This document shows, piece by piece, positions 1 through 64,000 of a DNA stretch of 64,000 nt. How positions within the stretch are numbered: the stretch's first letter is position 1; each line of letters begins with the position of its first letter. The notes beneath the pieces are model-generated. The model searched no databases. It was not told the DNA's origin and saw only the letters and a list, made by a program, of their open reading frames with translations. This DNA comes from Candidatus Bathyarchaeota archaeon (GTDB lineage: Archaea > Thermoproteota > Bathyarchaeia > Bathyarchaeales > Bathyarchaeaceae), in contig CAWDYQ010000005.1 in assembly GCA_963806645.1 (NCBI GenBank), positions 79,778 through 143,777 of the forward strand, read 5' to 3'. The position numbers and the translations under genes were made by a program.

Positions 1-276
1 TCCGATCGTTTGGTTCCATTGCATATTCCCTTGTTCATCAGTCTTAACCAACCAAAAATATCTTTTAGAGTATTCATTAAAATCAGGTATTATGTGGCCA
101 CCTAAAGCGTATCCTCCATCAGCTACCTCTACCACTGCCCAAGCCTTTTCAGTACCTGTGCCTCCATAATTTTTGGTCCACATCACCGAATTTTTTAGGG
201 ACATCAAATATAATAAATAAAAACTAAGTAAAACAGAAATTATCATAAATAGAATAATCTGTTTTTTATAACGCAT
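1..276 (-). CDS. 5' part of a secreted or membrane-anchored protein (runs off the window start)
   Basis: ATG at 276-274 follows a GGGGAG SD-like box. My translation MRYKKQIILFMIISVLLSFYLLYLMS... has a basic N-terminus and a hydrophobic anchor. The frame stays open to position 1 (...VADGGYALGGHIIPDF...). It is absent from the ORF track because no stop lies inside the window. Confidence 0.5.
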   Translation of the reverse strand, partial: MRYKKQIILFMIISVLLSFYLLYLMSLKNSVMWTKNYGGTGTEKAWAVVEVADGGYALGGHIIPDFNEYSKRYFWLVKTDEQGNMQWNQTIG

Positions 277-357
277 TAATCTCCCCTAAAATATGTTTTA
301 TGTTTCTTGCTTAAACGTGTTTTTCTCAAGAACCTTTAACCAGTAAACATGATTAAA

Positions 358-586
358 CTATCGATGAGAAGGCAGAACAACGAGTTTGACAGTTGTTATT
401 TGTTCTCCAATTCCGTCTACAGTTTGGACATAAACAAAAGTGTAAGTGTCTGCTGCCTCTATTTTAACAAATTCTGTAATTGGATTTTGCTCCCTAAAAA
501 CTCCCCTTTTATTAATTATTTCATGTTCCCAAAAATTTTTAGTAGAAGTTTTGTCATAGATAGACCAAACAAGAAGTGAGTTTCAT
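358..586 (-). CDS. small beta-rich hypothetical protein, frame broken near its start
   Basis: The minus frame reads ...WSIYDKTSTKNFWEHEIINKRGVFREQNPITEFVKIEAADTYTFVYVQTVDGIGEQITTVKLVVLPSHR*. This looks protein-like but has no in-frame start. An ATG at 586-584 is 1 nt out of frame. Track ORF 349..579(+) looks like its antisense shadow. Confidence 0.3.
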
Positions 587-651
587 GGTTTTTTAGATTG
601 CTCTTTCTCAGAAAGATTAACCAAAAACAAATTTGATATGAGGAAAAGGAA

Positions 652-903
652 ATGGGTGGATTTGGGTGGGAATTGGACAAAAATCATAAACATTATCATT
701 CAAACATGATTTTTATGTATTTTACTTCTGGAGTATTGTTTTTATTTTTTGTAAACTATTTCATTAATATTTCTGTGTTTCTTGCTATTCTCTCCTTTTT
801 GCTGAGTTCTTTATCTTTTGTATATGCAGTTTATCACATTAAAAAACAAATAAAGAAAGACCGACTAAAAAAAGAAAACAAAAGTAATACTAAAAACACC
901 TAG
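652..903 (+). CDS. small membrane protein (two hydrophobic helices, Lys-rich tail)
   Basis: Track ORF with a purine-rich AGGAAAAGGA box just upstream of the ATG. Contains long hydrophobic segments FMYFTSGVLFLFFVNYFI and VFLAILSFLLSSLSFVYAV. Confidence 0.4.
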   Translation: MGGFGWELDKNHKHYHSNMIFMYFTSGVLFLFFVNYFINISVFLAILSFLLSSLSFVYAVYHIKKQIKKDRLKKENKSNTKNT

Positions 904-910
904 ATAGGAA

Positions 911-1369
911 TTGAACCATTATAGAGCCCTAACTTCACGATTCCCAAATGGAGTTCCTGTAGTAGCTGATCAGTACATGAGCGATTGGATGCTTTATGTG
1001 TATAAGCAGTTTCCAAGACCTTCCGATGCAGTTGGTGTCCCAGTAAAGATCCAGATAGTTGATCCAGAAGGTGTTTATGCTTGGATTGGAACAGCAACAA
1101 GTGACGCATATGGTAACTATGCATATCCATTTGCACCTCAAAAGGAAGGACAATACACAATAATCGCAACTTTCGATGGATCTGACTCATACTATGGTGC
1201 ACAAGCAACAGATTACCTCTTAGTTGGTCCAGCTTCAACACCTACAAGCCCAATAACACCAGAAACCCCAGCTTCACCGCTAATCACAACTGAAGTAGCT
1301 TTAGTTCTAGTTGCAGCAATTGCCGCAATCGTCATAGTGGCCTTCTTGGCGCTAAGAAAACGAAAATAA
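911..1369 (+). CDS. C-terminal fragment of a cell-surface protein (beta-sandwich, Pro/Thr linker, TM anchor, RKRK tail)
   Basis: TTG-started track ORF with stops immediately upstream and no signal peptide. GVPVKIQIVDPEGVYAWIGTATSDAYGNYAYPF...GQYTIIATFDGSDSYYG resembles a CarboxypepD_reg/Ig-like fold. It is followed by TPTSPITPETPASP, a hydrophobic helix and LRKRK. Confidence 0.5.
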   Translation: MNHYRALTSRFPNGVPVVADQYMSDWMLYVYKQFPRPSDAVGVPVKIQIVDPEGVYAWIGTATSDAYGNYAYPFAPQKEGQYTIIATFDGSDSYYGAQATDYLLVGPASTPTSPITPETPASPLITTEVALVLVAAIAAIVIVAFLALRKRK

Positions 1370-1617
1370 ACTAAACAATTTTCCTCCCTCTTTTTTTGGG
1401 AGTAAAAATATCGAAAGAAAACTGGGGCTGAAAAGGCTACTGGCATGTCAAATGAAAATTACCACTGCGATAGTATATGCTGCTGGGTTTTTCATTTTTC
1501 ATTCCTAAATATGCCCCTGCTAGTACCTCAGCAAACCCCAATTCTTTCTCATAAAAATTTGCTAAATAATTATTTGCTAATTATTTGCCATTCTTCTATT
1601 AGTCATAAAATTTAATT

Positions 1618-1628
1618 AAAAAAAGGGG
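1618..1628 (-). terminator. oligo-T termination signal (CCCC-T7 on the minus strand)
   Basis: The forward strand reads A7G4, so the minus strand reads CCCCTTTTTTT. It lies about 70 nt downstream of the stop of the 1699..2322 minus-strand gene pair. Archaeal terminators are oligo-T runs. Confidence 0.35.
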
Positions 1629-1698
1629 AAAAAGGGCTACTAGTAGAAACGCAAATACAAACAAAACCCGAAAACAGAATCAGCATAACTACTAAGCT

Positions 1699-1968
1699 TT
1701 ATCCAATTAACAAAACAGGGCTCTTAGATTCTCTGAAAAAATCTAATCCTTTTGAAGTTATTAAATACAAAGAATCATCTTTGCACGAATTCTTCTGAAT
1801 TACAAACCCTTTTCGATTAAGTTTATCTAACAATTTCTTCAATTTATTGCAATTAATATTGGCAATACAAGATATGTTGGTTATTTTTAAGGGACCATTA
1901 AAAATTAGTGATCCCAAAATTTCCTGTTCTATCGCACAACTATTTCTTCTCACCATCATTTTCCACAA
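1699..1968 (-). CDS. small winged-helix-like DNA-binding protein
   Basis: 89-aa track ORF. The pattern EILGSLIFNGPLKITNISCIANINCNKLKKLLDKLNRKGFVIQ...LYLITSKGLDF resembles a small archaeal wHTH. It abuts the upstream gene (1969) with no gap. Confidence 0.45.
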   Translation of the reverse strand: MWKMMVRRNSCAIEQEILGSLIFNGPLKITNISCIANINCNKLKKLLDKLNRKGFVIQKNSCKDDSLYLITSKGLDFFRESKSPVLLIG

Positions 1969-2322
1969 TTATTTCTTGTTATCATTATGATATTTCATAC
2001 AATCATTCATTTTTTCACAATCTAGACATTGTATTGGAATTACGGAATCACCAAAATGATCAGCTAAATAACCTAAATGGCGAGGACAATTAGAAACAAT
2101 CTCTTCCTCTAAAGGCGTAACACACGGTGTTTCCTCGTCAACCATTTTTTCAATCTTCTTTAGCGAACTTGTTATAATGGGGTCCAACTTGAAAAAACAA
2201 AAGGGACATCCATAAAATTTTTCAGGTGGTTTTTTCGAATTATCATCTATAACAATTAGATTTTCAAAAGCTTTTTCACAAATCGGATTTGGACAGATGC
2301 TCATTTCAACTTTTTTCATCAT
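1969..2322 (-). CDS. Cys-rich zinc-ribbon protein with a C-terminal Cys/His module
   Basis: N-terminal CPNPIC...CPFC ribbon. C-terminal CPRHLGYLADHFGDSVIPIQCLDCEKMNDCM (nt 1996-2088) has the same 31-aa spacing as the C-terminus of ORF 19758..20321. Confidence 0.55.
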   Translation of the reverse strand: MMKKVEMSICPNPICEKAFENLIVIDDNSKKPPEKFYGCPFCFFKLDPIITSSLKKIEKMVDEETPCVTPLEEEIVSNCPRHLGYLADHFGDSVIPIQCLDCEKMNDCMKYHNDNKK

Positions 2323-2926
2323 TTTCCCATAATCCCCATGTATTCAATTTTTAACTATTTGGTTTAGATGACTGCGATAATGGTATTTTGCGATATGACT
2401 TCATAATCATTAACTGAAGTATTAAGACTTAATATATATTAGTTCGGGCTATTTTAATTTATCTATATCTTAGAAATAAACTACTAAACTCATCTGATAA
2501 CATATCAAAATTCGCCATGAGCAAAATTGAACCTTTATTTTCTTATGCATATCAAACCAAAAAATAGACAAATATTCTTTGTTTAAAAATATCCTCAAGA
2601 GTATTGGGGGTTAAAATTTAATCCCTTAAAAAAAGGGGAGTTTAGAACTGTAACCAAATGATGAATTAATTTAGCTTGTAGTTTAATAGACCTATGTTAT
2701 TATGTCTTAAAAAAAGGGAAGTTGGAGTTAAGGGTAACCTAGATACTTTTAGTGTGAAAATCTGTAACCACAGTCTCGGCAAAAATATCGCTGAATTTCA
2801 CCGTTTTGCGTGTAACGTATTCCGTCCTTCCAGTTTCTTTTACTGTTGCATTCGGGACACTTTATTTCTTTAATTTCCGTTATATTCATTTTTTTCAACT
2901 CCTGATATATTTTATTTTTTTCCCAC

Positions 2927-2940
2927 AAAAAAAGGGGGGG
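2927..2940 (-). terminator. C7-T7 oligo-T signal downstream of the MFS gene
   Basis: The forward strand reads A7G7, so the minus strand reads CCCCCCCTTTTTTT. It lies about 180 nt after the MFS stop at 3123. Confidence 0.3.
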
Positions 2941-3122
2941 AATTTGCGGGAGCCCTTGCCATTTTTTGTGATAATAGTTTTTACCCTTGGTAAACTCCGT
3001 TTTATCTCGTCATTTGAATCTTTTATTTTCGTTTCTTGACCTTCAGTTTTATTGAAGATTATGGATTAACGTGTTCTCGAGATCTTGGGTTTTACCTATA
3101 GTTTTGGGTTTGAGGAGTTAGA

Positions 3123-4313
3123 CTAACTCTTTTTTCTAAAGAGGAAAATTGCTGAGAAAACTAAAGCCGATAATATTAGCAGGCTTTGTGAGGTGAAATA
3201 TTGAATTATTAAACCTCCTGCTATGGGTGTAACAATTTGAGCTAGACTAATTAATGAATTATTGACTCCCAGTATGGTTGCAGTTTCTTTCTTTGTAACA
3301 CTATTAACCAATTTACTAGTTAGAATTGGTCTACAAACTCCTGTACCGTAGGCAAGAAAGATTAATGGAATAAAAACAAACAGAGAATCTATAGATAATG
3401 CAAGACTTGCCATTGAAATAACCATTGCAATAATCCCCGTTTTCATTAATTGATCCTCACTGAAGGCTTGGAGGATGCGAGCGATTAGAACTGTTTGAAT
3501 AATAACTCTTAGTATGCCAATCCAGGCCATGTAATAGCTAACCTGGGTTGCATCAACTCCAAATTGGGTTTCTGCTATCAAACTGAAATTTGAAATAAAC
3601 AAATGAAAGCCCAAACTGTAAATGAAAAACATTAACACGTTGTTTTTTATGTTGGACTGTTTTAAATAGCGTTTAACATCTTTGATGGGAATAATATTAT
3701 TAAAGCCAAGAGAAATTTTTTCTGTTTTTTTAGCTATTGTTTCAGGAAGAAACATAGCCATTATGATTGAAATTAAAGTTACAGCTGCTGCAAAGAACAT
3801 TGGGATAGAATAATTGATCTGGGAAAGCATTCCACCAATAAACGGGCCAAATATTAATCCTATACCAAACACACCACTGGAATAGCCGTAGACTCTGGTT
3901 AGATGTTTGGGTTTAGTAATGTCGCTTATGTATGCTTGGCTTACAGTCATGTTACTTCCTAGTAATCCGTCAATTAATCGGGCTGCGATTAATAGGGTGG
4001 CTGTTGTGGAAAATCCAAGTAGAAGGAAACCTGTAAATGTGCTTATTTGACTTAGGATTAATAACGGTTTTCTTCCAAAATGATCACTTAGTTTGCCTGT
4101 TATTGGGCTAGCAAATAGTTGACAGAAGCTGAACACGCTGCCGATAAGTCCTATTTGGAGATAATCTAATCCAATAGAGAGTCCTATAAATGGAATTAAC
4201 GGTATTGCAATACTGAATCCTAGGACTTCTGTGAATATTATTAGGAATATTACATAAAGTCGTTTGTCAAATACGAAATCATCTGTTTCAAGAGGTTTTT
4301 CTTTATGTTTCAA
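3123..4313 (-). CDS. MFS transporter (drug/H+ antiporter-like, 12 TM)
   Basis: 396 aa and hydrophobic throughout. Carries the MFS motif A-like GKLSDHFGRKPLL after TM2. Confidence 0.85.
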   Translation of the reverse strand: MKHKEKPLETDDFVFDKRLYVIFLIIFTEVLGFSIAIPLIPFIGLSIGLDYLQIGLIGSVFSFCQLFASPITGKLSDHFGRKPLLILSQISTFTGFLLLGFSTTATLLIAARLIDGLLGSNMTVSQAYISDITKPKHLTRVYGYSSGVFGIGLIFGPFIGGMLSQINYSIPMFFAAAVTLISIIMAMFLPETIAKKTEKISLGFNNIIPIKDVKRYLKQSNIKNNVLMFFIYSLGFHLFISNFSLIAETQFGVDATQVSYYMAWIGILRVIIQTVLIARILQAFSEDQLMKTGIIAMVISMASLALSIDSLFVFIPLIFLAYGTGVCRPILTSKLVNSVTKKETATILGVNNSLISLAQIVTPIAGGLIIQYFTSQSLLILSALVFSAIFLFRKKS

Positions 4314-4700
4314 TAAATCTGCCTCATGATTTATCAGTATTGTTTCTAGTCCTTTCCGATACAGTGGTTGTAATTATGTACATAATGTTAAGTTCTTAGG
4401 TTTTCTAAAAAGTGAATGTTCAAATTCTTTTTTTATCAAACGCTTAGGATCTTAAATATATTTACGATTGATGTTGTTGTAAATGGTAAAATCGACGGCG
4501 CCACAACAACTTTCATTTTGGGTATGTTTTTTTCTTGTGCAATTTTAAATGTTACTGCCTAAGCAATCAGCTATAAATTGAAAAGTTTATATTTTTTTAT
4601 GAATCGAAAATACACGGTTATACTATTAAGAATATTAGACAAATGTTCTTCAAATTATTATGACTACGGTTTAGTAATTAAGTTGTAATTTTTAATGCAA

Positions 4701-5852
4701 TTAGGTTTTGATGCGTATGACTTTTTCTAGATCAGGTTCACTTTTTTTCCGAAGCAGTTTAGGTACGTATGCACACGCTGGATCTGAGGCGAATAGGTCT
4801 CCAGTGTAGATTTCTGCTCGGGTTCTGCAACCTCCACAGATTTCCCGGTACTCGCATACTCCACATTTTCCTTTAAGGTTGCGTCTGTCTCTAAGTTTTT
4901 TGTGCAAATCATTTTTTTGCATTTCATCCCAGATTTCACTCATCGACTTACGCTTTATGTTTCCCATCCTGTAACCTTCATTAAAGCCGCAAGGACGAAT
5001 ATCACCATTTTCTAATAGTCCCATGTATCTGCTGCCAATGAAGCATTGACCCAGAAACTCGTTATTAAACCAGTAATCAAAATCTGGCATGTCTCTTTCT
5101 TTTGCGATTCTGGCAAAGAATGGACAGTAAACATTAATGCTCAGTTTTCCTTTGTATTCTTGCATCAGATCATAGATTTTGTTCATGACAACTTCATATT
5201 GTTGTGGGGTAGGAGCCAACTCTAGATGCTCTTGTGCTCTACCAACTGGAATATAATTGTGATAAACAACGCGGGTGGCGTTGTACATGTGTCCAAGTTC
5301 AGCAATATGATCAACTTCTGAGCAATTACGCTTATTTAGTGTTGTTACTATACAATCAAAAATTCCATTCTTTGACAAATTTTCTATTGCTTTGATGGCG
5401 GTTGCGTAAGAGCCTTTTCCGCGCGAGAGATCATTTGTTTCTTGTTTTCCGTCTAAGCTTACCGCGGTCATTACTTCGTTTTTTACGAGTTTGTCGAGGA
5501 TTTCTCCTTTAACATAATAACCATTTGTTATGAGGCTCACATTCATGCCTAGGCTTTTTGCGTGAGCGATAATCTCAAAAATATCTTTACGGACTAATGG
5601 TTCTCCGCCGCTTAACCCAAACCATTTTGCTCCCATTTCATGAAGTTCGTCAACTATTCGCATTCCACCTTTTGTATCAATCTCGTTTACTGCATTAGGG
5701 TTTGAAGCAAAACTGCAATACAAACAATTATAATTACAAGCTCTGGTACATCGCCATGTCATCATGTATAAGCGAGGTCGATTTCTTGTGTCGCCTTGAT
5801 TATTTTTCACTTTACTCCTTTCCATTCGTTTTTCTTGCTTTCCAACAATCAA
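4701..5852 (-). CDS. radical SAM protein with C-terminal SPASM domain (AhbD/NirJ-like)
   Basis: CNYNCLYC (CX3CX2C) cluster motif, GGEPLVRKD, and a C-terminal GKCGVCEYREICGGCRTRAEIYTGDLFASDPACAYVP auxiliary-cluster region typical of AhbD/NirJ-type enzymes. Confidence 0.85.
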   Translation of the reverse strand: MIVGKQEKRMERSKVKNNQGDTRNRPRLYMMTWRCTRACNYNCLYCSFASNPNAVNEIDTKGGMRIVDELHEMGAKWFGLSGGEPLVRKDIFEIIAHAKSLGMNVSLITNGYYVKGEILDKLVKNEVMTAVSLDGKQETNDLSRGKGSYATAIKAIENLSKNGIFDCIVTTLNKRNCSEVDHIAELGHMYNATRVVYHNYIPVGRAQEHLELAPTPQQYEVVMNKIYDLMQEYKGKLSINVYCPFFARIAKERDMPDFDYWFNNEFLGQCFIGSRYMGLLENGDIRPCGFNEGYRMGNIKRKSMSEIWDEMQKNDLHKKLRDRRNLKGKCGVCEYREICGGCRTRAEIYTGDLFASDPACAYVPKLLRKKSEPDLEKVIRIKT

Positions 5853-6162
5853 TTGATGTGGGTGTTGGAGTTTACATTTACTGGTTTTCTTGTAAGGTTC
5901 TGTTACAACATTAGTTGTGTTGTTTTATTCATATTTGCGGATGTGGACCCAAGAAAACGAAGGGGATAAAAATGAGATAAAGTTATTTTTGATGCGAAAT
6001 TGTTCATGTTGTAAACCCCAACGATTCATTTTATGCTGAATAGAGCATAAAAGGATTTTCGTAAAGGTTTCTTGACCTACAAAAAAATATTCAGTCAAAT
6101 TTTTTTGACCAAAAAAACTTTTCAGCAATTGTTATATTATGTTATAGTTTGGTAGTTACTTA

Positions 6163-7466
6163 ATGTCAAATTTAAGCAAAGAACCATATTCGATTATGTT
6201 TTCGTCTTTGAAACATCCTTCCCGTCGTAAAATTTTGAGGATGCTCGCTGAAAAGCCAAGGAATTTTTCAAAAATTGAGGAAAAACTTGGAATTTCTAGC
6301 TCTAACTTGACATACCATCTTGAAAATCTTGGAGAACTGTTGACTAAAATGGATGATGGTAGCTATAAGCTCTCAAAGTTGGGGGAAGCTGCTGTTATTA
6401 CAATGAAAGGCGTAGAAGAGTCTCCTGATATCAAGTTCACAAGTCCTTTATCGTTGCCTTTGAGATGGAAGTCGCTTTTTGCTTTTCTTATAATTGGGAT
6501 TGTTATTTTATCTGGAGTGTCTTATGTGCAATTTGCTTCTTTTAATCAGTTATCTTCAGATTTTCAACAAATCTCAACAGAATATGAACATGTATTAGCA
6601 GATAACGAAAGATTGCTTTCATGGGGTAAATCTCCCACAAAGGTATTGGCTTTTTTGAAAGACGTGATTCATCTTGATATAACAAAATATCACTCAACCT
6701 TAGCAAGTAACACAGTAGAATATCGCAATGATTTAGGTGGAATTGTTGAGGAGCTTTTTAAATACACTCTTAATTATGAAGGAAGTACAGTTGATGTAAC
6801 TCTCAGGTTTAGAAATAATGAATTATCTAGATTTTATCTTTACGTGCTTGAGGGAACACCAATTTATTCTCAACTACAGCCAACTAATGTACTTGATGTT
6901 TCTAAGGGTATTATTGAAAGATACTACGAGTATTCTGGAGCATCATATTTGGAAGATATAAAAAACATTCTGATTAACGTTGATGAACCAGGAGATTTTG
7001 AAACAAACTCCGGTAATGTCAAGATTATTCGATCTGCTGAAGGAAATAATGTGAAAATCGAGTGTTTTTACATCGAAAATAATATTGACTTTAAATCAAA
7101 AAGTGTGGTCTTGAGCTTTGATAGCTACGGTTTTTTGGAGGTTCTAAATGACGATTGGACTATTTTTACAGTTGGGAGCACTGAAGTTAATATTTCCAAG
7201 GAGGAAGCAATAACCATTGCAATGGATTATGCTAGTGATTTCTCATGGGTTGCAAACGGTTTTAGGGTAAGCAATTTCACTGTAGTTTCTGACCCGTTAC
7301 AGCAGAATTATGGCCACATGCTAGAGAAGAACCTTTAGAGTTGATTCCATATTGGTATGTTACTTTGTATCTTGATAGAGTTTATCCTGAAAGGGTTGAC
7401 CGTCTCGCCGTTGGATTATGGGCAGACACCGGAAAGGTCAGCACATGTCAAACATTAAGTTGGTAA
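6163..7466 (+). CDS. membrane-anchored ArsR-type wHTH regulator with an extracytoplasmic domain; one frame break near 7293
   Basis: N-terminal LKHPSRRKILRMLAEKPRNFSKIEEKLGISSSNLTYHLENL is an ArsR/SmtB-like HTH, followed by one TM helix (LFAFLIIGIVILSGV). The track ORF stops at 7338. Shifting one base at gaccc-gtt continues as PVTAELWPHAREEPLELIPYWYVTLYLDRVYPERVDRLAVGLWADTGKVSTCQTLSW*, a PepSY-like tail ending at 7466. Confidence 0.7.
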
Positions 7467-7524
7467 CCGAAATCAACAAACTAACAATTGAATACTGGAA
7501 ATACCATCATGGTGGTAGGTTGTG

Positions 7525-8648
7525 CTATACTAGAAAATATAAGTTGATATATGTCTCATCAAAATTCAGATTGTCATCATATATTACGTCAAGCATTGTT
7601 CCGTGCTGCTTAAGCAATCCACCAATGTCTTTTCTTTCTTTATAGCTAATGGAGTCTGCTTCCCAAAATCCCCATATTTTGTCTTCGGGACCCCTAAAAC
7701 CGTATGCGTAACCTTTGGGAAGCACATACGCAACTCTATCTTCATTTAAGAAGTTAGGTTGAGGATTATTTTTAGAATATTCCCAAAACTGTTTTAGTGC
7801 ATCCAAGTGTTCTTGCTTAAGGATGCCTTGTGTGTAGTCTTCGTTACTGTCAAAGACTAGAATGTATTTTGCTCCATTTTGATATGCCAAAACCAAGTCA
7901 TTGTAAAGTTGCGGACCAGACTCGATGTATGGTGGATTATTGTAAGTCCATGTGATCATGGCTCCCCATTCCTTGTTTTGTATTGTAGCGGCTCCTCTAC
8001 AAAACGCAACGTTCAATTGTCTGCTGTAGTTCCATCCGAATTGTGCAAAAATTGTATCATATCCTGCTCTGTAGTCAAACCAATATAGTGCATAATCTGA
8101 AGTATATAACGGTAGGTCTCCCGCTTTAATCGGTTCATCTGTTATATGCTTTAATACATCACCCAAAATGGTAACGTATTTTTCGGCCGTATCAGTGTAA
8201 TTTTCTCCTGCCTCCTGGATTACTCGATACTGATCATTGTCTACTTGCCTTCCTCCGGGTTCATCAAAAGCATATAGTCCAACAAATTTTGTACCCCACA
8301 ATTTTTTGGCTTTTTCTACCCATTGACGTAGAACTTCAAGTGAACTTATTTCGTCAGTTGGATGCATGTAAATTAAAAAATAGAAACCTTTGTCGAAACG
8401 GCAGGTACACACTGGGTCTAGTTTAGTTACATCGTAGGTTACGCTTGGCTTCCTATCACAAACAAATTAGTGTACGGTTCAATTTCATCTACAATTCCGA
8501 CAATTTCTTCTAGATTGTAATGTGCTACAGAAATTCCAACAAACGGTTCCGGTGTTTTCTCATTGTTATTATCTAAGAAACTAAAAAATTATGCTAAATC
8601 GCAGATAATCAATAAGAAAAATGAAAGAAATAGGTATGTATGATTCAT
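7525..8648 (-). CDS. secreted protein of unknown function (possibly glycoside-hydrolase-like); N-terminal part frame-disrupted
   Basis: The 295-aa track ORF lacks an N-terminus. Upstream fragments read MNHTYLFLSFFLLIICDLA (signal-like, ATG at 8648), then FLDNNNEKTPEPFVGISVAHYNLEEIVGIVDEIEPYTNLFVIGSQ, then KPSVTYDVTKLDPVCTC in other frames. The functional guess is weak. Confidence 0.45.
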
Positions 8649-8842
8649 AATAATAAAAAACAAAACATTCAACGGATAATTAAGCGTTATTAATGCGTTT
8701 TTATATCGTATCTGAAAAACTTGCTATATTGATTAGACATTCAAGATGATTGATTAAAACTGTTTATTTTCTGGTTTTTTCGTTGTTTTTGCCATTAACA
8801 GTCGATGAAAGTCGGATTCTGATAAACAATTTATTGATCGTT

Positions 8843-9846
8843 TTAATGTAAAATGGGGAAAATGACAAATAGAGTGACAATACGAAACAATATGTAAAAC
8901 CAGAATTCTAAACCCGTTGAAAAATAGATTATGGATTGTCCAAAAACGTAATTGCTTATTAGATAATTAAAAAGTGGATCCATGAAATAAATCAAAATAC
9001 TTATTCTAGCAACCCAATTGACAAACTTGTTACTGGGAATATTCAATTCTCTTAAGATAATTAAAACTAACAAAACTGCTGACAAGCTAAAAATTATACT
9101 TCTTCCATTTGAGTAAAGCAGATACTTTAGAGCTTCGGTTGTGGTATTAAAATTAAAAAAGTTAGGACAAATCAATAGTAAATAAAGCAACTAATGGAAC
9201 CATAACTAATCCAACTCTTAATCTAGTAACCCTTTGATATATTGAGAATTTGTTAAGCCAAAACCCAGCAATAAAAATTAGGAAATATTGACTAAACACC
9301 TGACCTAGTTTCAATGAAAAATCAATTACCCATGACAATATAGTAAGAAACCATAAAGATGAAACCAACAAAAACTGCAATTTTGGATTTGGAACATATT
9401 TCTCGATAAAACAAAAAATTATCATAAAAATAAGCAAATATGGAATGAACCACAGAAAGTCCCAGTTATATGCTGAATTTAAAACATCAAAAATGTTAAA
9501 CAGCGTAATTTGAGATAACTAATTGAATTATGTTTAATTGTATCCTGCCAATTACAGATTGTAAAATAGAATAAAATATTGAAATAATTACAAAAGGAAT
9601 GTATAATGTTAATATTTTTGACTTTAAGAATTTTCGAATGCTAGATCCACGTTTATGTAATGAATTATATGCCAAAAAACCACTTACGAAGAAAAAACAG
9701 CTAACTAGGAACCATTCTGTTGGGAATATAATTTCTGGAAAAACAAAAAAAAGATCACTATGGACAAAAACTATCAAGAACAATGCTATGATTTTTAACC
9801 AATCAAATTCAATAATTCTTGCATTAGAAACTATTGATTGACCCAT
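8843..9846 (-). pseudogene. acyltransferase-3 family membrane protein split into three ORFs
   Basis: Track ORFs 9496..9846, 9162..9437 and 8843..9190 are collinear polytopic membrane pieces. The N-terminus FDWLKIIALFLIVFVHS is typical of acyltransferase 3. The frame changes twice. Confidence 0.6.
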
Positions 9847-9938
9847 ATTATACTCTAATTATTTCTTTACATAATGCTTTTGTGGACATACAATAATAGA
9901 TAACTCTCCGAAGACATAAAAAAATACATTATGATTCT

Positions 9939-10802
9939 TTAGGCACTGTCTGAAGGTGACATTGAAAAATCATTTTTAGCAAAAGAAATTTCAGGGTGAT
10001 CTTGTTCGCAATTTATTAAGTTTGAATAGGCCGAAGTATCATCATACACATGATAGTCTAACCAAGAAACAAGATGTTCCCAACCAACAGGGCTCATGTC
10101 ATGTCCCACTTCAGCTTGCTCAATTATCATTTTATTAGGATTTAATTCATCATAATAAGCTAATCCATGGGAATCGCTGGGTGCAATGTAATCGTTTGAC
10201 CCCGTGATTATCAGAACTGGAGAACTATTTTCTGCTGAAGAATTATCAATGTAGTATGGACAAATTGCTACAGAAGTTTTTATTCGTGTATCATTTAAGG
10301 ATAGGGTTGCAGCTCCACCTCCAGACATTCCCACAATAGAAACAAACTCTTCATTTATTGGAAGAGGAAAAATAGAAGTGTCAAAAACAAATGGAAGCAA
10401 TGTTTGAATATTGTTTCTGCTGTTGTTCACATACCTCGGAACATTATCTAAATCCTCTGGAGGAGTAGAGAATGCTAAAACTCCATATCCTTCTTGGGCT
10501 AAAATTGTTGCCCATCCAGCTGAATATTGTTTATGGCCTAATATGCCCCCTGCAAAAATAACAAGCGAACCTGAAAAGTTAGATGGGCAATACAAATCGT
10601 ATGAAACACCAGAATAACTCGAAGTTATCATGTGTATGGACGAATTGTTTGCATCAACTTCCTGAATATCAGACAATTTATACACTACTATGGCGAACAT
10701 CCCACAAATCAAAAGAGTACCAAAAAATAAACCTACGAACTTTTTCGTATTCATCTGAGGTTTGTTGCCTCCGATGTCCAATCGTATTTGAAATGATGCC
10801 AT
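9939..10802 (-). CDS. secreted or anchored alpha/beta hydrolase (dienelactone hydrolase / lipase-like)
   Basis: GMSGGG nucleophile elbow (GxSxG), a later D and GHD. The likely real start is ATG 10754 (MNTKKFVGLFFGTLLICGMFAIVV signal anchor). Confidence 0.7.
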   Translation of the reverse strand: MASFQIRLDIGGNKPQMNTKKFVGLFFGTLLICGMFAIVVYKLSDIQEVDANNSSIHMITSSYSGVSYDLYCPSNFSGSLVIFAGGILGHKQYSAGWATILAQEGYGVLAFSTPPEDLDNVPRYVNNSRNNIQTLLPFVFDTSIFPLPINEEFVSIVGMSGGGAATLSLNDTRIKTSVAICPYYIDNSSAENSSPVLIITGSNDYIAPSDSHGLAYYDELNPNKMIIEQAEVGHDMSPVGWEHLVSWLDYHVYDDTSAYSNLINCEQDHPEISFAKNDFSMSPSDSA

Positions 10803-11390
10803 TATGTTGCCCCTTAGTATTGTGATGGTCTTGTTTTACAGCGATGTAATAGCCTAACCAACGTTTTCGTTATTCCTGTAGTTCCTCGCTGAGTTTCGGC
10901 GAACATCTGCTGAAGCTTTCGCCTAACTGCGTTTGTCTTCCTTAAGAGTGTTTTTGCATTTTTTGTATATATTTACAGTAATTTGTCAAAGTTGCGATAA
11001 TCAGTTATGAAATTTTATACTTTTTTTATCTAGAAAATGTGCTAGATTTAGGTCAAACAAAATTTATTCTGTTGATTGGATGATGGACACGATAAATTTT
11101 GTGCGCATTATAACTTTAAAGAAAATGTTTCAAATTGAGTTTTTAAGATTTGATACATCACTGTTTGTTGATGTAGTTCAAAAAAATGCCTCAAGATTTT
11201 TAACTTTAAGAAACGAAACGAGTTGTTAACACTAAACTACTTTAAAGTGTGTTTTGGTATGAACTAAGAAATTGTTCCACTGGAAACATTCGGGTTCAGA
11301 GATATATCCGATTAATATTTCTATAACTTTAGTTTTCGTTGCGTTAAATAATAAGAAAAAAATTGTGGAATTAGGGATATTTTTTTGACG

Positions 11391-11663
11391 TTATTTTGAA
11401 CCCTTGTTTTCCACTTTAACAACTACTTCTTTTGGGCCTCGCATTTTTTCATAAATCATCATTGCTATGCTGAATGCGAACCAAATTATGATTCCATAGA
11501 TTACTCCGTTGATAATTCCTTCAGCCAGTGATGCATAATCTGTCTGTGTGATGTCAGGGATGTACTCTTGGATTATCCAATCTCCTATAGGTAGATGTAT
11601 GCCTGCAAGACCAATCAACACGAAGAGAACAAAGACAATAACAAAAATTATTGCTCCAATCAT
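11391..11663 (-). CDS. small membrane protein (2 TM)
   Basis: Track ORF with two hydrophobic helices. GGGAGGGAGGTGA lies directly upstream of the ATG. Confidence 0.5.
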   Translation of the reverse strand: MIGAIIFVIVFVLFVLIGLAGIHLPIGDWIIQEYIPDITQTDYASLAEGIINGVIYGIIIWFAFSIAMMIYEKMRGPKEVVVKVENKGSK

Positions 11664-11757
11664 CGTCTCACCTCCCTCCCCGTGAGTTATGCATTATTTT
11701 GTCTTAAAAAACCTTCGAAAAGACATTCTTTGTTTTTCTAGTACAATAATCTATTCA

Positions 11758-12432
11758 TCAAACATTCTTGTTTTTTGAGGAGTATTCTTTGATTTTTATA
11801 AATAAGCGATCGTTGCGCTCTTCTTTGCTGAAATTTAAAATGCTGATGGTTTCTTTGAAGTTTGGTCCGTCGATTGTCATGGTGTGATATTCTCCATTTT
11901 CGCCACAGGGGTCCATGCCTTTTTCTTCAGCTAGAACTTTAAGATCGTTAACTGATTTTTGGTTTAATTCTCTTCCAAGCCACTCTTTTGTGAACCACTT
12001 TTTTCCCAAACAAGTGAAAACTGATCTGAATCCGGATGATATTTCCTCATTCAATACTTTTCTGGTGTCTTGTTTCCACAGGGGCATAATTACAGAGATG
12101 TCTAACCCCTCGGTTACTTTATCCATCCATCTTCCATGCATGTCATCCACAACATAGATGTCACCTGTTATGATGCCTTCAATCCCTTTTTCTATAAGCT
12201 TCTTGATTGCGTTTCTATAGCTTTGTTCGTATGGCTCCTTTACTTGGAGTTTTAGAAGTGGGATTCCAATGGATTTAGCTTGCATCTCCATAATTGTGAG
12301 TGGATGACAAAATGATGGCCATGTCTCAGCAACGAAAACAACAAGATATCTAATATCATATCCTTCTTTTGATGCCTTATAACATGCTAGCGCTGATTCC
12401 ATTCCGCCGCTCCAAGAAACTGCAACTTTCAT
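11758..12432 (-). CDS. diphthine-ammonia ligase-like PP-loop ATPase (Dph6 / MJ0570 family)
   Basis: MKVAVSWSGGMESALA is an N-type ATP pyrophosphatase P-loop; also EYHT. I prefer the start at ATG 12432 (AGGAG upstream) over the track start at 12480. Confidence 0.75.
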   Translation of the reverse strand: MKVAVSWSGGMESALACYKASKEGYDIRYLVVFVAETWPSFCHPLTIMEMQAKSIGIPLLKLQVKEPYEQSYRNAIKKLIEKGIEGIITGDIYVVDDMHGRWMDKVTEGLDISVIMPLWKQDTRKVLNEEISSGFRSVFTCLGKKWFTKEWLGRELNQKSVNDLKVLAEEKGMDPCGENGEYHTMTIDGPNFKETISILNFSKEERNDRLFIKIKEYSSKNKNV

Positions 12433-12698
12433 CTCTAAAACTCCTATGTTTGTAATTGGACGTTGAATGTTTTTGTTCAATTATCATTCAACTAGTAGAA
12501 GATTAACATTTAAACATTTCCATAATATTGAAAGAATAGCAATATATTATACAAAAAAGTGAATAAACATTCATAATGACAAGAGACTCTGTATGTTGTG
12601 GGGATTCTTTCATGAAATATTTTAAGGTTTAAATTGTTATCAAGATTTTTCAAAGCCCTTAAATGAACGAGAAATTTTAGACTACTGCGTAACAGTAG

Positions 12699-13724
12699 AT
12701 GAAAAAAATGGTTACCTGCACCTTATGCAAAAAGAGAGATGCGATTTTTGGTCGCAGTTACTCGGGAGAGAATCTTTGTGGGAGATGCTTCTGTAAGACC
12801 ATCGAAGATAAGGTGCGAAGAACTATCAGCAAATATGAGATGCTTGGTCCAAAGGGCAAACTTATGGTAGGTGTCTCTGGAGGCAAAGATAGTGTCACAC
12901 TTCTTCATATATTAACAAAGATTGAAAAGGTATTTCCAGCTGTTTCTATCTGTGCAGGGACTGTTGATGAAGGAATAAGGCACTACCGTGATGAAGCGCT
13001 AAAAATTGCAGCAAGAAATTGCCAAAAACTTGGTATAGACCAAGTGGTTGTGTCTTTCAAGAAAATGTTTGGTTACGAGTTAGATGAAATTGTTGAGCTA
13101 CTTCGAAGGAGAGGAACAAATGGATTGACTCCATGCAGTTATTGTGGGGTACTTAGAAGGAAGGCTCTTAATACTATGGCTCGACAGGCTGGAGCTGACA
13201 AACTTGTTATAGGTCATAGTCTCGACGATGAGACTCAAACTATTCTTCTTAATATTTTCCATGGAGATCCAATGCGTATTGCACGGTCAAAGCCAATTAC
13301 AAATGTTGTTCATCCACAGCTTGTGCAACGTGTAAAACCTTTGTGCATGATTCCAGAAAAGGAAATTATTTTTTATGCTTATCTTATGGGTATAGAGTTT
13401 CAGTGCATCGATTGTCCTTATGCTCAAACTGCCTTAAGAAATGACGTAAGAAATATTCTAAATCAAATGGAGCATAAACATGCAGGAACATTGTTCACTA
13501 TTTTCAATTCAATAGAAAAGATTAGACCTGCGCTAGAAACCTTTGCAGCGGAAGTAAAACTCAATGATTGTAAAATATGTGGAGAACCAACCGTTGAGGA
13601 TCTCTGTAGACCCTGTGAGACTGCTTCAGGAACTTCGAGTTTTATAGCCAAAGGACATAGAAAGATTCTTTTTGGTCTATTATTATCAAGAAAGAATGTG
13701 AATTTCGTTGACTGTACTTTCTGA
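12699..13724 (+). CDS. ttuA: tRNA 2-thiolation PP-loop ATPase, TtuA/Ncs6 family
   Basis: N-terminal CTLC...CGRC zinc finger, VGVSGGKDSV PP-loop, central CSYCG, and C-terminal CKICGEP...CRPC. The last roughly 25 aa look out of frame; an alternative frame ends ...LLQELRVL* near 13650. Confidence 0.8.
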   Translation: MKKMVTCTLCKKRDAIFGRSYSGENLCGRCFCKTIEDKVRRTISKYEMLGPKGKLMVGVSGGKDSVTLLHILTKIEKVFPAVSICAGTVDEGIRHYRDEALKIAARNCQKLGIDQVVVSFKKMFGYELDEIVELLRRRGTNGLTPCSYCGVLRRKALNTMARQAGADKLVIGHSLDDETQTILLNIFHGDPMRIARSKPITNVVHPQLVQRVKPLCMIPEKEIIFYAYLMGIEFQCIDCPYAQTALRNDVRNILNQMEHKHAGTLFTIFNSIEKIRPALETFAAEVKLNDCKICGEPTVEDLCRPCETASGTSSFIAKGHRKILFGLLLSRKNVNFVDCTF

Positions 13725-14181
13725 TAATGAGATAATGAATTATCTTAAAACTGGAGAAATCAAACTTGAGCCATCGGACATATCAGCCTGCTTAAATCCT
13801 GCAGGTTATGACTTAAGGTGCTCAAAGACAGTAGTTCTGAAACCTAAACAGTATGAATTAGTGGCGACAATGGAAACCGTTGAATTGGGTGTAAGTTTAG
13901 TTGCATTTCTTCATATCCGTTCATCGCTTGCGCGGGAAGGTGTAATAGGAAGTTTTGCTGTTGTGGATCCTGGTTTTCGTGGGCAGCTAACGCTTAATCT
14001 CCAAAATGTTAGCGATAAAGAGATTACATTGAGAGAAGGTGAGCGGATAATACAGATTGTTTTCCATAAACTTGGGAACGACGCTCAGAAAAGCTACTCT
14101 GGGTCATATCAAGACAGCAAGGGAGTGGTTTCAAGTAGACGAAATAAAACGCCCAGATTTATAAATAAAATAAAACCTTAA
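13708..14181 (+). CDS. dcd: dCTP deaminase / dUTPase family protein
   Basis: TTG start. LSDNEIMNYLKTGEIKLEP at the N-terminus and VDPGFRGQLTLNLQN are typical of the Dcd/Dut trimeric family. The 157-aa length fits the short archaeal form. Confidence 0.8.
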   Translation: MTVLSDNEIMNYLKTGEIKLEPSDISACLNPAGYDLRCSKTVVLKPKQYELVATMETVELGVSLVAFLHIRSSLAREGVIGSFAVVDPGFRGQLTLNLQNVSDKEITLREGERIIQIVFHKLGNDAQKSYSGSYQDSKGVVSSRRNKTPRFINKIKP

Positions 14182-14349
14182 CTCCCGAACCACTTTACAA
14201 ACCATTTGAAATTTTCACATTCATCTTTAGATGGACATTTTAAACAGGGAAACTCCTTTCCTGCTTCTATAATCAAATTCCTAATAACTTTCTTGGTTTT
14301 CTTCATCTAAACTAAGTGAATCAATGCGTTTTTCAAATTCATTGTTCAT
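14178..14349 (-). CDS. small Cys-containing protein (about 57 aa), one frame break
   Basis: Below the track cutoff. GAGGAG SD then ATG 14349 gives MNNEFEKRIDSLSLDEENQ. After a 1-nt shift it continues KVIRNLIIEAGKEFPCLKCPSKDECENFKWFVKWFGS*. Confidence 0.3.
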
Positions 14350-14517
14350 GAAAATCTCCTCACTTCTACCTTTTCCATTTAAACGAATATAATCGATTTG
14401 ATGATTTTTCCTATTGTAAGTCAATTATAACCAGCAAAAAAATCCGTGTAAACCCGCTTTCTTATTATAAAACATCTTATTTTTTTAAAGTTACCAAAAA
14501 ATTGTTTGTTGAGTTAG

Positions 14518-16275
14518 CTATAGGAACCTTCTGGGGTCGGTGTCAATGTCAACTATGGTAGTTTTGCTTGATGCCAAAGCTTTGGCAATTGCTGCTTCAA
14601 GCATATCGGGTTCAGTGACTTTTATTCCCAATCCGCCGGCGTTTTTAGAGTAGTCCGCGAAGTTAAAATCGTACAGTTCTGTCTGCGCGCTAGTGTAGCC
14701 TTCTACTTTCTGTTCCTGCATAATCATACCTAACGATTTGTTGTTAAATATGAAGGTTTTAATTGGCATTTGATACTTTAAAGCAGTTAGGAAGTCACCC
14801 ATAACTTGAGTGAAGCCTCCATCACCTGTGATGCAAACGATTTGTCTTTCTGGATATGCAAGTGCCGCAGCCATAGCTCCTGGCAAACCGAATCCCATCG
14901 ATGCTAATAACCCACTCATTACCATTTTCTGTGTCTTTTTCATCTGGAAATTCCTTCCGAACCACCAACAATTTTCACCTATATCAAGCGAAATTATGGC
15001 GTCTTCTGCGATTTTGTCGTTTAGTATTTTGATTATATAAGGTGGCCTGATAGGTTTGAGTGAAGCATCGGCTTCTCGTTGGAGTTGTTGGTTCCATTCT
15101 TGCTTGAGTTTTGCGATTTCATCCAGATATGTAGTGTTCTGTTTTGATTGTACTTTCTTAGTTAGTTTCGGGATCAATATTGCACTATTACCAAGTAATC
15201 CAACTTCGACAGGGTAGTTTCTTGCGATGTTTTTCATGTTGATGTCTATTTGAACCATTCGTTTTTTTGGAAGCTGCGTATACTGACTAAAAGAGGAGCC
15301 GATTACTACAAGTAAGTCAGATTTTCTAACGAGTTTAGCGGCAGATGTTGAACCAGTTCCTCCATGTATACCTACACATAATGGGTGGTCTTCGTCGATA
15401 ACTCCCTTAGATCTAAAAGTGGTCACTATGGGTGCGCTGATTGTTTGAGCAAATTTCAAGAGTTTATTTCCTTGTCCTCTAGCACCGAAACCTGCGATTA
15501 TTACCGGACGCTCGGATTGGTCTATGATTTTTGCTGCTTTCTCGATTAGTGAATCTTCCACACCGAAAGCGAGACTAGGCATTCTTCCTTCGAATGGTTG
15601 AATGTATTTTTCGCAAGGAAGTTTTTGCACATCGTTGGGTATGCCGATGTTGCTTACACCTCGATCTAGCAATGAATGTTTGACAGCAAGGGTTACTAGC
15701 ATTGTGGTCTGGTCTTCAGTCATGAGAATTTTGTTAAAAACACAAATTGGTTCAAAAAAACTATGTTGATCGATTTCTTGGAGTGATCCTGGTCCAATAA
15801 ATTGCCTAGCTACCATTCCTGATAAAACTAGAACTGGAGAATTATCCAATGCTGCATCATATAGACCTGTAGCCAAATTTGTTGCTCCGGGTCCAGAAAC
15901 GCTTAGACAAGCGGAAATATTACCTGTAAGTTTACCGTAAGCTGAAGCCATAAAGGCTGCAACTTCTTCATGTCGCACTTGGATATAGTTTATTTTATTG
16001 CTTTTTCGTATAGCATCAACGATGCCAAGAGTTGATGTTCCAGGTACCCCAAAGACGTATCGTACACCCCATTCTGCGATTTGGTCGATAATAACTTCTG
16101 AAACTGTTCTGAATTTCTTGGATTGTTCAGTTGTTTCTTCTGTTAAGATCACAAAATCGGTTTTAGGTACTCCACAAACAGGGCAGACCCAATCTGGAGG
16201 CAAATCGCTGAATTTTTTTCCCTCTTTTGCTTCATCAAATACATAGTTGCATACTGTGCACCTGAACTTGGTCAT
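14518..16275 (-). CDS. thiamine-diphosphate enzyme (pyruvate oxidase / acetolactate synthase-like) with an N-terminal rubredoxin domain
   Basis: [38 protein letters not shown] is a canonical rubredoxin signature. It is followed by TPP_enzyme N, central and C domains with ITGDGGF...NN (the ThDP motif). ATG 16275 is preferred over the track TTG 16290. Confidence 0.85.
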
Positions 16276-16467
16276 AATTAGTAACTCCAAAAACCTTAGT
16301 CTATCTATGGTGATTTGGTTTTATCTGTTTTTTGGATTGAAGATTTAAATTTTTTTTACTCAGTTACAATGTATAATTAAGTTCAGTGTAAAGTTGCTGT
16401 TATTGTGAAATTATTGAAGTAAATATACAATTGTAATTAAGGCTAACTTGCATGATTCTTTGGATTT

Positions 16468-16605
16468 TTACAATCTTTCTCTTATGTATTTAATTAGTCT
16501 TTTATGCCGCTTTCTAGCGGTACATCTGTTTTCTAGATGTTCTGATTTTAAAGCGCTTGGAATGAGTTTGTTGCAGTATTTGCATCTTGATAATCCTTTT
16601 GGCAT
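16468..16605 (-). CDS. possible 45-aa basic C2HC zinc-finger protein
   Basis: Below the track cutoff. Reads MPKGLSRCKYCNKLIPSALKSEHLENRCTARKRHKRLIKYIRERL*. No clear SD. The overlapping + ORF 16448..16636 looks like noise. Confidence 0.3.
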   Translation of the reverse strand: MPKGLSRCKYCNKLIPSALKSEHLENRCTARKRHKRLIKYIRERL

Positions 16606-16885
16606 TGATCTTTGCCTACCCGTTAAGACTCCATGACGAATCTCTGTTTTTTCAAACTGGTTTATTTTTGAATTTTATATTGAATAACATGTCTTAATAA
16701 ATAATATGATTCTTGATATTTTGGCGTTACTGTCAATCTATACTACAACTATGCAGACACTTACGCATTTAATCCCGAAATTAGGTCATGAATATTTTAA
16801 TAATTATGTAATTTCTGAATAATTTTTTGCTAAAAGAGAAAGCGATATGAATTGTTTTTGGGACTATTTTAAAGCAAGCTATTTT

Positions 16886-17164
16886 TTAGGTTGTAGGGAT
16901 TTCTGGGAAAAGAATTTTTTTGGTATTTGCTCCACAATTTGGGCATTCGTTTAAATTTGCAGTGTAGATTGTTTTACAATAAGGGCATTCGATTCTAATC
17001 ATCTCGTTAAAATGTTTATCTAGAATGTCCATTTTCTTTTCCTGCAATTCTTTTTTATGTTTCATTTTTGAAGCAGAAAACGCAAACCATAATGACGCAA
17101 GTGTTATGATTACAAACATTACCGAAAAAATTAAAATTATTTCTCCAGCTATAGAAGATGTCAT
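16886..17164 (-). CDS. membrane-anchored zinc-ribbon protein
   Basis: N-terminal TM helix (IILIFSVMFVIITLASLWFAF) and a C-terminal CPYCKTIY...CPNCGA ribbon. Confidence 0.5.
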   Translation of the reverse strand: MTSSIAGEIILIFSVMFVIITLASLWFAFSASKMKHKKELQEKKMDILDKHFNEMIRIECPYCKTIYTANLNECPNCGANTKKILFPEIPTT

Positions 17165-17706
17165 TTTTTACCCTAAAATTACTGTTTATTACTTATTTCT
17201 TCTTTTGTAATGCTGGATTGAACTTAGATTTTATGAAACAGAACTAAAGATTGTTCATGAGTGTTTTAAATCCAAACAAAAAAGCTGTTTAATTTAACAA
17301 GAAGAAAAGGGATTTATGAGGCTCTGCATGGGGTATTTAGGAATGAAAAAAATGAAAAACAAGGCTACATTCGCCAGGTTAATATCATTTTATGCTTGAG
17401 CTTTCAATCCCTTTTTCTTCTAATACATCATCCTTGACTAATATAGAAAAACATTTTCGTCAAGAAAAATTGACTTAATATTCACTTCTTTAGGTCAAGA
17501 AATTTTGACTTGCGCCTAAGTATGAACTTAATCTCTCTTTGAAAATGCATTATCCTTACACTGCAAATATATTCTTTATATAAAAATTAAATTTGGAGTC
17601 CGTTTTCAAATTTTTATAACTACAAGTTGTTTGATGGCGAAAAAGTAAAGTTAAAATATTTTTGTGTATGTTGTATTGATATGAGCTTGTTTTAGGAGAC
17701 TATTTT

Positions 17707-17889
17707 ATGTCAAAATTTGAATGTGATTGTGGTGGAAAATTTACTAAACATTCTGCTGATGTTAGAGTTTGTCAAAAGTGCAAGAAAATTCCGAATATGA
17801 ATACTTTGCTTGAGATACTAGAGGAAATAGGTGTAAAAGAAGACACGATTCAAAAACTTAAGAAAGATGTTAATTATGTTCCGGTTTAG
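17707..17889 (+). CDS. small zinc-ribbon protein
   Basis: AGGAGA SD. CDCGGKF...CQKCKK motif. 60 aa. Confidence 0.45.
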   Translation: MSKFECDCGGKFTKHSADVRVCQKCKKIPNMNTLLEILEEIGVKEDTIQKLKKDVNYVPV

Positions 17890-17982
17890 ATAAATAATAA
17901 TCCATAGTTGATATTAAATAATTCAGTGAAATTCTTCATTTTCTGTTTTTTAGTGTTTTCTTTAGCACTTGTTTATGCGAGT

Positions 17983-18318
17983 CTATCTTTTAAGACTCTG
18001 AATCTTCATTTTTTTCTCTTTATTTAACGCTTTCAGTTCAGTCAATTCATATGCATATGTAGCTGTTTTTTCAACATTGTCTTTCGTTCTCCGAAAAATA
18101 ATTCGTAACAAATCCTCCTGACCTTGGGCCATTGATTCACCTGAACCAATGTTAACTTCAATATCCACATCACCTATTTTAAATTCAAGAAAACCACAAT
18201 TGGCTCTGCTAAAAACTTTGAAAAGAGATTGCCATTCAAACCTTTTAAATCCCAATAAATTAAGAAACTGGTCTAAAGCTATAAACCGATTATCAGGAAA
18301 CACGCCAGATTCACTCAT
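17983..18318 (-). CDS. hypothetical protein
   Basis: 111-aa track ORF of non-repetitive composition. I recognise no family. Confidence 0.5.
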   Translation of the reverse strand: MSESGVFPDNRFIALDQFLNLLGFKRFEWQSLFKVFSRANCGFLEFKIGDVDIEVNIGSGESMAQGQEDLLRIIFRRTKDNVEKTATYAYELTELKALNKEKKMKIQSLKR

Positions 18319-18467
18319 TGCGGCTACCCAGAAAAACTGTGCCTTATGGGATAAATTAAAGATTGAGCACTAAAATTTGTCTAAAATCTTTGGTAAAGCA
18401 AGTTTTTTTTATAAGCTGTTTACTTTTTCGATATTACCCCAAGCAACTAATCATGCTCTAAGCTTCC

Positions 18468-18623
18468 TTATTTCTTAAAGTAATCACAATCACATTTTTG
18501 GCATTTTCCAAAACCGTTGGTTACATATTCTTTGTAAGGACGATTTCTTTGAGCATCAAAGCGGTTAATAAAATCAAAGTGTTCATTTTTATTATGACCA
18601 CATTTACAAACTTTTTCAGTCAA
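18468..18623 (-). CDS. possible 51-aa Cys/His-rich protein (TTG start)
   Basis: Below the track cutoff. Reads (M)TEKVCKCGHNKNEHFDFINRFDAQRNRPYKEYVTNGFGKCQKCDCDYFKK*. Only a TTG start is available. Confidence 0.25.
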   Translation of the reverse strand: MTEKVCKCGHNKNEHFDFINRFDAQRNRPYKEYVTNGFGKCQKCDCDYFKK

Positions 18624-18720
18624 GTTTTACCCCAGATTTATTTCAGACCAATATATAAAAGAAATTTGTTTTTTTTCATCTTCAAAACTATTATATTTTA
18701 TATTAAAGATAATTGCCTTC

Positions 18721-18933
18721 ATGAAAGCGGTAAAGTGGTACACATTTTTTAAGATTAGTTTTGGGTGTGGCGTCGTTTTGTTTTTTGCTAGTATAATAGC
18801 AACATTGGTTGGTTGGAGTGGAGGACTCTTTCGAGATTTCGGAAATGTGGGATTGTTAGTAAGCACTTTTGTTTTCATTATTGCATATATTTGTTTTCAA
18901 AAATACAAACTAGAGTTATCTACTGAAAAGTGA
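18721..18933 (+). CDS. small membrane protein (2 TM)
   Basis: Track ORF with two hydrophobic helices. Preferred over the overlapping minus ORF 18627..18878, which is low-complexity. Confidence 0.4.
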   Translation: MKAVKWYTFFKISFGCGVVLFFASIIATLVGWSGGLFRDFGNVGLLVSTFVFIIAYICFQKYKLELSTEK

Positions 18934-19452
18934 TTAGCCGTAGATTGAAGCTCTGTAGGAATATTTTTTCCTGAACAATTTCAATGATTCGATTTTTAGT
19001 TTTGTTTCTAGTTCCCTTTGACTTTCTGATATAGTACTTAGATCTGGATGTCCTATGAACGGACCGCCTAAAACTGCGTTTGATTTTTTCTTTTCCAACT
19101 CTGGAATCGAAACTGGATTTTTCTCCAAAAGTTTGGAGATCAATCTTTGCTGCTTTTCTCCTTGGCTAAAACTATTGACTAATCTTTCAGTCTGTTTAGT
19201 TGAAAGTGGTCTAAATCCATATGATGGAGCACCCTCGACTAGCCTTTGCATCTCATTTGAGTCATCAATTTTTATTCCAACTCCTGTATGTTCTTGAGGA
19301 TTGAGCGGAATCATTTTTAGCATATATCCATCGTTTGGTCCTAACACCAGAAAGTTACCCTTATAATCTCTAAAAACATTCCAGCCCAAAGGATGCTTGT
19401 TATATCGCTTCATAATCTTAGGTAATAAAGATTCAATCGGTTCTGTAGCCAC
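18934..19452 (-). CDS. hypothetical protein
   Basis: 172-aa track ORF of balanced composition. No family recognised. Confidence 0.55.
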   Translation of the reverse strand: MATEPIESLLPKIMKRYNKHPLGWNVFRDYKGNFLVLGPNDGYMLKMIPLNPQEHTGVGIKIDDSNEMQRLVEGAPSYGFRPLSTKQTERLVNSFSQGEKQQRLISKLLEKNPVSIPELEKKKSNAVLGGPFIGHPDLSTISESQRELETKLKIESLKLFRKKYSYRASIYG

Positions 19453-19757
19453 TCTTATCTACCTTTAAATTAAGTAATTTGTAACTGTATTGGTCTTTTT
19501 ATAGTTCTTCTTTGTTTTCCAACTATTTTCCAAGAAATGAAATAACTCAAGTAAAAGCATTAGATCTCTTCCGCAAAACTCTCTTTTTTAAAAAATTAAT
19601 AGCAAGATATTAAATTAATTCCAATTGCATGCAAGAATTTCATAAAATCAAGTGAATTAGTATTTAGTTTTGAGCGTAAGTATTCTGGGTTCATCAAAAC
19701 TAAATAGCCCTTTAAAATAAGAATAAATCACGCAAAAAGTTTCAGTGAGGAGACAAT

Positions 19758-20321
19758 ATGTCAATAAAGTCACTATTATCGAAGTTAAAATTTTTTAATA
19801 GCGTACCTCAGTTAATATCCGTAGTTTTAGTCGCCTCTGCAGCAATAGTTTTAGTATGGATAGGCGGAATAATATGGAAAGACATTTCCTTCTGGAACAA
19901 AGATATTGGTACAATATTAACTGGTTCTAGAACTGGTGAAGCCATAAGTCTGGGAATCGGCATGACTGTAATCAACTACCTGTTGGTTGGTATATCACTG
20001 CTTATTGCTGGAGCAGTAGTGTTTCTAAGAAACCGTATTTTATCAATTACACCCGAACAGGTCATAGAGAAACAGGTTGTTCAAGTAAAAAATCAAGAAC
20101 CAGTTGCGCCAATTAAAGAACAAGTTCCTGTTGCAGTCAAATCTCCAATAAAAGTTGAAAATGCAATAGCTCAGGAAGAAAGGATTTTCTCAGGATGCCT
20201 TCACCATTTCGGGTATCTATCAAGTCGTCCAAGGGATTCTCCTATTCCTCAAGAATGCATTATATGTCAGCGATTAGGAGACTGTATGGTAGCAACTGTA
20301 TATGTCAAAAAAGCTAATTGA
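19758..20321 (+). CDS. membrane protein with a cytoplasmic C-terminal Cys/His module
   Basis: GAGGAG SD. Three hydrophobic helices, a Pro/Val/Lys-rich linker, then CLHHFGYLSSRPRDSPIPQECIICQRLGDCM (nt 20196-20288). The module matches ORF 1969..2322. Confidence 0.6.
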   Translation: MSIKSLLSKLKFFNSVPQLISVVLVASAAIVLVWIGGIIWKDISFWNKDIGTILTGSRTGEAISLGIGMTVINYLLVGISLLIAGAVVFLRNRILSITPEQVIEKQVVQVKNQEPVAPIKEQVPVAVKSPIKVENAIAQEERIFSGCLHHFGYLSSRPRDSPIPQECIICQRLGDCMVATVYVKKAN

Positions 20322-20398
20322 CAAAATATGTAGAACAATTGAAAAATAGCTACTGTATTTTCAGCTGCTTTTTTCCCTATATTTTTTAAGGTATCTAG

Positions 20399-21427
20399 TT
20401 AACCAGAGAATACTTTAGCTATTTCATAAAGGTCTAAGTCAACAGTCTTTCGTTTTCCGATTACGTCTTTTAATAAGACCGAGACAATCTTGTTTCCTTT
20501 AAGGGCAACCATTTTTCCGTATTGACTTTTATGGACCAGATCTATTGCTCCGATTCCATATCTAGTTGCCAGCACCCGATCGAAAGCTATTGGAGATCCT
20601 CCACGTTGAAGATGTCCAAGAACTACAACGCGTGTTTCAATTCCAGTGCATTTCTCGATTTCCTTTCCAATATAGTAACCTACGCCACCGAGTCTTGGAT
20701 GTCCAAATTCGTCCGAACCTGTTCCATAAACAATTTTTTCTGACCCTTTAGGTTTAGCTCCCTCAGCAACAACCACAAGACTGAACATCTTTCCTCGTTT
20801 CACTCTTTGTTCAATAAATTGACACACTTCTTTTAGGTCAAAGGGTTTTTCTGGAATCAAGACAACATCTGCACCTCCAGCGATTCCTGCTTCAAGGGCA
20901 ATCCAACCTGTATATCTACCCATTACTTCAAGAATCATTACCCTGTGATGAGCTTCAGCAGTAGTATGAAGCCTATCAATTGCTTCACATGCGATGTGAA
21001 CCGCAGTTTGGAAACCGAAGGTATAGTCAGTTAAACTCAAGTCGTTGTCAATGGTCTTGGGCACTCCAACGCAATTCAGGCCAAGTTCAGTCATTTTGTT
21101 TGCTACTCCTAGAGTATCATCTCCTCCTATGACAACAACCGCATCTATTCCATTCTGTTTAGTAATCTCTAGGACTTTTTGTGGTCCTCCTTCACGTTTG
21201 AACGGATTGGTTCTTGATGTTCCTAGAATTGATCCTCCGCGGGGAAGTAACCCTGAAATTGTTTTTAAATTGAGAGGTATGAATTTGTTTTCAACTAAGC
21301 CACGCCAGCCATCTTGTATTCCAATCATTTCATAACCGTAAATTAGGATACCTTTTCGCACTACTGCACGGATGACTGCATTAATCCCTGGGGCATCGCC
21401 GCCTCCACTTAGAACTCCAACCTTCAC
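20399..21427 (-). CDS. pfp: PfkA-family 6-phosphofructokinase with a PPi-dependent-type signature
   Basis: GGGDAPGINA, IGGDDT, GVPKTIDND and MGR motifs. GTG start at 21427 lies 9 nt after AAAGGAGG (the track TTG 21490 is less likely). Asp in GGDDT and Lys in PKTIDND are the residues associated with PPi use. Confidence 0.85.
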   Translation of the reverse strand: MKVGVLSGGGDAPGINAVIRAVVRKGILIYGYEMIGIQDGWRGLVENKFIPLNLKTISGLLPRGGSILGTSRTNPFKREGGPQKVLEITKQNGIDAVVVIGGDDTLGVANKMTELGLNCVGVPKTIDNDLSLTDYTFGFQTAVHIACEAIDRLHTTAEAHHRVMILEVMGRYTGWIALEAGIAGGADVVLIPEKPFDLKEVCQFIEQRVKRGKMFSLVVVAEGAKPKGSEKIVYGTGSDEFGHPRLGGVGYYIGKEIEKCTGIETRVVVLGHLQRGGSPIAFDRVLATRYGIGAIDLVHKSQYGKMVALKGNKIVSVLLKDVIGKRKTVDLDLYEIAKVFSG

Positions 21428-21654
21428 TGAATTTATCCTCCTTTTAAAGCGCTTTTTCGGAACTTCCAAAAACCAGCATTTTTTTCCCAAACGTATATTC
21501 TGTTAATATAGTGTTTTGTCATCCTTAAATCAATTAACTTTTTGCCAGTCTATGTTGGACTGATATTTTCTTTTAATCCTATTTTTAATGAATTTGGCAG
21601 AATTGTTAAGTATCATATTCATTATTCTCATAAAATCAAATTGAGGGTTCCCAC

Positions 21655-21861
21655 ATGAATAAGAACACATGTCCAAATATGGACGATAATTCAAAGAATT
21701 GTAAATGCAGTTATGTTTCTTGTAGTAAAAGAGGTAAATGCTGTGAATGCTTAAATTACCATCTTTCAAAAAAGGAGCTTCCTGCATGTGTATTTCCTTC
21801 GGAAATCGAAAAAACTTATGATCGGTCCATTGAACGGTTTGTTGAATTTCATTCTGGTTAA
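21655..21861 (+). CDS. small Cys-rich protein (DUF6485-like)
   Basis: Reads [31 protein letters not shown]... Preferred over the antisense track ORF 21530..21787. Confidence 0.5.
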
Positions 21862-21896
21862 ATGAAATCGAAAAAGCTTAAAATTTTAAGAAAAGA

Positions 21897-22247
21897 ATGG
21901 ATTTACTGTTGGTGAAATTATTGGAGATATCTTTTGATGATTTTATGAAACTTGATATTCGTGTCGGTAAAGTTGAAGAGGCAACATTAATTCCTGGGTC
22001 AAGAAATCTGATGAAGTTAATTGTGGATTTCGGTTTCGAGAAGAGACAGTCTGTTGCTGGTTTACTAAAATATTATGATCCAGAAGAATTGGTGGGTAAA
22101 AAATTTGCTTTTATTCTTAATCTGCAAAGAAGAAAGCTCATGGGTATAGAATCTCAGTGTATGGCGTTAGCCGCAGAAGATGATGATGGTAACGTAGTTT
22201 TGATCTGTCCCGAAAAAGACATAGCTGTGGGAAGCAAAATACGGTAA
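21897..22247 (+). CDS. tRNA-binding domain protein (CsaA / Trbp111-like)
   Basis: FMKLDIRVGKVEEA...LMKLIVDFG...RQSVAGL...LVGKKFAFILNL...ESQCMALAA matches the OB-fold tRNA-binding domain pattern. Confidence 0.75.
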   Translation: MDLLLVKLLEISFDDFMKLDIRVGKVEEATLIPGSRNLMKLIVDFGFEKRQSVAGLLKYYDPEELVGKKFAFILNLQRRKLMGIESQCMALAAEDDDGNVVLICPEKDIAVGSKIR

Positions 22248-22255
22248 AACATGTT

Positions 22256-23110
22256 TCAAACTCTTCCAAAGATGAATGCTAACAGTCCGGTCAAAAACCA
22301 GATTAGGCTAAGCTTTTTTATTTTTTTAGCGTTTTTTCTGGAGTAATCTCGGAGAAGCATAACTGAGGAAACAATTAGACCAATATCTGTTAAAATAACT
22401 AACGGAAGGAACCAGTCAGAAACAAGTCTCCACATCCAAGGTACAGGACTAAGACCTACTGCAAAAAGAGAGAAAGATGCCGCCGCAACTGCCGCAGTTT
22501 TTTCTCCATAAGTGACTGCAATTGTTTTAATGTTATGACTTCGGTCTCCTTCAACGTCTACTATTCCTTTTGTTATTTCTCTTCCTGTGTTTGAAAGAAA
22601 TACTATAGCCACAAAAAGTAATGTAGACACCTCGATTTGTCCTAATGTTAAGCCTCCGTAAATAAATGGAATTGTCACAGAAGCGCTAACCAAAAAGTTT
22701 CCTGGAAGTCCAGTTCCCTTGCCTTTTGTAATATAAGCTATTGAAATAATTAATGCCATTACAGCAACAATAAAGCTTGGGATGTTAGTTGCGAATGCAG
22801 CGATGAATCCTGTTATACTTAATATTGAAGCAAAACTCAGAGCTTCTTTTGGGCTGACATCTCCTCGTGGAATTGGTCGGTTCGGCTCATTTATTGCGTC
22901 GATTTCTCGGTCATAATAATCGTTAATCACCATTGAAGCTGCGGTCAACGAAAAAGAAGTTAAAAAACCCAAGACAAGGTTGATGTTAAAGCTTAATGCT
23001 GAAACCAAAGAAGCTCCAACAATGACTGCAAAACCCATCATTATACAGTTCAGCGGTCTGATTATTTGCAGGTAACCCTTTAGTTTGCCCATTTTCGATT
23101 CAGCATCCAT
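22256..23110 (-). CDS. UbiA-family prenyltransferase, probable digeranylgeranylglyceryl phosphate synthase
   Basis: NDYYDREIDAINEPNRPIPRG Asp-rich motif, about 8 TM helices and a second Asp motif (VDVEGD). Size and pattern match archaeal DGGGP synthase. Confidence 0.8.
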   Translation of the reverse strand: MDAESKMGKLKGYLQIIRPLNCIMMGFAVIVGASLVSALSFNINLVLGFLTSFSLTAASMVINDYYDREIDAINEPNRPIPRGDVSPKEALSFASILSITGFIAAFATNIPSFIVAVMALIISIAYITKGKGTGLPGNFLVSASVTIPFIYGGLTLGQIEVSTLLFVAIVFLSNTGREITKGIVDVEGDRSHNIKTIAVTYGEKTAAVAAASFSLFAVGLSPVPWMWRLVSDWFLPLVILTDIGLIVSSVMLLRDYSRKNAKKIKKLSLIWFLTGLLAFIFGRV

Positions 23111-23300
23111 TCAAAATCAAGCATTTACTAATGTTTTCTATTGTAGACACAAGTTAAGATTATGACCTTTTTAGATTTATCTCTGTATTACAAAGTTTGA
23201 GATACATCGAGGATCAATCTGGTGTTGCTGAGCGTTTATTCATTTTCATGTATAAAAATGACTAACAAAAAATGTGTGTAAACTGGTTTTTTGATAGTAT

Positions 23301-23317
23301 AAAAAGAAAAAAGGGGG
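23301..23317 (-). terminator. oligo-T signal after the roadblock gene
   Basis: The minus strand reads TTCCCCCTTTTTTCTTTTT about 30 nt after the stop at 23347. Confidence 0.4.
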
Positions 23318-23346
23318 AAAAAATTCTTTTAAAGAAAAAAGAAAGT

Positions 23347-23677
23347 TTAGGTGAGTTCTTTGTAGATTTTTTCATGATTTACGTTTTTTTCCATGAAGAG
23401 GCTAAGACGTTGGTCATCTATGTTCATTGAAAGGAGTTTGGTTTCTTCGCTTTCGAGAAGTATTGTTTGAAGTTCTCCCATCTGTAGATCTTCTGAAATG
23501 TCTAGACCCACATCAAAAGCTGTGGAAGATAACATGGCGTATTCGATTATCTTTTTTGGGTCCTTCAAATCGATTGATGCAGATTTTTCATCTCTTAAAA
23601 TGTATCCTATTATTCCTTCTTGCTCTTTGATTTCTTGTAGTTTTTCTTGCAGGTTTTTCAGTTTTATTTTCTGTCAT
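23347..23677 (-). CDS. roadblock/LC7 (MglB-like) domain protein, frame break near its start
   Basis: The track ORF starts at an internal TTG. The upstream same-frame sequence LKNLQEKLQEIKEQEGIIGYILRDEKSASIDL is the typical roadblock N-terminus. GAGGAAG plus ATG at 23677 (MTENKTEK) is one base out of frame. Confidence 0.6.
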
Positions 23678-23690
23678 ATTTCTTCCTCTT

Positions 23691-24423
23691 TTAAATTGGT
23701 TGGACCTTCACCAGGTCTCCTTTGTTGATTTCTAGACTCTTGCAGAGCTTTTCTGGTATTCTGATTATGTTTTTTCCTTTAAGTTTCTGATCATCAATCT
23801 CTTTTACTTTACAAAGTGTGGAATTTCCGTCTATTGTTTCAATTTTAACGTTTTCAACTGGTTCTTGCACAATTTTTTCTCCGGTTAACGCTGCTCGTAC
23901 ACGAGCTTCGGGGGTCGTCATTAGTGTTCCATGCTGTTAGTATTTCTGTATCAATTTGGACCGAATCGCCAGCGAAGAATCCGCTAAGTGTGTCAACTTG
24001 TAGTTCTTTGTGTTGTGTTTCTTTTTGTGGCGGTGATGCAGGTTGGAGGTGTGTAGGAGTAAAAGCCTCCAATGTTTTGAGAATTGTTGGAAGTATGATG
24101 TTTGTTATTGAGTGAATTTGATTGTTATCCATGTTTTTGGATGTTTTCAAAACAAGATTCATGTCTTCAATTTTAACTAGCATTAATTTTCCGTTTTTTC
24201 CATCAAGTTGAAAACTTTTGATATTTCCAATTGCTTTCGAGTTCTCTTTTATGGTTTCAAAAGATTCTAGGATATTGTTCATTGTTTCTTGGTCGGTTTC
24301 TGTGTCTGCAGCAATTATGTTTGATTCATTTGTAAAAATAAAAGAGTGGTGGATTTCAGGGTACGCTTTCTTGATTTCTTTCAGAGCATTATTTAAGGCA
24401 ATAGCGTAGAGGTCCCTGTTCAT
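23691..24423 (-). CDS. roadblock/LC7-like domain protein, probably fused to a C-terminal AbrB/SpoVT-like domain (two overlapping ORFs)
   Basis: The 189-aa ORF has a roadblock-like pattern (HHSFIFTNESNIIAADTETD...KSFQLDGKNGKLMLVKIEDMNLVL). The 76-aa ORF 23691..23921 ends IIRIPEKLCKSLEINKGDLVKVQPI, which is AbrB/SpoVT-like. The ORFs overlap by 68 nt around a CCCCC run, so this is either a frame break or a genuine overlap. Confidence 0.55.
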
Positions 24424-24445
24424 AGCTTTTCACATCCTGCCCGAT

Positions 24446-24871
24446 CTAAGAGATCTTGAGCAGAATACGCTCCGGAACCCCATCACTTTCCAGCACTATG
24501 TACTTTAGACCTTCAGTGTCGCCTATTTGGTCCACCCAGTTAAGTGCCTCGCGGGCTTTTTGGAGTACCAATAGTCGATCTTGTTGGCTGCGAACTACCT
24601 GTTCAATAGCGGTTAGTTCATGGAATGGGTTAGCATCTAGTATTACGCTAAGATCGCCGACTGTTATCTCTCCGAGGCTGTTTTGCGCTGATTTTTTGCC
24701 AGCGAGTTTGAAGACTACTTCACGTATCTTCTTTGATCTCTCGGCTAGATTACGTATCGAGTCGAGCCTGCGTAGGTATTCACCTAGTATACTCTTTGTT
24801 CTGGATATATCATTGTCCATTGCCTTTGCTATTTCTATCGCGGATTCATATTCTTTTAATTCTACTACCAT
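24446..24871 (-). CDS. hypothetical helical / coiled-coil protein
   Basis: 141-aa track ORF with GGAGGTG SD. The N-terminal half is helical and Arg/Lys/Glu-rich. No family recognised. Confidence 0.6.
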   Translation of the reverse strand: MVVELKEYESAIEIAKAMDNDISRTKSILGEYLRRLDSIRNLAERSKKIREVVFKLAGKKSAQNSLGEITVGDLSVILDANPFHELTAIEQVVRSQQDRLLVLQKAREALNWVDQIGDTEGLKYIVLESDGVPERILLKIS

Positions 24872-24953
24872 ATTTACACCTCCAAATATATGGTGAAAGA
24901 GGGAAGGATTTCTCTCCCCTCAATCTCTTGTTGAAAGTTTCTTTTTTAAAGTT

Positions 24954-25379
24954 CTAAGCTGTGTCTGTGTATGAGCCGATCATTGTACCGTCGTTTGCAA
25001 ACAAGCTTATTGCGTATTTGTTTCCTGCGATCGACATCGTGTAAGTGATTATCATAGATCACTGGCGATCACCTGCAGCGATATGTGAACATGGATTCCG
25101 CTACAGTAGTTATTGTATCACCGTTGACTCTTACTTGAGTAACAGTTGCTTCGCTTGTTCCTGAGTTAGTAACGGTAACGTTGATAGTTATCAGTTGACG
25201 CAGTTGCCTGGTGTAAATGCCATTTCTGTGACTGTTAGTTCGGTTGTTTCCATGAATCCGATGGTTAATGAGCCCATCCATGCTGCGACTGCGATGGAGA
25301 CTGCTACTGTTACTGCGATGAGTATGATGGCTGCGACTACTGGGCTTAGAGCTTTTTTACTCTTTAGGAGTTTTCTCAT
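24954..25379 (-). CDS. archaeal type IV pilin-like protein (class III signal peptide), multiply frame-disrupted
   Basis: AAGGAGGG SD. MRKLLKSKKALSPVVAAIILIAVTVAVSIAVAAWM is a prepilin-type signal (KKA/LSPV). It continues in another frame (ITINVTVTNSGTSEATVTQVRVNGDTITTVAES) and returns to the first frame (MIITYTMSIAGNKYAISLFANDGTMIGSYTDTA*). Confidence 0.65.
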
Positions 25380-25509
25380 TTTTTGTTCTTTCCCTCCTTA
25401 TGAGTTCACAAGTGGACTACGCAATAATTAGATTTAAGTCTTACGACTTAATACAACATATTTTAAAAGACTAAATAACAAAATGAAAAAACAACGAGCA
25501 ACTAATGAC

Positions 25510-25872
25510 CTATTCTAGGCCATCAAACAAATTCAAGAGGAGATCCGCTATCTTGTCGCCTAACTCAGTTATTACGTAATACTTCTTCAAAGGATCAATA
25601 GGTACACTCTTAGCTAAACCTAAAAGCTCCATCTCCATCATCCTGGACCGAAAAGTACCATCACTGAGCGTAAGACCCAAATCGTGCATAAACGCTTTAG
25701 CATTCTTCCATCTTCCATTTCCAAGCTTTAACAGAAAAATACAGTCAATAGCATGGTCCTTCTCTAGCACTGCCTTGATTCCAGAAAGCTTTTCGTTAGT
25801 AAGGATCCTCTTTATCTTTTCTTCTGCCAACCGTATTCCCAACCGTTTTCTTAAACAATTATTATCTTTCAA
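25510..25872 (-). CDS. winged-helix DNA-binding protein
   Basis: 120 aa. ...IFLLKLGNGRWKNAKAFMHDLGLTLSDGTFRSRMMEMELLGLAKSVPIDPLKKYYVITELG is wHTH-like (recognition helix plus wing). Confidence 0.55.
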   Translation of the reverse strand: MKDNNCLRKRLGIRLAEEKIKRILTNEKLSGIKAVLEKDHAIDCIFLLKLGNGRWKNAKAFMHDLGLTLSDGTFRSRMMEMELLGLAKSVPIDPLKKYYVITELGDKIADLLLNLFDGLE

Positions 25873-26181
25873 CTATTTAGCATTTAACTCTATATTACGA
25901 TTTTTGACATAATTCTGGTTACACATTCAATAAATCTCATGACACCATTCTCTCCAAAAATAAACCACATAATTACAAAAAAAGGCATTATTTATTGAAA
26001 CAGAAGCTTGGAGGTGGGCTCACGCACTCTTGAAAGCAGTTACCCCAACTGTTTTGGGTCTTTACTTTTCTCAAGATCTCAATCACTCTTCAGAGGGGTC
26101 AAAATCGTCATCGCCCACCAAACAAGATTAAATGCCTCTCCACCATAAAAATATCACTACCTAAACAAAGTAGGGACAATA

Positions 26182-27165
26182 TTGCTAAAAAAGATCAAAG
26201 TAACACCCATAGCCGAAGAAAGCTTAGGCGTAAGATCAATGTGCACATACGTCGAAACCTCAGACGTTAAGATCCTTCTTGACGCTGGCGCATCATTAGC
26301 TCCCAAGAGATTAGGTTATCCTCCACATCCCAGAGAATATCAAGCCTTAGCAGAGTCCCGAAAAAGAATAAGTAAAACAGCAGAAAAAGCCGAAATCATA
26401 ACCATTAGCCACTATCACTTTGATCATCACACCCCATCGTTTACTGACTGGTTCACAAACTGGTCCTCAGCAGAAACAGCAAAAAAAATCTATGAAGACA
26501 AGATTGTGCTCGCTAAAAGTTACCGATCAATGGTTAACGCCAGTCAAAGACGACGAGGATGGATGTTCAAAAAAACCGGAGGCAGCTACGCCAAAAAGTT
26601 GGAAACCGCTGACAGTACCTCATTCACATTTCGGAGACACAAAACTACAATTTTCTGATCCTGTCTTTCATGGAACTGAAAACTCGGACTTAGGATGGGT
26701 ATTAATGACAACCATTGAACATGAAGACGAAAAGGTTCTTTTCACATCTGACATTCAAGGACCCATACAAGTATCCACATTAAATAAAATCTTAGCTCAA
26801 CAACCTCAACTAGTCATCGTCGGGGGACCCCCAACATATCTTAGCCGGACTCAGAATAAACTGAAGAAGAAATAGAACAGGGAATGCAAAATCTGAAATG
26901 GTTAGTTGAAAATATTCCCTTAACCATCATAGAGCATCATCCATTTAGAGACGAAAACTGGAAAAAACTCTTCCAGCCCATATTCGATTCAGCTACAGAA
27001 GCAGGCAATAAAATACTTACAGCAGCTGAATTTGCAGGCGAAAAAAATAATTTCCTAGAGTTTCGTAGGAAAGAACTCTATGAAATAGAACCTCCAAGTC
27101 TTGAATTTGAAAAATGGATAAAATTGCCGGTGCTAAAAAGAAAACTTACACCGCCACCTATTTAG
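26182..27165 (+). CDS. metallo-beta-lactamase-fold protein (archaeal UPF0282-like), split in three ORFs
   Basis: KVTPIAEESLGVRSMCTYVETSDVKILLDAGASLAPKRLGYPPHPREY...SHYHFDHH. The text continues across frames (…FTF/GDTKLQFSDPVFHGTE...GGPPTYL.../EEIEQGMQNLKWLVE...). There is an apparent extra C near 26632 and a shift in a purine run near 26865. Confidence 0.7.
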
Positions 27166-27172
27166 ATTAAGT

Positions 27173-27385
27173 TTAATCGTTGTGCTGTTTAACAATCATT
27201 CTGCGAAACTGTTTAGCATATTGATAATCGGACTTGAGAAGCTTTAGTTCATTTGCTTCTTTCTCAAGCTTTTCAATTTTTTTTCTGATTTCCTGAATTT
27301 TTGCGCTCATCTTGAACTCCAGCGCATCATTCATCTTTTTTGATAAAAAGCGGTTATGAAGAGGAAATATGTACTCTGAATTCAT
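27173..27385 (-). CDS. small coiled-coil protein
   Basis: 70-aa track ORF with heptad-like KIQEIRKKIEKLEKEANELKLLK. Confidence 0.4.
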   Translation of the reverse strand: MNSEYIFPLHNRFLSKKMNDALEFKMSAKIQEIRKKIEKLEKEANELKLLKSDYQYAKQFRRMIVKQHND

Positions 27386-27432
27386 AATTACTATAAATAA
27401 AAAAAATCAATACCAAAGACTCGGAGATAGAT

Positions 27433-27546
27433 ATGGTTGCATGTCCCAACTGCAAAAACAATATCGTTTCAGGACAATCCAGTCATGAAGGTAATTTTTG
27501 CCACTGCAGAAAATGTGGGACAATAATTTATCAACCCAAACATTAA
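27433..27546 (+). CDS. 37-aa zinc-ribbon protein
   Basis: Below the track cutoff. Reads MVACPNCKNNIVSGQSSHEGNFCHCRKCGTIIYQPKH*. Its stop lies 16 nt before the next gene, whose SD (AAGAGGTGA) follows. Confidence 0.4.
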   Translation: MVACPNCKNNIVSGQSSHEGNFCHCRKCGTIIYQPKH

Positions 27547-27562
27547 GAGGTGAAAAACGAAA

Positions 27563-27862
27563 ATGGAAGATTTACTTGCACCAATATTGTTTGTGCTTCT
27601 AATCGGAGGAGTATCTGGCTACTTTATAGGACAATTAGTAAAACGAGTATCAGGAATGGCAATAACCATAGCCATCGTAGCAGTCATTCTAATAATTTTA
27701 GCATATGCTGGCACTGTTCAAGTTAACTTCGATTCAATAACTGCAAGCATAACCAACTTCGTTAGCCTTCTAGCCCCACTAGGAATCATAGCTTTAGTTT
27801 CTAGCGTTCCTTTCGTAGCAAGCTTCATTGCTGGTTTATTCATAGGCTTTAGAAGGAACTAA
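27563..27862 (+). CDS. small membrane protein (3 TM)
   Basis: Track ORF with GAGGTGA SD. Hydrophobic throughout. Confidence 0.55.
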   Translation: MEDLLAPILFVLLIGGVSGYFIGQLVKRVSGMAITIAIVAVILIILAYAGTVQVNFDSITASITNFVSLLAPLGIIALVSSVPFVASFIAGLFIGFRRN

Positions 27863-27870
27863 AATCCCCT

Positions 27871-29151
27871 TTACCGTTTAACATAACGGACCAATCGTGG
27901 CATTAATTCAGTTCCTTTAACTAAAACTCCCAACTCTCCCATTTTGCAGTCTTTTTCAGAAAATTTCTTAACCTTATCACCTTTCAACTTATTACCTGCA
28001 ATTAAAACTGGCACCGGATCATCGCTATGTGCCTTTAACTTGCATGGTGTTGAATGATCAGCTGTTATGCAGACTATATGTTCTTCCAGATTAATTTGCT
28101 GGAGCATACTTCCAACAAAATGTTTGTCAACTATGGAGGTTAACTCAGTTTTTAGGTTAAAGTCACCGTCATGACCAGGTTCATCTGGTCCCTTAATATG
28201 AACATAAAAACAGTCATAATGAGGCAGGGCTTCTAGGAGCCTTTTTACTCTGAGTTTGCAATCTTTCTCAAGATCTTTAGATGGAGGAGGAAGATCAACT
28301 AAACTCATTCCAGCCAGTTTAGATATTCCTCGCTCAACATTCATGTCTGCTAAACAAACAAAACTTAAACCATAAAGTTCGCTTAGCGAAGGAAACTTAG
28401 GGACACTACTGCCTGCATCTCTGCTGAGAATGACGTTAGCCTTCAATTTCCCGGCTTTAATACGCTTTTTGTTTACTTCATGTTTATCCAGAACAGATGT
28501 AGCTTTTAATGTGAACTCGTTTACCAAATTGGCTGAATTTTTTGCCTCTTCAGTTTCGTCAAGAGCATAACATGTTTTCATTACCATTTCAGCTTCAAGA
28601 TCTGCGACGCCTACACTGTTGATCCTCTTATATGCTGGATCCGTGTTACTAATATTGCCTGAAAGCTTCCCTTCTTTGCTTCGAATTACCAAAACCGCTC
28701 GGTAAGCATAGGTGCTTTTTATTTTTAATTCAACGGGATGGGTATCCAATTGAACTTCTTCATTGATTGCATGGGCTAGTTCATCCGCTTCTTTTTGGCT
28801 AAGATTTCTTCCAGCTCTTCTATCAAGGATAGACTTGTAGTCAACTCCCAACGTTCCAAAATTACACCGAAGAGCTAGATCCCCACTCTTCATTTCTAAT
28901 CCTGCACCAACACTTTCTAGGGCTCCTCTGCTAACATGGTACTTGAAGGGATCATAACCCAAGATAGAAACGACTGCGACATCACTTTCCGGTGCCATAC
29001 CTTTACCAACTGTATACATTAACCCGGTCTTTCCGGCGTTAGCAAGCGAATCCATGTACGGTGTCTCTGCAGCCTCAAGAGGAGTTTTACCGCCCAATTC
29101 TTCTATTGGACGATCGCCCATACCATCAATAACAACGTAGATTAGCTTCAT
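27871..29151 (-). CDS. apgM: 2,3-bisphosphoglycerate-independent phosphoglycerate mutase, archaeal type
   Basis: MKLIYVVIDGMGDRP...TPLEAAETPYMDSLA at the N-terminus and ...ITADHSTP... with 426 aa match the archaeal ApgM family. Confidence 0.9.
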   Translation of the reverse strand: MKLIYVVIDGMGDRPIEELGGKTPLEAAETPYMDSLANAGKTGLMYTVGKGMAPESDVAVVSILGYDPFKYHVSRGALESVGAGLEMKSGDLALRCNFGTLGVDYKSILDRRAGRNLSQKEADELAHAINEEVQLDTHPVELKIKSTYAYRAVLVIRSKEGKLSGNISNTDPAYKRINSVGVADLEAEMVMKTCYALDETEEAKNSANLVNEFTLKATSVLDKHEVNKKRIKAGKLKANVILSRDAGSSVPKFPSLSELYGLSFVCLADMNVERGISKLAGMSLVDLPPPSKDLEKDCKLRVKRLLEALPHYDCFYVHIKGPDEPGHDGDFNLKTELTSIVDKHFVGSMLQQINLEEHIVCITADHSTPCKLKAHSDDPVPVLIAGNKLKGDKVKKFSEKDCKMGELGVLVKGTELMPRLVRYVKR

Positions 29152-29218
29152 AGTTAAGCTCCTTTAAACCAAATTTTACAACAGCACATTTAAAACAAAA
29201 AGTTTTTCACAGAAATTT

Positions 29219-29599
29219 CTATTTGGGGATTTCAAAATGAGAATTTTTTCCTGCACTTATGTACTCTCCCCCAAGTTCGCGGACAACAGAAGCAATTTTG
29301 GCGAAATTGTCAGACCCTAGAAATCTCTTAGGTTTTACAATAATGTAGCTTCCCATCTCTTCAAAAAGGAGCATACCCGCAATTTCTGGAGAAAATATCT
29401 GCTTAACCTCATTTAATCCTCGCTTTTTGCTTGAGGGTGAAGGAGATACTGGTGGTGGAGTGACTTTTGTTTCGCTTATATTTTTAAGTGACTTAGAAAC
29501 ATCAGAGAGATCTCCTGAGATTACATTCAGAACGCTTAGAAGTTCATCGACTTTTCTGGCTAAATCTTCAATGTTTACTTTCTCTGCCTTCATCAACAA
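29219..29599 (-). CDS. hypothetical protein (coiled-coil N-terminus, Pro/Ser linker, small C-terminal domain)
   Basis: 126-aa track ORF with a TPPPVSPSPSS linker. The C-terminus reads FLGSDNFAKIASVVRELGGEYISAGKNSHFEIPK. Family not recognised. Confidence 0.55.
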   Translation of the reverse strand: MLMKAEKVNIEDLARKVDELLSVLNVISGDLSDVSKSLKNISETKVTPPPVSPSPSSKKRGLNEVKQIFSPEIAGMLLFEEMGSYIIVKPKRFLGSDNFAKIASVVRELGGEYISAGKNSHFEIPK

Positions 29600-29800
29600 C
29601 CTGCTCCATACAACTCTTTACCGTGAAGTTATTCATTTGTTTTATCCTAAATTACAATAATGTTAAAGTATTTAATGCCATAATTGCAGATCGATTCCCC
29701 TGACTATATCAGAGCTTAAACATTATTCATGACTTCAATAAAAAATGTCAAATGTTTTAACATTAAATAATTGAGGAGCAACTATTTTGGTAGGAAAGAA

Positions 29801-30840
29801 ATGTTAGAGATTGACGGAAGTCAAAAGAGCGGCAGCGGAACGATATTACGGTTATCCATCGCACTTGCAGGTATCCTGGAAGAACCATTACACATTTTCA
29901 ATATACGTCACCGACGCAGCAAGCCTGGATTGAGGCCTCAACACCTTGAATCAGTTAATACAGCAGCAAAATTGTGTAATGCAGAAACTGAAGGGGCAGT
30001 GCTTGGTTCTAGGGAATTGTGGTTCAAACCAAATGGAATTGTAAACGGTGAGGTTAATGCAGAGATAGGGTACTGCTGGGAGTATTCCAATGCTGCTGCT
30101 AACTGTCTTGCCTATATGTGCTTACGCTAAGGGGGACGTAAGGGTTCATGTCGTTAACGGCGGCACAGACGTACGCCATGCACCAACGATTAATTATCTA
30201 AATTATGTACTCTTGCCAATGCTTGAACGAATGGGATTGAAATCTTCTTTAACAATCAAAAAGTTCGGATATTACCCAAAGGGGATGGGAGAGGTCATTT
30301 TGAATGTCTACAAAAATTCAAAACTTACATCTCTGCGATTAGAAAATTTCGGAGAAATAGAAGAAGTTGGAGGCATTTCCGTTTGCACTTTCTTGGAAAA
30401 ACAAAAGGTATCAGAGAGACAAGCTGTAACAGCCAAGAACATCCTGAAAAACATCGGTTACACTCCGAGACATCCAAGTCGTTAATGATAAATCCAATCC
30501 TCAGCAAAAGGGCAGTTCCTTGGTTTTATGGGCAAAAACAAACAAAGGTGTTCTATTGGGAGGAGATGCTATTGGAGAACTACGAAAATCTAGCGAAGCA
30601 GTAGGCAGAGAAGCCGCCGAAAACCTATTGAAAGAAACCAAGCAAAAAGCTACGGTGGATGAACATCTTGCGGACATGTTAGTGCCTTACATCGCTTTGG
30701 CAAACGGAAAATCAGCATACTTAACCAGAACGTTAACCGAACATTTAGATACAAACATCTGGCTTGTTGAAAAAATTTTGGACATAAAAATTCAAACAAC
30801 AAGAGTTGGAAACCTAATTCAAGTTGAAAAAGTAAAATAG
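29801..30840 (+). CDS. rtcA: RNA 3'-terminal phosphate cyclase, split in three ORFs
   Basis: MLEIDGSQKSGSGTILRLSIALAGILEEPLHIFNIRHRRSKPGLRPQHL is the RtcA N-terminus. It continues as GSIPMLLLTVLPICAYAKGDVRVHVVNGGTDVRHAPTINYL and then ...VDEHLADMLVPYIALANG in shifted frames. Confidence 0.85.
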
Positions 30841-30888
30841 TAAAGATTATAAGCGCCTGTTCTTGCTCAGCATTAATAGGGATAATTT

Positions 30889-31853
30889 CGTGAATTTATG
30901 GAAACTTCGTGTCTCGCTAATAGGAACATTAAGCCCTAATAATTGGACTATCAACACTCTTTTTTACTGTTATCCTATCCTTGGCAGGCGTTAGCATAAT
31001 TTTCATGCCATTGATAGTTGTAATCTTTAACATCATCCAATGGCTAATCGCCCCATACCTCATAGATGCAATGTATAGAGTAAAAGAAGTAAAACCCCAA
31101 GAAGATCCACAATTGTATGATATGGTAGAACGACTAAGTAAACAAAGTAAAATCAAAAAACCGAAACTAATGAAAGCAAAAATGCCAATACCAAATGCTT
31201 TTGCATATAGTTCTCCACTTACTGGTAGCAAAGTTGCAGTTACCACTGGACTTCTAGAAAACCTTGACACCGAAGAAGTGGAGGCAGTAATCGGACATGA
31301 ATTAGGTCATCTTAAACACAGAGATGTCCAGGTTATGATGTTCGTTTCTATATTACCAGCTATCTTTTACTTCATAGGTTACTCAATGCTTCTCTCATCA
31401 ATGTTTGGTCGAAGAGATAGTAGAGACAGCGGAGGAACCGCCATCATCGGTATTGCAAGTATGCTTCTCTACTGGATATTGACACTTTTCACCCTTTACC
31501 TAAGCAGAATACGTGAATACTATGCAGACCGCCATAGCGCATCAATTGTCGAAGACGGATCACGCAAACTCAGTGAAGGTCTAGCAAAAATTGTAAACTC
31601 AACACACAACATGAAAAAAGGCCGACGCGATAAAGGAGGGTCAACCTCTTTTAAAGCCCTATTCATCTCAGACCCAGACAGGTCAGAATTAGATGCTGCA
31701 GCATTATCGCAACTAGGACGAGGAATGGGTGACAGAAGACTTGTCGAACAGGTCCTACAGAAAAAAGTAACAACATTCGACAAAATAATGGAAGTCTTTT
31801 CTACACACCCTAACATAGTAAAACGACTTAGAGCTCTTCAAGAACTCTCTTAA
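30889..31853 (+). CDS. htpX: HtpX-like M48 zinc metalloprotease, frame break near 30930
   Basis: HELGHLKHRD (HExxH) and four TM helices. The upstream GTG 30889 frame VNLWKLRVSLIGTL is the usual HtpX N-terminus but lies in another frame from the track ORF 30981..31853. Confidence 0.8.
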
Positions 31854-31907
31854 TCAAAAAATTGGATAAATAATGATTTGTTCTCTTTTTTCTTTACAAT
31901 ATAAGAC

Positions 31908-32090
31908 TTAGAATGTGGAAAGCATCTTTTTTAGCGATTCTGCCTCTTCTCGAAGCACAGCAACTTCACATTCTAAAGCAACAGCTTTTCCTTCTGCCTC
32001 TTTTCTAAGCTCTTTTACCTCTTCTAAGAGCATAGATTTCTCTTTTTCCAGGTTTTCGATCTTCTCTCGCAGATCCTTCAACATTAACAT
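31908..32090 (-). CDS. small coiled-coil protein
   Basis: 60-aa track ORF, Glu/Lys/Leu heptads throughout. The antisense ORF 31915..32097 is Ser/Phe-rich noise. Confidence 0.4.
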   Translation of the reverse strand: MLMLKDLREKIENLEKEKSMLLEEVKELRKEAEGKAVALECEVAVLREEAESLKKMLSTF

Positions 32091-32545
32091 TCACTGAGCC
32101 TCTAATCTAAAAGACGCTCTAAAGCAAATATAATAGTTATTACCAATGATTATACATTGATTTTTTTATTATATCAATTTTGGAAATATTACAAATCATG
32201 AAATATTACTAATTTCGGAAAGATTCAGGCGTAATTTAATAATTGTCAGATAAGAGTTTCCTATAATTTATTTATCATTTTTTTATTAGAATAACTATAT
32301 TTGTACCATATTAGCAAGATTGATTCAACGAGTTTTTGTTGGAAAATAAAGTTTCTGGATGCTAGTGTTTTGGAATAAAACAAAATACTTCTACTAGTAA
32401 ATGTTTCATTTCTAAGTCTCTGGTACTTTCTGTACTTCTAGTATATTAGCTAAACAATAAACAATCTTTCATTGTACAAGGAATAATCTGATGGTTCTGT
32501 TATCTGGTTACAAAAAGAGAAAAGAAAGTGAGATTTTGTTTAGAT

Positions 32546-33025
32546 CTATGTTGTTCTTTTTCTTTTGTAGATTAATGCTAGTAATGTTGCTGTCATGAAT
32601 AATGGTACTATTAGGATTGGTGGAAATTCTGGAATTTGTTGTCCATTTACGTATAACCATCCTGCTTCCCCCTCATAAGATATTTGATGGCATCCAGAAT
32701 TTGGGCCTTCCACTATTGAAAGGCTATCAGCTACAAAGGTACCATATGTTATTATTATGTTTTGATCGGGCAATAGCTGTACAGTGTAATTCTCTCCACT
32801 TTTAGTATTGATTGCTGATATTGTATTTGGAATTTCTAAGCCTGATGGTGGTTCAACAACTCTAAATTCCAAAGAACCAATTCCTAAGTTATTCTCAAGA
32901 AAGTTTGTTCCATAAGCATATACTTTGACCGAGTGCCAAGTTTGCGCACAAGTCAACGGAACAAAAAATAAAGCTGTAACAAGAATCAAAGTTGAAACAC
33001 CAATAAATCCAATTTTCTTATCCAT
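32546..33025 (-). CDS. secreted protein with a PEF-CTERM-like C-terminal sorting signal
   Basis: GGGGAGGTGAAAGA then ATG 33025. MDKKIGFIGVSTLILVTALFFVPLTCAQ is a signal peptide. The C-terminus reads ...QQIPEFPPILIVPLFMTATLLALIYKRKRTT (PEF, TM, basic tail). Confidence 0.6.
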   Translation of the reverse strand: MDKKIGFIGVSTLILVTALFFVPLTCAQTWHSVKVYAYGTNFLENNLGIGSLEFRVVEPPSGLEIPNTISAINTKSGENYTVQLLPDQNIIITYGTFVADSLSIVEGPNSGCHQISYEGEAGWLYVNGQQIPEFPPILIVPLFMTATLLALIYKRKRTT

Positions 33026-33090
33026 TCTTTCACCTCCCCTTGATGAATAACAAAAAAATGTTTTGTCTCTATTGATATTTAAAATTGGGT

Positions 33091-33114
33091 TGGGTGTACG
33101 TACCACCCACCCAC
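33091..33114. promoter_or_regulatory. GC-rich palindromic box, copy 1 (putative TrmB-type operator)
   Basis: TGGGTGTACGTACCACCCACCCAC. It lies 8 nt from ATATTTAA (33075-33082; TTAAATAT on the minus strand), about 65-90 nt upstream of ATG 33025, and 2 nt after the stop of the TrmB-like gene. Confidence 0.5.
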
Positions 33115-33115
33115 T

Positions 33116-33436
33116 TCAAAAATCACTGTTCCAACTAACGAGAAGTTCATTCTTACTTTTTTCCATAAAATTTGCTTGTTCCTTCTCTCTATTAATTAAG
33201 AGTTCTAGTGCTTCTTCAAAAGGTAAAGCAGAAAACGATATTCCGTCTTTATTGATTAATTCTTTAATTATTAAATTCTTAAGACTAGTAGAGATTTCAT
33301 GTTTAGAATAATTCAAAGTCCCAACTAAATCCACTACTTTTTGTGGACCTTTCTTGGAAATATAAACATAAATCTCAGCCTCTGTTCTTGTTAGTCCAAG
33401 ACTGATTAGTGCTTTTATTACTCGTTCTAAACTCAT
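33116..33436 (-). CDS. small TrmB-like HTH transcriptional regulator
   Basis: MSLERVIKALISLGLTRTEAEIYVYISKKGPQKVVDLVGTLNYSKHEISTSLKNLIIKELI matches the TrmB N-terminal wHTH pattern. I prefer ATG 33436 to the track start 33550, which overlaps the upstream gene. Confidence 0.65.
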   Translation of the reverse strand: MSLERVIKALISLGLTRTEAEIYVYISKKGPQKVVDLVGTLNYSKHEISTSLKNLIIKELINKDGISFSALPFEEALELLINREKEQANFMEKSKNELLVSWNSDF

Positions 33437-33455
33437 GTTATCACATCTTTTTCTG

Positions 33456-33473
33456 AAAAAAAGAAAAAAGGGG
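33456..33473 (-). terminator. oligo-T signal after the 33502..34519 gene
   Basis: The minus strand reads CCCCTTTTTTCTTTTTTT about 30 nt after the stop at 33502. Confidence 0.4.
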
Positions 33474-33501
33474 AAGAATAGAGATTGGAAAGTCTTCACA
33501 G

Positions 33502-34519
33502 TTATGGCTTTAGGAAGCCCCACCATGTGATAGGCCCAAATTCTATCCAATCATGCCCAGCCTTAATTGTTTGTCCTCTAAAAGCCCCAGTTCCTCTCAG
33601 GAATGCACTTGCTTTAGCTCTGTCATAAAATGGTGGAGTAGATTCAGTGGGAGCAATGTAGCCTTCGATAATAATTAGAGCTTTGCCTCTAAAAGTTCCT
33701 CCATCAATGTTAAACACGTATTTATCCCAAATCACAAGACCAACTCCAACATCTTGTGGTGTAATCAGAACCTTCCTCTTAGCATCAGCTGTTCCAGTAT
33801 AAGTTGGAACCCCATTAACATCAATTGTAATATCATAAGTCACTTCTGTAATTCGAAATATTTTGCCATTGTCTTTAATTTTCTCATAGATAATCTTTGA
33901 GACTGCATTAGAGAAATGTACGATAATTGGCGTGGGCCAACATTTTATTTTGCCTTCTCTGGTTAAATGTCGTATGTTTGCGCCTTCCGGGTCTTCAACA
34001 TAACCTGTAGATTCACCGGATATTTTGACTTTCTTTAGTGCCCCTGTCCCATATCCATAGAATTTTCCTTCGCTAAGTCCTGTTGTCATATCAACAATAT
34101 CTTTTACAATAAGAATTAGTGAACTTCCGTCAGCAAATGTGATTATGTCTTTGACATATACGTAAGATTTTTGGTTCACAAAATCAGCATCTGCATCAAT
34201 TATGCTATCATAATCATCAGGTACCTAAAGAAACCATTTCATATTCGTCATCTCCAGGCACTCCAAGCTGAAGTGATATTAAATCAGGAATCCAATCTGC
34301 ACCCTTGACATGCAACCATTCAGAATCAGGTGGAACTGTTCCTTCTGGTTCAAAAGTTCTTGTACCACCAACGGTATCTGCAGCACCGGACATTTCCAAT
34401 TTAAAATAGAGTTTATCACATCTTCTGCATCGTTTTGCTTCCACAACTCCAAGTAATGGTGAAGTTACAAGAACTAGTGTTAGAATAGTAATTGTCAACA
34501 TTCCAATTTTTTTATTCAT
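33502..34519 (-). CDS. secreted protein of unknown function (about 335 aa), one frame break near 34216
   Basis: GGGGGAGGTGAAAAA then ATG 34519. MNKKIGMLTITILTLVLVTSPLLGVVEA is a signal peptide. ORF 34217..34519 ends ...VSLGT*, and a 1-nt shift reads on as PDDYDSIIDADADFVNQKSYVYV... into ORF 33502..34179. Confidence 0.6.
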
Positions 34520-34624
34520 TTTTTCACCTCCCCCATGATGGATTATCCCTCTGATGGTTTGATCAGATTTTCTTTCTGATCTTCGATAGTTTCTTATGTG
34601 AAAAAATCATATTTAAGAACTAGC

Positions 34625-34647
34625 TGGGTGTACGTACACCCACCCAC
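34625..34647. promoter_or_regulatory. GC-rich palindromic box, copy 2 (perfect 16-bp palindrome GGGTGTACGTACACCC)
   Basis: TGGGTGTACGTACACCCACCCAC. It lies 8 nt from ATATTTAA (34609-34616), between the divergent genes 34519(-) and 34668(+). Confidence 0.5.
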
Positions 34648-34667
34648 TTACGATTTGGGGATAAAGA

Positions 34668-35129
34668 TTGAAGGGGACAATCAAAAAAACATTACGAGAT
34701 TTTGGTTTATCTGAAAAAGAAGTAGACATTTATATTCTTTTAGGAAAAAAGTGTCCCTTAAAAAGTGGAGAAATAGCTAAACAACTAAAACTAAACAAGG
34801 GTCAAGTTTATAGAAAATTAAAAAGTCTTCAAAAGAAAGGAGTTATTGAATCTACTCTAGAGTATCCTACAAGATATACTGCAGTTGAATTTGAGAAGAT
34901 TATTGACTCTTTTATTAAATCCAAAAGAGAAGAAGTTGATCAGATAGAAGAATCAAAGGATGATTTATTGTCTGATTGGAAGAAAATCAGTCAAACAGAA
35001 CTTGAATCTTCATTAGAACGATTTTCTGTAATTGAAGGAGAAAAAAAGATATTTCAAAAAATCTCTCAAATGATCAAAGAAACACAAAACACAGTTTTTG
35101 TCAATATCAAGTGTTTATGGTTTACTTAG
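34668..35129 (+). CDS. TrmB-family transcriptional regulator, intact N-terminal part
   Basis: LRDFGLSEKEVDIYILLGKKCPLKSGEIAKQLKLNKGQVYRKLKSLQKKGVIESTLEYPTRYTAVEFEKIIDSFI is the TrmB wHTH plus dimerisation helix. TTG start. Confidence 0.7.
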   Translation: MKGTIKKTLRDFGLSEKEVDIYILLGKKCPLKSGEIAKQLKLNKGQVYRKLKSLQKKGVIESTLEYPTRYTAVEFEKIIDSFIKSKREEVDQIEESKDDLLSDWKKISQTELESSLERFSVIEGEKKIFQKISQMIKETQNTVFVNIKCLWFT

Positions 35130-35860
35130 AGCAGATCATTATGGAATCTTTGAAAATATTCTAAACCATCCATTACACTCAAGCAATTAAAATTTAGATT
35201 TCTTAACCCAACTAACTCAAAAAACGATCTGAAACCAATAAAGACACTTTTATCGAAAGATTGAAGTCTGGATCTGATTTTAAGGGAAGAGATCCTGAAA
35301 GAAATTCAACAATATTCGCCAAGAATGGTAATCAAAGACAACGAAGAAATATTATTGTTTATTTCAGATGAGAATGATTCTTCAACAAGAAAAATTGAAA
35401 CTGTTTTGTGCACAAATTGTCAGAAGTATCATTAAATCATTTACGTCTGTTTTTGAAGATTTATGGAATGAAGTCATCAGATCTCAGAAAAAAGGATTGT
35501 TGAACTTGAAACTGGAAAACCACCACCTGTCATGGAGTTGATAAAAGATCCGAAAACTGGCAAGAAACAATATATTATGATGCATTAGATCAAGCAAGAA
35601 AAGAGATTCTGATTGTTACTTCTCCTAAACGTACTGATTGAGAATATCAAAGAATATTGACTGGTAAGAAAATGGTGTAAAAAAGGGGTTTCAGACAAAA
35701 ATAATGGCGCCAATTACAACTGAAAATCTGAAGGCTACCCAAAAGCTATTGTCATGCAGTGAAGTTAGGCATATTCCTGTTGGTTATAGGGAAACAACAA
35801 TAATTGATGAACAAGAAACTTTTTCAATTTAACAAACCTCTGCTCATCAGACTTTGATAA
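35130..35860 (+). pseudogene. frame-scrambled continuation of the TrmB-like gene (C-terminal domain remnants)
   Basis: No ORF of 60 aa or more, yet consecutive pieces in changing frames read like a TrmB C-terminal domain: SISSVYGLLRADHYGIFENIL; ILREEILKEIQQYSPRMVIKDNEEILLFISDENDSSTRKIETVLCTNCQ; SIIKSFTSVFEDLWNE; DALDQARKEILIVTSPKRTD; MAPITTENLKATQKLLSCSEVRHIPVGYRETTIIDEQETFSI. Confidence 0.45.
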
Positions 35861-36049
35861 GATTGTGAAGTATTAAATTTAGAAAATGTATTTTTCACTA
35901 ATGATCTAGATTATATTAACCAAACGAAAAAAATACTTTTTAATCTTTGGGAAAAAACAAGGAATCCCCAACTTAATGAAATAGAATCAAGAATTGAATC
36001 TTCTAAAACATCAAATCACACAACAATTGAAAAAACTCGCCATTATATC

Positions 36050-36748
36050 ATGAAAAGAATAAGTCTATTTCAGGACTTTAAAGAAAAAAAGAATAAATAT
36101 TCAGAAAAAGATATCTTAAAAAAATTCCAAACTACTAAAAAAGTTTATTTACCCAAATCTAAAAAAGATTTTTCATCAATAACTGCCAGGTACTTTGGAG
36201 CTGCAGCGTTTTCAATCATTCATCCACCCAAAGAATTGAATCTTCCAGATTTTATTATTGGGGTTTGGGATTTTAATGATAAATCGACATTTGGAAAAAA
36301 TGATTTAATGCATATTTATTTACCGACTAAGGAAAAAAATAATAGTTTATTTGATATTGCTGCAATTGTTCAAAACAATCCCAGTTCTTATGAATTTCGA
36401 AAAAATGTTTTTAGAGGAACAAATATACCAAATTATATTCATTTAGTTGAAAAAGATAAATTCAACGTAATTACAAAAGGAAATACACTTTTTGTAGGTT
36501 GGACATTTTCAATTTCTTTAATTGACTCAAAATACGTAATTCCTCCATCTTGTGTTCTTTTTGAAGGTTATGGTAATGTTGAATCTGGTGAATTGACAAC
36601 TCATTTTCCTTATGGTCGAAGATATGAAGCTGTGCATAATACTTTTGATGCATTTACCACATATTTCCATTCATCTTCAAAATATTCTGGACCTGGAACT
36701 GAAGCTTACATTAGTAGAGAATTTTTATTAACAGCCCATCCTGCTTAA
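36050..36748 (+). CDS. hypothetical protein, possibly the C-terminal part of the preceding TrmB-like gene
   Basis: 232-aa track ORF. The same frame is open from 35861 (…ENVFFTNDLDYINQTKKILFNLWEKT...) with no start codon there, so it may continue the upstream gene. Confidence 0.45.
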   Translation: MKRISLFQDFKEKKNKYSEKDILKKFQTTKKVYLPKSKKDFSSITARYFGAAAFSIIHPPKELNLPDFIIGVWDFNDKSTFGKNDLMHIYLPTKEKNNSLFDIAAIVQNNPSSYEFRKNVFRGTNIPNYIHLVEKDKFNVITKGNTLFVGWTFSISLIDSKYVIPPSCVLFEGYGNVESGELTTHFPYGRRYEAVHNTFDAFTTYFHSSSKYSGPGTEAYISREFLLTAHPA

Positions 36749-36749
36749 A

Positions 36750-37301
36750 TTATTTAGTGGATATCCTTGAATAAATTTTGTATCCAAAAAAGCCACCTAT
36801 GATTGAACCACCAATTATCCAAGGAAGCATAATTATAACGATGTTTGTAAAAGCCTCAACTACTTGTTGTGACAAGAATAGTGGAAAAAATTGTATCTGA
36901 AGGAAAGGAAGAACTAGAAAGAAAAATAATGCTGATAGAATGGACCAAAATACTAGTTTGTCATCTTTTTTGAACAGATTATATATACTATTCAATATCA
37001 AATCTGCTGGAAATCCTGCTAAAATCAATACTAATCGAGGAAATATGTCATAAGGTGGTCCTCCTAAAGTTGTTGGGAATGTTAATATTGCAACTAATAG
37101 ATTATGCACAAAAAATCTCCATCTTCTTCCTTCAAATAGCAAAAATGTTAGACTGACAAATAATGCCATACCAAATGTGAAAATATAGTTAGACCCAACA
37201 ATCCCAGTTATTATTGTTGCGTTTTGAAAAATTAAGAATGTGAATATAAAAACAACGACTGCTGTCACAATTACAAGTGCAATATCTCTGCTACTCCACA
37301 C
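36750..37301 (-). CDS. polytopic membrane protein (5-6 TM)
   Basis: 183 aa and hydrophobic throughout. Family not recognised (ECF S-component-like size). Confidence 0.6.
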   Translation of the reverse strand: MWSSRDIALVIVTAVVVFIFTFLIFQNATIITGIVGSNYIFTFGMALFVSLTFLLFEGRRWRFFVHNLLVAILTFPTTLGGPPYDIFPRLVLILAGFPADLILNSIYNLFKKDDKLVFWSILSALFFFLVLPFLQIQFFPLFLSQQVVEAFTNIVIIMLPWIIGGSIIGGFFGYKIYSRISTK

Positions 37302-37514
37302 TAATATTATCCCCTTTTAATGGCAAAGTGCTATTGTTTCAGTGAATATAATATTTTTCAACATTAGTTGACCTTATTTTGATAATTAGAAAGCATAACC
37401 CCAACCTGTAAAAAAACTAAGCCATCAGGGGGAGATAAACTAAGTTTTCAGATTGGGATACCAGTATATTGAATATGAAGTTTTAATATATGAATGTTGT
37501 TCTACATCAAATAA

Positions 37515-38258
37515 ATGTCTTTAAAGAATTCACTTGACATAAAAAATAATAGTTATTACAGCCTAAACCATAATCCAGAAACAGACACATCAACTGAAAC
37601 AAAACTTAATTTTGGAAGTAAGAACGCTTTGAGAAAAATTGATCGTAAAGACTGTCCCCCAAACTCAGAAGATAGTTTAACATTCGAAATTCCCTCTTGG
37701 GACCAAACATACAGCCTTCTACTTGAACTTGCAAATGCAGTACAAAAGAGCGGGTTTAAACCAGATATAATAGTGGGAATCTCCAGAGGTGGATGGATTC
37801 CAGCAAGGATAATTTCTGATTTGCTAGAGATTCCAAAATTAGCCAATATAGCTGTAGAATTTTATGTGGGCGTTGCCAAAACCAAACTTAAACCAGTTAT
37901 CACTCAACCAGTCTCGGTTTTAGTTGAAAACAAGAAAGTTCTTATTGTTGACGATTTGGCAGACACAGGAAAGAGTCTACGTCTTGTAAACTCACATCTA
38001 ATGGCGAAAGGCGCTTCGGAGATTAAGATAGCAACAATCTACTACAAACCATGGAGCTCTCTTGTTCCACATTTCTACCAAAAAGAAACCCAAAACTGGG
38101 TAGTTTTTCCATGGGAAAGAAAAGAAACAACCAGAAAGATTATTGAAGATTACAAGAATGAGGGCAAAAGCATTGAATATTTTAAAGAAAAACTAATCAG
38201 TTTCGGATTAAACAAAGAACTAACAGAACGGTTCTTCAAAGAAATCTTCGGTGAATAA
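37515..38258 (+). CDS. type I phosphoribosyltransferase (purine PRTase-like) with an N-terminal extension of about 55 aa
   Basis: KPDIIVGISRGGWIPARIISDLL and the PRPP motif VLIVDDLADTGKSL, then VVFPWE. Paralog of 42359..43012. Confidence 0.75.
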   Translation: MSLKNSLDIKNNSYYSLNHNPETDTSTETKLNFGSKNALRKIDRKDCPPNSEDSLTFEIPSWDQTYSLLLELANAVQKSGFKPDIIVGISRGGWIPARIISDLLEIPKLANIAVEFYVGVAKTKLKPVITQPVSVLVENKKVLIVDDLADTGKSLRLVNSHLMAKGASEIKIATIYYKPWSSLVPHFYQKETQNWVVFPWERKETTRKIIEDYKNEGKSIEYFKEKLISFGLNKELTERFFKEIFGE

Positions 38259-38260
38259 TC

Positions 38261-38816
38261 ATGACTCAACTCAATGAACGGATCACTATAATCGGTTTTA
38301 GGAACGTAAAAATAGAAAACATTAACACATTTCTTGAAACTTTTAGAAACGAAAACAAAAATGTCCCGATTCAATTTTTTAACGCCAAATATATTGCAAG
38401 TTCTGAACACCTTTTCTTTGCAGCCCTGAACGCACTTAATTCATTTGACAAAAAAACCAATATATCAAATAATCTGGCTGTTGAGGCTCTTCTTTACGCT
38501 TCTGCCCAAAGACAGATAAAAAAAGCTGTGAAGATGTTGGGAATTAAGCAAGACTCTTTGGAAGTTGCAGTTCTAATATTAACAGAAAGCAGTTCCCAAA
38601 AAAATGAATTTTTGAAATTAATTAATAATATTATTTCTGGTGAACGAGGATGACAGTGTGCTAGATCTTACAGACGAAAAATTCTGGAATATTAAACAAT
38701 TATTCGAAATCTCAGATCTAGAATTAGAAGCTAAACTGCAGAAAGAAGGACAAGAAAAGCAAGCCTTAATTGATCTCGTTATCGAGCACATGGCATTATT
38801 AGGCACTAAAAGTTAA
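38261..38816 (+). CDS. cgi121: KEOPS complex subunit Cgi121, one frame break near 38645
   Basis: LLYASAQRQIKKAVKMLGIK...VAVLIL...ISGE, then after a 1-nt shift EDDSVLDLTDEKFWNIKQLFEISDLE...ALIDLVIEHMALLGTKS*. This parallels archaeal Cgi121 (asGQRQI..A and GGEIDDSVL motifs as I recall them). Confidence 0.7.
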
Positions 38817-39416
38817 AACGTCCGATAGTTCTTTAAACTTTATTGGGCCTTCCCTGAGGATTCGTGGCTTTTTTAAGGTCAAATCAACCACTGTAGACGG
38901 TATCCCTTGAGCTGTGATCCCACCATCTAGGACAACATTCACCATATCTTTCAATTCTTCTGATATTTCCTGAACACTCCTCGGTGGTTTTTCTCCGGTT
39001 CTATTGGCACTTGATCCAATAAGAAGACCACCAGATAAATGGATCAATCGAAGAGCTATCTCATTGTCAGGTACTCTTAAGCCCACAGAATCTTGGTCAA
39101 AGGTAACTATGTTCGGAATTGCAGGTTTTTTGGGAAAGATAAGGGTAAGTGGTCCAGGCCAAAACTTTGCAGCAAGTTTTTTTCCATCCAATGAAATGTA
39201 AGCTGCTTTTTTTGCATCCTCTATGTTTGCTGCTAATATTGGAAAAGGCTTTGTTCTTTTTCCTTTTACCTCTAATAGATTATTTACTGCATCTATGTTG
39301 AATGGGTCGCATCCTAAACCGTAAACTGTTTCGGTTGGATAGATTATGGTACCGCCTTTTTTTACAATCCTGGAAGCAACCGTGATGTTGTTTTTTGTCG
39401 CTTTTAGTATTGGCAT
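38799..39416 (-). CDS. sua5: L-threonylcarbamoyladenylate synthase (Sua5/YrdC family, YrdC domain only)
   Basis: GGTIIYPTETVYGLGCDP, KGRTKPFPIL, LTLIFP and SSANRTGE motifs. 205 aa. Confidence 0.85.
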   Translation of the reverse strand: MPILKATKNNITVASRIVKKGGTIIYPTETVYGLGCDPFNIDAVNNLLEVKGKRTKPFPILAANIEDAKKAAYISLDGKKLAAKFWPGPLTLIFPKKPAIPNIVTFDQDSVGLRVPDNEIALRLIHLSGGLLIGSSANRTGEKPPRSVQEISEELKDMVNVVLDGGITAQGIPSTVVDLTLKKPRILREGPIKFKELSDVLTFSA

Positions 39417-39455
39417 ATCATTGTAGTCTCAAATGGGTGTCAAAACAAGATTGTT

Positions 39456-40151
39456 CTATCTTGCTCTGGATTTAACCCTCGGTCCAAGGAGTGTCCAGAG
39501 CCATTCTACGAATTCTCTAAGGTTTTTGGTTTGAATATAAATATCTCCAGGACCACTGATTTCTGTTACTAATCCTTCTCCTCCAAGAAGTGTAGATTTT
39601 AGTCCACCGAACTTTCTGACTTTATAATCGCAACTATCACTAAATGCTACAAGATGAAAATTATCGACAATCAATGTTTTTCCTGCTTTTAGAGTGTGTT
39701 TGTCGATTGCTCCAAAAGTATTTATGAACAGTTTGCCTTCTCCTGATACTTTTATCATAAAAAGTCCTTGACCAAAAAGCCCTTTTGTGAATCCCTGCCA
39801 TTTCATATCCAAATCCACTGTTTGGGTAGATGCAATATAGGATGAAGATTGGATAATGTAACCTTGATTTGGCTTAACTTCCAAGGTTTCGATATCGCCA
39901 ACCGGAGCAGAAACAAATGCTACTTCTCCTGGACTATTTTGTGCTTGATAATCATTTACAAAAAAGGATTGTCTACCCAACAGGGAGAGACCCAATGTAC
40001 CTAGGAGACTTTTTTCTCTTTTGCGTGTATTTACTTCAATATTTGGTTCCATATACGTCATGGCGCCAGCTTCGGCGGTTACAGACTCGTTGGGATCCAA
40101 TTTTACTACTAGCATCGAATATGACGGTTTATACTTGATTTCATAATCCAA
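39456..40151 (-). CDS. AIM24 / DUF124 (TIGR00266) family protein
   Basis: MDYEIKYKPSYSMLVVKLDPNESVTAEAGAMTYMEP... plus the Gly-rich C-terminal pattern typical of this family. Confidence 0.75.
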   Translation of the reverse strand: MDYEIKYKPSYSMLVVKLDPNESVTAEAGAMTYMEPNIEVNTRKREKSLLGTLGLSLLGRQSFFVNDYQAQNSPGEVAFVSAPVGDIETLEVKPNQGYIIQSSSYIASTQTVDLDMKWQGFTKGLFGQGLFMIKVSGEGKLFINTFGAIDKHTLKAGKTLIVDNFHLVAFSDSCDYKVRKFGGLKSTLLGGEGLVTEISGPGDIYIQTKNLREFVEWLWTLLGPRVKSRAR

Positions 40152-40439
40152 TTTTTTTCACTTCTCCTAAAAGCTGAAGTATTTTACGATAATAAATAAT
40201 AATTGAATTCTTTTTATTTAAATTTAAAGCTATCTTCATAATAATAACAGTGAAAAAAAATTTTCAATACAATTAAAGTCAACCAAGTTAAATTGTCACA
40301 AAAACAAAATTTATTACAACCCAATAAAAAGGGCAACTAGCCTTTTTTCTTTATTTTTTTTGAGAATTTAAAACTGTTTTTAAGCATCACATTATTATTT
40401 GTCATTTTTTATTTTACGTTAGAAAGGTATTGATTGGCA

Positions 40440-42230
40440 ATGGTTCGAATAGCGGTTCTCAACGAAGAACGATGTGAATCCAAACGTTGCGGCAGACCAT
40501 GTTATCGATTCTGCCCACCAGTGAGAAACAAGATTGAAGCAGTAATTTTCGAGGGCGAAACCCCTCAAATCGTGGAAAGCCTATGCGTAGGATGTGGAAT
40601 TTGCGTAAGAAAATGTCCATTCAAAGCGATCTCCATTGTCAATTTAGCCGATGAGCTAGAAACCGATTGCAGTCACCGATTTGGACCCAATACATTCAAA
40701 CTTTTTCGTCTACCAACACCCTCCCCAGGATTAGTCCTGGGTTTACTGGGACAAAATGGTATCGGAAAAACAACCGCCCTGCACGTTCTTTCTGGAGAAG
40801 TCAAACCTAACCTGGGACAATATGAAGAACCCCCAAACTGGACGGAACTTATTCAACATTTCCGCGGCTCGACATTGCAGGATTACTTCCAGCGATTAAG
40901 TCAAGGTAATTTGAAAGTTGTGCATAAGCCCCAATACGTTGATCGAATCTCCCGAGTTGTTTCTGGAAAAGTGGGGGATCTACTAAAAAAAGTTGATGAA
41001 CGGAACAAACTGACACAACTTACTGACCAACTTCAGCTAAAGACCATTTGGAACAGAAACCTGAAAATTCTAAGCGGAGGAGAACTTCAAAGAGTAGCTG
41101 TCGCTGCATCAATATGCAGAGAAGCAGACGTTTACCTTTTCGATGAACCCAGTAGTTACTTGGATGTGAAGCAGCGGCTTCAGGTCGCCAAGGCGATCAG
41201 ATCACTCAAAGACGATGACAAGACAGTTATTGTAGCAGAGCATGATTTGGCTATTCTTGATTATCTGTCAGATCAAATCTGCATTTTTTACGGTGACCCT
41301 GGAGTTTACGGTATAGTATCTCATGTCCACGGAGTTAGAGTTGGAATAAACATTTACCTTGAAGGTTATGTTCCAGATGAGAACGTGCGTTTCAGAAACG
41401 AACCAATAATCTTTGATGTTAAACCTCCGTTACCATCATTGACAGCTGGTCAATCACTACTTAAGTGGACTGAAATAAAGAAGTCATTCGAAGATTTCGA
41501 ATTTCAAGCATTGCCCGGGAGTGTGAAAAGGGGTGAAGTGGTTGGAATATTTGGACCCAACGGTATAGGAAAAACAACCTTTGTAAAAATGCTTGCTGGA
41601 CTTGAAGAAATTGACTCTGGAGAAACATCAACTGAAGATGAACTTAAAGTAAGTTACAAACCGCAGTATATTTCACCACAATATAATGGAACCGTAGAAG
41701 AATTGCTAAAGGAGACCACTCCCAAAGAGTTTGGAACAAGCCTGTACCGCAGCCAGATTCTTCAACCCCTAAAAATTTCTGATCTCATGGAACGTGACAT
41801 AAATGAGCTCAGTGGAGGGGAACTTCAAAGAGTTGCAATTGCGGCATGTCTATCCCGAGAGGCAGAGCTATATCTTCTTGACGAACCCAGTGCTTACTTA
41901 GATGTGGAAGATAGGCTTTCTGCTGCTCGTACGATTCGACGTGTGATCGAAAATAGAAAAGTTACTGCCTTTGTGGTAGAGCATGATGTTGTGGCTCAAG
42001 ATTTTATCGCTGATCGTTTAATGATTTTCTCTGGAGAACCTGGAGTTCGTGGTTTTGCTAATCCTCCAACAGATCTTCGTGAAGGTATGAACAGCTTTCT
42101 AAAGGACATGAATGTGACATTTCGTAGAGATCTGCAAACAAAACGACCGAGAGTGAACAAGGAAGGCTCCAGACTAGACCGAGAACAGAAAGATACGGGT
42201 GAATACTATTACATGCGCATTGAAGAATAA
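40440..42230 (+). CDS. abce1: ABCE1 / RNase L inhibitor-type ribosome recycling ATPase
   Basis: N-terminal FeS domain (CxxxxC...CP; CVGCGICVRKCP). Two ABC cassettes (GQNGIGKTT and GPNGIGKTT; LSGGELQRV twice). ATG 40440. Confidence 0.95.
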   Translation: MVRIAVLNEERCESKRCGRPCYRFCPPVRNKIEAVIFEGETPQIVESLCVGCGICVRKCPFKAISIVNLADELETDCSHRFGPNTFKLFRLPTPSPGLVLGLLGQNGIGKTTALHVLSGEVKPNLGQYEEPPNWTELIQHFRGSTLQDYFQRLSQGNLKVVHKPQYVDRISRVVSGKVGDLLKKVDERNKLTQLTDQLQLKTIWNRNLKILSGGELQRVAVAASICREADVYLFDEPSSYLDVKQRLQVAKAIRSLKDDDKTVIVAEHDLAILDYLSDQICIFYGDPGVYGIVSHVHGVRVGINIYLEGYVPDENVRFRNEPIIFDVKPPLPSLTAGQSLLKWTEIKKSFEDFEFQALPGSVKRGEVVGIFGPNGIGKTTFVKMLAGLEEIDSGETSTEDELKVSYKPQYISPQYNGTVEELLKETTPKEFGTSLYRSQILQPLKISDLMERDINELSGGELQRVAIAACLSREAELYLLDEPSAYLDVEDRLSAARTIRRVIENRKVTAFVVEHDVVAQDFIADRLMIFSGEPGVRGFANPPTDLREGMNSFLKDMNVTFRRDLQTKRPRVNKEGSRLDREQKDTGEYYYMRIEE

Positions 42231-42358
42231 AAAATAGTTTAGAAAATTTTCAAATTGGTCAAAAAGAAAATACCGAAAACCCGCTGTATGAAAAGGGCGA
42301 AACTGTAATATTAGTAACCTAATGAATTAATCAGAAGTAATAAAAAGGCGGGTCTTTC

Positions 42359-43012
42359 ATGGCTGCGGATTGTTTTGAATGTGAAGTTATGGATTGGAAC
42401 TTGTTCTATAAATTAGCCAGACAAGTTGCAACTAAAATTAACAGTTCAGGTTACAGACCTGATATTATAGTGGGATTAGCACGGGGCGGATGGGTTTTAG
42501 CTCGTGTACTATGCGATTTAATAGGAATAAAAGACCTCGTAAGCCTAAAAGTAGAACATTGGGGAGTAACAGCAACACCTGATGGTAAAGCCAAACTGAA
42601 ATATCCGTTAAATGTTGACATAACAGGAAAAAATGTACTCGTTGTGGACGACATCACTGATACCGGAGAAAGTATGCGGGTAACACTAGAATATCTTAAA
42701 TCTCTAAAGCCGTCTGAAATTAAAACGGCAGCATTAAGGCATATTAATACTTCAAAATTTTTGCCAGATTATTTTGGTGAGGAGATAAGCTGGCGATGGG
42801 TAATTTTTCCTTGGAACTTCACCGAAGACATGTGCAATATTATTCCAAAAGTCTGTAAACGTCTCTCAATAAACCCTAAAGACGAAGTTGACGTTATAAA
42901 AATAAAGAACGAACTAAAACAATTTTACACTATTGGTATATCTGAGGAAACCTTAGAAGAAATTCTACAGGAACTTAAACGACGAAATCAAACTAAGGAT
43001 AACACCAAATAG
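42359..43012 (+). CDS. type I phosphoribosyltransferase (hypoxanthine/guanine PRTase-like)
   Basis: RPDIIVGLARGGWVLARVLCDL, VLVVDDITDTGESM and VIFPWN. 217 aa. Confidence 0.8.
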   Translation: MAADCFECEVMDWNLFYKLARQVATKINSSGYRPDIIVGLARGGWVLARVLCDLIGIKDLVSLKVEHWGVTATPDGKAKLKYPLNVDITGKNVLVVDDITDTGESMRVTLEYLKSLKPSEIKTAALRHINTSKFLPDYFGEEISWRWVIFPWNFTEDMCNIIPKVCKRLSINPKDEVDVIKIKNELKQFYTIGISEETLEEILQELKRRNQTKDNTK

Positions 43013-43035
43013 ATTAGGTAATCTGGTTTTCCAAA

Positions 43036-43836
43036 TTAGAACAAAGCATCTTTGAGAGCTGATCCGCATTCACATACCCTGGTTGTGGGTATTTGAGGAA
43101 GTGCTTCTAAAATAAGCTTCTTCAATTGTTGATTACTTTCTTTAGCTTTTTCTATAACCTCTTTTGTAGACACAGGACTTTCAGACCACACATCATAGTC
43201 AGTAACAATTGAGATCGAAACGTAACATAGTTCCATTTCTCTTGCCAAAACACACTCAGGGTAAATTGTCATCCCAACTATGTCGGCTTTCCACATCTGA
43301 AACAATCTGGATTCAGCTCTGGTTGAAAACCTTGGTCCCTCAATACAAACGTATGTTCCACTTTTTTTTACGTCTAATCCGAGTTTTTGGGCATTTTTGA
43401 CGAAAAATGGTCCTAGCTGCTTACAAAAAGGGTCTGCTGCAGATATGTGACAAACTTGTCCGCCCTCATAAAAAGTATCTGACCTTTTTTTGGTTCTGTC
43501 AATAAATTGGTCTGGAATCACAAAAGTTCCTGGACCGTAATCTTCTCGTAGACTCCCAACCGCTGCTGAAGCGATAATTCTTTTGACACCGAGTTGTTTT
43601 AGCGCCCAAACATTAGCACGATAGTTAACTCGATGAGGGGGAATTGTGTGGTTTCTGCCATGTCGAGGGATAAAAGCCACCTTAACATCTTTGTACATGC
43701 CAATGGAGACAAGATCTGAAGTTTCACCGAATGGAGTGAAAACCTTAATTTCTTTAACAGTATCGAAACTATCTTGATCGTAAACGCCTGTTCCACCTAT
43801 TATTCCAATATCCACAGTTTCTTTCATATCCATCAT
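43036..43836 (-). CDS. mtnP: S-methyl-5'-thioadenosine phosphorylase
   Basis: IGIIGGTG, FIPRHGRNHTIPPHRVNYRANVWALKQLGV, and GPRFSTRAES...VGMT are hallmark MTAP/PNP-family motifs. Confidence 0.9.
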   Translation of the reverse strand: MMDMKETVDIGIIGGTGVYDQDSFDTVKEIKVFTPFGETSDLVSIGMYKDVKVAFIPRHGRNHTIPPHRVNYRANVWALKQLGVKRIIASAAVGSLREDYGPGTFVIPDQFIDRTKKRSDTFYEGGQVCHISAADPFCKQLGPFFVKNAQKLGLDVKKSGTYVCIEGPRFSTRAESRLFQMWKADIVGMTIYPECVLAREMELCYVSISIVTDYDVWSESPVSTKEVIEKAKESNQQLKKLILEALPQIPTTRVCECGSALKDALF

Positions 43837-43967
43837 CCCTGTATTGTCTATGGTAATACGTCAAAAATCAATTAAAACAATTTCTACTCTAAAAGGTTCA
43901 ATTTTCTTGATATAACACGTAAAGGTTATCTTTCAATATATGCATTCACTTTATTTGAGGGTGAAAG

Positions 43968-44438
43968 TTGACTAACTTACTTAAAATACTCATAGTTTAC
44001 TACAGCCAAACAGGTAATACTGAAAAGATGGCTAGAGCAGTTGAAGAGGGAGCAAAGTCAGTTGTGGGAGTTGACGTTGAAGTAAAATATTTTGTAAAAC
44101 CTGAGGACGCTAGCAGATTCAGATGGGATAATTCTGGGTGCACCTACTTATTATCATGATATGGGCATAGACATGAAAAATCTTTTAGAAGGGGCAGCTA
44201 AGGATGAGATTAATCTTAAAGGTAAGGTTGGAGCAGCTTTTGGGTCCTATGGTTGGAGCGGAGAAGCTGCTAACTTGTTGTTGGAGATTATGAAAAACCG
44301 TTTCGAAATGGATGTAATAGAGCCTTCGTCTGCGGATAAAATATAATCCAGACATCGAAAGGTCTAGAAGAATGTCGTCAACTAGGAAAAACTGTTGCTG
44401 AAAAAGTCTTGAAAAAAAGTTTGAAATCGGACCTTTAG
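43968..44438 (+). CDS. flavodoxin-like flavoprotein, two frame breaks
   Basis: GAGGGTGA SD and TTG start. ILIVYYSQTGNTEKMARAVEEGAKSV (FMN-binding loop), then ...GAPTYYH/DMGIDMKNLL...GSYGWSGEA, then a third piece LEECRQLGKTVAEKVLKK...*. Confidence 0.7.
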
Positions 44439-44673
44439 TTGTGCACCCAATTTTTGTATGTGTAACGCTATTAAGACTCGATGGGTTAATTAGGTCTATA
44501 TAGATTAAATATCTATATATATACTATTTTAGAAAAATATTTAGATCCAATCAACTTATGTTTAACATGTTAATTAAATAAAGAATAAAACAGGTTGGAT
44601 TTTTCAGATTCATGAAACAATCCAAGCGACAGGTTTTTTTGTTTAGTATTAAAAGTATATTGGAGGTGAAAAA

Positions 44674-45637
44674 ATGAACGTTGAATATGATGACAGACTT
44701 CCAATAAACCCTAAAATAGCAATAATCTTGGATTTCAATTCTAGTTATTGTAGGCCATTTTCGTAGCAGTCTTCTTCTTAACAATGTGGGTTAACGTGCC
44801 GGTAGGCAATGCAGTTATAATGGTTGACCCAGTGGGCGGAACAATCAGCGAACCAATCCTAGGTCCAACTTGGGCTAACCAAGGCTCCTTGGGTCAACCC
44901 CGTCCAAATCAAAGTTTCAGTAGACATCATTGGGAATGTGGGGTACCGGAAGCGATCCAACCGCAGACTTTCCAACGGTGAAGAGTTTTTCAAGAGATCA
45001 ATTGGAGATGGATATCGATATTATGATGAGGTGGAGGCTTGATGCTTCAAAGATTACGATATCTGTATGAGAATCTACCCCAAAAGAACTGGAAAAAGGA
45101 TATTATAGCATCTATCGCGAGAGAACAGGTCAGAATAGTTACAAAAGACTTCAGCACAATTGAAACAATTGAGCAGAAGAGATTTTGTGGCACAAACCAT
45201 GCGAGATGCTATTTGGAACAAAATTAGTACATCTGCTCCTCTAGCTGGAGCAATAACAGACTTTGAGTTTGAGCTCAGAAATATCGGATATCCAGCACGA
45301 TACACCTCATCGATTGAAGACAAACTGGTTTCAGAACAGCAGAAGATTCAAGCAGACTTTCAAAGACAAATAGTGGTTATTAACGCCACTGCGTATGCTG
45401 AGAAAATTACTATAGAAGCAGCAGCAAACGCAAATGCAACAGTTATTGAAGCGAACGCTACAAGAGAAGCTATTGAGTTGGTTCTTGAGGCTGCAGGTGC
45501 AGACTCAGGTAATGAAACTAGAATTGCAGAACTTTATCTGGTAGGTACAGACTCTTCAACAAATAGCTCCAGACATTGACATGCTAATAATGGCTCCTGA
45601 CGGAACTCCTATACTGTTACCTTCACCATCTTCATAA
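44674..45637 (+). pseudogene. SPFH / band-7 (prohibitin-like) membrane protein, heavily frame-disrupted
   Basis: GGAGGTGA SD and ATG 44674. Pieces across at least 5 frame changes: WVNVPVGNAVIMVDPVGGTISEPILGPTWA; VKSFSRDQLEMDIDIMMRWRLDASKI; LYENLPQKNWKKDIIASIAREQVRIVTKDFSTIETI; FVAQTMRDAIWNK...IEDKLVSEQQKIQADFQRQ...; TLQQIAPDIDMLIMAPDGTPILLPSPSS*. Confidence 0.6.
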
Positions 45638-45686
45638 GAGTGACAAAAAATCACTCTTTCCTCTTTTTCTTTAAACTACATATTTT

Positions 45687-46140
45687 TTAACAATTAGTTG
45701 TTTCTAAATTTTTCATCATTTGATCTGCTAAGGTTTTTAGCTTCACATATGCCTCTTCCGAATTTATAGAAGCAATAGCCTGTTTTTCGAATGGGCACAC
45801 ATCAGTTTTGCTGCGGTTCATTATATTAGACACCTTGTTTGCAAACCGGTATGTCAATTTTATTATCTTTGAGCACCTTTATTCCCGGACCACTTATGGT
45901 CATTGCAAACACAGAAGAAACCCTAGCGTAAACACAGAGCATTGCGGCTGCTACTCCCACAATCTTATCCGCAACTGACGATTTAACTAAATTTTTATCC
46001 AGGTTCTCAATAGCCTGCAAAAAACCATTTATTCCAGGCTTTTTTGTTTCAAAAATGACTTTTTCCTTCTTTACGATCACAAGGCTAAGATCTTCGTTTT
46101 TCAATCTCAATTGAGCAATATCTAAATCTATATTTTCCAT
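45687..46140 (-). CDS. DUF1893-like protein, one frame break near 45850
   Basis: LSLVIVKKEKVIFETKKPGINGFLQAIENL...DKIVGVAAAMLCVYARV matches my recollection of DUF1893. After a 1-nt shift it continues FANKVSNIMNRSKTDVCPFEKQAIASINSEEAYVKLKTLADQMM...*. Confidence 0.55.
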
Positions 46141-46335
46141 AAGTCATCACCAATTAACCAGTGAAAGCTTAGAAAAACGTTTACTTTTTACCAATCATTA
46201 AATTACTCTGTTATCATTCATTGTGCAACAAAACAGCCTGATTACAATGATACTCAAAAACCATATTCTGTTTGAGGAACACACATAAATCACATATCCT
46301 AAATCTTCTAATAACAAACCTGGAGACAGAAAGCT

Positions 46336-46899
46336 TTGGGCTTCTTTAAAATGTTCAAGAAACCAAAAACAGAAGTCACACTGAAAATTCCACAAGAATC
46401 TTTTGCCTTAGGATCAAAATTTGAAGGCACAATTTCTGTAATATCCAAAGAAGAATTTGATGCTTCAGAAATAAGAGCTGAACTTCGTTGTATCGAAAAA
46501 CGCAGACGTGACGAATGGGTTTATAATGAACGTCTTCGACAAAACGTTCGGCGAACATATTGGGACTCAGTTACTCATCTCTCTGAAGATTTGAAAGCTA
46601 GTGGTCCAATGCATGTTGTACCCGGATTTAGAAAGACATTTCCTATAAACGTGAACATTCCTGTGGGGGGACTTGAAACATTAGACAGTATGGATGTAAA
46701 CGTCACATGGTTAATCAAAGGTGTAGTAGCAGTCAACGATCGCCCTGATGCTACTAGCGAAACTTATGAACTTCAGGTTTTCAGGAATTCAGCATCCACA
46801 GTCAAGGAAGTGCAGATGGTACCCTGCGGGTATTGTAAATCTTTGATGCCTTCCACTTCAAGTTCATGTCCGATCTGCGGAGCACCTAGAAAAAGTTAA
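46336..46899 (+). CDS. Spo0M-like (arrestin-fold) protein with a C-terminal zinc ribbon
   Basis: (M)GFFKMFKKPKTEVTLKIPQESFALGSKFEGTISVISKEEFDASEIRAELRCIE... follows the Spo0M/arrestin-N-like pattern. The C-terminus carries CGYCKSLMPSTSSSCPICGAPRK. Confidence 0.55.
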   Translation: MGFFKMFKKPKTEVTLKIPQESFALGSKFEGTISVISKEEFDASEIRAELRCIEKRRRDEWVYNERLRQNVRRTYWDSVTHLSEDLKASGPMHVVPGFRKTFPINVNIPVGGLETLDSMDVNVTWLIKGVVAVNDRPDATSETYELQVFRNSASTVKEVQMVPCGYCKSLMPSTSSSCPICGAPRKS

Positions 46900-46947
46900 G
46901 ACAAGAAAAAATATTGTACTTTACCATTTTTTCGAGAATGGGAATTG

Positions 46948-47974
46948 TTATTTATTTTGTCCTTTACTTAGAATTTGTTCTATTATTCCTATGACTTGTT
47001 TACCGCTTTCAGCGGAAATAGGAACATCTGTATCGTTTTCGATAGAATCTATAAATCTACGGATAAGCTCAGAGTGTCCAAAGTAAAGGTTTCGTGCAAG
47101 TAATCTTACTCCTGAGTTTGCTGTTTCTTTAGTGTATTGCCACATATAATTAAATGAATGAGATAACACTTCAAATGCAGTATGTTCTCCTCCCCCGGCT
47201 AACTCTAATACCGTGTCACGGAAGAAATCTACTAGCATTACGCGTTTTGTCCCCATAACCATTAAGATCCACTCGTCCCTGGGAGCATCAAAAGCAAAAC
47301 GAAGATACGCTGAGGCGTCAGTAGGATTTTGAAGCCATAAGAGCCTCTACCCGGCTAAATGGTTGAGGATTATCTTCAAACTTTGTTGTAGAAGCCCATT
47401 CAACTGATACATCACCAAGAAACTCAAGAATCGAATAGAGCATATGTGGCGACTCATCGAAGAATAAGCCCCCAGGAAGTGAAGGATACCATGTAGGTAA
47501 GCGTCGTTTTAAATTTGATAATTGTAAAGCGACAGCTCCTGTGACTTTTCCAAGTTCGTTAGAATCACGAAGCTGTTTAACCCTTTTCATAGAGCGAGAA
47601 AACAAGAAATTATGGCTAACACACAGTTTTACATTGTTTCGGCGCGCCGCGGCTATCATTTCTTCTGATTCTTTCGAATTCATAGCGAATGGTTTTTCTA
47701 CAAGAATATGGCATCCGGCTTCTGCTGCTTTAATTACAAGTTCATGATGAGCAAAAGGCGGAGTGCAAATAACAACTATATCCAAATCTTGCTTGAGAAG
47801 ATCTTCAGTGGTTTCATAGTAATTGGGTATGTTAAATTTTTTAGCAGCTTTTTTAACACTTTCCATCACACTACTTGTAACAGCCACTATCTCAATTCGT
47901 GGATCACGTAGGAATGAAGGAATATGCCGAGTGGATGCCACCCAGCCAGTTCCGATTACACCAACTTTGTACAT
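46948..47974 (-). CDS. Gfo/Idh/MocA-family NAD(P)-dependent oxidoreductase, one frame break near 47290
   Basis: MYKVGVIGTGWVASTRHIPSF Rossmann N-terminus, ICTPPFAHHELVIKAAEAGCHILVEKP. The C-terminal domain continues in ORF 46948..47262. Confidence 0.75.
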
Positions 47975-47980
47975 TATTTT

Positions 47981-49148
47981 TCACCTAAAGAATTGTATAC
48001 TGAAAGAGTACATAGCAGCAACTGCATCCCAGCTATATCTTTCCTTATATTTTCGTTCAATGAATTCGCGCGCGTTTTTTCCGAGTCTTTGGGCCATTTC
48101 AGGAGACTCCACTAAACAGAGAATTGCATCTGCTAGTTGCTTCACATTTCCTGATTCAACAAGAAGTCCAGTTTCATTTTGGATTACTAATTCGGATGTA
48201 CCTGCAACATTAGATGCAACTGTAGGTAACTGCGAAGCCATGGCCTCTAATACTGTGAGTGGCATTCCCTCAGTTAAAGAAGGGCGCACAAATATTCCTC
48301 CATCCTGAAATATTGCAGAAATGCTGGGAACTTTTCCAAGAAAAACAAAATTTTCACTAAGCCCTTTACTTGCAACCAATTCCTCAAATTGTGCTTTGTG
48401 TGGGCCATCTCCCACAATCTTGAACTTAATTTTTCGTGAACTTCTTGCGACAATTAATTCCGCAGCTTCTATAAGATATTTAAGACCTTTGTTGGGTAGA
48501 AGGCGACCAACAAATAAAACATTACAGGCTTCAGCATCAGAATTGACGTGTGCAGGTAAAAATCCCTCTAGATCGACACCGTTTTGTATCACTACGACTT
48601 TTTCTGGCGAAACACCAAGTGTAAGCATATAATCTCGAACAGATTTGCTGACTGCGATAACTTTATCGCTTGACGATTAACGTGAATATTCCTAAGCTGT
48701 ATTCATAGAACGAAGCAGTCAATGCTTTTAAGCGTCCAACTAATGCCAATTTTCGGACATCGCCCAAATGAGCTGTTATCACCAGTTTTTTATTAAAGAC
48801 ACGTTTTAACAAAACTGCCAATACCGATGTTGTAAAGAATATGTTGTGGGCGTGGATTATATCGGGACAGAAGTCCTTTGCGACCTTAAATGCACTAAAA
48901 ACGTTTTTTGGGAAACATAACTGGAGACCAAAATTTTCTGTTAAATCAAATGCAGGTAGTCTACAAACGTTGATTCCGTCAATTTCGTAATTGTCTTGTG
49001 AAGGACATTTTCCAAGTGTGATTACTAAAACTTCGCAGCCTTTTTCTGCGAGTCTTTTAGATGTTTCATAAACTACCTTTTCGACGCCACCGCCAATTTG
49101 TGGATAAAAATAGTCGCTAAGCATTAAGACTCGAAGCTTTGAACTCAT
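47981..49148 (-). CDS. GT4-family glycosyltransferase, one frame break near 48650
   Basis: MSSKLRVLMLSDYFYPQIGGGVEKVVYETSKRLAEKG (ATG 49148). The C-terminal half carries FVGRLLPNKG and EGMPLTVLEAMASQLPTVASNVAGTSELV. The connecting text VIAVSKSVRDY lies in a shifted frame. Confidence 0.8.
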
Positions 49149-49363
49149 GAATCTCGCCAATAACGGTGGATTGACGTATATTTTTCGGTGCGTAATATAA
49201 GCATAGTGGTGTGCAATTTTTTGTGTTTTATTATCGTTGCTTGAATGTTTTTGGATGAATATAAGATCCGTTTTTATGTTTGAATCCAAAAAGAATGATT
49301 TTTGAGAAAACTTATTAGGTTAAGTGTTACTGTTTATGATAATAGTGTTACTGGAGTGGTGAC

Positions 49364-50025
49364 ATGCACATACCCGACGGTTTCCTGAGCCTATCAATAT
49401 GCATAGTAATGTACGTAATATCCCTAGGGTTCCTGTTCTGGTCATGGAAAAAAACAAAAAATTCCTACTCTAGCTCGATGACTCCCCTGTTAGCTGTTTC
49501 TAGCGCTTTCGTTTTTGCAGCTCAGATGATAAACTTTCCAATCCTTTATGGCACAAGCGGACATCTGGTAGGTGGAACTTTTCTATCTGTTCTTCTTGGA
49601 CCTTATGCTGCAATATTAAGCATGACAATCGTTGTGATAATGCAAGCACTGTTTTTTGCTGACGGTGGCATCTTTACCTTTGGTGCAAACGTTTTAACAT
49701 GGCAATCATCGGAGGGCTCAGTTTCTTTTTAGTTAAAGCTTTAACTCATGAATCCAAAAGTAATAGCCGGTTTTTCTTTAGTGTCTTTGTGTCTTCTTGG
49801 ATTTCTATGGTGCTTGGGGCCTTAGCTTGCGGTTTGCAAATAGGATTTTCTCCATTATTCTCAGCGGCAGGAGGAATTGTTGTTACAGTCCCTACTATGG
49901 TTTTTTGGCATATTTTAATTGGTTTTGGTGAGGCTATAATTACGGCAACTTTGCTTACTCAACTAAAGCGAATGCCATCCACTGTCTTATCCTCTTTTAC
50001 AACTCTTCGAGGTGGACTTGATTGA
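49364..50025 (+). CDS. cbiM: CbiM/NikM-type Co/Ni ECF transporter substrate component, one frame break near 49700
   Basis: MHIPDGFLS N-terminus, GTSGHLVGG, and polytopic membrane topology. ORFs 49364..49732 and 49699..50025 overlap in different frames. Confidence 0.8.
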
Positions 50026-50297
50026 ATAATTATGTTAAAGCCTTAATTGTCATACTTGTTTGTATGGCCGTTTTGATACCATTTGCTTCAAGTGATCCTG
50101 ATGGACTAGAACGGGTAGCAGAAGACCTTGGTGTAGAAGAAACGGAATCACCATCTGGAGGTCTAATGCCGGACTACACTGTTCCTATGGTTAAAAACGA
50201 TTACGGCTCAACACTTATTGCCGGAGTTATTGGTGTCTTTCTGGTTTTAGGAGCCGGTTTAGTGCTTGGAAAAACACTAACAAAGCATGACAATTAA
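50022..50297 (+). CDS. PDGLE-domain membrane protein (CbiN/NikN-like partner of CbiM)
   Basis: TM helix, then SSDPDGLERVAEDLG (PDGLE motif), then a C-terminal TM helix. The start overlaps the cbiM stop. Confidence 0.65.
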   Translation: MNNYVKALIVILVCMAVLIPFASSDPDGLERVAEDLGVEETESPSGGLMPDYTVPMVKNDYGSTLIAGVIGVFLVLGAGLVLGKTLTKHDN

Positions 50298-50365
50298 TTC
50301 CAAGCATCTTTAGGTGTTGCGAAAAAGTTATAGCACAATATTTTGTTCTAAAACTGTGAATAAAA

Positions 50366-50630
50366 ATGAAGCCAACTGTAAGAAAACCCACCAAATACGA
50401 ACAGAATGAAGCCGAATCATGGCCAATCTGGGAAAAAGAAGAATCAGAGTTTCCTTGGGAATATTTTGATCAAGAAACTTGCCTGATCTTAGAAGGAAAA
50501 GCTGTTGTAAAAACTTCCGAAAGAAACTATCGAATTTGGAGCAGGCGATTACGTTGTGTTTCCTGAAGGTCTTAAATGCACTTGGGAAATAAAGAAAAAA
50601 ATTAAAAAACACTACAAGTTTGGAGAATAA
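50366..50630 (+). CDS. small cupin (DUF861/cupin_3-like), one frame break near 50520
   Basis: ...WPIWEKEESEFPWEYFDQETCLILEGKAVVKT..., then after a shift GAGDYVVFPEGLKCTWEIKKKIKKHYKFGE*. Confidence 0.55.
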
Positions 50631-50785
50631 GTTATAAAAAGTATGTGCGAATTCTAATACTTTTTTCTTTTAAAAAATATTTTTTAGAAAATAACCTAAT
50701 TCTGAGTTCCCCAAAATTTAAGCAAATAATAATTTTGGAGATAAAGGTTTTATGATTTGTGTGATAACGGTTAGTTGTGGAAATT

Positions 50786-51193
50786 ATGACTAAGATTGTT
50801 CGAGTGGGTGTCACTTTTCCTCCAGAACTGCTGAACGATCTGGATGAAATCATTCAAGAGATTGGTTATGACAGCCGATCAAAGGCTATTCAGGATGCTG
50901 TTACATCTTTTGTTACAGAGCAAAGACTCCTTCATAGAGAGAAGGGAAAAAAGGCTGGTGTATTGGTAATGGTATATGATCATGATGTAAAAGGCCTAGA
51001 AGACGATCTTATTGAGTCACAGCATCATCATCGAAAAGTAATAAATTCGGTTCTGCACGTACACCTTAGCGATAGAGAATGTCTTGAAGCGATTGCAGTC
51101 AAGGGTGATGCCGAAGACATAAGAAAACTTACCCAGGAACTGACAACAAGGAAAGGCGTAAAACAGGTCAGATCAACTATCGTTAGCTCTTGA
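50786..51193 (+). CDS. nikR: nickel-responsive regulator NikR (ribbon-helix-helix plus ACT-like metal domain)
   Basis: MTKIVRVGVTFPPELLNDLDEIIQEIGYDSRSKAIQDAV (RHH), then SQHHHRKVINSVLHVHLSDRECLEAIAVKGD (His/Cys nickel site pattern). Confidence 0.8.
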   Translation: MTKIVRVGVTFPPELLNDLDEIIQEIGYDSRSKAIQDAVTSFVTEQRLLHREKGKKAGVLVMVYDHDVKGLEDDLIESQHHHRKVINSVLHVHLSDRECLEAIAVKGDAEDIRKLTQELTTRKGVKQVRSTIVSS

Positions 51194-51282
51194 AGCATTT
51201 TTTTATATTTCTTTTATTGGCCACTCCAATTCTTCATTCTGGAGACCCAATCGATTTTTAACAACTTATCAGGAAAATGTTC

Positions 51283-52131
51283 TTACGTTTTTTCCTTATT
51301 TTGAATATATTTCTTTATTTTGTCTACTATCTGGGCGAAGGCTTTTGAGGCAGGAGAATCAGGATTTTCTATAATAAAGGGATGCCCCTTATCAGAAGCT
51401 TCACAAATTCGAGGATCGATAGGTATTCTTCCCAAAAACGGGACCGAATGTTTCTCAGCAACTCTTTGGCCGCCTCCAGTCTTGAAGATTTGAGTTTCGG
51501 TACTGCATGTGGGGCAAATAAACCCGCTCATATTTTCAACTATTCCAATAATTGGAACATTCAGTTGTTTAGAGAATGTGATCGCTTTTTCTACAACATT
51601 TTGAGAAACCTCTGAAGGAATTGTGACTATTACAACGCCGTCTAATTCTGGGAGAAGTTTCATGACACTCAAAGGTTCATCTCCTGTTCCTGGAGGTAAA
51701 TCTATGAAAAGAAAATCCAACTCCCCCCAAACGATGTCAGTTAAGAACTGTTGGATTGCTCTCATTTTTAGGGGTCCACGCCAAACTACTGGAACCTCTG
51801 GTCCATCAAGTACAAATACCATCGATACAACCTTTAAACCCAGAGGACCCAACGCAGGAAAGGCTCCCACTGGCCCAACCCGAAGTTTTTGTTGCTCCAT
51901 ACCCAGCATCTTTGGAACGCAAGGACCATGAAGGTCTGCGTCTAAAAGTCCAACACGGTTTTCGTGACCTTGCAATGCAAATGATATGGCTAAATTAACT
52001 GCTGTAAGAGTTTTTCCAACGCCTCCTTTGCCGCTGATGATCGCGATTTTATGTTTAATCTTTTTCATTCTTATTTTAAGAACAGACTGCTCATCTAGAT
52101 CATTGGTGGTATTTTCATTTGCTTGCATCAA
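51283..52131 (-). CDS. Mrp/NBP35/ApbC-family Fe-S cluster carrier ATPase
   Basis: ISGKGGVGKT deviant Walker A, DLPPGTGD, ENMSGFICPTC (CxxC). Confidence 0.9.
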   Translation of the reverse strand: MMQANENTTNDLDEQSVLKIRMKKIKHKIAIISGKGGVGKTLTAVNLAISFALQGHENRVGLLDADLHGPCVPKMLGMEQQKLRVGPVGAFPALGPLGLKVVSMVFVLDGPEVPVVWRGPLKMRAIQQFLTDIVWGELDFLFIDLPPGTGDEPLSVMKLLPELDGVVIVTIPSEVSQNVVEKAITFSKQLNVPIIGIVENMSGFICPTCSTETQIFKTGGGQRVAEKHSVPFLGRIPIDPRICEASDKGHPFIIENPDSPASKAFAQIVDKIKKYIQNKEKT

Positions 52132-52256
52132 ATCATCTCAAAAAGTTGTTTCTAATATGTTGGGATTGTTGTTTAGGTTTAATAATGATTTCTTTTTTTG
52201 TGATAAAAGAACTTAAGTTACCAAACTACTTTACCCGTCGAGAAAGTGACTGAAAA

Positions 52257-52965
52257 ATGGACATAAAGGGATTTATCGACGTTAGTTTCGTTGACTGGGA
52301 TTCCAAAATTACCTCAGTTATCTTCCTCCCAAATTGCAACTTTCGTTGTCCCTTTTGTCACAACGTAAATCTTGTTCTTAATCCTGAAAAACTAGAAACA
52401 ATACCAATGACATATCTGGATGATCAACTCGAACAACAGAAAAATTGGATTGACGGAATATGCATTACAGGCGGAGAACCAACCCTCCACAAAGATCTAC
52501 CTGAACTGTGTACTCTATTAAAGAAAAAAGGATTCTTAATCAAACTGGATACAAACGGTACTAATCCATCCTATGCTAAGGGAGCTTATTGCGAGAAGCC
52601 TCATAGATTATGTGGCCATGGACATCAAGGCACCACTTACTGACAAGAAATATTCCAAAGCAACTGGAGTTAATACAGAGAAAATGTTAAAAAATGTAAA
52701 GGAAAGCATAAAACTTTTGATAGAATCCAATATAGACTATGAATTCAGAACCACAGTTGTTCCTACGCTCCATGACGAAGAGGACATAAAACAGATATGT
52801 CACAGCTTGAAAGGATGCCAAAAATATATTTTACAGAAGTTTGATGTCAGCATTGGAAAAACAACTATAAATCCTGACTTGATATCAAAATCGTTTAGCG
52901 AAGAAGAAATGCAAAATTTTTTAGTTTCAGCTCAGGAAATAATTCCAAACACTAAACTTAGGTAA
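52257..52965 (+). CDS. radical SAM activating enzyme (anaerobic RNR activase / PflA-like), one frame break near 52590
   Basis: GFIDVSFVDWDSKITSVIFLPNCNFRCPFCHN, GICITGGEPTL and KLDTNGTNP. The C-terminal half continues in the overlapping ORF 52573..52965. Confidence 0.75.
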
Positions 52966-53021
52966 AATAAGCATTTTTGGAACTAAAACCTTTTTAGAGC
53001 TCGAAATGGTATATGAAAGGG

Positions 53022-53141
53022 GCTCTCACCAAAGCCTGTACCACGCCACCCTTGAATGGATAAATTTTGGATATCTCATTATGAGATTATTCAGGTTTTG
53101 GGATTTACGCGTGCAGAGCAGGTCTCCTTTTCGGTGAGAGC
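53022..53141 (+). ncRNA. candidate structured RNA or palindromic element (120-nt GC-rich rod-like hairpin)
   Basis: A GC-rich island in AT-rich intergenic DNA. Nested pairings: GCUCUCACC(53022-30)/GGUGAGAGC(53133-41); GCCUG(53034-38)/CAGGU(53119-23); CACGC(53042-46)/GCGUG(53109-13); CUUGAAU(53051-57)/AUUCAGG(53089-95); apical AUCUC/GAGAU. G-U pairs occur only if the + strand is read. Class unknown. Confidence 0.35.
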
Positions 53142-53600
53142 ATTAACTACTATCAATAACTTAGACTAAAGGTTTGAACACAAAAACGATTATATCTACA
53201 CTGGAAATAGTCCTGATTTTTAACAAGGTTACTTTTTTCTACCTACAGAACTTAGTTGTGAAATAAATCTCCAGATATTATGCATACCCTACAAATCGGT
53301 AAAATCTATTTAAAAACAAACATCCTGAGAAATCGATTAAATATACACGATCAGATATTCAAAACCAAATTTCATCAAAAAGAAATTGGTTTACGAAAAA
53401 AGAAAACCTTGCTAAAATTCCGAAATGTCGAATCTACCAGATATCTTCTTGAATTGTTTTTTGGAAAACAATAACCGATAATCTGATGAACGAAACGATC
53501 CTTCAATATTAAATCAAAAGAAGTAGTTGTGACCGCGATTTTTTCATAAGTCATTACTACTACATTCTTGAATTTTTTGTATTTGTTATTATTAGAAAAT

Positions 53601-53654
53601 ATTAGAAGTTGTTGAACATGGAAAATTCAGCAACGGTCAACAACAACTTCTAAT
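53601..53654. repeat. perfect 14-bp inverted repeat with a 26-nt spacer
   Basis: ATTAGAAGTTGTTG (53601-53614) and CAACAACTTCTAAT (53641-53654) are exact reverse complements. Intergenic. Confidence 0.6.
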
Positions 53655-53869
53655 ACTAAATCAATAAATTCCAGCTGGTTTGTCCTTAATCAACAAAGAG
53701 ACTGTTTAGATTCAAAAACACGCATATTAACTGAAAAGTTGGTTTGTAGGTAATTAAAATTTGGGTTAGAAAAAATTGAAACCATGCCAAGATTAAGGAA
53801 ATGGCTGTTTGTATTAACAGTGGTGAAATTGCCACATCTCCCGTAAAATTCCCCCCTTTTTTTAGTAAT

Positions 53870-56800
53870 TTACGTAAAGCAGATCGGGTTTCTTATGTAG
53901 TCTTGATTTCTAAGTTTCTTAACCAGTATTGACTTTTTGCAATCTAATGGGTCATCACTTTGTGTTATGTTGATTTCTCCATCAAACAGATTAATGACTG
54001 CTTTTGATTGATCTGGAGGGTGCATCTCTGGATCCATGACTGCCAACATAGTAAATCCTTTAGATCCCAAATCTGTAATCAATTCTGAAATCCATTTACA
54101 AGTTGCTTTAGCTTCATAATCCAATATAACATTAGAAACAGTTCCAATACAAATCCGCTTCTTCTTTGATGGATCTATACTTCGATAAGCTTTAGCTAAT
54201 GAAATAGAAAGATTTGTGAGATCAGTTTTACTTCTAAGCTTGAAGATGTTTGGTAATTCAGGAACTTGAGTTTTAGGTTTAGGATTACACAAGAACAAAT
54301 AGAAATTGGGATTATCTAGCAGATTTTCTAAACCATCTGCTTCTGTAGAAACATAGAATACTATTTCATTTTCATTAATTCCAGCTTCTAAGAAAGTTCT
54401 TAACAATATATTCTCTTTCATCACTTGGAGAACCAGTCAAAACAACGGCATAAGCTTTAGGAATACCACCTAATAGAAGTGAATCAAGTTCTGGGGTTCC
54501 AGTAGAAATTCGGTTAGAAAGAACAACCTCTTCAACGTTTATTTTAATAGATTTCAATTGAATAGATCTGCTCTGTCCCCGTTCATCTAAGTAATGAACC
54601 TTAGGTTTAAGCTGATATTCTCCTTTCTTTGAAGGTTGAAGAACAAGCTTCACTTCTACCAACTTGAGAGGAGCAAGCTGTTTCCCCTTCATTTTTAAAC
54701 AAGTATCTTCTATTCGGTAAATTTCAGGTTTCTTTACCACAACAAAGTCTGAAGGAACAAAATCATCCACGCTCATCAATAAGGCAGGTTCTCTACCAGC
54801 ATTAACAAACTCAACAGACAAACAGAAGGATTCACCAACCTTAACTTCTTTAACCGTAGTAACTAAATTAGCTTGGACATTTGCATGTTCAAACCTTTCT
54901 AAACCAACTGAGACTTCATTTGTTGGAGATGGTGCTGAAAACGATAAAGTACTTGAAGCTATTGTAGGTGCTTGCATCACCTGACTTAAAGATATAGCTA
55001 ATGTTTTTTCTTCTCTAACATTAACCAAAATTTCTTGCACCTGAGCTGTCTTTTCTGGTTGCTTAGCTTTCATAAATGAGCCAGCAGCAATCTGCAACAA
55101 ATTCTCAGCCATCTGATACTGCTTAGCCTTTTTCTCAGGATCAATCTCGCTTTCAGCCTGATTCATAAAAACATAAGCATCAAACAAACGAAGAGTAGCC
55201 TTAGCATACTCTGAAGCATTCTTAAATCCAGCTTGAAGGTAGCTGGTAGCAGCATCCTTAATGTATTGCTTAGCTAATGCATTTTCCTTTAAATCCATAC
55301 TAGTTTTATACTTTAAGCCCGAAGCTAATCCTCTACAAAAATTGCTGTTACCTAAAACCCAAAGACTGGCCTTTTTTGTGAAGCAGTGTTCTTTTGCTTG
55401 CTCAAAAAGTTCTGCAGCTTCTAGATAGGATTCAGAGGAGGTAGTTTCTTCTGCATTTGCCATCTTCTCCCAAGCCTGGCACAGAATCGCAATATATTTT
55501 AGTTCTTTACGTTCAGCCTCAACTTCTATCATATCAATTATTTCGGAGATACTTTGTGTTGCTTCTCTATATTTTCTTGAGCTAAGCAGATACTTGCCTT
55601 CTCTGTCTAACAGTTTTGCTTCTTCCATAAAGATACGTGCTTCACAGTATTTCCGTCTAACTTCAGAAGCTCCGAATAAATTCTGGATTATTTCCTTTTC
55701 ATCTGCAGAGGTGATTTGGGGCATTTTTTGTTTGATTGATTCTTGGGCTTTGCTAAACTGTTCGGATGCTTTTTGGAATGCTTGTTTTGCCTGTTGAGTG
55801 TTCTCTTTTCTGCTAAGTCCTTCTGCCTCTTCCATATGTGACCAAGCAAAATAATTGGATGCTAAATAACTCCAAGAATCTGTTGATTCATGAAGCTTAG
55901 CAGCCTGTTCAAAGTGTTTTTGAGACTCTTCGTAATCCCCAATGGAGTGAAAATATCTGGCTTGCTCGATTTTACTCCAAGCTTCCATATAAAAAAAATG
56001 TTCTCCGAAGAAGTCTTTGAGTTGTGAAATTTTTTTGGAGGCAAGGTCATATGCTTGCGATGCCAATTCATAACTTGTTGAGGCTTCCTGAAACTCACTA
56101 GCCTTATGTTGAAGTTGAGCTAGTTGCCAATATGACTCAGCCACATGCGTGGGCAATTCTGCTTTCCTAAAATAGGCTGATGCTTGCTTGTAGGCTTCCA
56201 ATGCTTTATGCAAACTTACTTGGTCTTGGGTTACGGAGAAAAATTGCTTTTGAATTCCTCCAAGCTGATGGTAGTATCGTCCGAAATTTAGATATGAGCC
56301 AGCAGTGAACTGCAGTTTTGGTGTTCTATTCATAAATTCGATACTCCTCTCAATTGAAGCATTTGCCTGATTTAGCGATTTGATCTTCTCAGTACGACAT
56401 GTTTCTGTTTTAGCAAGTTCCTTTTGTATCATCGCTAACTGACTGAAGTTAGCAGCAAAGAAAGAAAATGTAGCCTTACTCATTTCCTCTAAATACTTCA
56501 AATTATTCTTAATAGCAAATTGAGCTTTGTTGAGCAACTTTCTTTTTTCATCAATTTCGTTATTAGATACTGCAAGTTCCCATAAAACGTCGCTCAAAAC
56601 GACAGTAATTCGGTCATAATAATATTTCCAACCTTGAAAACGTTCTCTTTCCTTCTCAATTAGTTCTAATGCTCTTTCAAGAATTGCCTTTTTTGTTCTT
56701 GGATTAGTTTCATATTCTGCAAGACTATGAAGTCCATTACAAAAGAAATGAAGAGAATTATAAACACCTGGAGTGTTGTTGATTATTTGATAGTTATTTC

Positions 56801-57875
56801 CAGCTTCTCGGCTTATTCTTATGGCGTTCTTACAATACTCCTTTTGTATATTGGGATCTTCTTCAATCCAGGCCCTATTCAGAATTAACCAACTTTTCGA
56901 ATTTTTTCCATTACTTGTTAATAGATTATCGCGAGTAATTCTTCCATATTCTATAGTTTTCTCACAAAACTCCATTTGTAAGATGGGATTTGGAACAACA
57001 AACCTTGAGTTAGCAAAACTTACTGCAAAGGCTGACCAACCGATTAACCAAGCCTCATTAATCTGCTGAGCTAGTTCTAAAGCCTTACATGAGTAGTTTC
57101 GACTCTTCTCATTTAATTGCTTGAGTTTTTCTTTAGATTCAAATATCCAATTACTAAAAATGTAATACAAACTGGCAAAACAGTAAGCTCTTGCAAGCTC
57201 GAAGTCATCATCCAACTTCAAAAATATAGCTATTGCTTTTTCAGCGAGAGCTATACATTCTTTATAGATAGCGCTAAATTCAGAATGTGACGAAACAAGG
57301 GTAAATCGATCATGCCAAAACGTGCAATTTTCAATTAGATTATTGCATGTTTTGCCCACAGAATACATGTCACCAATTTGTTCATAAGCTTCTAGCACTT
57401 GATTTTCGAGATTCCACCACTTAGTAAGGAGATGCTTTTTTTGTGATGGGTATCTCTCAATCAAAGATTGTGTAAAGAAAACCATAGCATTAGCATGGTT
57501 AATTCTTGTCTGATAATTCTCTTCATTTATCTCAAGAAGTTCGGATTCTTTTTCATAAGCTTGTGTGGCCTGTTTCATGTGTTTTTGATATTCATTATTG
57601 CTTTGTGTTTGAAATGCAGCCTTATAGTAACAAAAACCAATGTTTTCTTGTATTTCAGCTGCTTTAAGTGCATTCTTATTTTTTATTAACAAATCGATTG
57701 CTTTTTTGTAATATTTTATTGCTTGAAACCATTCATACTTTTTCTCTAACTCTTTTGCTTTCGTTTGAAGAGACTCCAAGTTCCCGTCCTGCAAAGATAT
57801 CAACAGACAATTATTATTAGTGTAGCATTGAAATAATTTGTTACAACGTTTGTTGTGGGAAAATGCTATATTCAT
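53870..57875 (-). CDS. giant TPR-like repeat protein with a beta-sandwich domain and a degenerate KaiC/RecA-like C-terminal domain; one frame break near 54400
   Basis: The 1166-aa ORF contains about 950 aa of helical Ala/Tyr/Lys/Glu repeats (TPR-like). It is followed by VKVGESFCLSVEFVNAGREPALL... (CARDB/Ig-like) and ISTGTPELDSLLLGGIPKAYAVVLTGSPSDERE (KaiC-type N-terminus without GKT). It continues after a shift in ORF 53870..54424 (ILLRTFLEAGINENEIVFYVS...). Confidence 0.75.
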
Positions 57876-57913
57876 TTTTCAACGAAGGTTATTAAGCTTA
57901 GGAGAGAGACACT

Positions 57914-59215
57914 GTGTTCGATTGTGAGGCCTTAACTAAGGTTCAATCGATTATCCTGATTACATTAATTGTTATTGCTGGAGTAGCTGCTTACATCCTT
58001 TTAAGGGGAAACGAATCATCAGAGAACACAATTAATATTGGTTTTCTTGCTGATTTGGATGCTTTAAGGGGGAAGAAGGATTGGCAATGGACAATTCTGG
58101 CTGCTGAACAAATTAATGATGAAGGGGGATTATTAGGAAGAAAACTGGAGATAATCGCTGTAGACCATGATTTAGAGAGTGGTGCAGACATGAATGCGGT
58201 CAGTTCTGCGATGACTAGACTAATAACTTATCATGATGTAGATTTTATTTTAGGATTTGTACTTGGCGATTCTGCAATGGTGTGCCAAGATATTGCTTCT
58301 CTTCACAAAAAAGTTTTCATTGCTTATCCTGGAGCTACAGATAATTTTACTCAACGAGTTTTGGATGACTATGAAAATTATAAGTATAGTTTCAACATCA
58401 TATTTAACACTACATCAACGTTCATTGGTATGACAGACAATCTCCTAGTTTTAAGGGAGGATACGGGATTCAATAAAGTTGGCTATTTAGGTGAAGATTT
58501 GGGAATTACGCACGCGATAGCAGCTGGGCTAGAAAACTTTTTGCTAAAAAATGGTTTTGAGCTTGTATACAAAGGAAAGTTTCCATTAGGGACTGTCGAT
58601 TTTTCAAGTTATTTTGCTGCTGCTGAACAAGCAGGAGTAGAAATTTTGCTGCCCTTAATTGGACTAGATGGAGGTATACCATTCATTAAGGAATATTATG
58701 ATCGCCAATCACCAATGGTTGTTTATGGGGGAGTACTTACAAGAGCATCAGATCCAGAAGCGTGGGAGGCAACAGACGGAAAATGTGAACACGTCAGTAC
58801 TGGCAGTCTTGCTATGAATGCAAAATATTCTTTGACAAGTAAGACTTTACCGGCAAGAGAAGCATACATCGCTAAATGGGGAGAACCCCCGGGATCACCC
58901 GCTGCCTTTGACGCAGTTCGCTATATTTTGGCTGATGCGATTAAGCGAGCTGGTACGATTGAAACAGAAGCGGTTATCAAAGCTTTAGAAGAAACCAGTA
59001 TAGAAACCACCTCTGCAAGAAATTTTGTTTTTACAGAATCTCATTCTGTAATGATGGGAGAGAATCCTAATGATCCAAATGCTGACTATATGTTGGCTTT
59101 GATTTTCCAATGGCAAAACGGAGAGCTAATCCCTGTTTACCCAAAAAAGATCATGGAAGAAGCTGGAGCAACCTACACTTTTCCTGATTGGTCTGGTCCA
59201 TGGGATGAACAATAA
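57914..59215 (+). CDS. membrane-anchored periplasmic-binding-protein type I domain protein (LivK / branched-chain amino acid binding-like)
   Basis: AGGAGAGAG SD and GTG start, with an N-terminal TM anchor. INIGFLADLDALRGK...AAEQINDEGGLLGRKLEIIAVD... follows the Peripla_BP_6 pattern. No permease or ATPase genes are adjacent. Confidence 0.8.
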   Translation: MFDCEALTKVQSIILITLIVIAGVAAYILLRGNESSENTINIGFLADLDALRGKKDWQWTILAAEQINDEGGLLGRKLEIIAVDHDLESGADMNAVSSAMTRLITYHDVDFILGFVLGDSAMVCQDIASLHKKVFIAYPGATDNFTQRVLDDYENYKYSFNIIFNTTSTFIGMTDNLLVLREDTGFNKVGYLGEDLGITHAIAAGLENFLLKNGFELVYKGKFPLGTVDFSSYFAAAEQAGVEILLPLIGLDGGIPFIKEYYDRQSPMVVYGGVLTRASDPEAWEATDGKCEHVSTGSLAMNAKYSLTSKTLPAREAYIAKWGEPPGSPAAFDAVRYILADAIKRAGTIETEAVIKALEETSIETTSARNFVFTESHSVMMGENPNDPNADYMLALIFQWQNGELIPVYPKKIMEEAGATYTFPDWSGPWDEQ

Positions 59216-59303
59216 ATAATGAAGATTATGTAATAGAATAAAGATTTCAGGTTGACTACCGAAGAAATTAAATTTTTAAACCAGTAAAATAAAAAAGATC
59301 AAC

Positions 59304-59615
59304 ATGAATCATTCTGGGAAAAAACATCGAGTTTGTCCTTGTGAAAGTTGCATCTACGAGTTTGAATTAATTGAAGGAGAACAACTTAAAGGGTTAATTT
59401 CTTCTAGTTGCGAAATCGACATTTACTTTGTTAACAATTCAAATTTCTCTGCTTGGCTATCTGGACAAAGTTTTAATCATGAATGCTGTAAAGAGTCTGT
59501 TTCCTATGCAGAAATACATTATTCTGCTTCAAAAGAAGGAACATGGTATCTGCTAATAGAAAATAATGGAAAAAAAACAGCCAACATTGAGATTATGTTA
59601 AATGTTTCAAGTTAG
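59304..59615 (+). CDS. small beta-sandwich protein, DUF1883-like
   Basis: YEFELIEGEQLKGLISSSCEIDIYFVNNSNFSAWLSGQSF...EGTWYLLIENNGKKTANIEIMLNV parallels the DUF1883 pattern as I recall it. Confidence 0.5.
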   Translation: MNHSGKKHRVCPCESCIYEFELIEGEQLKGLISSSCEIDIYFVNNSNFSAWLSGQSFNHECCKESVSYAEIHYSASKEGTWYLLIENNGKKTANIEIMLNVSS

Positions 59616-60002
59616 CTATTCATTAAATTTTTTCATCAGAAAGATGTTTCCTTGTCCATCTCGGGCACCAACACCTTGTGTGTCAAGTGCAGCAACCGTT
59701 TTTTTTGAGGGATAAAGGGTTGCGAATGTATAAACTCCAGAATCACAAGCGTAAACCACCAAAATGTCTGAGTTAAGTTGTGGTTTTTTAGCCAAATCAA
59801 GGTTACATGCCATAGGAATCAGTGCTGTATCAACTACATCATATCCATCAGCCTTTAGTCTTTCAGCTATTTCATCCATCTTTTCTTTACCTCCTGTTTC
59901 ACACGCACGGGCACAAGAATTACAGGAAATAATGCCAATTTTTTTCCATTTTTTCAGCATACCCTTGACGATTCCATATGGTTTGCAACTTGTAACAATC
60001 AT
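59616..60002 (-). CDS. hypothetical Cys-containing protein
   Basis: 128-aa track ORF with SCNSCARACETGG and YACDSG motifs. Family not recognised. Confidence 0.5.
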   Translation of the reverse strand: MIVTSCKPYGIVKGMLKKWKKIGIISCNSCARACETGGKEKMDEIAERLKADGYDVVDTALIPMACNLDLAKKPQLNSDILVVYACDSGVYTFATLYPSKKTVAALDTQGVGARDGQGNIFLMKKFNE

Positions 60003-60101
60003 AAAATCCCTTTAAGTATTCTGAGTCATTTTTCTATAAAATATTTATCCCCATTAATAACTAGGATTCTAAATAAAATAAACCAGGATAGTTATCCTGA
60101 T

Positions 60102-60875
60102 TTAGCCCCTCCCAAACAATGTTACGTCAGGAAAGATTTCAACGCCGTTGGTATCAATTGTATAAGGAACAACGTTTGGATTAATTTTAACACCTCTCAT
60201 TTTTGTAACCTGCAAAGCCCGTGTTGTAACTCCATTAGAAAACAAAGTCTGTGCAAGAATGACTCCATGCGCCAAATATTCTTCAACTGAAACCTTACGA
60301 TTAAGACTCAAACGTCCCAATTCTGAAGTTACAAGAGTGGTGATCCCTAAATCTGACAAAGACTCAAATAAATCAACAATAGAGTTTCTTCGCTCAATAG
60401 GATCAGGAAAGCGTTGAAAAAGTGTAGCAAGCGTATCCACTACAACTCTCTTGGCGTTAATTCTGTGAATTTCAGACTCTATTGATTCAACTAACCGGTC
60501 TATCGGTAGTTGCTTAGTTCTCAAGTTGGCTCCGTTTTCTCCAAATTTTGCTCCTAATGCTGCAGATCTTGACATTCGAGTAGCATCTAAAAAGACAAAT
60601 TTTCCCTCTTCTTCAGCTTTCTTGAAATCCCATCCAAAATTCTGCATTTCAACCAAATAATGGTCTTTGCCTTCATCTAAACTCACAAAAATTGCACCTT
60701 CCTCTAAGTCACTAATTCCTTTGTATAAGAATTGAGAACAAAGAATTGTTTTTCCAGATCCAGGTCCCCCAACAAGCAAAATTACTCTCCCTTCTGGGAA
60801 ACCTCCACTTACTAAATCATTTAATCCTGGGATTCCAGTTTCAACCGTATTCATTTTTTTCACCTTTTTAAACAA
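60102..60875 (-). CDS. single-domain KaiC/RadA-like ATPase (canonical Walker A)
   Basis: VETGIPGLNDLVSGGFPEGRVILLVGGPGSGKTILCSQFLYKG, with Walker B-like VVVDTLATL. 257 aa. Confidence 0.85.
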   Translation of the reverse strand: MFKKVKKMNTVETGIPGLNDLVSGGFPEGRVILLVGGPGSGKTILCSQFLYKGISDLEEGAIFVSLDEGKDHYLVEMQNFGWDFKKAEEEGKFVFLDATRMSRSAALGAKFGENGANLRTKQLPIDRLVESIESEIHRINAKRVVVDTLATLFQRFPDPIERRNSIVDLFESLSDLGITTLVTSELGRLSLNRKVSVEEYLAHGVILAQTLFSNGVTTRALQVTKMRGVKINPNVVPYTIDTNGVEIFPDVTLFGRG

Positions 60876-61035
60876 TTACCAATATTTTCTTGTGTTATCA
60901 AAACTAATACTGTATCTGCTTTTGAATTTTATTGTAGACTTTAAACAATTCCTTTGCAATGATTAGAAATTCTTTATATCCTTTAATATTTCTGCTTTCG
61001 ACTCTTACCTTTGGATAAAAGGTACCTCTGTATTG

Positions 61036-61431
61036 TTATGTTAAACATATTGGATTTTTTATGTAATCTTGGTTTCTGAGTTTCTTTACTCTTATCGATT
61101 TTTTGCATTCTAATGGGTCTTCGGTTTGGGTGATGCTGATTTCCCCATCAAAAAGTCAATGACCGCTGTGGCTTGGTCTAAAGGATGCATACCTGGATTC
61201 ATTACTGCTAAGCATTGTGAAGCCTTTTGAACTCATGTCAGTGATTAGTTCAGCAATCCATCTTCTGGTTGGTTCTGCATGATGACTAATCAGCACGTCA
61301 GAGACTGTCTCAACACAGATTCGTTTATTTTTTGAAGGTTCAACGTTACGATAGGCTTTAGCAAGAGATATTGATAGATTAGTTAAATCAGTTTTACTTC
61401 GAAGCTCGAAAACACGGAAATCTATACACAT
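61036..61431 (-). pseudogene. truncated, frame-broken paralog of the KaiC-like C-terminus of the 53870..57875 gene
   Basis: FELRSKTDLTNLSISLAKAYRNVEPSKNKRICVETVSDVLISHHAEPTRRWIAELITDMSSKGFTML aligns with FKLRSKTDLTNLSISLAKAYRSIDPSKKKRICIGTVSNVILDYEAKATCKWISELITDLGSKGFTML. Shifted frames continue as AVMNPGMHPLDQATAVI and FDGEISITQTEDPLECKKSIRVKKLRNQDYIKNPICLT*. Everything N-terminal to this is missing. Confidence 0.7.
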
Positions 61432-61437
61432 CTAATC

Positions 61438-61571
61438 AACTTTGAAAGTGACGAATGGCACGTCGCTACTGCCACAAGTTTGGACGAAGAAAACGAAACT
61501 TATAGAAGCTGGATTTGAATATGTGCGGTATAGCGACAAAAGACGAAGTCGCTATCTATCAGAAAACGTAA
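61438..61571 (+). pseudogene. decayed gene tail (WHVATA...KLIEAGFEYV...IYQKT*) immediately 5' of tRNA-Glu
   Basis: Three frames read in turn NFESDEWHVATATSLDEE, KLIEAGFEYVRYSDK and DEVAIYQKT*. This resembles a C-terminal motif (EAGFEYV...FRKRK) that I recall from archaeal integrase/HTH-type ORFs. That is unverified memory. Confidence 0.3.
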
Positions 61572-61594
61572 GTAGAAAAGTAGTATAGTTCAGG

Positions 61595-61672
61595 GCTCCG
61601 GTAGTATAGTCCGGTTAAGTATGACGGCCTCTCGAGCCGCCGACCCGGGTTCGAATCCCGGCCGGAGCACCA
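61595..61672 (+). tRNA. tRNA-Glu (anticodon CUC), CCA encoded
   Basis: Manual cloverleaf: acceptor GCUCCGG/CCGGAGC, D arm GUAU-AGUCCGGUUAA-GUAU, anticodon stem ACGGC/GCCGC (one A-C mismatch), loop CUCUCGA. T arm CCGGG-UUCGAAU-CCCGG, discriminator A, CCA. GC-rich against the AT-rich background. Confidence 0.9.
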
Positions 61673-61811
61673 ACCCTATTATCTCAATTTCTTTAGAAAA
61701 ATCTTTTTAATAATATCTACTGTTGATTTAATCTAAACTAATAATCAAAATCTTTCTACTGTTAACTTTTTTTAAAGCGTTAATCCTTGCGTTTTTTTAA
61801 TTCACGATGTT

Positions 61812-63386
61812 TTAATTCTTTTGAAAAATTTTAGCTATTTGCTCGACAATAATTAACGGTATATTCAATAGCGGAGTGAGTCGCCCGAACATTTTCAATG
61901 TTTCTTTAAGGTATTCTAAATCCTTTTTGTTTACTGCACCCAACAGAGGAGCTGTAATTAGATAAACAATAAAGAAAATTGTTGCTCCAATAATTAGGTT
62001 TATCCAGTTAGCTGTGTTCAATTGAGAAATTGTTACATGAGTAATTGCAGCTGCAATTCCTGATGCTAAAAAGATTTTAGCAGATGATATCCAGTCTATT
62101 GTAACTTTGAAATGTTTTCTTATCCACCAGAGGGCTAACAATGTGCTTGGGATTCCCGCTACCAGAAAAGTGGCTAGTAGACCCATGATACCGAATAATG
62201 GAATTAGGATTATACTCAATGAAAACCCCATAGCCGCTGTGATCAAAGTCAATTTCAGGTTAATATCAGTTCTTCCTTGACTCTTGATTAAATTATCCAC
62301 GCTTAGGCTACCAATTGCTGCATAAAGATAAATTACAATATACAAACTTACATAGAGTGGCGCAAACTCAAATTGTTCCCCAAATAGAGTTGATATTGCC
62401 GGTTGCGCTAGCGCCATAACAGCAAAAGTCGAAGGTACAACAATAAGAGCGGAATACTTTACTGAAGCCTTGAATACCCTTTTCATTAATTCACCCTCCT
62501 TATGAACATCAATTTTCGAGAATGCTGGAAACAAAATTGTAGTTAAAGGTATGACAATTAAAGTGACAAGAACTGCGAAACTTACGGCTATATAGTAATT
62601 ACCTAAAAGCAAATCAGGGCTGTATATTACTATTAGAACTTGGTAGAATTGGGTCAAAAACCCATTGATAATCCAAGCAATTGACACAGGAAGTCCGTAC
62701 TTTATCATATATTTTATTGTCGAAAAAAGTCTCAAACCGTCTTCCTTTTTTAATTTTTTATAGATTACAAAATACAAAATAACTATGCTTACTAATCCCG
62801 CAATCAGGTAAGATATTGTATCCCCAATGATTGCTCCTGCAGTTCCATATCCAATTGAAACCAGAAAAATCATGATACCTGTTTTGAACACAGACTGAAT
62901 AACTAAGGATGCACTTTGAAGCCCCATCCTCTCATATCCCGTGAATGCAGATTGAGCTGCTTTCAAAAACGCCTCTGCAAAAACTATCAATGATGCAATC
63001 TGGATCAAAGGCATAATTGTAGGGCGCTCTAAAAGGTTCGCAATAAAACCTGAAAGAAAAAACAAGATCGCAAAAAGGATAAATCCTAGAACAATTTCAA
63101 ACAGGCTTTCTGCTGCTAGAACCTGTTTTACCTTTGCCATTCTTTTTTCTGACCTGTATTGAGCAGTATATTTTATTGTTGCTTGATCTATTCCCAAGTC
63201 TCTAAATGTTTTAATTAAGTTAGGCGCTGTCATTACTGCCGTTATTATGCCAAGTTCTTCTGGAGAAAGAGTCCTTCCAATATACAATACGCCTATGGCA
63301 GTGACTATAAAAGAGATAGCGACCCCCCAGAATAGGTTAAATCCTCCTCTGGCTGAAACTTTTCCAAGATCTCTTGCCTTACTCAC
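61812..63386 (-). CDS. MOP-superfamily polysaccharide/oligosaccharide flippase (Wzx-like)
   Basis: 524 aa with about 14 TM helices. Layout is typical of the polysaccharide biosynthesis protein family (N-terminal KARDLGKVSARGGFNLFWG...). Confidence 0.85.
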   Translation of the reverse strand: MSKARDLGKVSARGGFNLFWGVAISFIVTAIGVLYIGRTLSPEELGIITAVMTAPNLIKTFRDLGIDQATIKYTAQYRSEKRMAKVKQVLAAESLFEIVLGFILFAILFFLSGFIANLLERPTIMPLIQIASLIVFAEAFLKAAQSAFTGYERMGLQSASLVIQSVFKTGIMIFLVSIGYGTAGAIIGDTISYLIAGLVSIVILYFVIYKKLKKEDGLRLFSTIKYMIKYGLPVSIAWIINGFLTQFYQVLIVIYSPDLLLGNYYIAVSFAVLVTLIVIPLTTILFPAFSKIDVHKEGELMKRVFKASVKYSALIVVPSTFAVMALAQPAISTLFGEQFEFAPLYVSLYIVIYLYAAIGSLSVDNLIKSQGRTDINLKLTLITAAMGFSLSIILIPLFGIMGLLATFLVAGIPSTLLALWWIRKHFKVTIDWISSAKIFLASGIAAAITHVTISQLNTANWINLIIGATIFFIVYLITAPLLGAVNKKDLEYLKETLKMFGRLTPLLNIPLIIVEQIAKIFQKN

Positions 63387-63506
63387 CGAAACAGATTCTC
63401 CTGAATAAAGCTCTAGTTTGGTATGAGCCTAGGTACTTATCAGTTATATATTTGTGCAAACGTTTTAGAAACTTTTTCTAAAATTGGTTCATTCAGGATT
63501 TTCGTT

Positions 63507-64000
63507 CTACTGATTCTTGACTTTACTTCTCCGTTTTAAAAAGATCGCTAATAACACGATCACGGCTACAGCTAATACAAAAAATAAAATCAGGTTCATA
63601 ATGTTAAATTCTGCAGTCGTCCATGTTTTCCCATCTAACTCTCCGGCATTAGTCTGAACTGTAATCTGTTGAAACGGACTCCATGAGTTTATCATCGTCA
63701 CGTAGACACCAGGTTCAATCTCTTCGCATAATTCTCCATTAACAAATGTGGCTGCACCTGTTACTGCAGTTCCATCGTATTCTTGGAATAATTTTACAAT
63801 TACCTTTGACACTCCAAATGATTCTGAAACAACTTTAACATCAACATCAGTATTGTCCCAAACTATGCTGGGAACTTCAGTGGCTATTAGGTACCCGTTT
63901 GCGGTTGGATGCTGAACATCTGTGACAACCCATGAACGTTTACCCACTGTATCATATGATACACTCAAACTTATCCATCCTGTGCTATTTGTTACATAAT
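63507..64000 (-). CDS. C-terminal part of a surface protein with a TM anchor and basic tail (5' end beyond the window)
   Basis: The frame is open to position 64000 (…YVTNSTGWISLSVSYDT...). Beta-rich, ending in the hydrophobic helix LILFFVLAVAVIVLLAIFL plus KRRSKVKNQ. Confidence 0.55.
   Translation of the reverse strand, partial: YVTNSTGWISLSVSYDTVGKRSWVVTDVQHPTANGYLIATEVPSIVWDNTDVDVKVVSESFGVSKVIVKLFQEYDGTAVTGAATFVNGELCEEIEPGVYVTMINSWSPFQQITVQTNAGELDGKTWTTAEFNIMNLILFFVLAVAVIVLLAIFLKRRSKVKNQ

Follow-up and report, generated by a model that had tools for sequence, protein, structure and literature searches.

The module described here lies on the minus strand of a 64,000-nucleotide stretch of bathyarchaeal DNA (hereafter the window), where four genes run from position 25379 to 23347. 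They encode a pilin (24954..25379), a 141-aa alpha/beta protein termed hel141 (24446..24871), a fusion of a roadblock/LC7-fold domain with a double-psi beta-barrel (23691..24423; 243 aa when repaired) and a small roadblock-like protein (23347..23677; ~109 aa when repaired). The intergenic spacers read off the window sequence measure 82, 22 and 13 nt, so that the coordinates and the tight spacing claimed in an earlier, sequence-only reading of this DNA are confirmed. A fifth gene, found upstream of the pilin gene in all relatives and intact in the window, encodes the small conserved protein HTH110 (~110 aa; 25510..25842, minus strand). Read from a TTG at 25872, its open reading frame would be longer; a start at the TTG at 25842 yields MGIRLAEEK, as in relatives. 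Homologues of 72–94% identity occupy the same position in 21 close loci (L001–L021), and a further homologue with 58% identity is present in a pilB-pilC locus (L030). Since HTH110 yielded no sequence match in Pfam, NCBIfam or the PDB, and a PDB family profile search was also empty, we can only infer, as a possibility, that it is a winged-helix regulator.

The pilin carries the signal sequence KKA/LSPVVAAIILIAV, i.e., KKA/LSPVVAAIILIAVTVAVSIAVAAW, followed by a hydrophobic N-terminal helix. After repair, residues 7–37 match TIGR02537 (arch_flag_Nterm) with 30.1 bits (cut-off 20), which bears out the proposal of a type IV pilin whose signal peptide is of class III; the Pfam family Pilin_N stays below its threshold (17.2 vs 25.2 bits). 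The head is Ig-like or CARDB-like, with a CARDB score of 27.1 bits (cut-off 22.7). Intact homologues measure 138–141 aa and their N-terminus is nearly invariant among relatives.

Upstream of the pilin gene lies a BRE/TATA-type element, AGTCGTAAGACTTAAATCT (25430..25448, minus strand), which follows the archaeal promoter consensus and would serve as a promoter. The motif AGTCGTAAGAYTTAAATCT, ~60 nt 5′ of the pilin ATG, is nearly invariant in the close relatives, in L030 and in the 28 distant metagenome loci listed. An imperfect inverted repeat, AGTCCAC TT GTGAACT (25403..25418, minus strand), is a candidate operator and lies between the TATA box and Shine-Dalgarno sequence, close to where transcription should begin. 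The repeat is perfect in L012 (AGTTCACTTGTGAACT), and its right half GTGAAC is kept in most relatives, including the distant group. In the 82-nt spacer between pilin and hel141, where no conserved TATA box was found, a G-rich/C-rich stem-loop is predicted (24899..24921, minus strand). All 16 homologous spacers fold at −9 to −16 kcal/mol with z-scores of −1.5 to −4.1; RNAalifold detects compensatory changes in 3 of 11 pairs and a weak covariation term of −0.48 kcal/mol, so that support for the stem-loop comes mainly from the folding of each sequence. Downstream of it follows the near-invariant CTTTCACCAT..TTGGAGGTGTAAATATG with GGAGGTG complementary to 16S rRNA. Directly after the small roadblock gene lie terminator-like oligo-T runs (T6, T6, T6, T5; 23297..23346, minus strand), and runs of T5–T8 occupy the same place in L001, L003, L009, L011, L012 and L033. 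Both the upstream promoter and the downstream oligo-T signal, which had been noted before, thus recur in relatives. The 22- and 13-nt gaps, the single promoter, the terminator runs and the lack of a TATA box in the 82-nt spacer fit one transcription unit, and the genes are probably co-transcribed. The strong conserved promoter would drive the major pilin, the stem-loop probably lowers or separates the expression of the three downstream cytoplasmic genes, and the transcript would end at the oligo-T runs.

Three of the four genes are frameshifted in the window, and this copy may therefore be non-functional in its host. In the fusion gene, a surplus A at ~23908 (GAAG instead of GAG) splits the reading frame, and the small roadblock gene has an extra A at ~23658 (A5 instead of A4) just after the ATG, which breaks the ATG frame; the reference in both cases is a set of three 95%-identical contigs (L034–L036). 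The pilin gene begins and ends in the same frame, but its variable middle (~25205–25045) contains two or more shifts. If these shifts were real, the locus would consist of pseudogenes and the module would be decaying in this genome. Such decay would account for at least four frameshifts within 2 kb, two more in the neighboring MBL-fold gene and some indels outside long homopolymers, next to 5.6 kb from UbiA to PFK in which all open reading frames are intact on comparison with L003. Nevertheless, both roadblock shifts are single extra A residues in A-runs, the pilin shifts fall exactly in a hypervariable stretch where a mixed-strain consensus is error-prone, split-looking ORF pairs occur throughout the window, similar breaks appear in another assembly (L021), and hel141 and HTH110 are intact. 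Decay is therefore considered unlikely, and assembly errors are the most likely source of the frameshifts. The repaired fusion protein also matches 329 database proteins, the best 120 of which are 231–247 aa long and align over 98–100% of the query with up to 94% identity. As full-length homologues of 236–243 aa number more than 300, the fusion is genuine, and the breaks are confined to the present assembly.

The N-terminal domain of the fusion protein was proposed to be a roadblock domain, and structure prediction upholds this assignment. The AlphaFold2 (AF2) model (pLDDT 75 overall, ~84 in this domain) places helices and strands at H3-20, E24-31, E36-39, H45-62, E70-75, E78-85, E88-94 and H100-121, i.e., the alpha-beta-beta-alpha-beta-beta-beta-alpha order of the roadblock fold. 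Foldseek matches at E ~1e-6 to 1e-5 comprise Asgard roadblocks, MP1/p14, LAMTOR and MglB, the entries 7yh1, 9jue, 7f8m, 1veu, 6hjm and 3l7h are matched at E 2e-6 to 3e-5, and the JGI pipeline names many homologues Roadblock/LC7/MglB. At the sequence level, a PDB profile search reaches 7f8m with E 0.12, Robl_LC7 (PF03259, threshold 23 bits) does not match the fusion even at E 10, and a Pfam search with the raw window fragments returned no roadblock match, only MAPKK1_Int at E 0.09. The linker between the two domains is short; distant relatives (228–317 aa) keep the architecture, with a variable acidic linker.

The C-terminal domain is modeled as a single-chain barrel of ~105 aa with a beta-beta-alpha-beta unit occurring twice (E139-146, E155-158, H159-166, (H171-180), E191-195, E201-209, E219-223, H224-230, E237-242); pLDDT is 54–76 in the first half and only 54–63 for residues 160–190. 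Its best match in a PDB profile search is a designed barrel derived from VAT (E 5e-5). Foldseek finds 7du7, 7di0, 7dvh, 7dg9 and 7dww with target TM scores of 0.76–0.83 and E 6e-6 to 2e-5, and also 7dg7 and p97. Pfam CDC48_N (PF02359) scores 21–23.8 bits (E 5e-5 to 4e-4) and does not reach its threshold of 35.1, and one homologue (P0011) carries a precomputed PF02359 match. An hhalign search for an internal repeat of the two barrel halves aligned only the GD-V motif (probability 0.5%), and distant relatives have a degenerate first GD box. AbrB-type domains and double-psi barrels belong to the same cradle-loop barrel superfamily, and the last 30 residues of the domain align to the beta-alpha-beta element of AbrB/MazE. 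MazE_antitoxin (PF04014) matches over 28 residues only, with 14.7–16.7 bits (threshold 24.7) and E 0.007–0.03, and AbrB entries in the PDB match at E 0.3–0.4; none of these scores is significant. Whereas AbrB, MazE and SpoVT use chains of ~50 aa that dimerise into a barrel, the domain described here supplies both halves from a single chain. It thus fits a Cdc48/VAT-N-type double-psi beta-barrel better than AbrB: it shares the barrel topology of the Cdc48/p97/VAT N-domain, its best match, but lacks the beta-clam subdomain and belongs to a protein without an AAA+ ATPase. Of the AbrB fusion suggested by the sequence-only reading, the fused C-terminal domain stands, given the full-length homologues, while its identity as an AbrB DNA-binding domain is not supported.

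The fusion protein could still be a one-component transcription factor whose AbrB-like barrel binds the pilin promoter and whose roadblock domain acts as sensor or dimerisation unit, in a reversed arrangement of SpoVT (AbrB plus GAF). Besides the MazE and AbrB matches, such a role would draw on the AbrB/MazE-type element G-K-N-I-I-R-I-P-E-K-L-...-G-D-L-V-K-V in the second half of the barrel, on the basic character of this half (median pI 9.25) and on the inverted repeat at the pilin promoter. It is opposed by the single ~105-aa chain in place of a 50-aa swapped-hairpin dimer, by best sequence and structure matches to Cdc48/VAT-N double-psi barrels, which bind proteins, and by an overall charge of the domain that is about neutral. 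HTH110, which accompanies the pilin in every lineage, including those without roadblock genes, is also the more obvious candidate to bind the operator. An AbrB-type transcription factor is accordingly ranked low and regarded as improbable.

The small protein (109–118 aa in intact homologues) had likewise been read as a roadblock protein, an assignment that holds, if less firmly than for the N-terminal domain of the fusion. With an E limit of 1, Robl_LC7 detects 28 of 36 family members, all below threshold (best E 0.0039; 14.1 bits for the first member against a gathering threshold of 23). In a PDB profile search, 3l7h, the roadblock protein of Drosophila, appears at E 0.029, followed by Asgard roadblocks (E 0.19–0.38). 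JGI names many members COG2018-type, Roadblock/LC7/MglB. An hhalign comparison of the small roadblock family with the fusion family was nearly empty (probability 2%) and gives no ground for calling the two close paralogues. As roadblock domains act in dimers, the two adjacent gene products would most likely form a heterodimer.

Roadblock proteins of the MglB type usually partner small GTPases, and the earlier remark that no GTPase gene is present here proved correct. A Walker A scan of the window revealed no small P-loop ORF; the ORFs that carry the motif are only what we take to be ABCE1-like, Mrp-like and KaiC/RadA-like proteins. Moreover, no Walker A ORF of <320 aa lies within 6 kb on either side of the module in 66 related loci. 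MglB-type coupling has been defined by an mglA-like gene within four genes (Wuichet and Sogaard-Andersen, 2014), and the module has no such neighbor. This is not unusual in itself, as 328 of 749 prokaryotic MglB homologues (~44%) are orphans (PMC4316618). [quoted passage not shown] It differs in the low sequence identity between MglB and the fusion protein (12–14%), in its linked GTPase and in its host, which here is an archaeon. In Ragulator (LAMTOR1 scaffold with LAMTOR2/3 and 4/5) and dynein LC7, roadblock heterodimers serve as docking platforms and are themselves bound to an elongated helical partner, and the N-terminal domain matches MP1/p14 and LAMTOR at E ~3e-6 to 1e-5; these assemblies are eukaryotic, however, and tied to Rag GTPases or dynein. 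An analogy between hel141 and the helical scaffold of Ragulator would be purely speculative.

The hel141 ORF is intact and a 100%-identical database protein exists (P0121). Its family, comprising 127 clusters at 50% identity, carries no annotation. The protein had been described as helical or as a coiled coil, a description that has to be revised. The AF2 model (pLDDT 91.7, pTM 0.80) predicts a cytoplasmic alpha/beta protein with beta-alpha-betabeta-alpha-betabeta topology, in which a strand, a 47-aa helix, a hairpin, a 29-aa helix and a second hairpin follow one another. A PilN/PilO-like fold with two alpha-beta-beta units was considered but is not proposed, as no such structures are among the best 50 Foldseek matches. 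A PDB profile search returned only coiled-coil noise (occludin, spike S2). Another coiled-coil family, arCOG07564, is described from halobacterial pilus loci (Makarova et al., 2016, PMC4858521). Prefoldin, as well as FliJ and V1 subunit D, which pair as coiled coils with export and rotary ATPases, share with hel141 an antiparallel coiled-coil hairpin and short stretches of beta structure, but differ in topology and do not match significantly, and the sheet of hel141 is five-stranded.

It has been considered whether hel141 is a prefoldin-like cytoplasmic chaperone that keeps hold of the hydrophobic N-terminal helix of the pre-pilin until it enters the membrane, with the roadblock pair as delivery adaptor and not as motor regulator. 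The best Foldseek matches of hel141 are indeed prefoldin- or V1-D-like, if weak (E ≥ 0.2; 6nr8_6 with E 0.2 and probability 0.80, then 2zqm, 2zdi and 1fxk). Pfam Prefoldin (PF02996/PF01920) is matched below threshold by 7 of 63 family members, several members match Prefoldin or FliJ in this manner, and Marsarchaeota members are labeled “Prefoldin subunit alpha” in UniRef; the window protein itself has no Pfam match. The gene follows directly after the pilin gene in the clade of the window and in L030 and lies beside one in L037, and hel141, like the pilin N-terminus, is nearly invariant. All matches are statistically insignificant, however, and the predicted topology, strand-helix-hairpin-helix-hairpin, differs from that of prefoldin alpha and beta subunits, in which one or two hairpins stand between two helices. 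Furthermore, Marsarchaeota-type loci place hel141 after pilB-pilC and a 402-aa protein, with no recognizable pilin, and some other relatives also have no pilin nearby. A chaperone role thus appears unlikely. In loci with 53–80% identity in the fusion protein and ~50% in the pilin, hel141 keeps an identity of 81–96%, which fits a protein with several fixed partners.

Conservation of the gene order in relatives had been set as a test of the module, and the order recurs in close and distant loci alike. HTH110, pilin, hel141, the roadblock-barrel fusion and the small roadblock gene keep their arrangement in the 21 close loci L001–L021 and in L033–L036. They keep it as well in all 22 of the distant metagenome loci that span enough sequence; there, the fusion protein is only 29–47% identical and the flanking genes differ. 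The arrangement is far beyond chance, and chance synteny is strongly opposed by the distant loci. Within the clade of the window, the flanks (MBL-fold gene, UbiA) are also syntenic, so that conservation there may partly reflect shared descent.

The genes pilB and pilC are absent from the 64-kb window and non-adjacent throughout its own clade. In 10 of 66 distant loci (L054, L055, L060, L065, L066, L068, L089, L092, L094 and L115), they are immediate neighbors of the module; nine of these pairs are divergent and upstream, and the pair in L115 lies downstream of the small roadblock gene in the same orientation. The hel141 family also travels with pilus genes in other lineages, in loci without roadblock genes. 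L030 reads pilin-hel141-PilB-PilC (T2SSE plus PilB3_C; T2SSF at 61 bits), L032 and L039–L047 show a PilB-PilC-...-hel141 order, and hel141 lies beside a Pilin_N gene in L037 and L038. Relatives of hel141 without nearby pilus genes are found in L022, L024 and L048–L052. The link between roadblock proteins and the pilin, suggested at first from their adjacency in the window, is thereby strengthened. Its position beside pilus assembly genes in relatives makes an accessory or regulatory role of the module in the pilus probable, and a pilus-linked function is well supported.

An association of roadblock proteins with archaeal pili is already known, and the locus described here is a variant of it. 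Archaeal type IV pilus loci often contain genes for roadblock/LC7 proteins (Makarova et al., 2016, PMC4858521), and members of arCOG02603 are likewise cytoplasmic roadblock-fold proteins within such loci, listed there without known function. As far as the main text of that account goes, the roadblock pair, the double-psi barrel fusion and the fixed five-gene unit with hel141 are absent from it, as are Bathyarchaeota (PMC4858521). It is highly improbable that the roadblock genes are unrelated to the pilin and, kept there by inherited synteny only, serve an NTPase elsewhere in the genome: the synteny from the MBL-fold gene to UbiA across the clade, the frequency of orphan MglB-type proteins (PMC4316618) and the lack of the roadblock pair in hel141-bearing pilus loci of other lineages would allow it, but order and tight spacing persist in distant loci with different flanks, pilB-pilC comes after the small roadblock gene in L115 and reads in the same direction, promoter and terminator are single and conserved, and roadblock genes recur in the other archaeal pilus loci reported (PMC4858521).

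Taken as a whole, the account favored here, if with a confidence only a little better than even, is that of a co-transcribed pilus module of Bathyarchaeia in which hel141 is the contact component and a roadblock platform tunes the pili. Judging from the gene neighborhoods, hel141 would contact the pilus assembly machine or the pre-pilin, since no other partner keeps its place next to pilins or pilB-pilC across several archaeal lineages. The two roadblock proteins would form a heterodimeric platform, with the Cdc48-N-type protein-binding barrel attached to one subunit by a flexible linker. The docking site of this platform would be hel141, the PilB ATPase or both, and it may tune the timing or place of pilus assembly, possibly under the control of an unlinked NTPase. 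The more specific idea that hel141 and both roadblock proteins form a novel cytoplasmic complex on PilB/PilC, which controls pili without a dedicated small GTPase, is doubtful. If true, the complex would be an archaeal counterpart of MglB/MglC or Ragulator, wired to a secretion ATPase via a Cdc48-N-type barrel.

To our knowledge, hardly anything is known of how archaeal type IV pili are controlled from the cytoplasm, and the roadblock genes seen in pilus loci in 2016 were never explained. The locus offers a compact, strongly conserved five-gene unit with testable parts, and should no such complex exist, the corrected annotation of three unannotated protein families would remain. If a complex on the pilus motor does exist, roadblock platforms would act outside a small-GTPase context in archaea, and the widespread, uncultured Bathyarchaeia would gain a defined control system for a surface filament.

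Four minus-strand genes lie in close succession at positions 25379–23347, encoding a pilin (25379–24954), a 141-aa protein termed hel141 (24871–24446), a roadblock fusion protein (24423–23691) and a small roadblock protein (23677–23347). Their positions and the intergenic spacers of 82, 22 and 13 nt, as claimed in the sequence-only reading, agree with the window sequence, which has a G+C content of ~36% and whose nearest database proteins carry the names Candidatus Bathyarchaeota or Thermoproteota. The proposed flanking promoter and oligo-T signal are likewise present: a BRE/TATA-like motif (AGTCGTAAGAYTTAAATCT) is located ~60 nt upstream of the pilin ATG and is near-invariant across relatives, distant ones included, and T5–T8 runs follow the last gene. 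The 82-nt spacer between pilin and hel141 contains no conserved TATA box and is predicted to form a stem-loop at 24899–24921 (−9 to −16 kcal/mol in 16 of 16 sequences examined, with weak covariation). We infer a single transcript that is attenuated or processed downstream of the pilin gene. An inverted repeat, AGTTCAC-TT-GTGAACT (window 25403–25418, minus strand; perfect in locus L012), is located downstream of the pilin TATA box and ahead of the Shine-Dalgarno sequence and occurs at the matching position in L012, L021, L033 and L053–L093, with its right half kept in distant loci. This repeat could be an operator, perhaps for HTH110, a small putative helix-turn-helix protein encoded upstream of the pilin.

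Several genes are frameshifted in the window. Relative to three contigs, L034–L036 (~95% identity), the fusion gene carries an extra A at ~23908 (GAAG vs. GAG), which leaves two ORFs (189 and 76 aa) in its place, and the small roadblock gene carries an extra A at ~23658 (A5 vs. A4) and is cut off from its own ATG. The pilin gene starts and ends in one frame, its middle fitting homologues in other frames only, and a neighbouring MBL-fold gene contains two compensating frameshifts. This MBL-fold-like gene (26182–27165, plus strand) is divergent from the operon, has no Pfam family on record, encodes 326–327 aa in relatives and bears the motif ISHYHFDHH; in the window it appears as three ORFs, with shifts at ~26631 and ~26850. 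Split-looking ORF pairs are found throughout the window, and adjacent or overlapping same-strand fragments at 8843–9437, 29771–30840, 33116–34179, 49364–50297 and 52257–52965 look like further frameshifted genes, which suggests an error-prone assembly. Most likely, the frameshifts are assembly errors, real decay in this genome being the less probable explanation. In another Bathyarchaeota MAG (MFD09779.bin.2.126; L021 6001–7070), tblastn matches to both roadblock genes also fall into several pieces, with breaks of the same kind.

Once repaired, the pilin passes the model TIGR02537 with 30.1 bits (cut-off 20) and CARDB with 27.1 bits (cut-off 22.7), in line with its initial assignment. All of its frameshifts are located within a hypervariable middle region (25003–25225, minus strand) that yields no blastn alignment to L034–L036 despite flanks of 95–97% identity, a pattern consistent with a consensus confused by diversification of the pilin at strain level. 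Together with the tandem pilin copies (two) of some relatives (L009, L010), the divergent centre and the two model matches fit a surface-exposed major pilin.

The fusion itself, left unsettled by the broken reading frame, is borne out by 329 homologues of the repaired 243-aa protein, the best 120 of which are 231–247 aa long with 98–100% query coverage; remoter relatives (228–317 aa) share the same two domains separated by a variable acidic linker. These full-length homologues show that the roadblock-barrel fusion is genuine. Its fold was read from the AlphaFold2 (AF2) model of a homologue, P0001, which is 94% identical to the repaired protein (pLDDT 75 overall, ~84 in the N-domain). The N-domain displays the topology alpha-beta-beta-alpha-beta-beta-beta-alpha and, in agreement with the roadblock assignment, matches Asgard roadblock proteins, MP1/p14, LAMTOR subunits, Rag C-terminal domains and MglB in Foldseek searches (E ~1e-6 to 1e-5). 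The C-domain (~105 residues), previously taken for a DNA-binding AbrB-like domain, matches the double-psi beta-barrels of VCP-like ATPases and designed derivatives (target TM 0.76–0.83). Profile comparisons favor a VAT-derived designed barrel and Pfam CDC48_N (both E 5e-5), whereas AbrB/MazE match only across the last 28 residues (E 0.007–0.4), so that “AbrB-like” is only distantly right. While AbrB is a dimeric DNA-binding module, the fusion C-domain forms its barrel from one chain and belongs to a type with known protein-binding members. Since the second half of the barrel is basic (pI ~9.3), it might conceivably contact DNA. We found no description of a roadblock–double-psi-barrel fusion in the literature.

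Support for the small roadblock protein is weaker than for the fusion N-domain yet consistent with a roadblock fold, as first proposed: Robl_LC7 matches 28 of 36 family members, all below threshold, the family profile aligns in register with Drosophila roadblock (E 0.029) and two Asgard roadblocks, and the JGI pipeline labels many members Roadblock/LC7/MglB.

hel141 had been described as a coiled coil but is not a plain one. In its AF2 model (pLDDT 91.7, pTM 0.80), a strand is followed by a helix of 47 residues and a hairpin, then by a helix of 29 residues and a second hairpin. There is no significant PDB match (best prefoldin subunits, E 0.2), nor does any Pfam or NCBIfam family cover it. The family comprises 3803 close sequences (127 clusters at 50% identity) and is unusually conserved, with 81–96% identity compared to 53–80% for the fusion protein and ~50% for the pilin. 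Several relatives (P0369, P0374, P0376–P0378, P0383) carry a Lys/Glu-rich N-terminal extension of 50–80 residues, which is probably disordered, and contain no transmembrane segment.

The order HTH110 – pilin – hel141 – fusion – small roadblock is found in all close loci (L001–L021, L033–L036), which is weak evidence alone because the flanks are syntenic there too. Among 66 more distant loci from a metagenome scan (fusion protein 29–47% identical), the five genes occur in order in all 22 with enough sequence, and pilB and pilC directly adjoin the module in 10 (nine divergent upstream; in L115 downstream of the small roadblock gene, same strand), corroborating both the conserved order and the suggested roadblock–pilus link. 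Relatives of hel141 are also found elsewhere: L030 has the order pilin – hel – PilB – PilC, close to an HTH110 homologue, Marsarchaeota-type loci (L032, L039–L047) show PilB – PilC – ... – 402-aa protein – hel, and in L037/L038 the relative lies beside a Pilin_N gene. Others (L022, L024, L048–L052) lack pilus genes in their surroundings. Adjoining pilin or PilB–PilC genes in several locus types, hel141 is the partner whose link to pili is widespread. The two roadblock genes have been added in a single group, which is presumably Bathyarchaeia; no taxonomy is attached to the contigs from the metagenome scan.

Two further protein types accompany hel141 relatives. One, of ~400 aa with weak squalene-cyclase-like and TrmB-C-like matches (L032 4700–5908, L027 529–1770, L039–L047; L027 and L032 homologous, E 6.5e-13), travels with them in Marsarchaeota-type pilB–pilC loci; squalene cyclase genes are among those reported from other archaeal pilus loci (Makarova et al., PMC4858521). 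The others are secreted proteins of very large size that contain several CarboxypepD_reg domains (L031 2659–5256; L037 1–3238, 3948–6380) and are encoded beside hel141 relatives in two lineages. They could be adhesins or act as S-layer-like partners of the pilus locus.

Some pilus and archaellum systems of archaea come with KaiC-like ATPases, and a KaiC/RadA-like P-loop ORF (257 aa) lies at 60105–60875 (minus strand), ~35 kb from the operon. As first noted, the locus lacks a GTPase: no small P-loop ORF was detected in the 64,000-nt window or within 6 kb in 66 related loci. This is not exceptional, as MglB homologues are commonly orphans (328 of 749; PMC4316618).

The initial observation is thus confirmed and its interpretation partly supported: the tie between roadblock proteins and a pilus is real and is strengthened by the neighbouring pilB and pilC, the reading of the fused domain as a DNA-binding AbrB domain is unsupported, and GTPase independence is a conjecture. 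Among the genes listed for archaeal type IV pilus loci, roadblock/LC7 proteins are frequent and several uncharacterised cytoplasmic families occur (Makarova et al., 2016, PMC4858521). The roadblock–pilus association is therefore already known, and the module of fusion protein, small roadblock protein and hel141 is a variant of it. Most likely, the module represents a cytoplasmic complex with an accessory or regulatory role in the pilus machine, in which all protein contacts are putative and which is co-expressed with the major pilin.

Follow-up and report, generated by a model that had tools for sequence, protein, structure and literature searches.

The window, that is, the whole 64-kb stretch of Bathyarchaeota DNA that was analysed, contains two copies of a short, GC-rich palindromic box, each located 8 nt from a TTAAATAT element and upstream of a signal-peptide gene. 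The genes and promoter elements at the locus are the following.

32546..33025, minus strand: secreted/anchored protein P1 (159 aa), behind the box-1 promoter.
33026..33074, minus strand: 5' leader of P1, with the ribosome-binding site GGGGAGGTGA at 33030-33039.
33075..33082, minus strand: TATA-like element of the P1 promoter, TTAAATAT, 8 nt from copy 1.
33083..33090, minus strand: spacer at the BRE position of the P1 promoter (8 nt, ACCCAATT).
33091..33114, minus strand reading GTGGGTGGGTG-G-TACGTACACCCA: box copy 1, one base more than copy 2.
33116..33436, minus strand: small TrmB-like wHTH protein (106 aa), with a DNA-binding domain and a coiled coil but no sensor domain.
33502..34519, minus strand: secreted-protein gene P2 (about 338 aa; signal peptide MNKKIGMLTITILTL..), behind the box-2 promoter.
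34524..34608, minus strand: 5' leader of P2, with a 7-bp hairpin at 34561-34582 and the ribosome-binding site GGGGGAGGTGA at 34524-34534.
34609..34616, no strand assigned: TATA-like element ATATTTAA / TTAAATAT, 8 nt from copy 2.
34617..34624, minus strand: spacer at the BRE position of copy 2 (8 nt, GCTAGTTC).
34625..34647, minus strand reading GTGGGTGGGTGTACGTACACCCA: box copy 2, an 18-nt palindrome (TGGGTGTACGTACACCCA) plus a distal extension, the proposed operator.
34648..34667, plus strand: stretch from the box to the TTG; it contains GGGGAT, similar to a Shine-Dalgarno sequence, and, two codons ahead of the TTG, an in-frame TAA.
34668..36748, plus strand: long TrmB-family regulator gene (about 690 codons), whose TTG start is 20 nt from the box.

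On the plus strand, copy 2 reads TGGGTGTACGTACACCCACCCAC and holds the perfect palindrome GGGTGTACGTACACCC, which reaches 18 nt when the flanking T and A are counted. Copy 1 reads TGGGTGTACGTACCACCCACCCAC, an extra C being its sole difference from copy 2. On the minus strand both copies follow the pattern GTGGGTGGGTG(G)TACGTACACCCA-N8-TTAAATAT, with N8 spacers that differ between the two promoters (ACCCAATT vs GCTAGTTC). Copy 2 lies in the promoter region from which the long TrmB gene and P2 diverge, and copy 1, upstream of the P1 promoter, begins 1 nt past the small wHTH stop codon. The initial annotation had described two such copies, identical apart from one C and each 8 nt from a TATA-like element. 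Direct reading bears out their sequences and coordinates, the single additional base and the 8-nt distances (from 33075-33082 and 34609-34616), and a scan of the 64 kb bears out their rarity, since two boxes are found against 0.00-0.01 expected by chance (at most three mismatches). A Python scan of the window returned no third box, even when up to five mismatches were allowed.

The extra base of copy 1 is absent from every other clade member compared. Metagenome matches at L009, L010, L014 and L015 (39-64% GC) were rejected as unrelated, the one at L014 being a terminator hairpin behind a bacterial sucD. Given that their removal takes away the only other variants with one additional base, the extra C of copy 1 is left without independent support. 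A dispersed repeat or MITE with no promoter association, which had earlier been named as the finding that would speak against a regulatory site, was also rejected: there are two copies in 64 kb, both of them in promoters, and similarity ends at the edges of the box and the TATA element.

P1 is composed of a signal peptide, an all-beta domain of about 100 aa and a C-terminal PEF..TM..KRKRTT tail. This tripartite tail (PEFPPILIVPLFMTATLLALIYKRKRTT), considered as a possible PEF-CTERM / archaeosortase sorting signal, is invariant in the P1 family and helical in the structure model; NCBIfam gave no match (E<=1). The P1 model (pLDDT 78.6) has no meaningful match in the PDB (best E=0.03, TM<0.2), hence the structure provides no functional clue. 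A P1 paralogue, P0022, lies on the window's own 182.9-kb contig. The P2 gene has one frameshift, near 34217-34226. A homologue search with P2 returned P2 alone; the protein is related to two L017 proteins, of 393 aa (E=2e-11) and 184 aa, both of which are also encoded behind boxes.

Both genes start with GGGGAGGTGAAA(G/A)AATG and encode MDKKIGF.. (P1) and MNKKIGM.. (P2). A 32-nt block comprising the ribosome-binding site and the first codons is 91% identical between them, and the proteins are non-homologous past the signal peptide. The near-identical starts and signal peptides pointed out in the initial annotation are thus present at both genes, yet they do not go with the box in particular: the MNKKIG / GGAGGTGA start also occurs at promoters that have no box, and is a lineage-wide habit of secreted-protein genes. 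P1 homologues P0016 (L002), P0025 (L003), P0014 (L006) and L013:2681 have no box in their promoters, not even a degenerate one, so the box is not universal in P1-family promoters.

The long TrmB gene is broken in the window by about 17 insertions of 1-2 nt, most of them at 35085-35860, and is intact in relatives, among them P0034 and the L007 orthologue of 685 aa. For annotation, the window's apparently separate TrmB ORFs at 34668 and 36050 belong to a single gene, and the local assembly is insertion-rich in patches. As to the earlier statement that TrmB-like genes sit beside the boxes, both genes are TrmB-type according to Pfam, but the ORF at 34668 is part of a gene that reaches 36748. PF01978 (TrmB wHTH) matches 34668-35129 with E=3e-15, the L007 orthologue with E=7e-15 and the small wHTH protein, a paralogue of the N-terminus of the long TrmB, with E=1.4e-6. 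Because the window copy is frameshifted, PF11495 (Regulator_TrmB) was scored on the L007 orthologue, where it yielded 3e-5 and 23.7 bits against a cut-off of 22.2; it is also listed for many homologues of the long protein, which has more than 400 relatives. A TrmB gene near P0016 (L002) was considered and found to be a different, short TrmB paralogue without a box.

The AF2 model of the long regulator presents a helix at residues 75-109 followed by alpha/beta domains, and a Foldseek search with it retrieved TrmBL2 (E=1e-12) and TrmB 3QPH (E=2e-8). In the predicted architecture, the wHTH and coiled coil are followed by two PLD-like sensor subdomains and a C-terminal beta domain. The match to both PF01978 and PF11495 is shared with TrmB (T. 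litoralis / P. furiosus, PDB 3QPH, 2F5T) and TrmBL2 (PDB 5BOX), but identity to these proteins is only 13-19%, and the duplicated PLD-like module and the C-terminal beta domain are extra. The broken regulator gene and the extra base of copy 1 may mean that the system is inactive in this genome, unless they are assembly errors.

Comparison of orthologous loci, a check proposed in the initial annotation, shows the box to be conserved far above its flanks. It was found in twelve distinct promoter instances from at least six assemblies, namely the two in the window, one each in L001, L004/5, L007, L008, L011, L012/13 and L016, and three in L017. The GTGGGT extension is distal to the TATA element in all twelve, and the polarity is constant throughout. 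The distance from the box to the TATA element (TTAAATAT or a close variant) is exactly 8 nt in nine instances, i.e., all those outside L017, whose three copies have an arrangement of their own, the same in all three. The box presents 1.91 bits per column vs 0.54-0.63 for the flanks, and a mean pairwise identity of 96% vs 33%, figures obtained from eight instances, window copy 1 and the L017 copies being left out. The TATA-like element is conserved across all box instances compared, and the spacer at the BRE position has a mean of 1.22 bits per column, with consensus.C.a.aTt.

The perfect 18-nt palindrome TGGGTGTACGTACACCCA is present in copy 2 and in six or seven external instances; six distinct ones, on Bathyarchaeota-type contigs, also have the GTGGGT extension and the 8-nt spacing. 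L007, L008 and L011 have the exact copy 2 sequence, likewise placed with respect to the long TrmB gene. The promoters of P1 orthologues in L001, L004/L005, L008 and L012/L013 carry the perfect version of the box, and the P1 orthologues behind it are only 39-75% identical in protein. Apart from this, the box promoters show no relationship to one another, and the signal-peptide proteins encoded behind them fall into two families. Elsewhere in the related loci, about 170 kb in all, no degenerate copies of the box were found.

Such near-perfect, all-or-none conservation is unusual for an operator, and gene conversion or recombination between copies could contribute to it, given the mosaic at L011 and the identity of the three L017 copies. 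Taken further, the box and its TATA element would form a mobile or recombinogenic promoter cassette, whose identity would result from duplication, gene conversion and concerted evolution rather than from a binding protein. The almost perfect conservation would fit such a cassette, as would the pairing in L011 of an L007-like TrmB side with an L008-like leader and the location of L017 boxes 2 and 3 within recently duplicated promoters. However, L017 box 1 has an unrelated leader and yet the same variant as boxes 2 and 3, and the similarity that stops at the box and TATA edges is accompanied by neither terminal repeats nor target duplications. Each locus has one to three copies, always in a promoter and always with the same polarity; the box was not found in viral contigs, and its 20-nt form matched one genome among 185,579 species representatives. 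Hence, we regard the cassette as a very improbable explanation.

An action of the palindrome as RNA is also highly unlikely. It would require a terminator or roadblock hairpin at copy 1, in the transcript of the small wHTH gene, or a 5'-UTR hairpin at copy 2, in the mRNA of the long TrmB. Copy 1, 1 nt past a stop codon, does fold at -20.1 kcal/mol (z = -3.3) and is then followed by AAUUUUAAAU, and L017 box 2 is likewise placed after a stop codon. These two are the only instances with the placement of an intrinsic-terminator-like hairpin, at a 3' end and with a T-run, and this candidate was rejected. In L001, L004, L007, L008, L011, L016 and window copy 2 the box is divergent intergenic, with no co-directional upstream gene, and its constant TATA distance and polarity are promoter features at the DNA level. 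Furthermore, a search of Rfam gave no match to the box, and archaeal termination depends on oligo-T rather than on hairpins.

The box adjoins the long TrmB gene in six loci (window, L007, L008, L011, L016 and L017), and in all six the TTG start lies 16-21 nt from it, in agreement with the distance of about 20 nt first reported for copy 2 and the divergent TrmB gene. Four of these six instances came from the box search itself, so only L016 and L017 are unbiased: both loci were picked out by the similarity of their proteins only (59% and 52% identity), and both carry a box variant at that place. A regulator gene stands beside one box in every examinable locus of the clade. In L001, L004 and L012/13 no TrmB gene was found within the available flanks of the box-bearing P1 promoters, so at those promoters the link would require the regulator to act in trans. 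In L017, one variant, GGGTGTACATGTACCC, is common to all three boxes. L018, which encodes a 43% orthologue, keeps the gene order and has a different palindrome, AGTAAC-N8-GTTACT, and the recognition helix there is AKPVVFR vs NKGQVYR. On this small sample, recognition helix and palindrome thus differ together.

Conservation, fixed polarity, the 8-nt spacing and the adjacency in six loci argue, at the level of sequence, for the earlier suggestion that the box is an operator of one or both TrmB-like proteins. We consider it probable that the box is the cis-regulatory operator of a small secreted/surface-protein regulon in one Bathyarchaeota clade, its likeliest binder being a dimer of the TrmB protein of about 685 aa.

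The binder could instead be the small sensor-less protein at 33116-33436, or an unlinked factor, the long TrmB being a mere neighbour. The small gene keeps its syntenic position in L007, L017, L018 and the P0082 locus as well as in the window, its recognition helix is also altered in L018, where the palindrome differs, and copy 1 and L017 box 2 directly follow its stop codon. Given that covariation with the box is about equally good for the small and the long protein, the two candidates are not cleanly separated. Nevertheless, we find this alternative improbable: L016 has a box and a long TrmB, but an unrelated HTH_45 protein in the wHTH position; L008 has both as well, with a non-HTH gene after P1; and in six loci the box keeps within 16-21 nt of the long TrmB start, while its placement with respect to the small gene varies.

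How a long TrmB dimer might act from the box depends on the promoter elements around it. P2, on the minus strand, and the long TrmB gene, on the plus strand, have a single AT-rich TATA candidate between them, the element at 34609..34616, and no second AT-rich element fits within the 16-21 nt preceding the TTG. Since no other TATA-like element is available to the long TrmB gene, the box falls over the predicted start site of the regulator, as autorepression would require. The shared TATA proposed earlier as a route to autoregulation is consistent with this layout, in which the sole TATA-like element sits on the far side of the box. Orthologues of the long gene have GTGAT/GAGTGAT where the window has GGGGAT.

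In P. furiosus, a single TATA box has been shown to direct transcription both ways, from starts about 49-50 bp apart (Gruenberger et al. 2019, PMC6640164). As in those BRE-TATA-BRE promoters, a quasi-symmetric TATA could serve both directions here, with starts about 50 bp apart, and the 56 nt from the centre of the window TATA to the TrmB TTG fit this geometry. The second transcript in P. furiosus is mostly non-functional antisense RNA (PMC6640164), whereas here it is predicted to be the regulator mRNA; also unlike those promoters, the one in the window has a putative operator on just one of its sides, separating the TATA from the start codon.

At the secreted-protein promoters, the box would end where the BRE begins (about -38 to -60), and a dimer bound there could touch TFB/TBP and would probably stimulate initiation. 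For the regulator gene, the same TATA would be used in the opposite direction, such that the box would span about -14 to +8 of the transcript; binding at that place would block RNA polymerase, and the regulator would repress its own gene. Occupancy of the box would be set by the ligand of the sensor domains. The sensor-less small paralogue, encoded just downstream of the first box-controlled gene, may compete for the box or heterodimerise.

A near-consensus core TATA fits repression as well as activation. The site could be purely repressive, with a dimer abutting the BRE that bars TFB/TBP in both directions and keeps the secreted-protein genes and the regulator off until ligand release. Given the near-consensus TATA (TTTAAATA) and the moderately conserved BRE spacer, an activator should be unneeded; P1 homologues without a box have equally strong TATA elements, and classical TrmB is itself a ligand-released repressor. 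However, the box overlaps neither the BRE nor the TATA of the secreted-protein genes. Sites wholly upstream of the BRE are typical of activation in characterised archaeal systems (TrmBL1/Tgr, Ptr2), which is where the box is placed, and the 8-nt phasing, unchanged across nine instances, points to a stereospecific contact and away from simple occlusion. Pure repression is a possibility to be taken seriously, though on the whole we think it unlikely.

The arrangement proposed here resembles that of TrmBL1/Tgr and the TGM (TATCAC-N5-GTGATA) of Pyrococcus and Thermococcus in three respects: a TrmB-family wHTH/coiled-coil dimer acts on a palindromic operator; the outcome depends on position, with repression downstream of the TATA and activation upstream of BRE/TATA; and the regulator has a C-terminal ligand-sensing region. 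Unlike the TGM, the box has the motif TGGGTG-N6-CACCCA, built around a GTAC-GTAC core and extended on one side by GTGGGT. Moreover, the long regulator is twice as long as TrmBL1/Tgr, with two PLD-like subdomains and an extra beta domain of about 220 aa predicted by the model, and the predicted targets are secreted/surface proteins of Bathyarchaeota rather than sugar-metabolism genes. The upstream placement is also like that of Ptr2 (M. jannaschii), TFB-RF1 (P. furiosus) and the GvpE upstream element (haloarchaea), whose strictly spaced sites abut the BRE at about -38 to -60. Those regulators belong to other protein families, however, and their promoters have a weak TATA or BRE, whereas the core promoter here is near-consensus.

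A more elaborate scheme, which we propose only tentatively and consider doubtful as a whole, is that one quasi-symmetric TATA serves two divergent genes with the operator as a direction switch, complemented by feedback from the small TrmB-like protein and by co-evolution of operator and regulator. With the box free, pre-initiation complexes would assemble in the direction of the regulator gene, and transcription would run through the box. With the long TrmB bound, that direction would be blocked, TFB would be recruited to the adjacent BRE and the TATA would be turned towards the secreted-protein gene. The small protein would provide feedback by competing for the box or poisoning the dimer, and operators and regulator would co-evolve across the regulon, as the shared variant of L017 and the new palindrome and new helix of L018 may reflect.

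Bathyarchaeota are abundant sediment archaea with, to our knowledge, few or no cultured representatives. No described Bathyarchaeota regulon was found in the searchable literature, nor anything relevant on the motif or on TrmB in Bathyarchaeia. At this locus both the 23-nt site and the regulator, which has intact orthologues, are well defined, and they make a concrete candidate regulator-target pair that is cheap to test. A specific prediction goes with it: two transcription start sites, separated by about 50 bp, around a single TATA box. The outcome of binding and transcription experiments would show how Bathyarchaeota switch on a set of secreted/surface proteins, and would extend the position-dependent logic of TrmB to a much larger and differently built member of the family.

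Direct reading of the window confirmed the two copies of a GC-rich palindromic box described in the initial annotation, each 8 nt from a TATA-like element. On the minus strand, both copies read GTGGGTGGGTG(G)TACGTACACCCA, then 8 nt, then TTAAATAT, and downstream of each TTAAATAT lie a leader, the ribosome-binding site GGGGAGGTGAAA and an ATG. Given that the G+C content of the window is 30-40%, the box is as conspicuous as had been claimed. No third box was found in the 64-kb window at up to 3 mismatches (expectation 0.00-0.01), and a scan of the window at up to 5 mismatches yielded nothing further.

Boxes and adjoining genes (window coordinates)
34625-34647, minus strand: box copy 2, TGGGTGTACGTACACCCACCCAC, whose perfect palindrome is 18 nt including the flanking T and A
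33091-33114, minus strand: box copy 1, as copy 2 plus one extra base after GTAC
34668-36748, divergent from copy 2: long TrmB-family gene, a single gene of ~690 codons
33502-34519, minus strand: secreted protein P2, ~338 aa, with one frameshift (~34217-34226); predicted to be driven by the box 2 promoter
33116-33436, between P1 and P2: small wHTH protein, a TrmB-type DNA-binding domain plus coiled coil, without sensor domain
32546-33025, minus strand: secreted protein P1, 159 aa; predicted to be driven by the box 1 promoter

Both genes annotated as TrmB-like beside the boxes are indeed of TrmB type, but the ORF at 34668 is only the start of the long gene. Its intact 685-aa orthologue in the related contig L007 matches Pfam TrmB (7e-15) and Regulator_TrmB (3e-5). 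The AlphaFold model obtained for a close relative (pLDDT 83) combines a wHTH and a long helix with two PLD-like alpha/beta modules and a beta domain at the C-terminus, and Foldseek matched it to TrmBL2 (1e-12) and TrmB 3QPH (2e-8). More than 431 proteins of about 680-690 aa make up the family, and the labelled ones are nearly all from Bathyarchaeota. Compared with L007, the window's gene carries ~17 insertions of 1-2 nt, most of which (~15) are clustered at 35085-35860 and lie outside homopolymers; the extra C of copy 1 falls outside these patches. Most other window genes are long and intact; an RtcA-like gene (29771-30840) is broken up into three ORFs. Damage that is clustered and biased towards insertions, as in the long TrmB gene, probably reflects assembly patches left unpolished, more than a uniform decay of genes; the breaks in the RtcA-like gene and P2 may have the same origin.

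P1 comprises a signal peptide, a ~100-aa all-beta domain with no fold match in the PDB, and a C-terminal PEF..TM..KRKRTT tail. This tail (PEFPPILIVPLFMTATLLALIYRRKRTT) is almost invariant in P1 and its family members P0012-P0025, and resembles the PEF-CTERM archaeosortase sorting signal; an NCBIfam search gave no match. One paralogue (P0022) is on the same 182.9-kb contig, beyond the window. P1 and P2 share no homology past the signal peptide, and a word-indexed protein search returned no relative of P2 besides itself. Between P2 and the small wHTH gene (33437-33501, minus strand) lies a T-run, CCCCTTTTTTCTTTTTTTCAG, which could be an archaeal oligo-T terminator, so the small wHTH may be expressed other than by simple co-transcription with P2; in L007, a comparable T-run precedes a TATA-like TTTATTAAAT. 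Three further features recur among the related loci (L-numbers).

Recurrent features around the secreted-protein genes
Window ~32390-32480 (minus strand), L013 ~5715-5800, L001 7905-7960, L004 ~2880-2920: conserved non-coding block 3' of P1, TTGTACAATGAAAGATTGTTTATTGTTTAGCTAAT...GAAATGAAACATTTA
L002 5706-5882, L004 1548-1730, L003 ~60-145, L013 7241-7579: small four-cysteine protein (..CSVCGGYYIEPAPF), a conserved upstream neighbour of P1-family genes
Window 34561-34582 (minus strand), L007 3468-3488, L008 134-156, L011 1110-1133: 7-8-bp hairpin in 5' leaders of secreted-protein genes adjoining the long TrmB gene

The block is the next gene's promoter and first codons (MKHL..); the L013 version encodes 209 aa, and the window's ends after ~15 codons as a mere remnant. 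In L002 and L003, the four-cysteine protein directly precedes a box-less P1 promoter. The hairpin shows compensatory changes between loci (GAUCAGA/UCUGAUC, UGAUCGG/CCGAUCA, UAAUCGG/CCGAUUA) and is absent from P1-type leaders.

A scan of 185,579 representative genomes for GGGTGGGTG-N(0,1)-TACGTACACCC gave a single match, the Bathyarchaeota MAG L001, where a 39%-identity P1 orthologue follows a perfect box, 8 nt and TTAAATAT. The same arrangement accompanies a 75%-identity P1 orthologue found via protein search (L004/L005), and a metagenome scan with the 18-nt palindrome added five AT-rich contigs representing four distinct promoters (L007, L008, L011 and L012/L013, the last two being the same and counted once). 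All read (G)TGGGT-GGGTGTACGTACACCCA-N8-TTAAATAT in the box-anchored alignment, except L008 with TTATATAC, and in every case the one-sided GTGGGT extension lies at the end of the box distal to TATA. The comparison of orthologous loci proposed in the initial annotation places the conservation of the box far above that of its flanks: over eight instances, mean bits per column are 1.91 for the 23-nt box, 1.76 for TATA and 1.22 for the 8-nt spacer, versus 0.63 for the distal flank and 0.54 for the next 44 nt of leader, and mean pairwise identity is 96% for the box versus 33% for the leader.

The genes behind the boxes belong to the P1 family or to a second, loose family of signal-peptide proteins, which includes P2, a 204-aa protein in L007 and proteins of 184, 195 and 393 aa in L017, several of them with G-W-P as a shared motif at the C-terminus or close to it. 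Given that P1 homologues in L002, L003, L006 and at L013:2681 lack the box, the box marks a promoter subset rather than a gene family.

The dispersed repeat or MITE that the initial annotation had set against a regulatory role was not found in the sequences scanned: copies are few, likeness stops at the box and TATA edges, and viral contigs gave zero box matches. Recombination between copies may contribute to their near-perfect identity, as L011 joins an L007-like half to an L008-like half, yet such concerted evolution would not remove the need for a function. L011 (1-1727) is a mosaic whose TrmB side is ~90% like L007 and whose leader is like L008; its 8-nt spacer is identical to that of window copy 1, and both the secreted gene behind the box and the small wHTH have decayed (ATG to ATA; truncated LSLERIIKAL). 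Together, these features point to recombination at the box/TATA and to loss of genes at this locus.

Four other matches of the metagenome scan were unrelated. One of these, L015 (JAESGR010000120.1, 64% G+C), belongs to an unrelated GC-rich organism and carries three related GGTGTACGTACACC palindromes (4744, 11436 and 11624), one inside a longer inverted repeat (caacaggggct..agcccctgttg); these palindromes resemble a terminator or a REP-like element.

Copy 2 had been placed about 20 nt ahead of the divergent TrmB gene's TTG, and this TTG indeed lies 16-20 nt past the distal box edge in the window, L007, L008 and L011. Since the latter three were found through the box, further loci were picked by the long TrmB protein, and three were compared as DNA. 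In L016 (59% identity), GTGGGTGGTTGTACGTACACCCA-N8-TTAAATGC is flanked by the regulator's TTG, at a distance of 21 nt, and by a truncated P1-like gene in divergent orientation. The order of genes in the window recurs in L017 (52% identity; long TrmB, box, secreted, small TrmB, box, secreted, box, secreted), with one variant, GGGTGTACATGTACCC, in all three boxes. L018 (43% identity) keeps the synteny and has another palindrome, AGTAAC-N8-GTTACT, at the box position; its recognition helix reads AKPVVFR versus the NKGQVYR common to box-bearing loci. In this small sample, such co-variation is the pattern expected of a factor and its putative operator. The small wHTH co-varies similarly. L016 and L008 have the box and the long TrmB with, in place of the small TrmB, an unrelated HTH_45 gene and a non-HTH gene, respectively (the L008 contig is only 1.2 kb), which argues for the long protein as the probable binder. 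The proposal that the box is the operator of a TrmB-like protein is supported by this comparative evidence.

As an RNA hairpin or terminator, copy 1 would be plausible, folding at -20.1 kcal/mol, 1 nt past a stop codon and followed by AAUUUUAAAU, and L017 box 2 would also fit; the majority of instances do not, being in divergent intergenic regions, and an Rfam search gave no match.

With the box as operator, the promoter geometry would allow opposite effects on the two sides. The interval of 16-21 nt from box to TTG contains nothing but a Shine-Dalgarno-like GGGAT/GTGAT, with an in-frame stop two codons upstream of the TTG; hence the only reachable TATA-like element is on the box's far side. 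In P. furiosus, one TATA box yields transcripts both ways, with start sites 49-50 bp apart (PMC6640164). Applied to the TATA centre at ~34612.5, this spacing would put the regulator start at ~34637-34640, inside the box, with a ~28-nt leader, and a bound dimer would cover about -14 to +8 of the regulator's own gene. Archaeal repressors classically bind in that region. Relative to the secreted genes, the box would span about -38 to -60, stopping where the BRE position begins, and the same dimer would sit just upstream of BRE, a position used for activation by TrmBL1/Tgr and other archaeal factors. Activation through a stereospecific contact is favoured by the strict 8-nt phasing, and repression by the near-consensus TATA. 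We lean slightly towards activation of the secreted genes through the box.

The searchable literature contains no description of the proposed operator, the ~685-aa TrmB subfamily or the putative secreted-protein regulon, and the regulatory logic matches known TrmB-family systems. The box and the long TrmB provide a candidate operator and factor that can be tested immediately, in a lineage of archaea that is largely uncultured.

Follow-up and report, generated by a model that had tools for sequence, protein, structure and literature searches.

A 120-nt hairpin in a gene-free gap

The window, by which we mean the whole 64-kb stretch of DNA analyzed here, contains a gap of 904 nt (52966-53869) that carries short ORFs alone, none of them with a Pfam match and all of them lost in close relatives, as expected from an earlier note on this DNA, which had described a gene-free interval of about 900 nt. 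About 300 nt of this gap are conserved non-coding sequence. The gene upstream of the gap encodes an NrdG-like radical SAM activase whose closest homologues are named Candidatus Bathyarchaeota; it is frameshifted in the window, where 2 overlapping ORFs stand for a protein that is intact in relatives (235 aa, 93% identity). Other genes are also split by apparent frameshifts, and the split regions (52257-52965, 53870-57875, 49364-50025, and 47981-49289) involve TPR/KaiC-like, CbiM, and glycosyltransferase genes besides the NrdG-like one, which suggests either an indel-prone assembly or pseudogenes.

Within the gap, positions 53022 to 53141 fold into one long imperfect hairpin of 120 nt, as had been claimed from the letters alone. 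RNAfold gave an MFE of -40.5 kcal/mol for the plus strand against a dinucleotide-shuffle mean of -27.5 kcal/mol (z = -4.15; 0/200 shuffles as good), and the reverse strand was nearly as stable (MFE -38.0, z = -4.03). The hairpin is closed by the perfect 9-bp stem that the same note had drawn, formed by GCTCTCACC (53022-53030, plus strand) and its reverse complement (53133-53141). This 9-mer occurs exactly twice in the window, once per stem strand, when about 0.19 occurrences are expected, and 2 occurrences were reached in 0/100 shuffles. The description of the hairpin as GC-rich holds relative to the gap (30% GC) and to the window (36%) but not in absolute terms, since the hairpin has 45.8% GC; along its length, the 2 flanks reach 56% to 61% and the apical third just 27%. 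No second copy of the hairpin was found within the 64-kb window. We also considered the coding potential of a 43-aa ORF over the hairpin and of an ORF starting with MNPKTL in its flank, and rejected both, as their start codons vary, indels of 1-2 nt break the frames, and neither matches Pfam.

Several other features surround the hairpin. The adjoining block 53182-53325, which is kept in 10-17 loci regardless of what lies beyond, contains CTCCAGATATTATG and, at 53298-53317, a second TATA-like box (GGTAAAATnTnTTTAAAA). Read as minus strand, the block has little consensus structure; read as plus strand, it forms some hairpins. Further along, positions 53596-53659 form a strong hairpin of 16-18 bp (TTAGAAGTTGTTGAAC...GTCAACAACAACTTCTAA) that is conserved in 2 other loci (L001 and L002). 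One change within an arm produces A·C if the plus strand is read and G·U if the minus strand is read. The minus-strand KaiC-like gene may have in this hairpin its terminator or another 3' structure; an Rfam row for mir-1197 at these positions was discarded as a sub-threshold chance match. A 38-nt sequence, AAAAAAAGGGGGGGAATTTGCGGGAG...GCCATTT, occurs at 2927-2964 and, inverted, at 53826-53863 (79% identity). A minus-strand gene ends at 53870, and the second copy immediately follows its stop codon. Finally, a 120-nt direct repeat (53870-53989 and 61036-61155, 79% identity) corresponds to paralogous C-terminal segments of KaiC-like genes, and the second segment, next to the ORF 61156-61431, looks like a gene fragment.

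The hairpin recurs at low copy number in many uncultured Bathyarchaeia

We scanned one genome per GTDB species with a two-block DNA pattern and obtained 25 matches. Twenty-three of the 25 contigs belong to Bathyarchaeia and come from 18 species MAGs with 1-2 copies each, 5 MAGs carrying 2 copies on separate contigs; because the search used exact patterns, these copy numbers are lower bounds. The other 2 matches (L027 and L029, Actinomycetota) are GC-rich coding sequences without a hairpin, in which the pattern blocks matched by chance, and were set aside. A second pattern revealed at least 120 further loci in metagenome contigs, all of them containing the element. Overall, at least 128 distinct core sequences were counted among the matches listed, in several unrelated gene contexts.

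Conservation of the hairpin was evident also when neighboring genes were compared. In every contig compared that carries an NrdG-like homologue 76% to 93% identical to that of the window, the hairpin lies 3' of the gene with nearly unchanged sequence, and syntenic loci retain a near-identical core despite a neighboring protein only 59% to 93% identical. At one locus with a 72%-identical NrdG-like homologue, a tRNA stands in the place of the hairpin.

The earlier note had kept 2 readings apart by copy number, a structured ncRNA or a MITE-like palindrome with 9-bp terminal inverted repeats. Such terminal repeats are indeed there, both strands fold, and one contig contains a partial duplicate 1.9 kb from the full copy, as a mobile, protein-binding, or origin palindrome acting as DNA might show. 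A MITE would be expected to show insertion polymorphism and target-site duplication; no such duplication was noticed, and different species carry the element at orthologous positions. Its placement with respect to nrdG is shared by 21 loci, and that with respect to rpl7ae by another 21. By exact-pattern search, the 64-kb window contains one copy and each MAG 1-2, and a collection of viral contigs gave 0 matches. The core is invariant over more than 100 variants while the terminal repeats compensate each other, which is the opposite of what a MITE shows, and the internal loops are asymmetric. The single copy in the window, the low copy number per genome, the conservation across species, and the covariation described below all fall on the side of a structured ncRNA. 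The hairpin is neither a chance fold nor a MITE, and any element of this kind working as DNA is extremely improbable.

Damaged copies were observed at 2 loci. In L041, a full and a truncated copy (9355-9479 and 11241-11365) flank a single gene for a 502-aa secreted repeat (surface) protein, the truncated copy keeping the promoter-side two-thirds and the promoter motif, suggesting that the RNA gene was partly duplicated or was the site of an insertion. In L086 (about 430-860), an internal deletion has taken away one closing-helix strand together with the promoter motif and about 55 nt more, and this copy is therefore probably dead.

Covariation of the closing and apical helices and an invariant core

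A covariance model, R1, was built from 37 sequences with a rod structure of 30 pairs. Among the matches listed, R1 recovers 100 full-length non-redundant copies with 57-151 bits, and the copy of the window scores 132.6 bits over 53018-53145. In the R1 alignment of the 100 homologues, 94.4% of cells are paired versus 88.8% in column shuffles, a value that 0/500 shuffles reach; all 5 pairing measures beat 500/500 shuffles, and all slid controls drop to 32% to 53% paired. We regard the element as very probably a genuine conserved structured RNA gene. Coordinates of its parts are collected in Table 1.

Table 1. Features of the element and its flanks in the window (strand column: predicted strand of the RNA)
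Feature	Positions	Strand	Basis or remark
Hairpin body of the RNA	53022..53141	minus (probable)	Fold statistics and R1; ~120-127 nt in relatives
Closing helix H1, one strand, GCTCTCACC on plus	53022..53030	minus	Pairs with 53133-53141
Closing helix H1, partner, GGTGAGAGC on plus	53133..53141	minus	Would be the RNA 5' end if minus strand
Helix H2, GCCTGT/GCAGGT	53034..53039 + 53118..53123	minus	Both terminal pairs G·U on plus strand
Helix H3, CACGC/GCGTG	53042..53046 + 53109..53113	minus	98% paired
Helix H4, CCC/GGG	53049..53051 + 53100..53102	minus	100% paired, invariant
Invariant asymmetric loop ATTTAC (ATTTAY) beside H4 GGG	53103..53108, opposite CA	minus	Alignment
Conserved AATTTTGG on plus, CCAAAAUU on minus	53063..53070	minus	Beside apical hairpin; sequence-level conservation
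Apical hairpin, ATCTC-loop-GAGAT	53073..53087	minus	First pair covaries; loop sequence variable
Putative BRE/TATA promoter, GTGTTCAAACCTTTAGT on minus	53165..53181	minus	BRE-like TTCAAA, then TATA-like CCTTTAGT; ends 23 nt before hairpin
Spacer from TATA-like box to predicted start (~53141-53144)	53142..53164	minus	Standard archaeal TATA-to-start distance
3' flank CCCUUUCAUAUACC, pyrimidine/U-rich, likely termination or 3'-end region	53008..53021	minus	Composition
Further conserved non-coding sequence, ~150 nt	53182..53325		Only in the subfamily of the window (nrdG-adjacent)

Five nested helices had been drawn by hand, and the alignment treats them differently. Covariation supports the closing and the apical helix. 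H1 is extended to 11 bp in most relatives, and all 11 modelled pairs change on both sides, as in GCUCUCACC/GGUGAGAGC versus GUUGCCCUC/GGGGGCAAC versus GCUGCCCU/AGGACAGC; the first pair of the apical hairpin is A-U in 69 sequences, U-A in 21, and C-G in 2. The 3 inner helices are invariant in sequence, so that covariation is uninformative on their pairing and neither confirms nor refutes it. In H2, the inner 4 pairs are 94% to 100% paired with C·A as the sole variation, and the outer pair is G·U 54, G-C 20, and A-U 6 times. H3 varies only by 9 C·A/A·C cells, 1 G·U, and 1 C·U. The few changes inside H2-H4 are almost all transitions giving C·A. This invariance is partly imposed, as the search patterns fixed the 5' strand of H2-H4, including that of H3, and would miss compensated variants; pairing of H2-H4 is plausible, though unproven.

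Taken together with the asymmetric loops between them, H2, H3, and H4 form an inner core of about 45 nt that is essentially unchanged among homologues. The stretch GGG plus ATTTAY (53100..53108) is invariant except for rare single changes over the 128 distinct sequences among the matches listed. The conserved segment at 53063..53070 shows no covariation with the opposite segment in the alignment. Pairing between the 2 variable segments that flank the apical hairpin was also considered and rejected, as it shows no covariation and just places U opposite purines. Plain mutual information on a MAFFT alignment was unusable, being swamped by subfamily structure and misalignment.

Probable strand and putative promoter of the predicted RNA

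The earlier note had favored a plus-strand RNA on the basis of G·U pairs that become C-A mismatches on the other strand. This argument is doubtful when relatives are considered, as the 2 pairs cited are the invariant terminal pairs of a single helix, H2. Leaving those aside, variation within helices consists of 21 G·U cells versus 76 cells with C·A/A·C, the latter being G·U when the minus strand is read, and in H1 canonical pairs make up 91.2% on the minus strand versus 87.5% on the plus strand. Against this count stand the 2 invariant H2 pairs (153 cells), which are G·U on the plus strand alone and would become A·C in a minus-strand RNA, and a mean MFE slightly better for the plus strand (-43.1 versus -41.0 kcal/mol), the minus strand being the more stable in 33/99 sequences.

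We found the BRE/TATA signal of a stand-alone archaeal RNA gene, expected about 25 nt upstream, on the minus strand as a consensus match. In the window, the TATA-like box CCTTTAGT is weak. Its counterparts elsewhere (GGATTCATAAG-ATTTTTAAC, ...ATTTATTAC, TTCATAAATCATTTAAAC, and CTTCATAAACCATATAAAG) lie at a fixed distance of 21-24 nt from H1 in all subfamilies, including divergent members whose other flanks cannot be aligned, and the consensus has A in 84% at -35 and T in 80% at -30. The tRNA-Glu genes of the lineage carry a CTATATAC box at comparable distance. On the other side of the rod, the 13 nt beyond H1 toward 53008-53021 are C-depleted on the plus strand and thus G-depleted on the minus strand, where the consensus YUUUYMA directly follows H1; the minus-strand U-tract after the rod is short (3-4 U). 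The conserved minus-strand promoter and the helix mismatches that are C·A on the plus strand support the reading of a stand-alone minus-strand gene. Therefore, as far as sequence comparison can tell, transcription probably proceeds from the minus strand, opposite to what had been proposed, and the case shows that G·U counting in one sequence can indicate the wrong strand.

The same RNA gene might still be read on the plus strand, with the hairpin as its 5' domain followed by an A/U-rich tail of 60-200 nt, in which a motif (UUAUGAAUCC and similar) would act as a single-stranded seed or fold back onto the invariant GGAUUUAU loop. Besides the 2 H2 pairs and the MFE, this reading can call on a TATA-like CTTTTTAG in the window (52990-52997, about 25 nt ahead of G53020), on runs of 4 or more T that peak 50-79 nt past the hairpin, on a tail sequence AUGAAUCC complementary to the GGAUUUAU loop over 8 bp, and on a loop variant U->C (L012 and L073) that converts U·G to C-G. 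Across subfamilies, however, no conserved TATA-like box stands at a fixed distance on the plus-strand side of the hairpin. The tail past the motif is not conserved between subfamilies, and the motif itself, when read from the opposite strand, agrees exactly with a BRE/TATA promoter in its sequence, in the order of its parts, and in their spacing. The plus-strand sequences ACTAAAGGTTTGAACAC in the window (53165-53181) and GTTAAAAATCTTATGAATCC, GTAATAAATCTTATGAATCC, or GTTTAAATGATTTATGAAC in other subfamilies correspond on the minus strand to a BRE-like TTCATAA/TTCAAA with a TATA box (ATTTTTAA, ATTTATTA, CATTTAAA, or CCATATAAA) behind it. With the helix variation of 76 to 21 for the minus strand added, we consider a plus-strand gene unlikely, while giving it more weight than any other alternative discussed here.

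The element is found in varied gene contexts

Among the matches listed, 2 neighborhoods recur. The nrdG-like gene adjoins the element in 21/150 loci (about 14%), convergent with it on the minus-strand reading; in the window, the hairpin begins 56 nt past the radical SAM stop codon. In another 21/150 loci (about 14%), the neighbor is the operon rpl7ae-rps28e-rpl24e, with adenylate kinase and aIF5B genes further along. In this subfamily (L015, L023, L031, L041, L046, L062, and 15 more), 134-494 nt always separate the element from the operon start, and if the RNA is encoded on the minus strand, as its sequence predicts, it would precede the L7Ae operon and run in the same direction. About 70% of the loci listed have neither recurrent neighbor. 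Clustering of the neighborhoods returned only synteny blocks, with no recurrent gene for an RNA-binding or other partner protein.

The arrangements in these 2 groups of 21 loci would also be compatible with a cis element, which could serve the nrdG-like radical SAM gene as terminator or 3'-UTR structure, or precede the rpl7ae operon as a leader that is co-oriented with it if on the minus strand. A riboswitch or cis leader would keep a constant position upstream of one gene class; here the neighbors vary, most loci lack both of the recurrent ones, and those 2 are unrelated and differ in their orientation relative to the element. Moreover, 120 nt with an invariant core far exceed what a terminator needs, and on the favored strand the element is convergent with nrdG. 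A cis function is thus very unlikely, and the varied gene context argues for a trans-acting gene.

In 4 loci of the subfamily of the window, about 260 nt separate the element from a tRNA gene whose 5' sequence equals that of the tRNA-Glu of the window (L020 5840-5914, L079 6661-6754, L086 773-847, and L092 1252-1326). In the window, the tRNA-Glu is found at 61595 instead.

The element matches no RNA family in Rfam

We searched Rfam 15 (4,227 families) with the gathering score and at E<=10 on both strands of the window, of 8 divergent loci, and also of 31 large loci. No family was returned at the element on either strand; the rows found elsewhere were just tRNAs and sub-threshold chance matches. 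The earlier note could not fit the hairpin to tRNA, C/D, H/ACA, SRP, or RNase P patterns, and Rfam and ARAGORN, both empty at the element, bear this out.

Each family was then compared by its own hallmarks. A tRNA is a cloverleaf with a T-loop and an anticodon arm (RF00005); in the window, ARAGORN and Rfam detected only the tRNA-Glu at 61595, and nothing at the element there or in the other loci. H/ACA sRNAs have an ACA box 3' of the lower stem, a two-sided pseudouridylation pocket, and a k-turn or k-loop in the upper stem. Directly 3' of the stem, the window reads AUU (plus) or CCC (minus), with ACA in just some relatives, and on inspection the loop above the lower stem has 3 nt against the 6-10 nt of a pocket, with no tandem G·A in the conserved core. 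C/D sRNAs carry C (RUGAUGA) and D (CUGA) boxes beside a short terminal stem; no such boxes are conserved in the alignment, and the C/D rows elsewhere in the gap are sub-threshold chance matches. In RNase P RNA, CR-I and CR-V form P4; no RNase P row was found at the element, the sole one being a 14.9-bit chance match elsewhere in L055.

A highly diverged universal RNA, similar to 5S rRNA or to 4.5S/SRP RNA and missed by the Rfam models, was also considered. A length of about 120-127 nt, paired termini, a strong promoter of its own, and 1-2 copies per genome recall archaeal 5S rRNA, and the rod shape recalls bacterial 4.5S RNA. Short similarities of the element to 5S loop B/C and to SRP helix 8 (GAGCAGGUC), noted by eye, we take to be leads only. 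5S rRNA is a three-way junction of helices I, II/III, and IV/V, and SRP RNA contains helix 8 with a GNAR tetraloop and conserved SRP54-binding loops. In the element, the consensus fold is unbranched, so that it is not 5S-like, and RF00001 remained unmatched at E<=10 on either strand; no Rfam SRP family matched, and the apical loop is variable rather than GNAR, so that without a GNAR-capped helix 8 it is not SRP-like. All 5S, SRP, and RNase P models fell short of E<=10 on both strands of the window and of the divergent members. Truncated (L041) and deleted (L086) copies exist, and the annotation of a closed Bathyarchaeia genome lists two canonical 5S genes along with 16S and 23S (PMC11697101). 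It is therefore highly improbable that the element is one of the universal RNAs in diverged form.

Other readings were tried and rejected on their own grounds. ACUAAAGG and ACAGAA in the window resemble CR-I and CR-V of RNase P RNA, but the P4-like pairing is broken in relatives and no model matches. A k-turn or L7Ae site in the core was dismissed, as the GA dinucleotide is absent from both invariant strands. AAUUUUGG could be taken for an Sm site on the plus strand only, and the motif is degenerate in one subfamily. Mimicry of, or complementarity to, the 1400 region of 16S rRNA reaches at most 6+3 bp. Flanking GCGCGC/GCATGC blocks were examined as a bulge-helix-bulge processing stem and set aside; some of the downstream blocks adjoin or end neighboring tRNA genes, and the upstream ones would be located 3' of the RNA if the minus strand is transcribed. 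On the core sequence or on ncRNAs of Bathyarchaeia, the searchable literature returned nothing relevant.

A predicted RNA with a possible protein-docking core

Considering these results, we propose the following model. The BRE/TATA element at 53165-53181 would direct minus-strand transcription from about 53141-53144, where H1 has its first pair. The product would consist of nothing but the rod, some 125 nt, and would terminate within the U/pyrimidine-rich stretch that lies just beyond 53022. Compensatory changes maintain the closing and apical helices, which would be architectural and hold the molecule together. The working part would be the invariant core, in which ACCUGCUCUGCACGCRUAAAUCCC on the minus strand faces GGGUGGCGUGGUACAGG with asymmetric internal loops; this core may offer a sequence-specific docking platform to a conserved protein, the RNA acting in trans. 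A constrained core of about 45 nt with asymmetric loops is typical of RNAs that dock proteins or form tertiary sites, and for this reason we tentatively suggest, by analogy with 4.5S/SRP RNA, Y RNA, and 6S RNA, a trans-acting scaffold of a lineage-specific ribonucleoprotein. A regulatory antisense RNA or a ribozyme is possible. As for the whole statement, a stand-alone RNA gene of Bathyarchaeia of about 125 nt, read from the minus strand and forming a rod with a protein-docking core that serves as RNP scaffold, we lean slightly toward it.

Bathyarchaeia are among the most abundant archaea of anoxic sediments and soils, and their cultivation is at an early stage, so that knowledge on them comes nearly all from protein-coding genes. 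The element is a candidate new RNA class with predicted expression and strand, and it may well, although we stop just short of favoring this, represent a previously undescribed stable RNA class of Bathyarchaeia, or of a large part of them, as the RNA subunit of a probably housekeeping RNP or ribozyme. About 45 invariant nt, compensatory helices, and a predicted strong promoter of its own over well more than 100 distinct genome and metagenome contigs are the signature of essential RNAs such as SRP RNA, RNase P RNA, and 5S rRNA. If true, the element would be a lineage-specific extra beside the archaeal rRNA, tRNA, SRP RNA, RNase P RNA, and guide RNAs. If expressed, it would give a handle on the RNP by pull-down and structure work, and it would be useful as a taxonomic marker and as a new family for RNA annotation pipelines.

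Comparison with known systems

With MITEs, the element shares a short palindrome, terminal inverted repeats, and an intergenic location; unlike them, it has 1-2 copies at orthologous positions, conserved across the whole class, with covarying stems. It resembles archaeal H/ACA and C/D guide sRNAs as a small stable archaeal RNA with a lower stem of about 9-10 bp, one of its subfamilies adjoining the gene for the k-turn protein L7Ae, but it differs in having no conserved ACA on either strand, a pocket of 3 nt versus 6-10 nt, no C/D boxes, and no Rfam match.

Archaeal 5S rRNA (RF00001) is similar in its length of about 120 nt, in a covarying terminal helix of 9-11 bp, in its BRE/TATA promoter, in 1-2 unlinked copies per genome, and in a strongly conserved interior, while the element differs as an unbranched rod that leaves RF00001 unmatched at E<=10. 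Bacterial 4.5S RNA, or small SRP RNA (RF00169), is like the element a single rod, of about 115 nt, with conserved internal loops, which in 4.5S RNA dock protein; the archaeal SRP RNA is a 7S RNA of about 300 nt. Differences from 4.5S RNA are the lack of the GNAR tetraloop and of the symmetric and asymmetric loops of helix 8, the variable apical loop, and the missing match to any Rfam SRP family. Y RNA and 6S RNA families conserve shape more than sequence, whereas the element keeps about 45 nt invariant and matches them neither in sequence nor by model; common to both sides are a long terminal stem, conserved internal loops and bulges, a short U-rich 3' end, and, as predicted for the element, trans action independent of context. 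By analogy, the element would appear most similar to 5S rRNA in size, paired termini, promoter, and copy number, and most similar in shape to bacterial 4.5S RNA, Y RNA, or 6S RNA.

Follow-up and report, generated by a model that had tools for sequence, protein, structure and literature searches.

The locus analysed here raises the question of which genes a giant TPR protein with a degenerate KaiC-like domain works with, and what such a domain might do. Within the window (the whole 64-kb stretch of DNA under analysis) the giant gene lies close to genes for a solute-binding protein (PBP) and for a canonical KaiC-like ATPase.

Architecture of the giant protein

When the minus-strand ORFs 54375..57875 (1166 aa) and 53870..54424 (184 aa), which overlap, are merged, they give a protein of 1334 aa, in agreement with the ~1335 aa reconstructed in the preliminary description. 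The same holds for its ~950 aa of TPR-like repeats, Ig-like domain and KaiC-like C-terminus with SPSDERE in place of Walker A. The features are as follows:

53870..57779, minus strand: giant gene, ~1302 aa counted from a TTG start, split by a 1-base insertion at 54396
54975..57779, minus strand: TPR-like alpha-solenoid of 38 helices (AF2 pLDDT 85.8; Pfam TPR_12 and SNAP)
54894..54974, minus strand: Ser/Thr/Pro-rich linker, residues 968-994, predicted to be disordered (pLDDT <50)
54531..54893, minus strand: beta-sandwich domain, BatD/DUF11/TRAP-beta-like (weak Pfam BatD and TRAP_beta matches, AF2 strands)
53873..54530, minus strand: pseudo-KaiC (iKaiC) domain with a RecA-like fold (PF06745, PDB profile matches, AF2 and Foldseek)
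54411..54434, minus strand: GSPSDERE at the Walker A position, aligned with GEPGTGKT (SSO2452), GGPGSGKT (the window's KaiC) and GxxGxGKT
54396..54396, minus strand: frameshift, an extra base (C)
53909..53917, minus strand: retained K-L-R motif (KKLRNQ), equivalent to K224/R226 of KaiC CI and aligned with EKMRQ (SSO2452) and KMRG (Bathyarchaeota KaiC)

In the AF2 model, the solenoid (residues 33-967) is followed by the linker, the beta-sandwich and the RecA-like domain. Foldseek matched the solenoid to the TPR scaffolds of Ctr9, Ski3 and IFT-A, and the beta-sandwich to TRAP-beta (8btk_TB, rmsd 2.7). The first ~560 residues of the solenoid are hypervariable among paralogs and residues 560-967 are conserved; over 53 cassettes (see below) the identity amounts to 35% in the N-terminal part, 62% in the middle TPR part, 79% (mean) in the beta-sandwich and 70% in iKaiC. 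Despite its predicted disorder, the linker ranks among the best conserved segments (APTIASSTxSFxAPxPT), with A969, P970, S974, T976, F979, P982 and T985 invariant or nearly so. Neither a TM segment nor a DNA-binding or other known output domain was detected in the giant protein.

The C-terminal 218 aa matched the PF06745 KaiC profile (E=1.7e-13, profile positions 1-214 of 231), PDB profile matches included SSO2452, PH0284 and KaiC, and the top Foldseek matches of the AF2 model were PH0284 (2dr3) and SSO2452 (2w0m), with a TM of ~0.75. HMM and structure prediction thus confirmed the RecA fold and the loss of the P-loop. Across 61 intact homologs (~1300 aa each, 39-74% identity to the giant protein) the consensus at the Walker A position is GPPSDERE, with an invariant R, hence the substitution is ancestral. 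Judged from sequence and model, iKaiC is a KaiC-fold pseudo-ATPase, and its homologs lack the P-loop as well. The K-x-R motif, meanwhile, is at least 90% conserved among homologs. In KaiC, K224 and R226 of CI act in trans on the ATP of the neighbouring subunit (PMC2777353). Since the pseudo-KaiC keeps this motif, it may dock in trans onto KaiC-type rings, albeit without support from the genomic context.

The frameshift is evident from the DNA alignment with two homologs, L043 and L044 (AAGAA-TTTCTTAG versus AAGAACTTTCTTAG). The window's copy is either a pseudogene or an assembly error, and because of the frameshift it may be inactive. The contig carries further genes split by frameshifts, so that an assembly error may be the cause in this case as well. 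Many copies of the giant gene in other MAGs are also broken. The real start of the gene is probably the TTG at 57779, as suggested by a conserved Shine-Dalgarno (SD) sequence plus TTG and by a database entry of 1134 aa (P0001), and the spacer to the divergent gene would therefore be ~134 nt, not the 38 nt previously measured between annotated starts.

Neighbouring genes and the conserved cassette

The region upstream of the giant gene contains the following:

57780..57913, no strand assigned: divergent control region with two back-to-back BRE/TATA-like motifs, a conserved leader and SD sites
57780..57816: conserved 5' leader with AGGA Shine-Dalgarno
57825..57842: BRE/TATA-like motif facing the giant gene
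57858..57880: BRE/TATA-like motif facing the PBP gene
57901..57909: Shine-Dalgarno of the PBP gene
57914..59215, plus strand: membrane-anchored LIV-family PBP, the conserved partner gene (Peripla_BP_6, 1.6e-30)
59304..59615, plus strand: small DUF1883-like protein, 3' of the PBP gene (Pfam E=0.0034)
60102..60875 (also delimited as 60102..60854), minus strand: canonical single-domain KaiC-like ATPase (PF06745 2.7e-59, GGPGSGKT), bona fide as first described
61039..61413, minus strand: what remains of the 3' part of another giant-type gene, now decayed (corresponding to iKaiC residues 95-219, with two internal frame changes)

The PBP has a single N-terminal TM segment (residues 12-30), and no LivH/LivM homolog was found in the 64-kb window, which agrees with its initial description as an anchored LivK-type protein without ABC partners. 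Its nearest solved structures were matched at E=5.5e-9 to 2.8e-4 only, and its signal-anchor does not differ from that of orthologs linked to transporters. By sequence it would be an ordinary extracellular ABC-type binding protein. With the PBP domain outside the cell and the giant protein cytoplasmic and without a membrane segment, the former cannot signal directly to the latter, any coupling must be indirect, and the proposal that the PBP serves as a sensor input is not supported.

Related loci, comprising 79 metagenome contigs and 32 genome loci (111 in total, ~1 Mb, ~150 copies), were surveyed. A divergent PBP gene was found upstream of the giant gene in 56 of the 59 testable copies on the metagenome contigs and at nearly all copies in the genome loci (L001, L002, L005-L012, L014, L016, L019, L021, L022, L028, L029, L031, L043 and L044 carry it); L003, an apparent exception, retains an N-terminal PBP remnant. 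The control region is conserved across 63 cassettes, the proteins of which are only ~50% identical. The divergent Peripla_BP_6 PBP, not KaiC, is the conserved partner of the giant gene. Save one RadB/Rad51-like gene, no Walker A-bearing KaiC-like gene was detected within 9-10 kb of the ~150 copies at the 111 loci. The lack of a KaiC neighbourhood shared with other genomes is an outcome that the earlier description itself had named as counting against its proposal. Of the clustering reported earlier, the part concerning the PBP goes far beyond chance, whereas KaiC adjoins the giant gene at 1 of 112 loci, no more than chance would give. As for the DUF1883-like protein, a match exists but falls below the Pfam cut-off; a 51% identical homolog in the same position was seen at L106 only, and the gene is an occasional passenger of the cassette.

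The second truncated copy of the degenerate domain, noted earlier upstream of KaiC, is homologous (tblastn, 64% identity to residues 95-219 of iKaiC), but it is what is left of a decayed giant gene, not a separate gene: the N-terminal part is missing and the three-frame translation ends ...KKLRNQDYIKNPICLT. The supposedly recurring pairing of a dead-domain gene with a canonical KaiC gene turned out to rest on this remnant.

These data bear on the original proposal, in which the dead KaiC domain would attach the TPR scaffold to a hexamer formed by the KaiC of 60102..60875, with the PBP as sensor input. A whole RecA-like fold with K-x-R but no P-loop is what one would expect of a subunit that completes its neighbour's ATP site, an active KaiC gene lies 2.2 kb from the PBP gene, and orthologs of this KaiC are widespread in Bathyarchaeota, so that a partner in trans would be available. 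However, those orthologs (65-82% identity), including that of Ca. Bathyarchaeum, stand in different neighbourhoods, with a further KaiC paralog alongside but no cassette; the 111 loci contain no active KaiC-like signalling gene; and in profile comparison iKaiC is no nearer to KaiC, or to the usual partner paralog of KaiC, than to other KaiC-like proteins. Together with the decayed state of the remnant and the extracellular position of the PBP, this makes the proposal unlikely, and the KaiC gene of the window is, on present evidence, probably a chance neighbour and not a part of the cassette.

The locus belongs to a family of two-gene cassettes specific to some sediment Bathyarchaeota, of which it is a frameshifted member; there are at least 8 copies in the MAG JASFHP01 and ~24 in JARRMA01. 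Its neighbours are housekeeping and transport genes. The cassettes often stand as tandem arrays, and LivHMGF transporter operons lie within or adjoining such arrays at L002, L046, L074, L077, L109 and L123; at L043 an amino-acid permease gene follows the cassette. The nearest PBP of Ca. Bathyarchaeum is the first gene of a plain LivK-HMGF operon, with a TrmB-family regulator in the upstream slot.

Module exchange and the possible function of the cassette

The same beta-sandwich/iKaiC module is also found C-terminal to AAA_16 STAND NTPases (P0324, L018, L032, L107) and behind FIST, Ser/Thr kinase and DUF11 domains. All three STAND variants with available upstream sequence (L042, L018, L032) keep the divergent PBP gene, and TPR relatives without iKaiC have no PBP neighbour; PBP association tracks the conserved module, not the variable region.

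It could be argued that the adjacency has no functional meaning, the PBP and giant genes simply co-duplicating as a unit and the window's copy being a dead pseudogene. Tandem duplication alone would spread any neighbour pair, and of the two copies in the window one carries a frameshift and only a remnant is left of the other, although the frameshift might stem from faulty assembly, as noted above. Yet the genes keep their pairing, orientation and promoter layout at ~50% protein identity, and also where a STAND NTPase has taken the place of the giant's N-terminal half, and partners shuffle without loss of the pairing, which implies selection for the arrangement. This explanation is considered quite improbable.

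A structural or chaperone role, with a nucleotide-independent ring as a platform for the biogenesis, export or docking of PBPs or of an ABC transporter, would fit the association of the PBP with the module rather than with the variable region; the acidic SDERE loop and K-x-R could allow ATP-independent self-assembly, and TPR solenoids often serve as modules of chaperones and scaffolds. Against it, PBPs of the same family in Ca. Bathyarchaeum function without a giant gene, an N-terminus of 560 hypervariable residues would be unexpected in a general biogenesis factor, and sister architectures with STAND, FIST or kinase domains are what signalling proteins typically have, hence such a role seems doubtful.

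The multi-copy tandem arrays, hypervariable N-terminus, inter-cassette shuffling and frequent disruption, as well as the weakly BrxD-like N-termini of the STAND-fused variants, might instead recall a conflict or immunity-like system of STAND-related TPR receptors guarding binding proteins on the cell surface that viruses would use as receptors. Nevertheless, PADLOC and PHROG searches gave no significant match, killing effectors such as nucleases or proteases are absent, and the neighbours are of the housekeeping and transport kind, so that this reading is very improbable.

MalT-type STAND regulators, composed of an NTPase, a TPR/SUPR sensor and an effector, control binding-protein-dependent transport, as in the case of E. 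coli MalT. Our tentative preference, at somewhat less than an even chance, is that the cassette represents a MalT-like sensor/scaffold tied to binding-protein-dependent uptake, with the pseudo-KaiC as an oligomerising effector; the giant protein is predicted to be cytoplasmic and non-enzymatic. The PBP would most likely feed a LivHMGF-type ABC transporter, usually encoded elsewhere, and the giant gene is read divergently off the conserved back-to-back promoter. The hypervariable N-terminal TPR region, presumably the recognition part, may respond to a ligand in the cytoplasm or to the transporter's state, and the beta-sandwich/pseudo-KaiC module would serve for oligomerisation and output. Presumably unable to bind ATP itself, the pseudo-KaiC would use its trans K-x-R finger to assemble into a ring, either alone, where the acidic SDERE loop would take the place of phosphate, or together with active subunits of the KaiC family. 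Through this ring the signal might affect how strongly the uptake system is expressed or how active it is. What weighs against the MalT-like reading is the lack of a detectable output domain, the necessarily indirect coupling between an extracellular PBP and a cytoplasmic protein, and the frameshifted or broken state of the window's copy and many others. Furthermore, divergence of the PBP does not follow that of the giant's variable region (r=0.18, ~0 among divergent pairs, with discordant pairs), which argues against one-to-one cognate recognition.

Comparison with known systems

Passages of PMC5847659, summarising Makarova, Galperin and Koonin 2017, present KaiC-like ATPases as proposed signalling hubs of archaea and list iKaiC domains among the output domains of archaeal response regulators. 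As far as these passages go, the giant protein resembles archaeal iKaiC proteins in having a KaiC fold with a degenerate P-loop as a module of predicted signal-transduction proteins, fused to sensor-type domains (TPR here, STAND, FIST or kinase in relatives), and differs from them in the 950-residue solenoid plus beta-sandwich, the GPPSDERE motif, the pairing with a PBP gene and the 8- to 24-fold amplification. The literature searched described neither this architecture nor the pairing or amplification of such a protein.

The best whole-domain matches in sequence and structure are SSO2452 (2w0m), PH0284 (2dr3) and ArlH, with which iKaiC shares the K-[LM]-R strand. Those proteins, however, are standalone, ~230-250 residues long and have an intact Walker A, whereas here the domain ends a 1,300-residue protein and the Walker A Lys-Thr is replaced by Arg-Glu. 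With LivJ/LivK-type (Peripla_BP_6) proteins, including orphans sharing one transporter, the PBP has in common its fold family, an anchor at the N-terminus and an occasional direct link to LivHMGF genes; unlike these, most cassette PBPs are orphans paired with a giant gene.

With MalT the giant protein has in common a large TPR sensor region, a C-terminal effector domain and a gene that adjoins and diverges from a binding-protein or ABC-transporter gene, and its sister proteins P0324, L018, L032 and L107 carry the AAA_16 STAND NTPase as well. In contrast to MalT, the window's giant protein has neither the NTPase domain nor an HTH, and its effector would be a pseudo-KaiC, so that the output must go via protein-protein contacts.

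Reading frame and domain anatomy of the giant protein

The features of the window on which the analysis bears are as follows.

40434..42230 (+), ABCE1/RLI-type twin-ABC protein with Fe-S domains
47981..49289 (-), GT4-family glycosyltransferase
50777..51193 (+), NikR-like regulator
51283..52131 (-), NUBPL/ParA-type Fe-S cluster NTPase
52257..52965 (+), radical-SAM gene
53870..57779 (-), giant gene (TPR solenoid, linker, beta-sandwich, C-terminal pseudo-KaiC domain)
57780..57913, 134-nt divergent spacer
57914..59215 (+), binding protein (PBP, Peripla_BP_6)
59304..59615 (+), DUF1883-like gene
59616..60002 (-), 128-aa ORF
60102..60875, canonical single-domain KaiC-like ATPase (window KaiC)
61039..61413, partial pseudo-KaiC domain (remnant)

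The ABCE1/RLI, NikR-like and NUBPL/ParA genes are ordinary housekeeping neighbours. The pieces of the giant protein are encoded by two overlapping minus-strand ORFs, 54375..57875 (1166 aa) and 53870..54424 (184 aa). When the gene was aligned at the DNA level with its two nearest homologs, a single surplus base came to light, a C at 54396 in AAGAACTTTCTTAG, the deletion of which repairs the frame and yields a protein of 1334 aa when counted from the first ATG. A conserved Shine-Dalgarno-like AGGA followed by TTG, the disorder of the first 30 residues in the structural model and the length of the database entry P0001 (1134 aa) point to the TTG at 57779 as the start, with a product of ~1302 aa. 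Since the radical-SAM and GT4 glycosyltransferase genes are likewise each divided between two ORFs in different frames, making three frameshift-split genes inside ~10 kb, the frameshift of the giant gene may stem from faulty assembly and not from genuine decay; the contig contains either indel errors or many decaying genes.

The AlphaFold2 (AF2) model of the giant, built from a 49-sequence alignment (pLDDT 85.8), comprises 38 helices (residues 33-967), a disordered linker (968-994) and a beta-sandwich (~1000-1115). No helix-turn-helix or NTPase concealed in the N-terminal region was detected by Pfam, NCBIfam or the AF2 model, and a STAND-type AAA_16/NOD NTPase found no match in the window giant either, the Pfam search being negative and residues 33-967 all-helical. 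Further Pfam matches were to TPR_12 and, below threshold, BatD/TRAP_beta, and the solenoid looks like giant TPR scaffolds of the generic sort (Ctr9, Ski3, IFT-A) and like nothing more specific. The giant has no hydrophobic segment; the PBP has a single, N-terminal one. The linker (54894..54974, residues 968-994 of the 1166-aa ORF; APTIASSTLSFSAPSPT) is Ser/Thr/Pro-rich and, despite its predicted disorder, ranks with the best-conserved segments in the family; it may serve for phosphorylation or as a short linear binding motif. In one relative the pseudo-KaiC domain is joined to a Ser/Thr kinase.

The C-terminal domain, here called iKaiC as in PMC5847659, had been described preliminarily as a RecA/KaiC-like fold devoid of its P-loop, and both parts of that description hold. 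It matches PF06745 (KaiC) with E=1.7e-13, the alignment spanning positions 1-214 of the 231-position profile, in agreement with PDB profile matches, and a separate AF2 model covering the C-terminal 350 residues (pLDDT 83.8) contains a RecA-like alpha/beta domain. The top PDB matches of this domain are two archaeal KaiC-like proteins of a single domain each, PH0284 (2dr3) and SSO2452 (2w0m), at target TM-scores of 0.74-0.75; KaiC CI ranks next. In profile alignments the Walker A position holds GSPSDERE, lying exactly over GEPGTGKT of SSO2452 and GGPGSGKT of the window KaiC. The GxxxxGK[ST] motif is also absent from the consensus of 61 full-length homologs (39-74% identity), which reads GPPSDERE; its Arg is invariant, and conservation of P, D, E, R and E reaches 90% or more. 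Conservation of this replacement across the 61 homologs means that loss of the P-loop is ancestral and that the substitute is under selection. The residues aligned to Walker B (VIDS) are CIGT in the window protein and CVEI in the homolog consensus, so that its aspartate is not kept, and one residue of the catalytic acidic pair is retained (TEA). KKLRNQ (at least 90% conserved) preserves the K-[LM]-R strand and aligns with KMRG and KMRQ; in KaiC CI, K224 and R226 of this motif contact ATP bound to the adjacent subunit (PMC2777353). Judged by these motifs, iKaiC would be a pseudo-ATPase that could in principle sit in a ring.

The divergent binding-protein cassette

Members of the giant family were found only in assemblies of "Candidatus Bathyarchaeota/Bathyarchaeia", where species-representative genomes contain 8 or more copies spread over six scaffolds (MAG JASFHP01), ~24 copies (the fragmented JARRMA01) or 3 copies (JAOZGY01). 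At genome loci with upstream sequence a Peripla_BP_6 gene lies directly upstream in divergent orientation, with one clear exception (L003), where an N-terminal PBP remnant is still present. The preliminary description had noted this arrangement in a single contig and called for a survey of related genomes. An independent scan of metagenome contigs yielded 79 loci with 87 iKaiC copies and placed a divergent PBP upstream of 56 of the 59 giants having at least 300 nt of upstream sequence. The PBP/giant unit is often repeated head to tail, as at loci L009, L010, L014, L016, L022, L028, L044 and L074. A giant-type iKaiC was also encountered on a 4.3-kb contig (L030, JARRKS010000372.1) binned as a Flavobacteriaceae MAG; this MAG and a Bathyarchaeota MAG share one Spartina sample series, and the placement is most likely a binning error. 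A conserved, amplified cassette of PBP and TPR/beta-sandwich/iKaiC protein, with the KaiC gene as an incidental neighbour, is well supported. By our own estimate (~20 copies of 5.4 kb) it would occupy ~5% of the ~2 Mb of some uncultured Bathyarchaeota genomes.

Across 63 cassettes, the proteins of which are ~50% identical, the spacer keeps back-to-back BRE/TATA-like motifs and a 5' leader. In the window one motif, GTGAAAAATTATTTCAATAC, lies at 57825..57842, its mirror faces the PBP at 57858..57880, and a 35-nt leader, TAATAATGGTTTGTTGATAGCTTTGCAGGAC..AAC, precedes the TTG start. The conserved layout suggests common control, and since the conservation exceeds what a generic BRE/TATA would need, a shared operator or RNA element may also be present.

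The cassette proteins are conserved to very different degrees along their length.

Mean pairwise identity over 53 intact cassettes
Giant, N-terminal ~560 residues: 35%
Giant, middle TPR: 62%
Giant, beta-sandwich: 79%
Giant, iKaiC: 70%
PBP: 53%

Co-evolution of the PBP with the variable region, as would be expected of cognate pairs, was examined in 11 and then in 53 cassettes and is unsupported: the two divergences are nearly uncorrelated (r=0.18; ~0 among divergent pairs), and PBPs of 77% identity accompany N-terminal regions of 28-33%, the reverse being seen as well. Such discordant pairs imply that partners have been shuffled while the arrangement was kept.

The PBP matches PF13458 at 1.6e-30 and has a type I periplasmic-binding-protein fold with a transmembrane segment at residues 12-30. 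Its family, of more than 700 clusters, is annotated as branched-chain amino-acid binding protein, and a search of solved structures for its ligand returned only distant PDB relatives. As first described, it has no ABC partners: neither LivH nor LivM homologs occur within the 64-kb window, where the ABC matches trace to the ABCE1/RLI-type gene and not to a transporter. Elsewhere, complete LivHMGF operons lie in or beside cassette arrays (L002, L074, L077, L109, L123), L046 has the LivG and LivF ATPase genes only, and in L043 an amino-acid permease is found 3' of the giant gene. The signal-anchor ALTKIQSIILIAIIVVA... is common to cassette PBPs and to the ortholog heading a LivK-HMGF operon in Ca. 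Bathyarchaeum. Taken together, the common signal-anchor, the linkage to Liv operons and the permease of L043 indicate that cassette PBPs are ordinary extracellular binding proteins, most of them presumably orphans that share a transporter.

The gene 3' of the PBP was initially named DUF1883-like, an assignment that falls short of significance (PF08980; E=0.0034, and 17.7 bits where 26 are required). It recurs once, as a homolog of 51% identity likewise situated 3' of a cassette PBP at L106 (4417..4725), and the gene is an occasional third member of the unit. The flippase does not recur with the cassette and turns up at a single locus (L096).

The window KaiC and the decayed remnant

It had been supposed that the giant is paired with the canonical KaiC and that the pairing recurs. 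A survey by tblastn and by an HMM derived from 60 KaiC orthologs, covering every ORF in 111 related loci (1.06 Mb with the window counted in), ruled out a conserved KaiC-cassette neighbourhood. Walker-A KaiC-like matches in these loci came down to the RadB/Rad51-like gene of L101, the AAA_18 kinase-like gene of L056 and STAND domains belonging to variant giants, and the adjacency of KaiC to the cassette is unique to this contig. Neither KaiC nor the 128-aa ORF recurs with the cassette; the latter, a Cys-containing product encoded immediately 3' of KaiC, has no Pfam, NCBIfam, PADLOC or PHROGs match and no homolog in any related locus.

Orthologs of the window KaiC (65-82% identity) are present throughout Bathyarchaeota, including Ca. 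Bathyarchaeum CP070820.1, at loci where no cassette is near and where KaiC is preceded by another KaiC-family paralog with a Cys-rich tail, absent from the window. This paralog, located ~40 nt upstream of the KaiC ortholog (L039, 5113..5961; L040, 7293..7961; L041, 1271..1939), has an intact Walker A (GPSGVGKT) in Ca. Bathyarchaeum; in two metagenome contigs it starts past the P-loop, and the upstream DNA does not encode one. It thus represents another, independent type of KaiC paralog devoid of a P-loop, the one actually paired with canonical KaiC, and is no closer to the iKaiC of the giant than KaiC is.

The fragment upstream of the window KaiC was considered as a conserved stand-alone dead-KaiC partner, a candidate rejected because the gene preceding the orthologs is this different paralog. 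The fragment comprises residues 95-219 of the domain only, with two frame changes, and ends ...KKLRNQDYIKNPICLT as giants do; what had been read as a recurrence of the degenerate-domain/KaiC pair is all that remains of a second giant gene. A tRNA-Glu(CTC) gene, 61595..61672 (+), is directly beside it, and the deletion that took the rest of that giant gene ends near the tRNA. In giant orientation, the window resembles what is left of a tandem array, the two units of which are separated by KaiC and the 128-aa ORF.

Relatives and possible role of the iKaiC module

A search of 1.84 billion representative proteins with a beta-sandwich plus iKaiC profile retrieved 322 clusters at E <=1e-30. The following architectures were sampled.

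Domain architectures sampled among the relatives
AAA_16/NB-ARC STAND NTPase + TPR + beta-sandwich + iKaiC
MalT-like TPR + iKaiC
FIST + iKaiC
Ser/Thr kinase + iKaiC + AAA_16 + TPR
DUF11 + iKaiC

Database proteins P0397, P0434, P0381 and P0420 carry the same iKaiC subfamily in fusions with FIST, Ser/Thr kinase plus STAND/TPR, DUF11 and N-terminal TPR. The subfamily behaves as a promiscuous signalling module.

In variant giants an AAA_16/NB-ARC-type STAND NTPase takes the place of the hypervariable N-terminal part.

STAND variant giants
L107, 13..3992
L018, 3625..7167
L032, 743..4429
L042, 2689..6186

The AAA_16 domain is present in P0324 and L018, and the STAND-like N-terminus of L107 was recognised by tblastn only; in L107, the contig of which begins at the gene, it is joined to giant TPR residues 471-1000. 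P0324 has only the last 345 residues in common with the giant and is accompanied by a divergent PBP (L042), as are L018 and L032. TPR plus beta-sandwich relatives without iKaiC, at L036 (8001..11303) and L038 (955..5145), have no PBP neighbour. Among such proteins, P0068 directly follows a beta-eliminating lyase among amino-acid fermentation genes, and P0073 has a C-terminal CN_hydrolase (carbon-nitrogen hydrolase) domain. Hence, the PBP link follows iKaiC-bearing proteins. A defence-system or viral origin was also considered and rejected, since PADLOC and PHROGs gave no significant match (PADLOC: marginal BrxB, BrxD and TPR matches only, E=7.7e-5 or weaker).

The STAND-fused sisters, the position of the giant relative to PBP and Liv genes, and the TrmB-family regulator that takes the corresponding position in Ca. 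Bathyarchaeum are suggestive of a logic like that of MalT, in which the variable solenoid would sense something cytoplasmic and the iKaiC module would act as an oligomerising effector. The ring so formed might be homomeric, with the acidic SDERE loop facing K-x-R, or might include active KaiC-family subunits. Docking of iKaiC onto KaiC rings is kept possible by the retained K-x-R and drew no support from the genomic survey. The lack of co-divergence between PBP and sensor, the lack of a recognisable output domain and the frameshift of this copy count against over-confidence.

A 2017 proposal, summarised in PMC5847659, casts KaiC-like ATPases as the principal hubs of signalling in archaea, and iKaiC domains are placed there in archaeal signalling. 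An undescribed, archaea-specific nutrient-sensing pathway can be imagined, in which up to ~24 paralogous, STAND-derived cytoplasmic receptors would each be tied to a PBP, iKaiC, devoid of its P-loop but with its K-x-R, would be inserted into KaiC hub rings, and the Ser/Thr-rich linker would serve as phosphorylation substrate; we regard this scheme as rather improbable. To our knowledge, almost none of the inputs and wiring of archaeal KaiC hubs is known, and the pathway, if true, would be the first case of an input concretely wired to a hub of the proposed network.

No published account of the PBP/giant cassette was found. What seemed an odd single gene is now a defined, highly conserved genetic unit with a common promoter layout, offering a pseudo-ATPase module that may self-assemble or join KaiC rings, a hypervariable sensor region and a large panel of PBPs. 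Marine and estuarine sediments harbour abundant Bathyarchaeota. Should the mechanism hold, it would account for the tuning of many-substrate uptake in this lineage; if it fails, the cassette is still a lineage marker and an example of pseudo-enzyme recruitment.

As regards known systems, the two tandem domains of circadian KaiC are found neither in the giant nor in the 257-aa window KaiC, both being single-domain; the scores of the circadian KaiC models of NCBIfam fall far short of the cut-offs, and KaiA and KaiB families are absent from the general Pfam scan of window proteins. The layout of STAND-type proteins, a TPR sensor region followed by an effector, is present in the giant, the solenoid of which precedes the beta-sandwich/iKaiC module.
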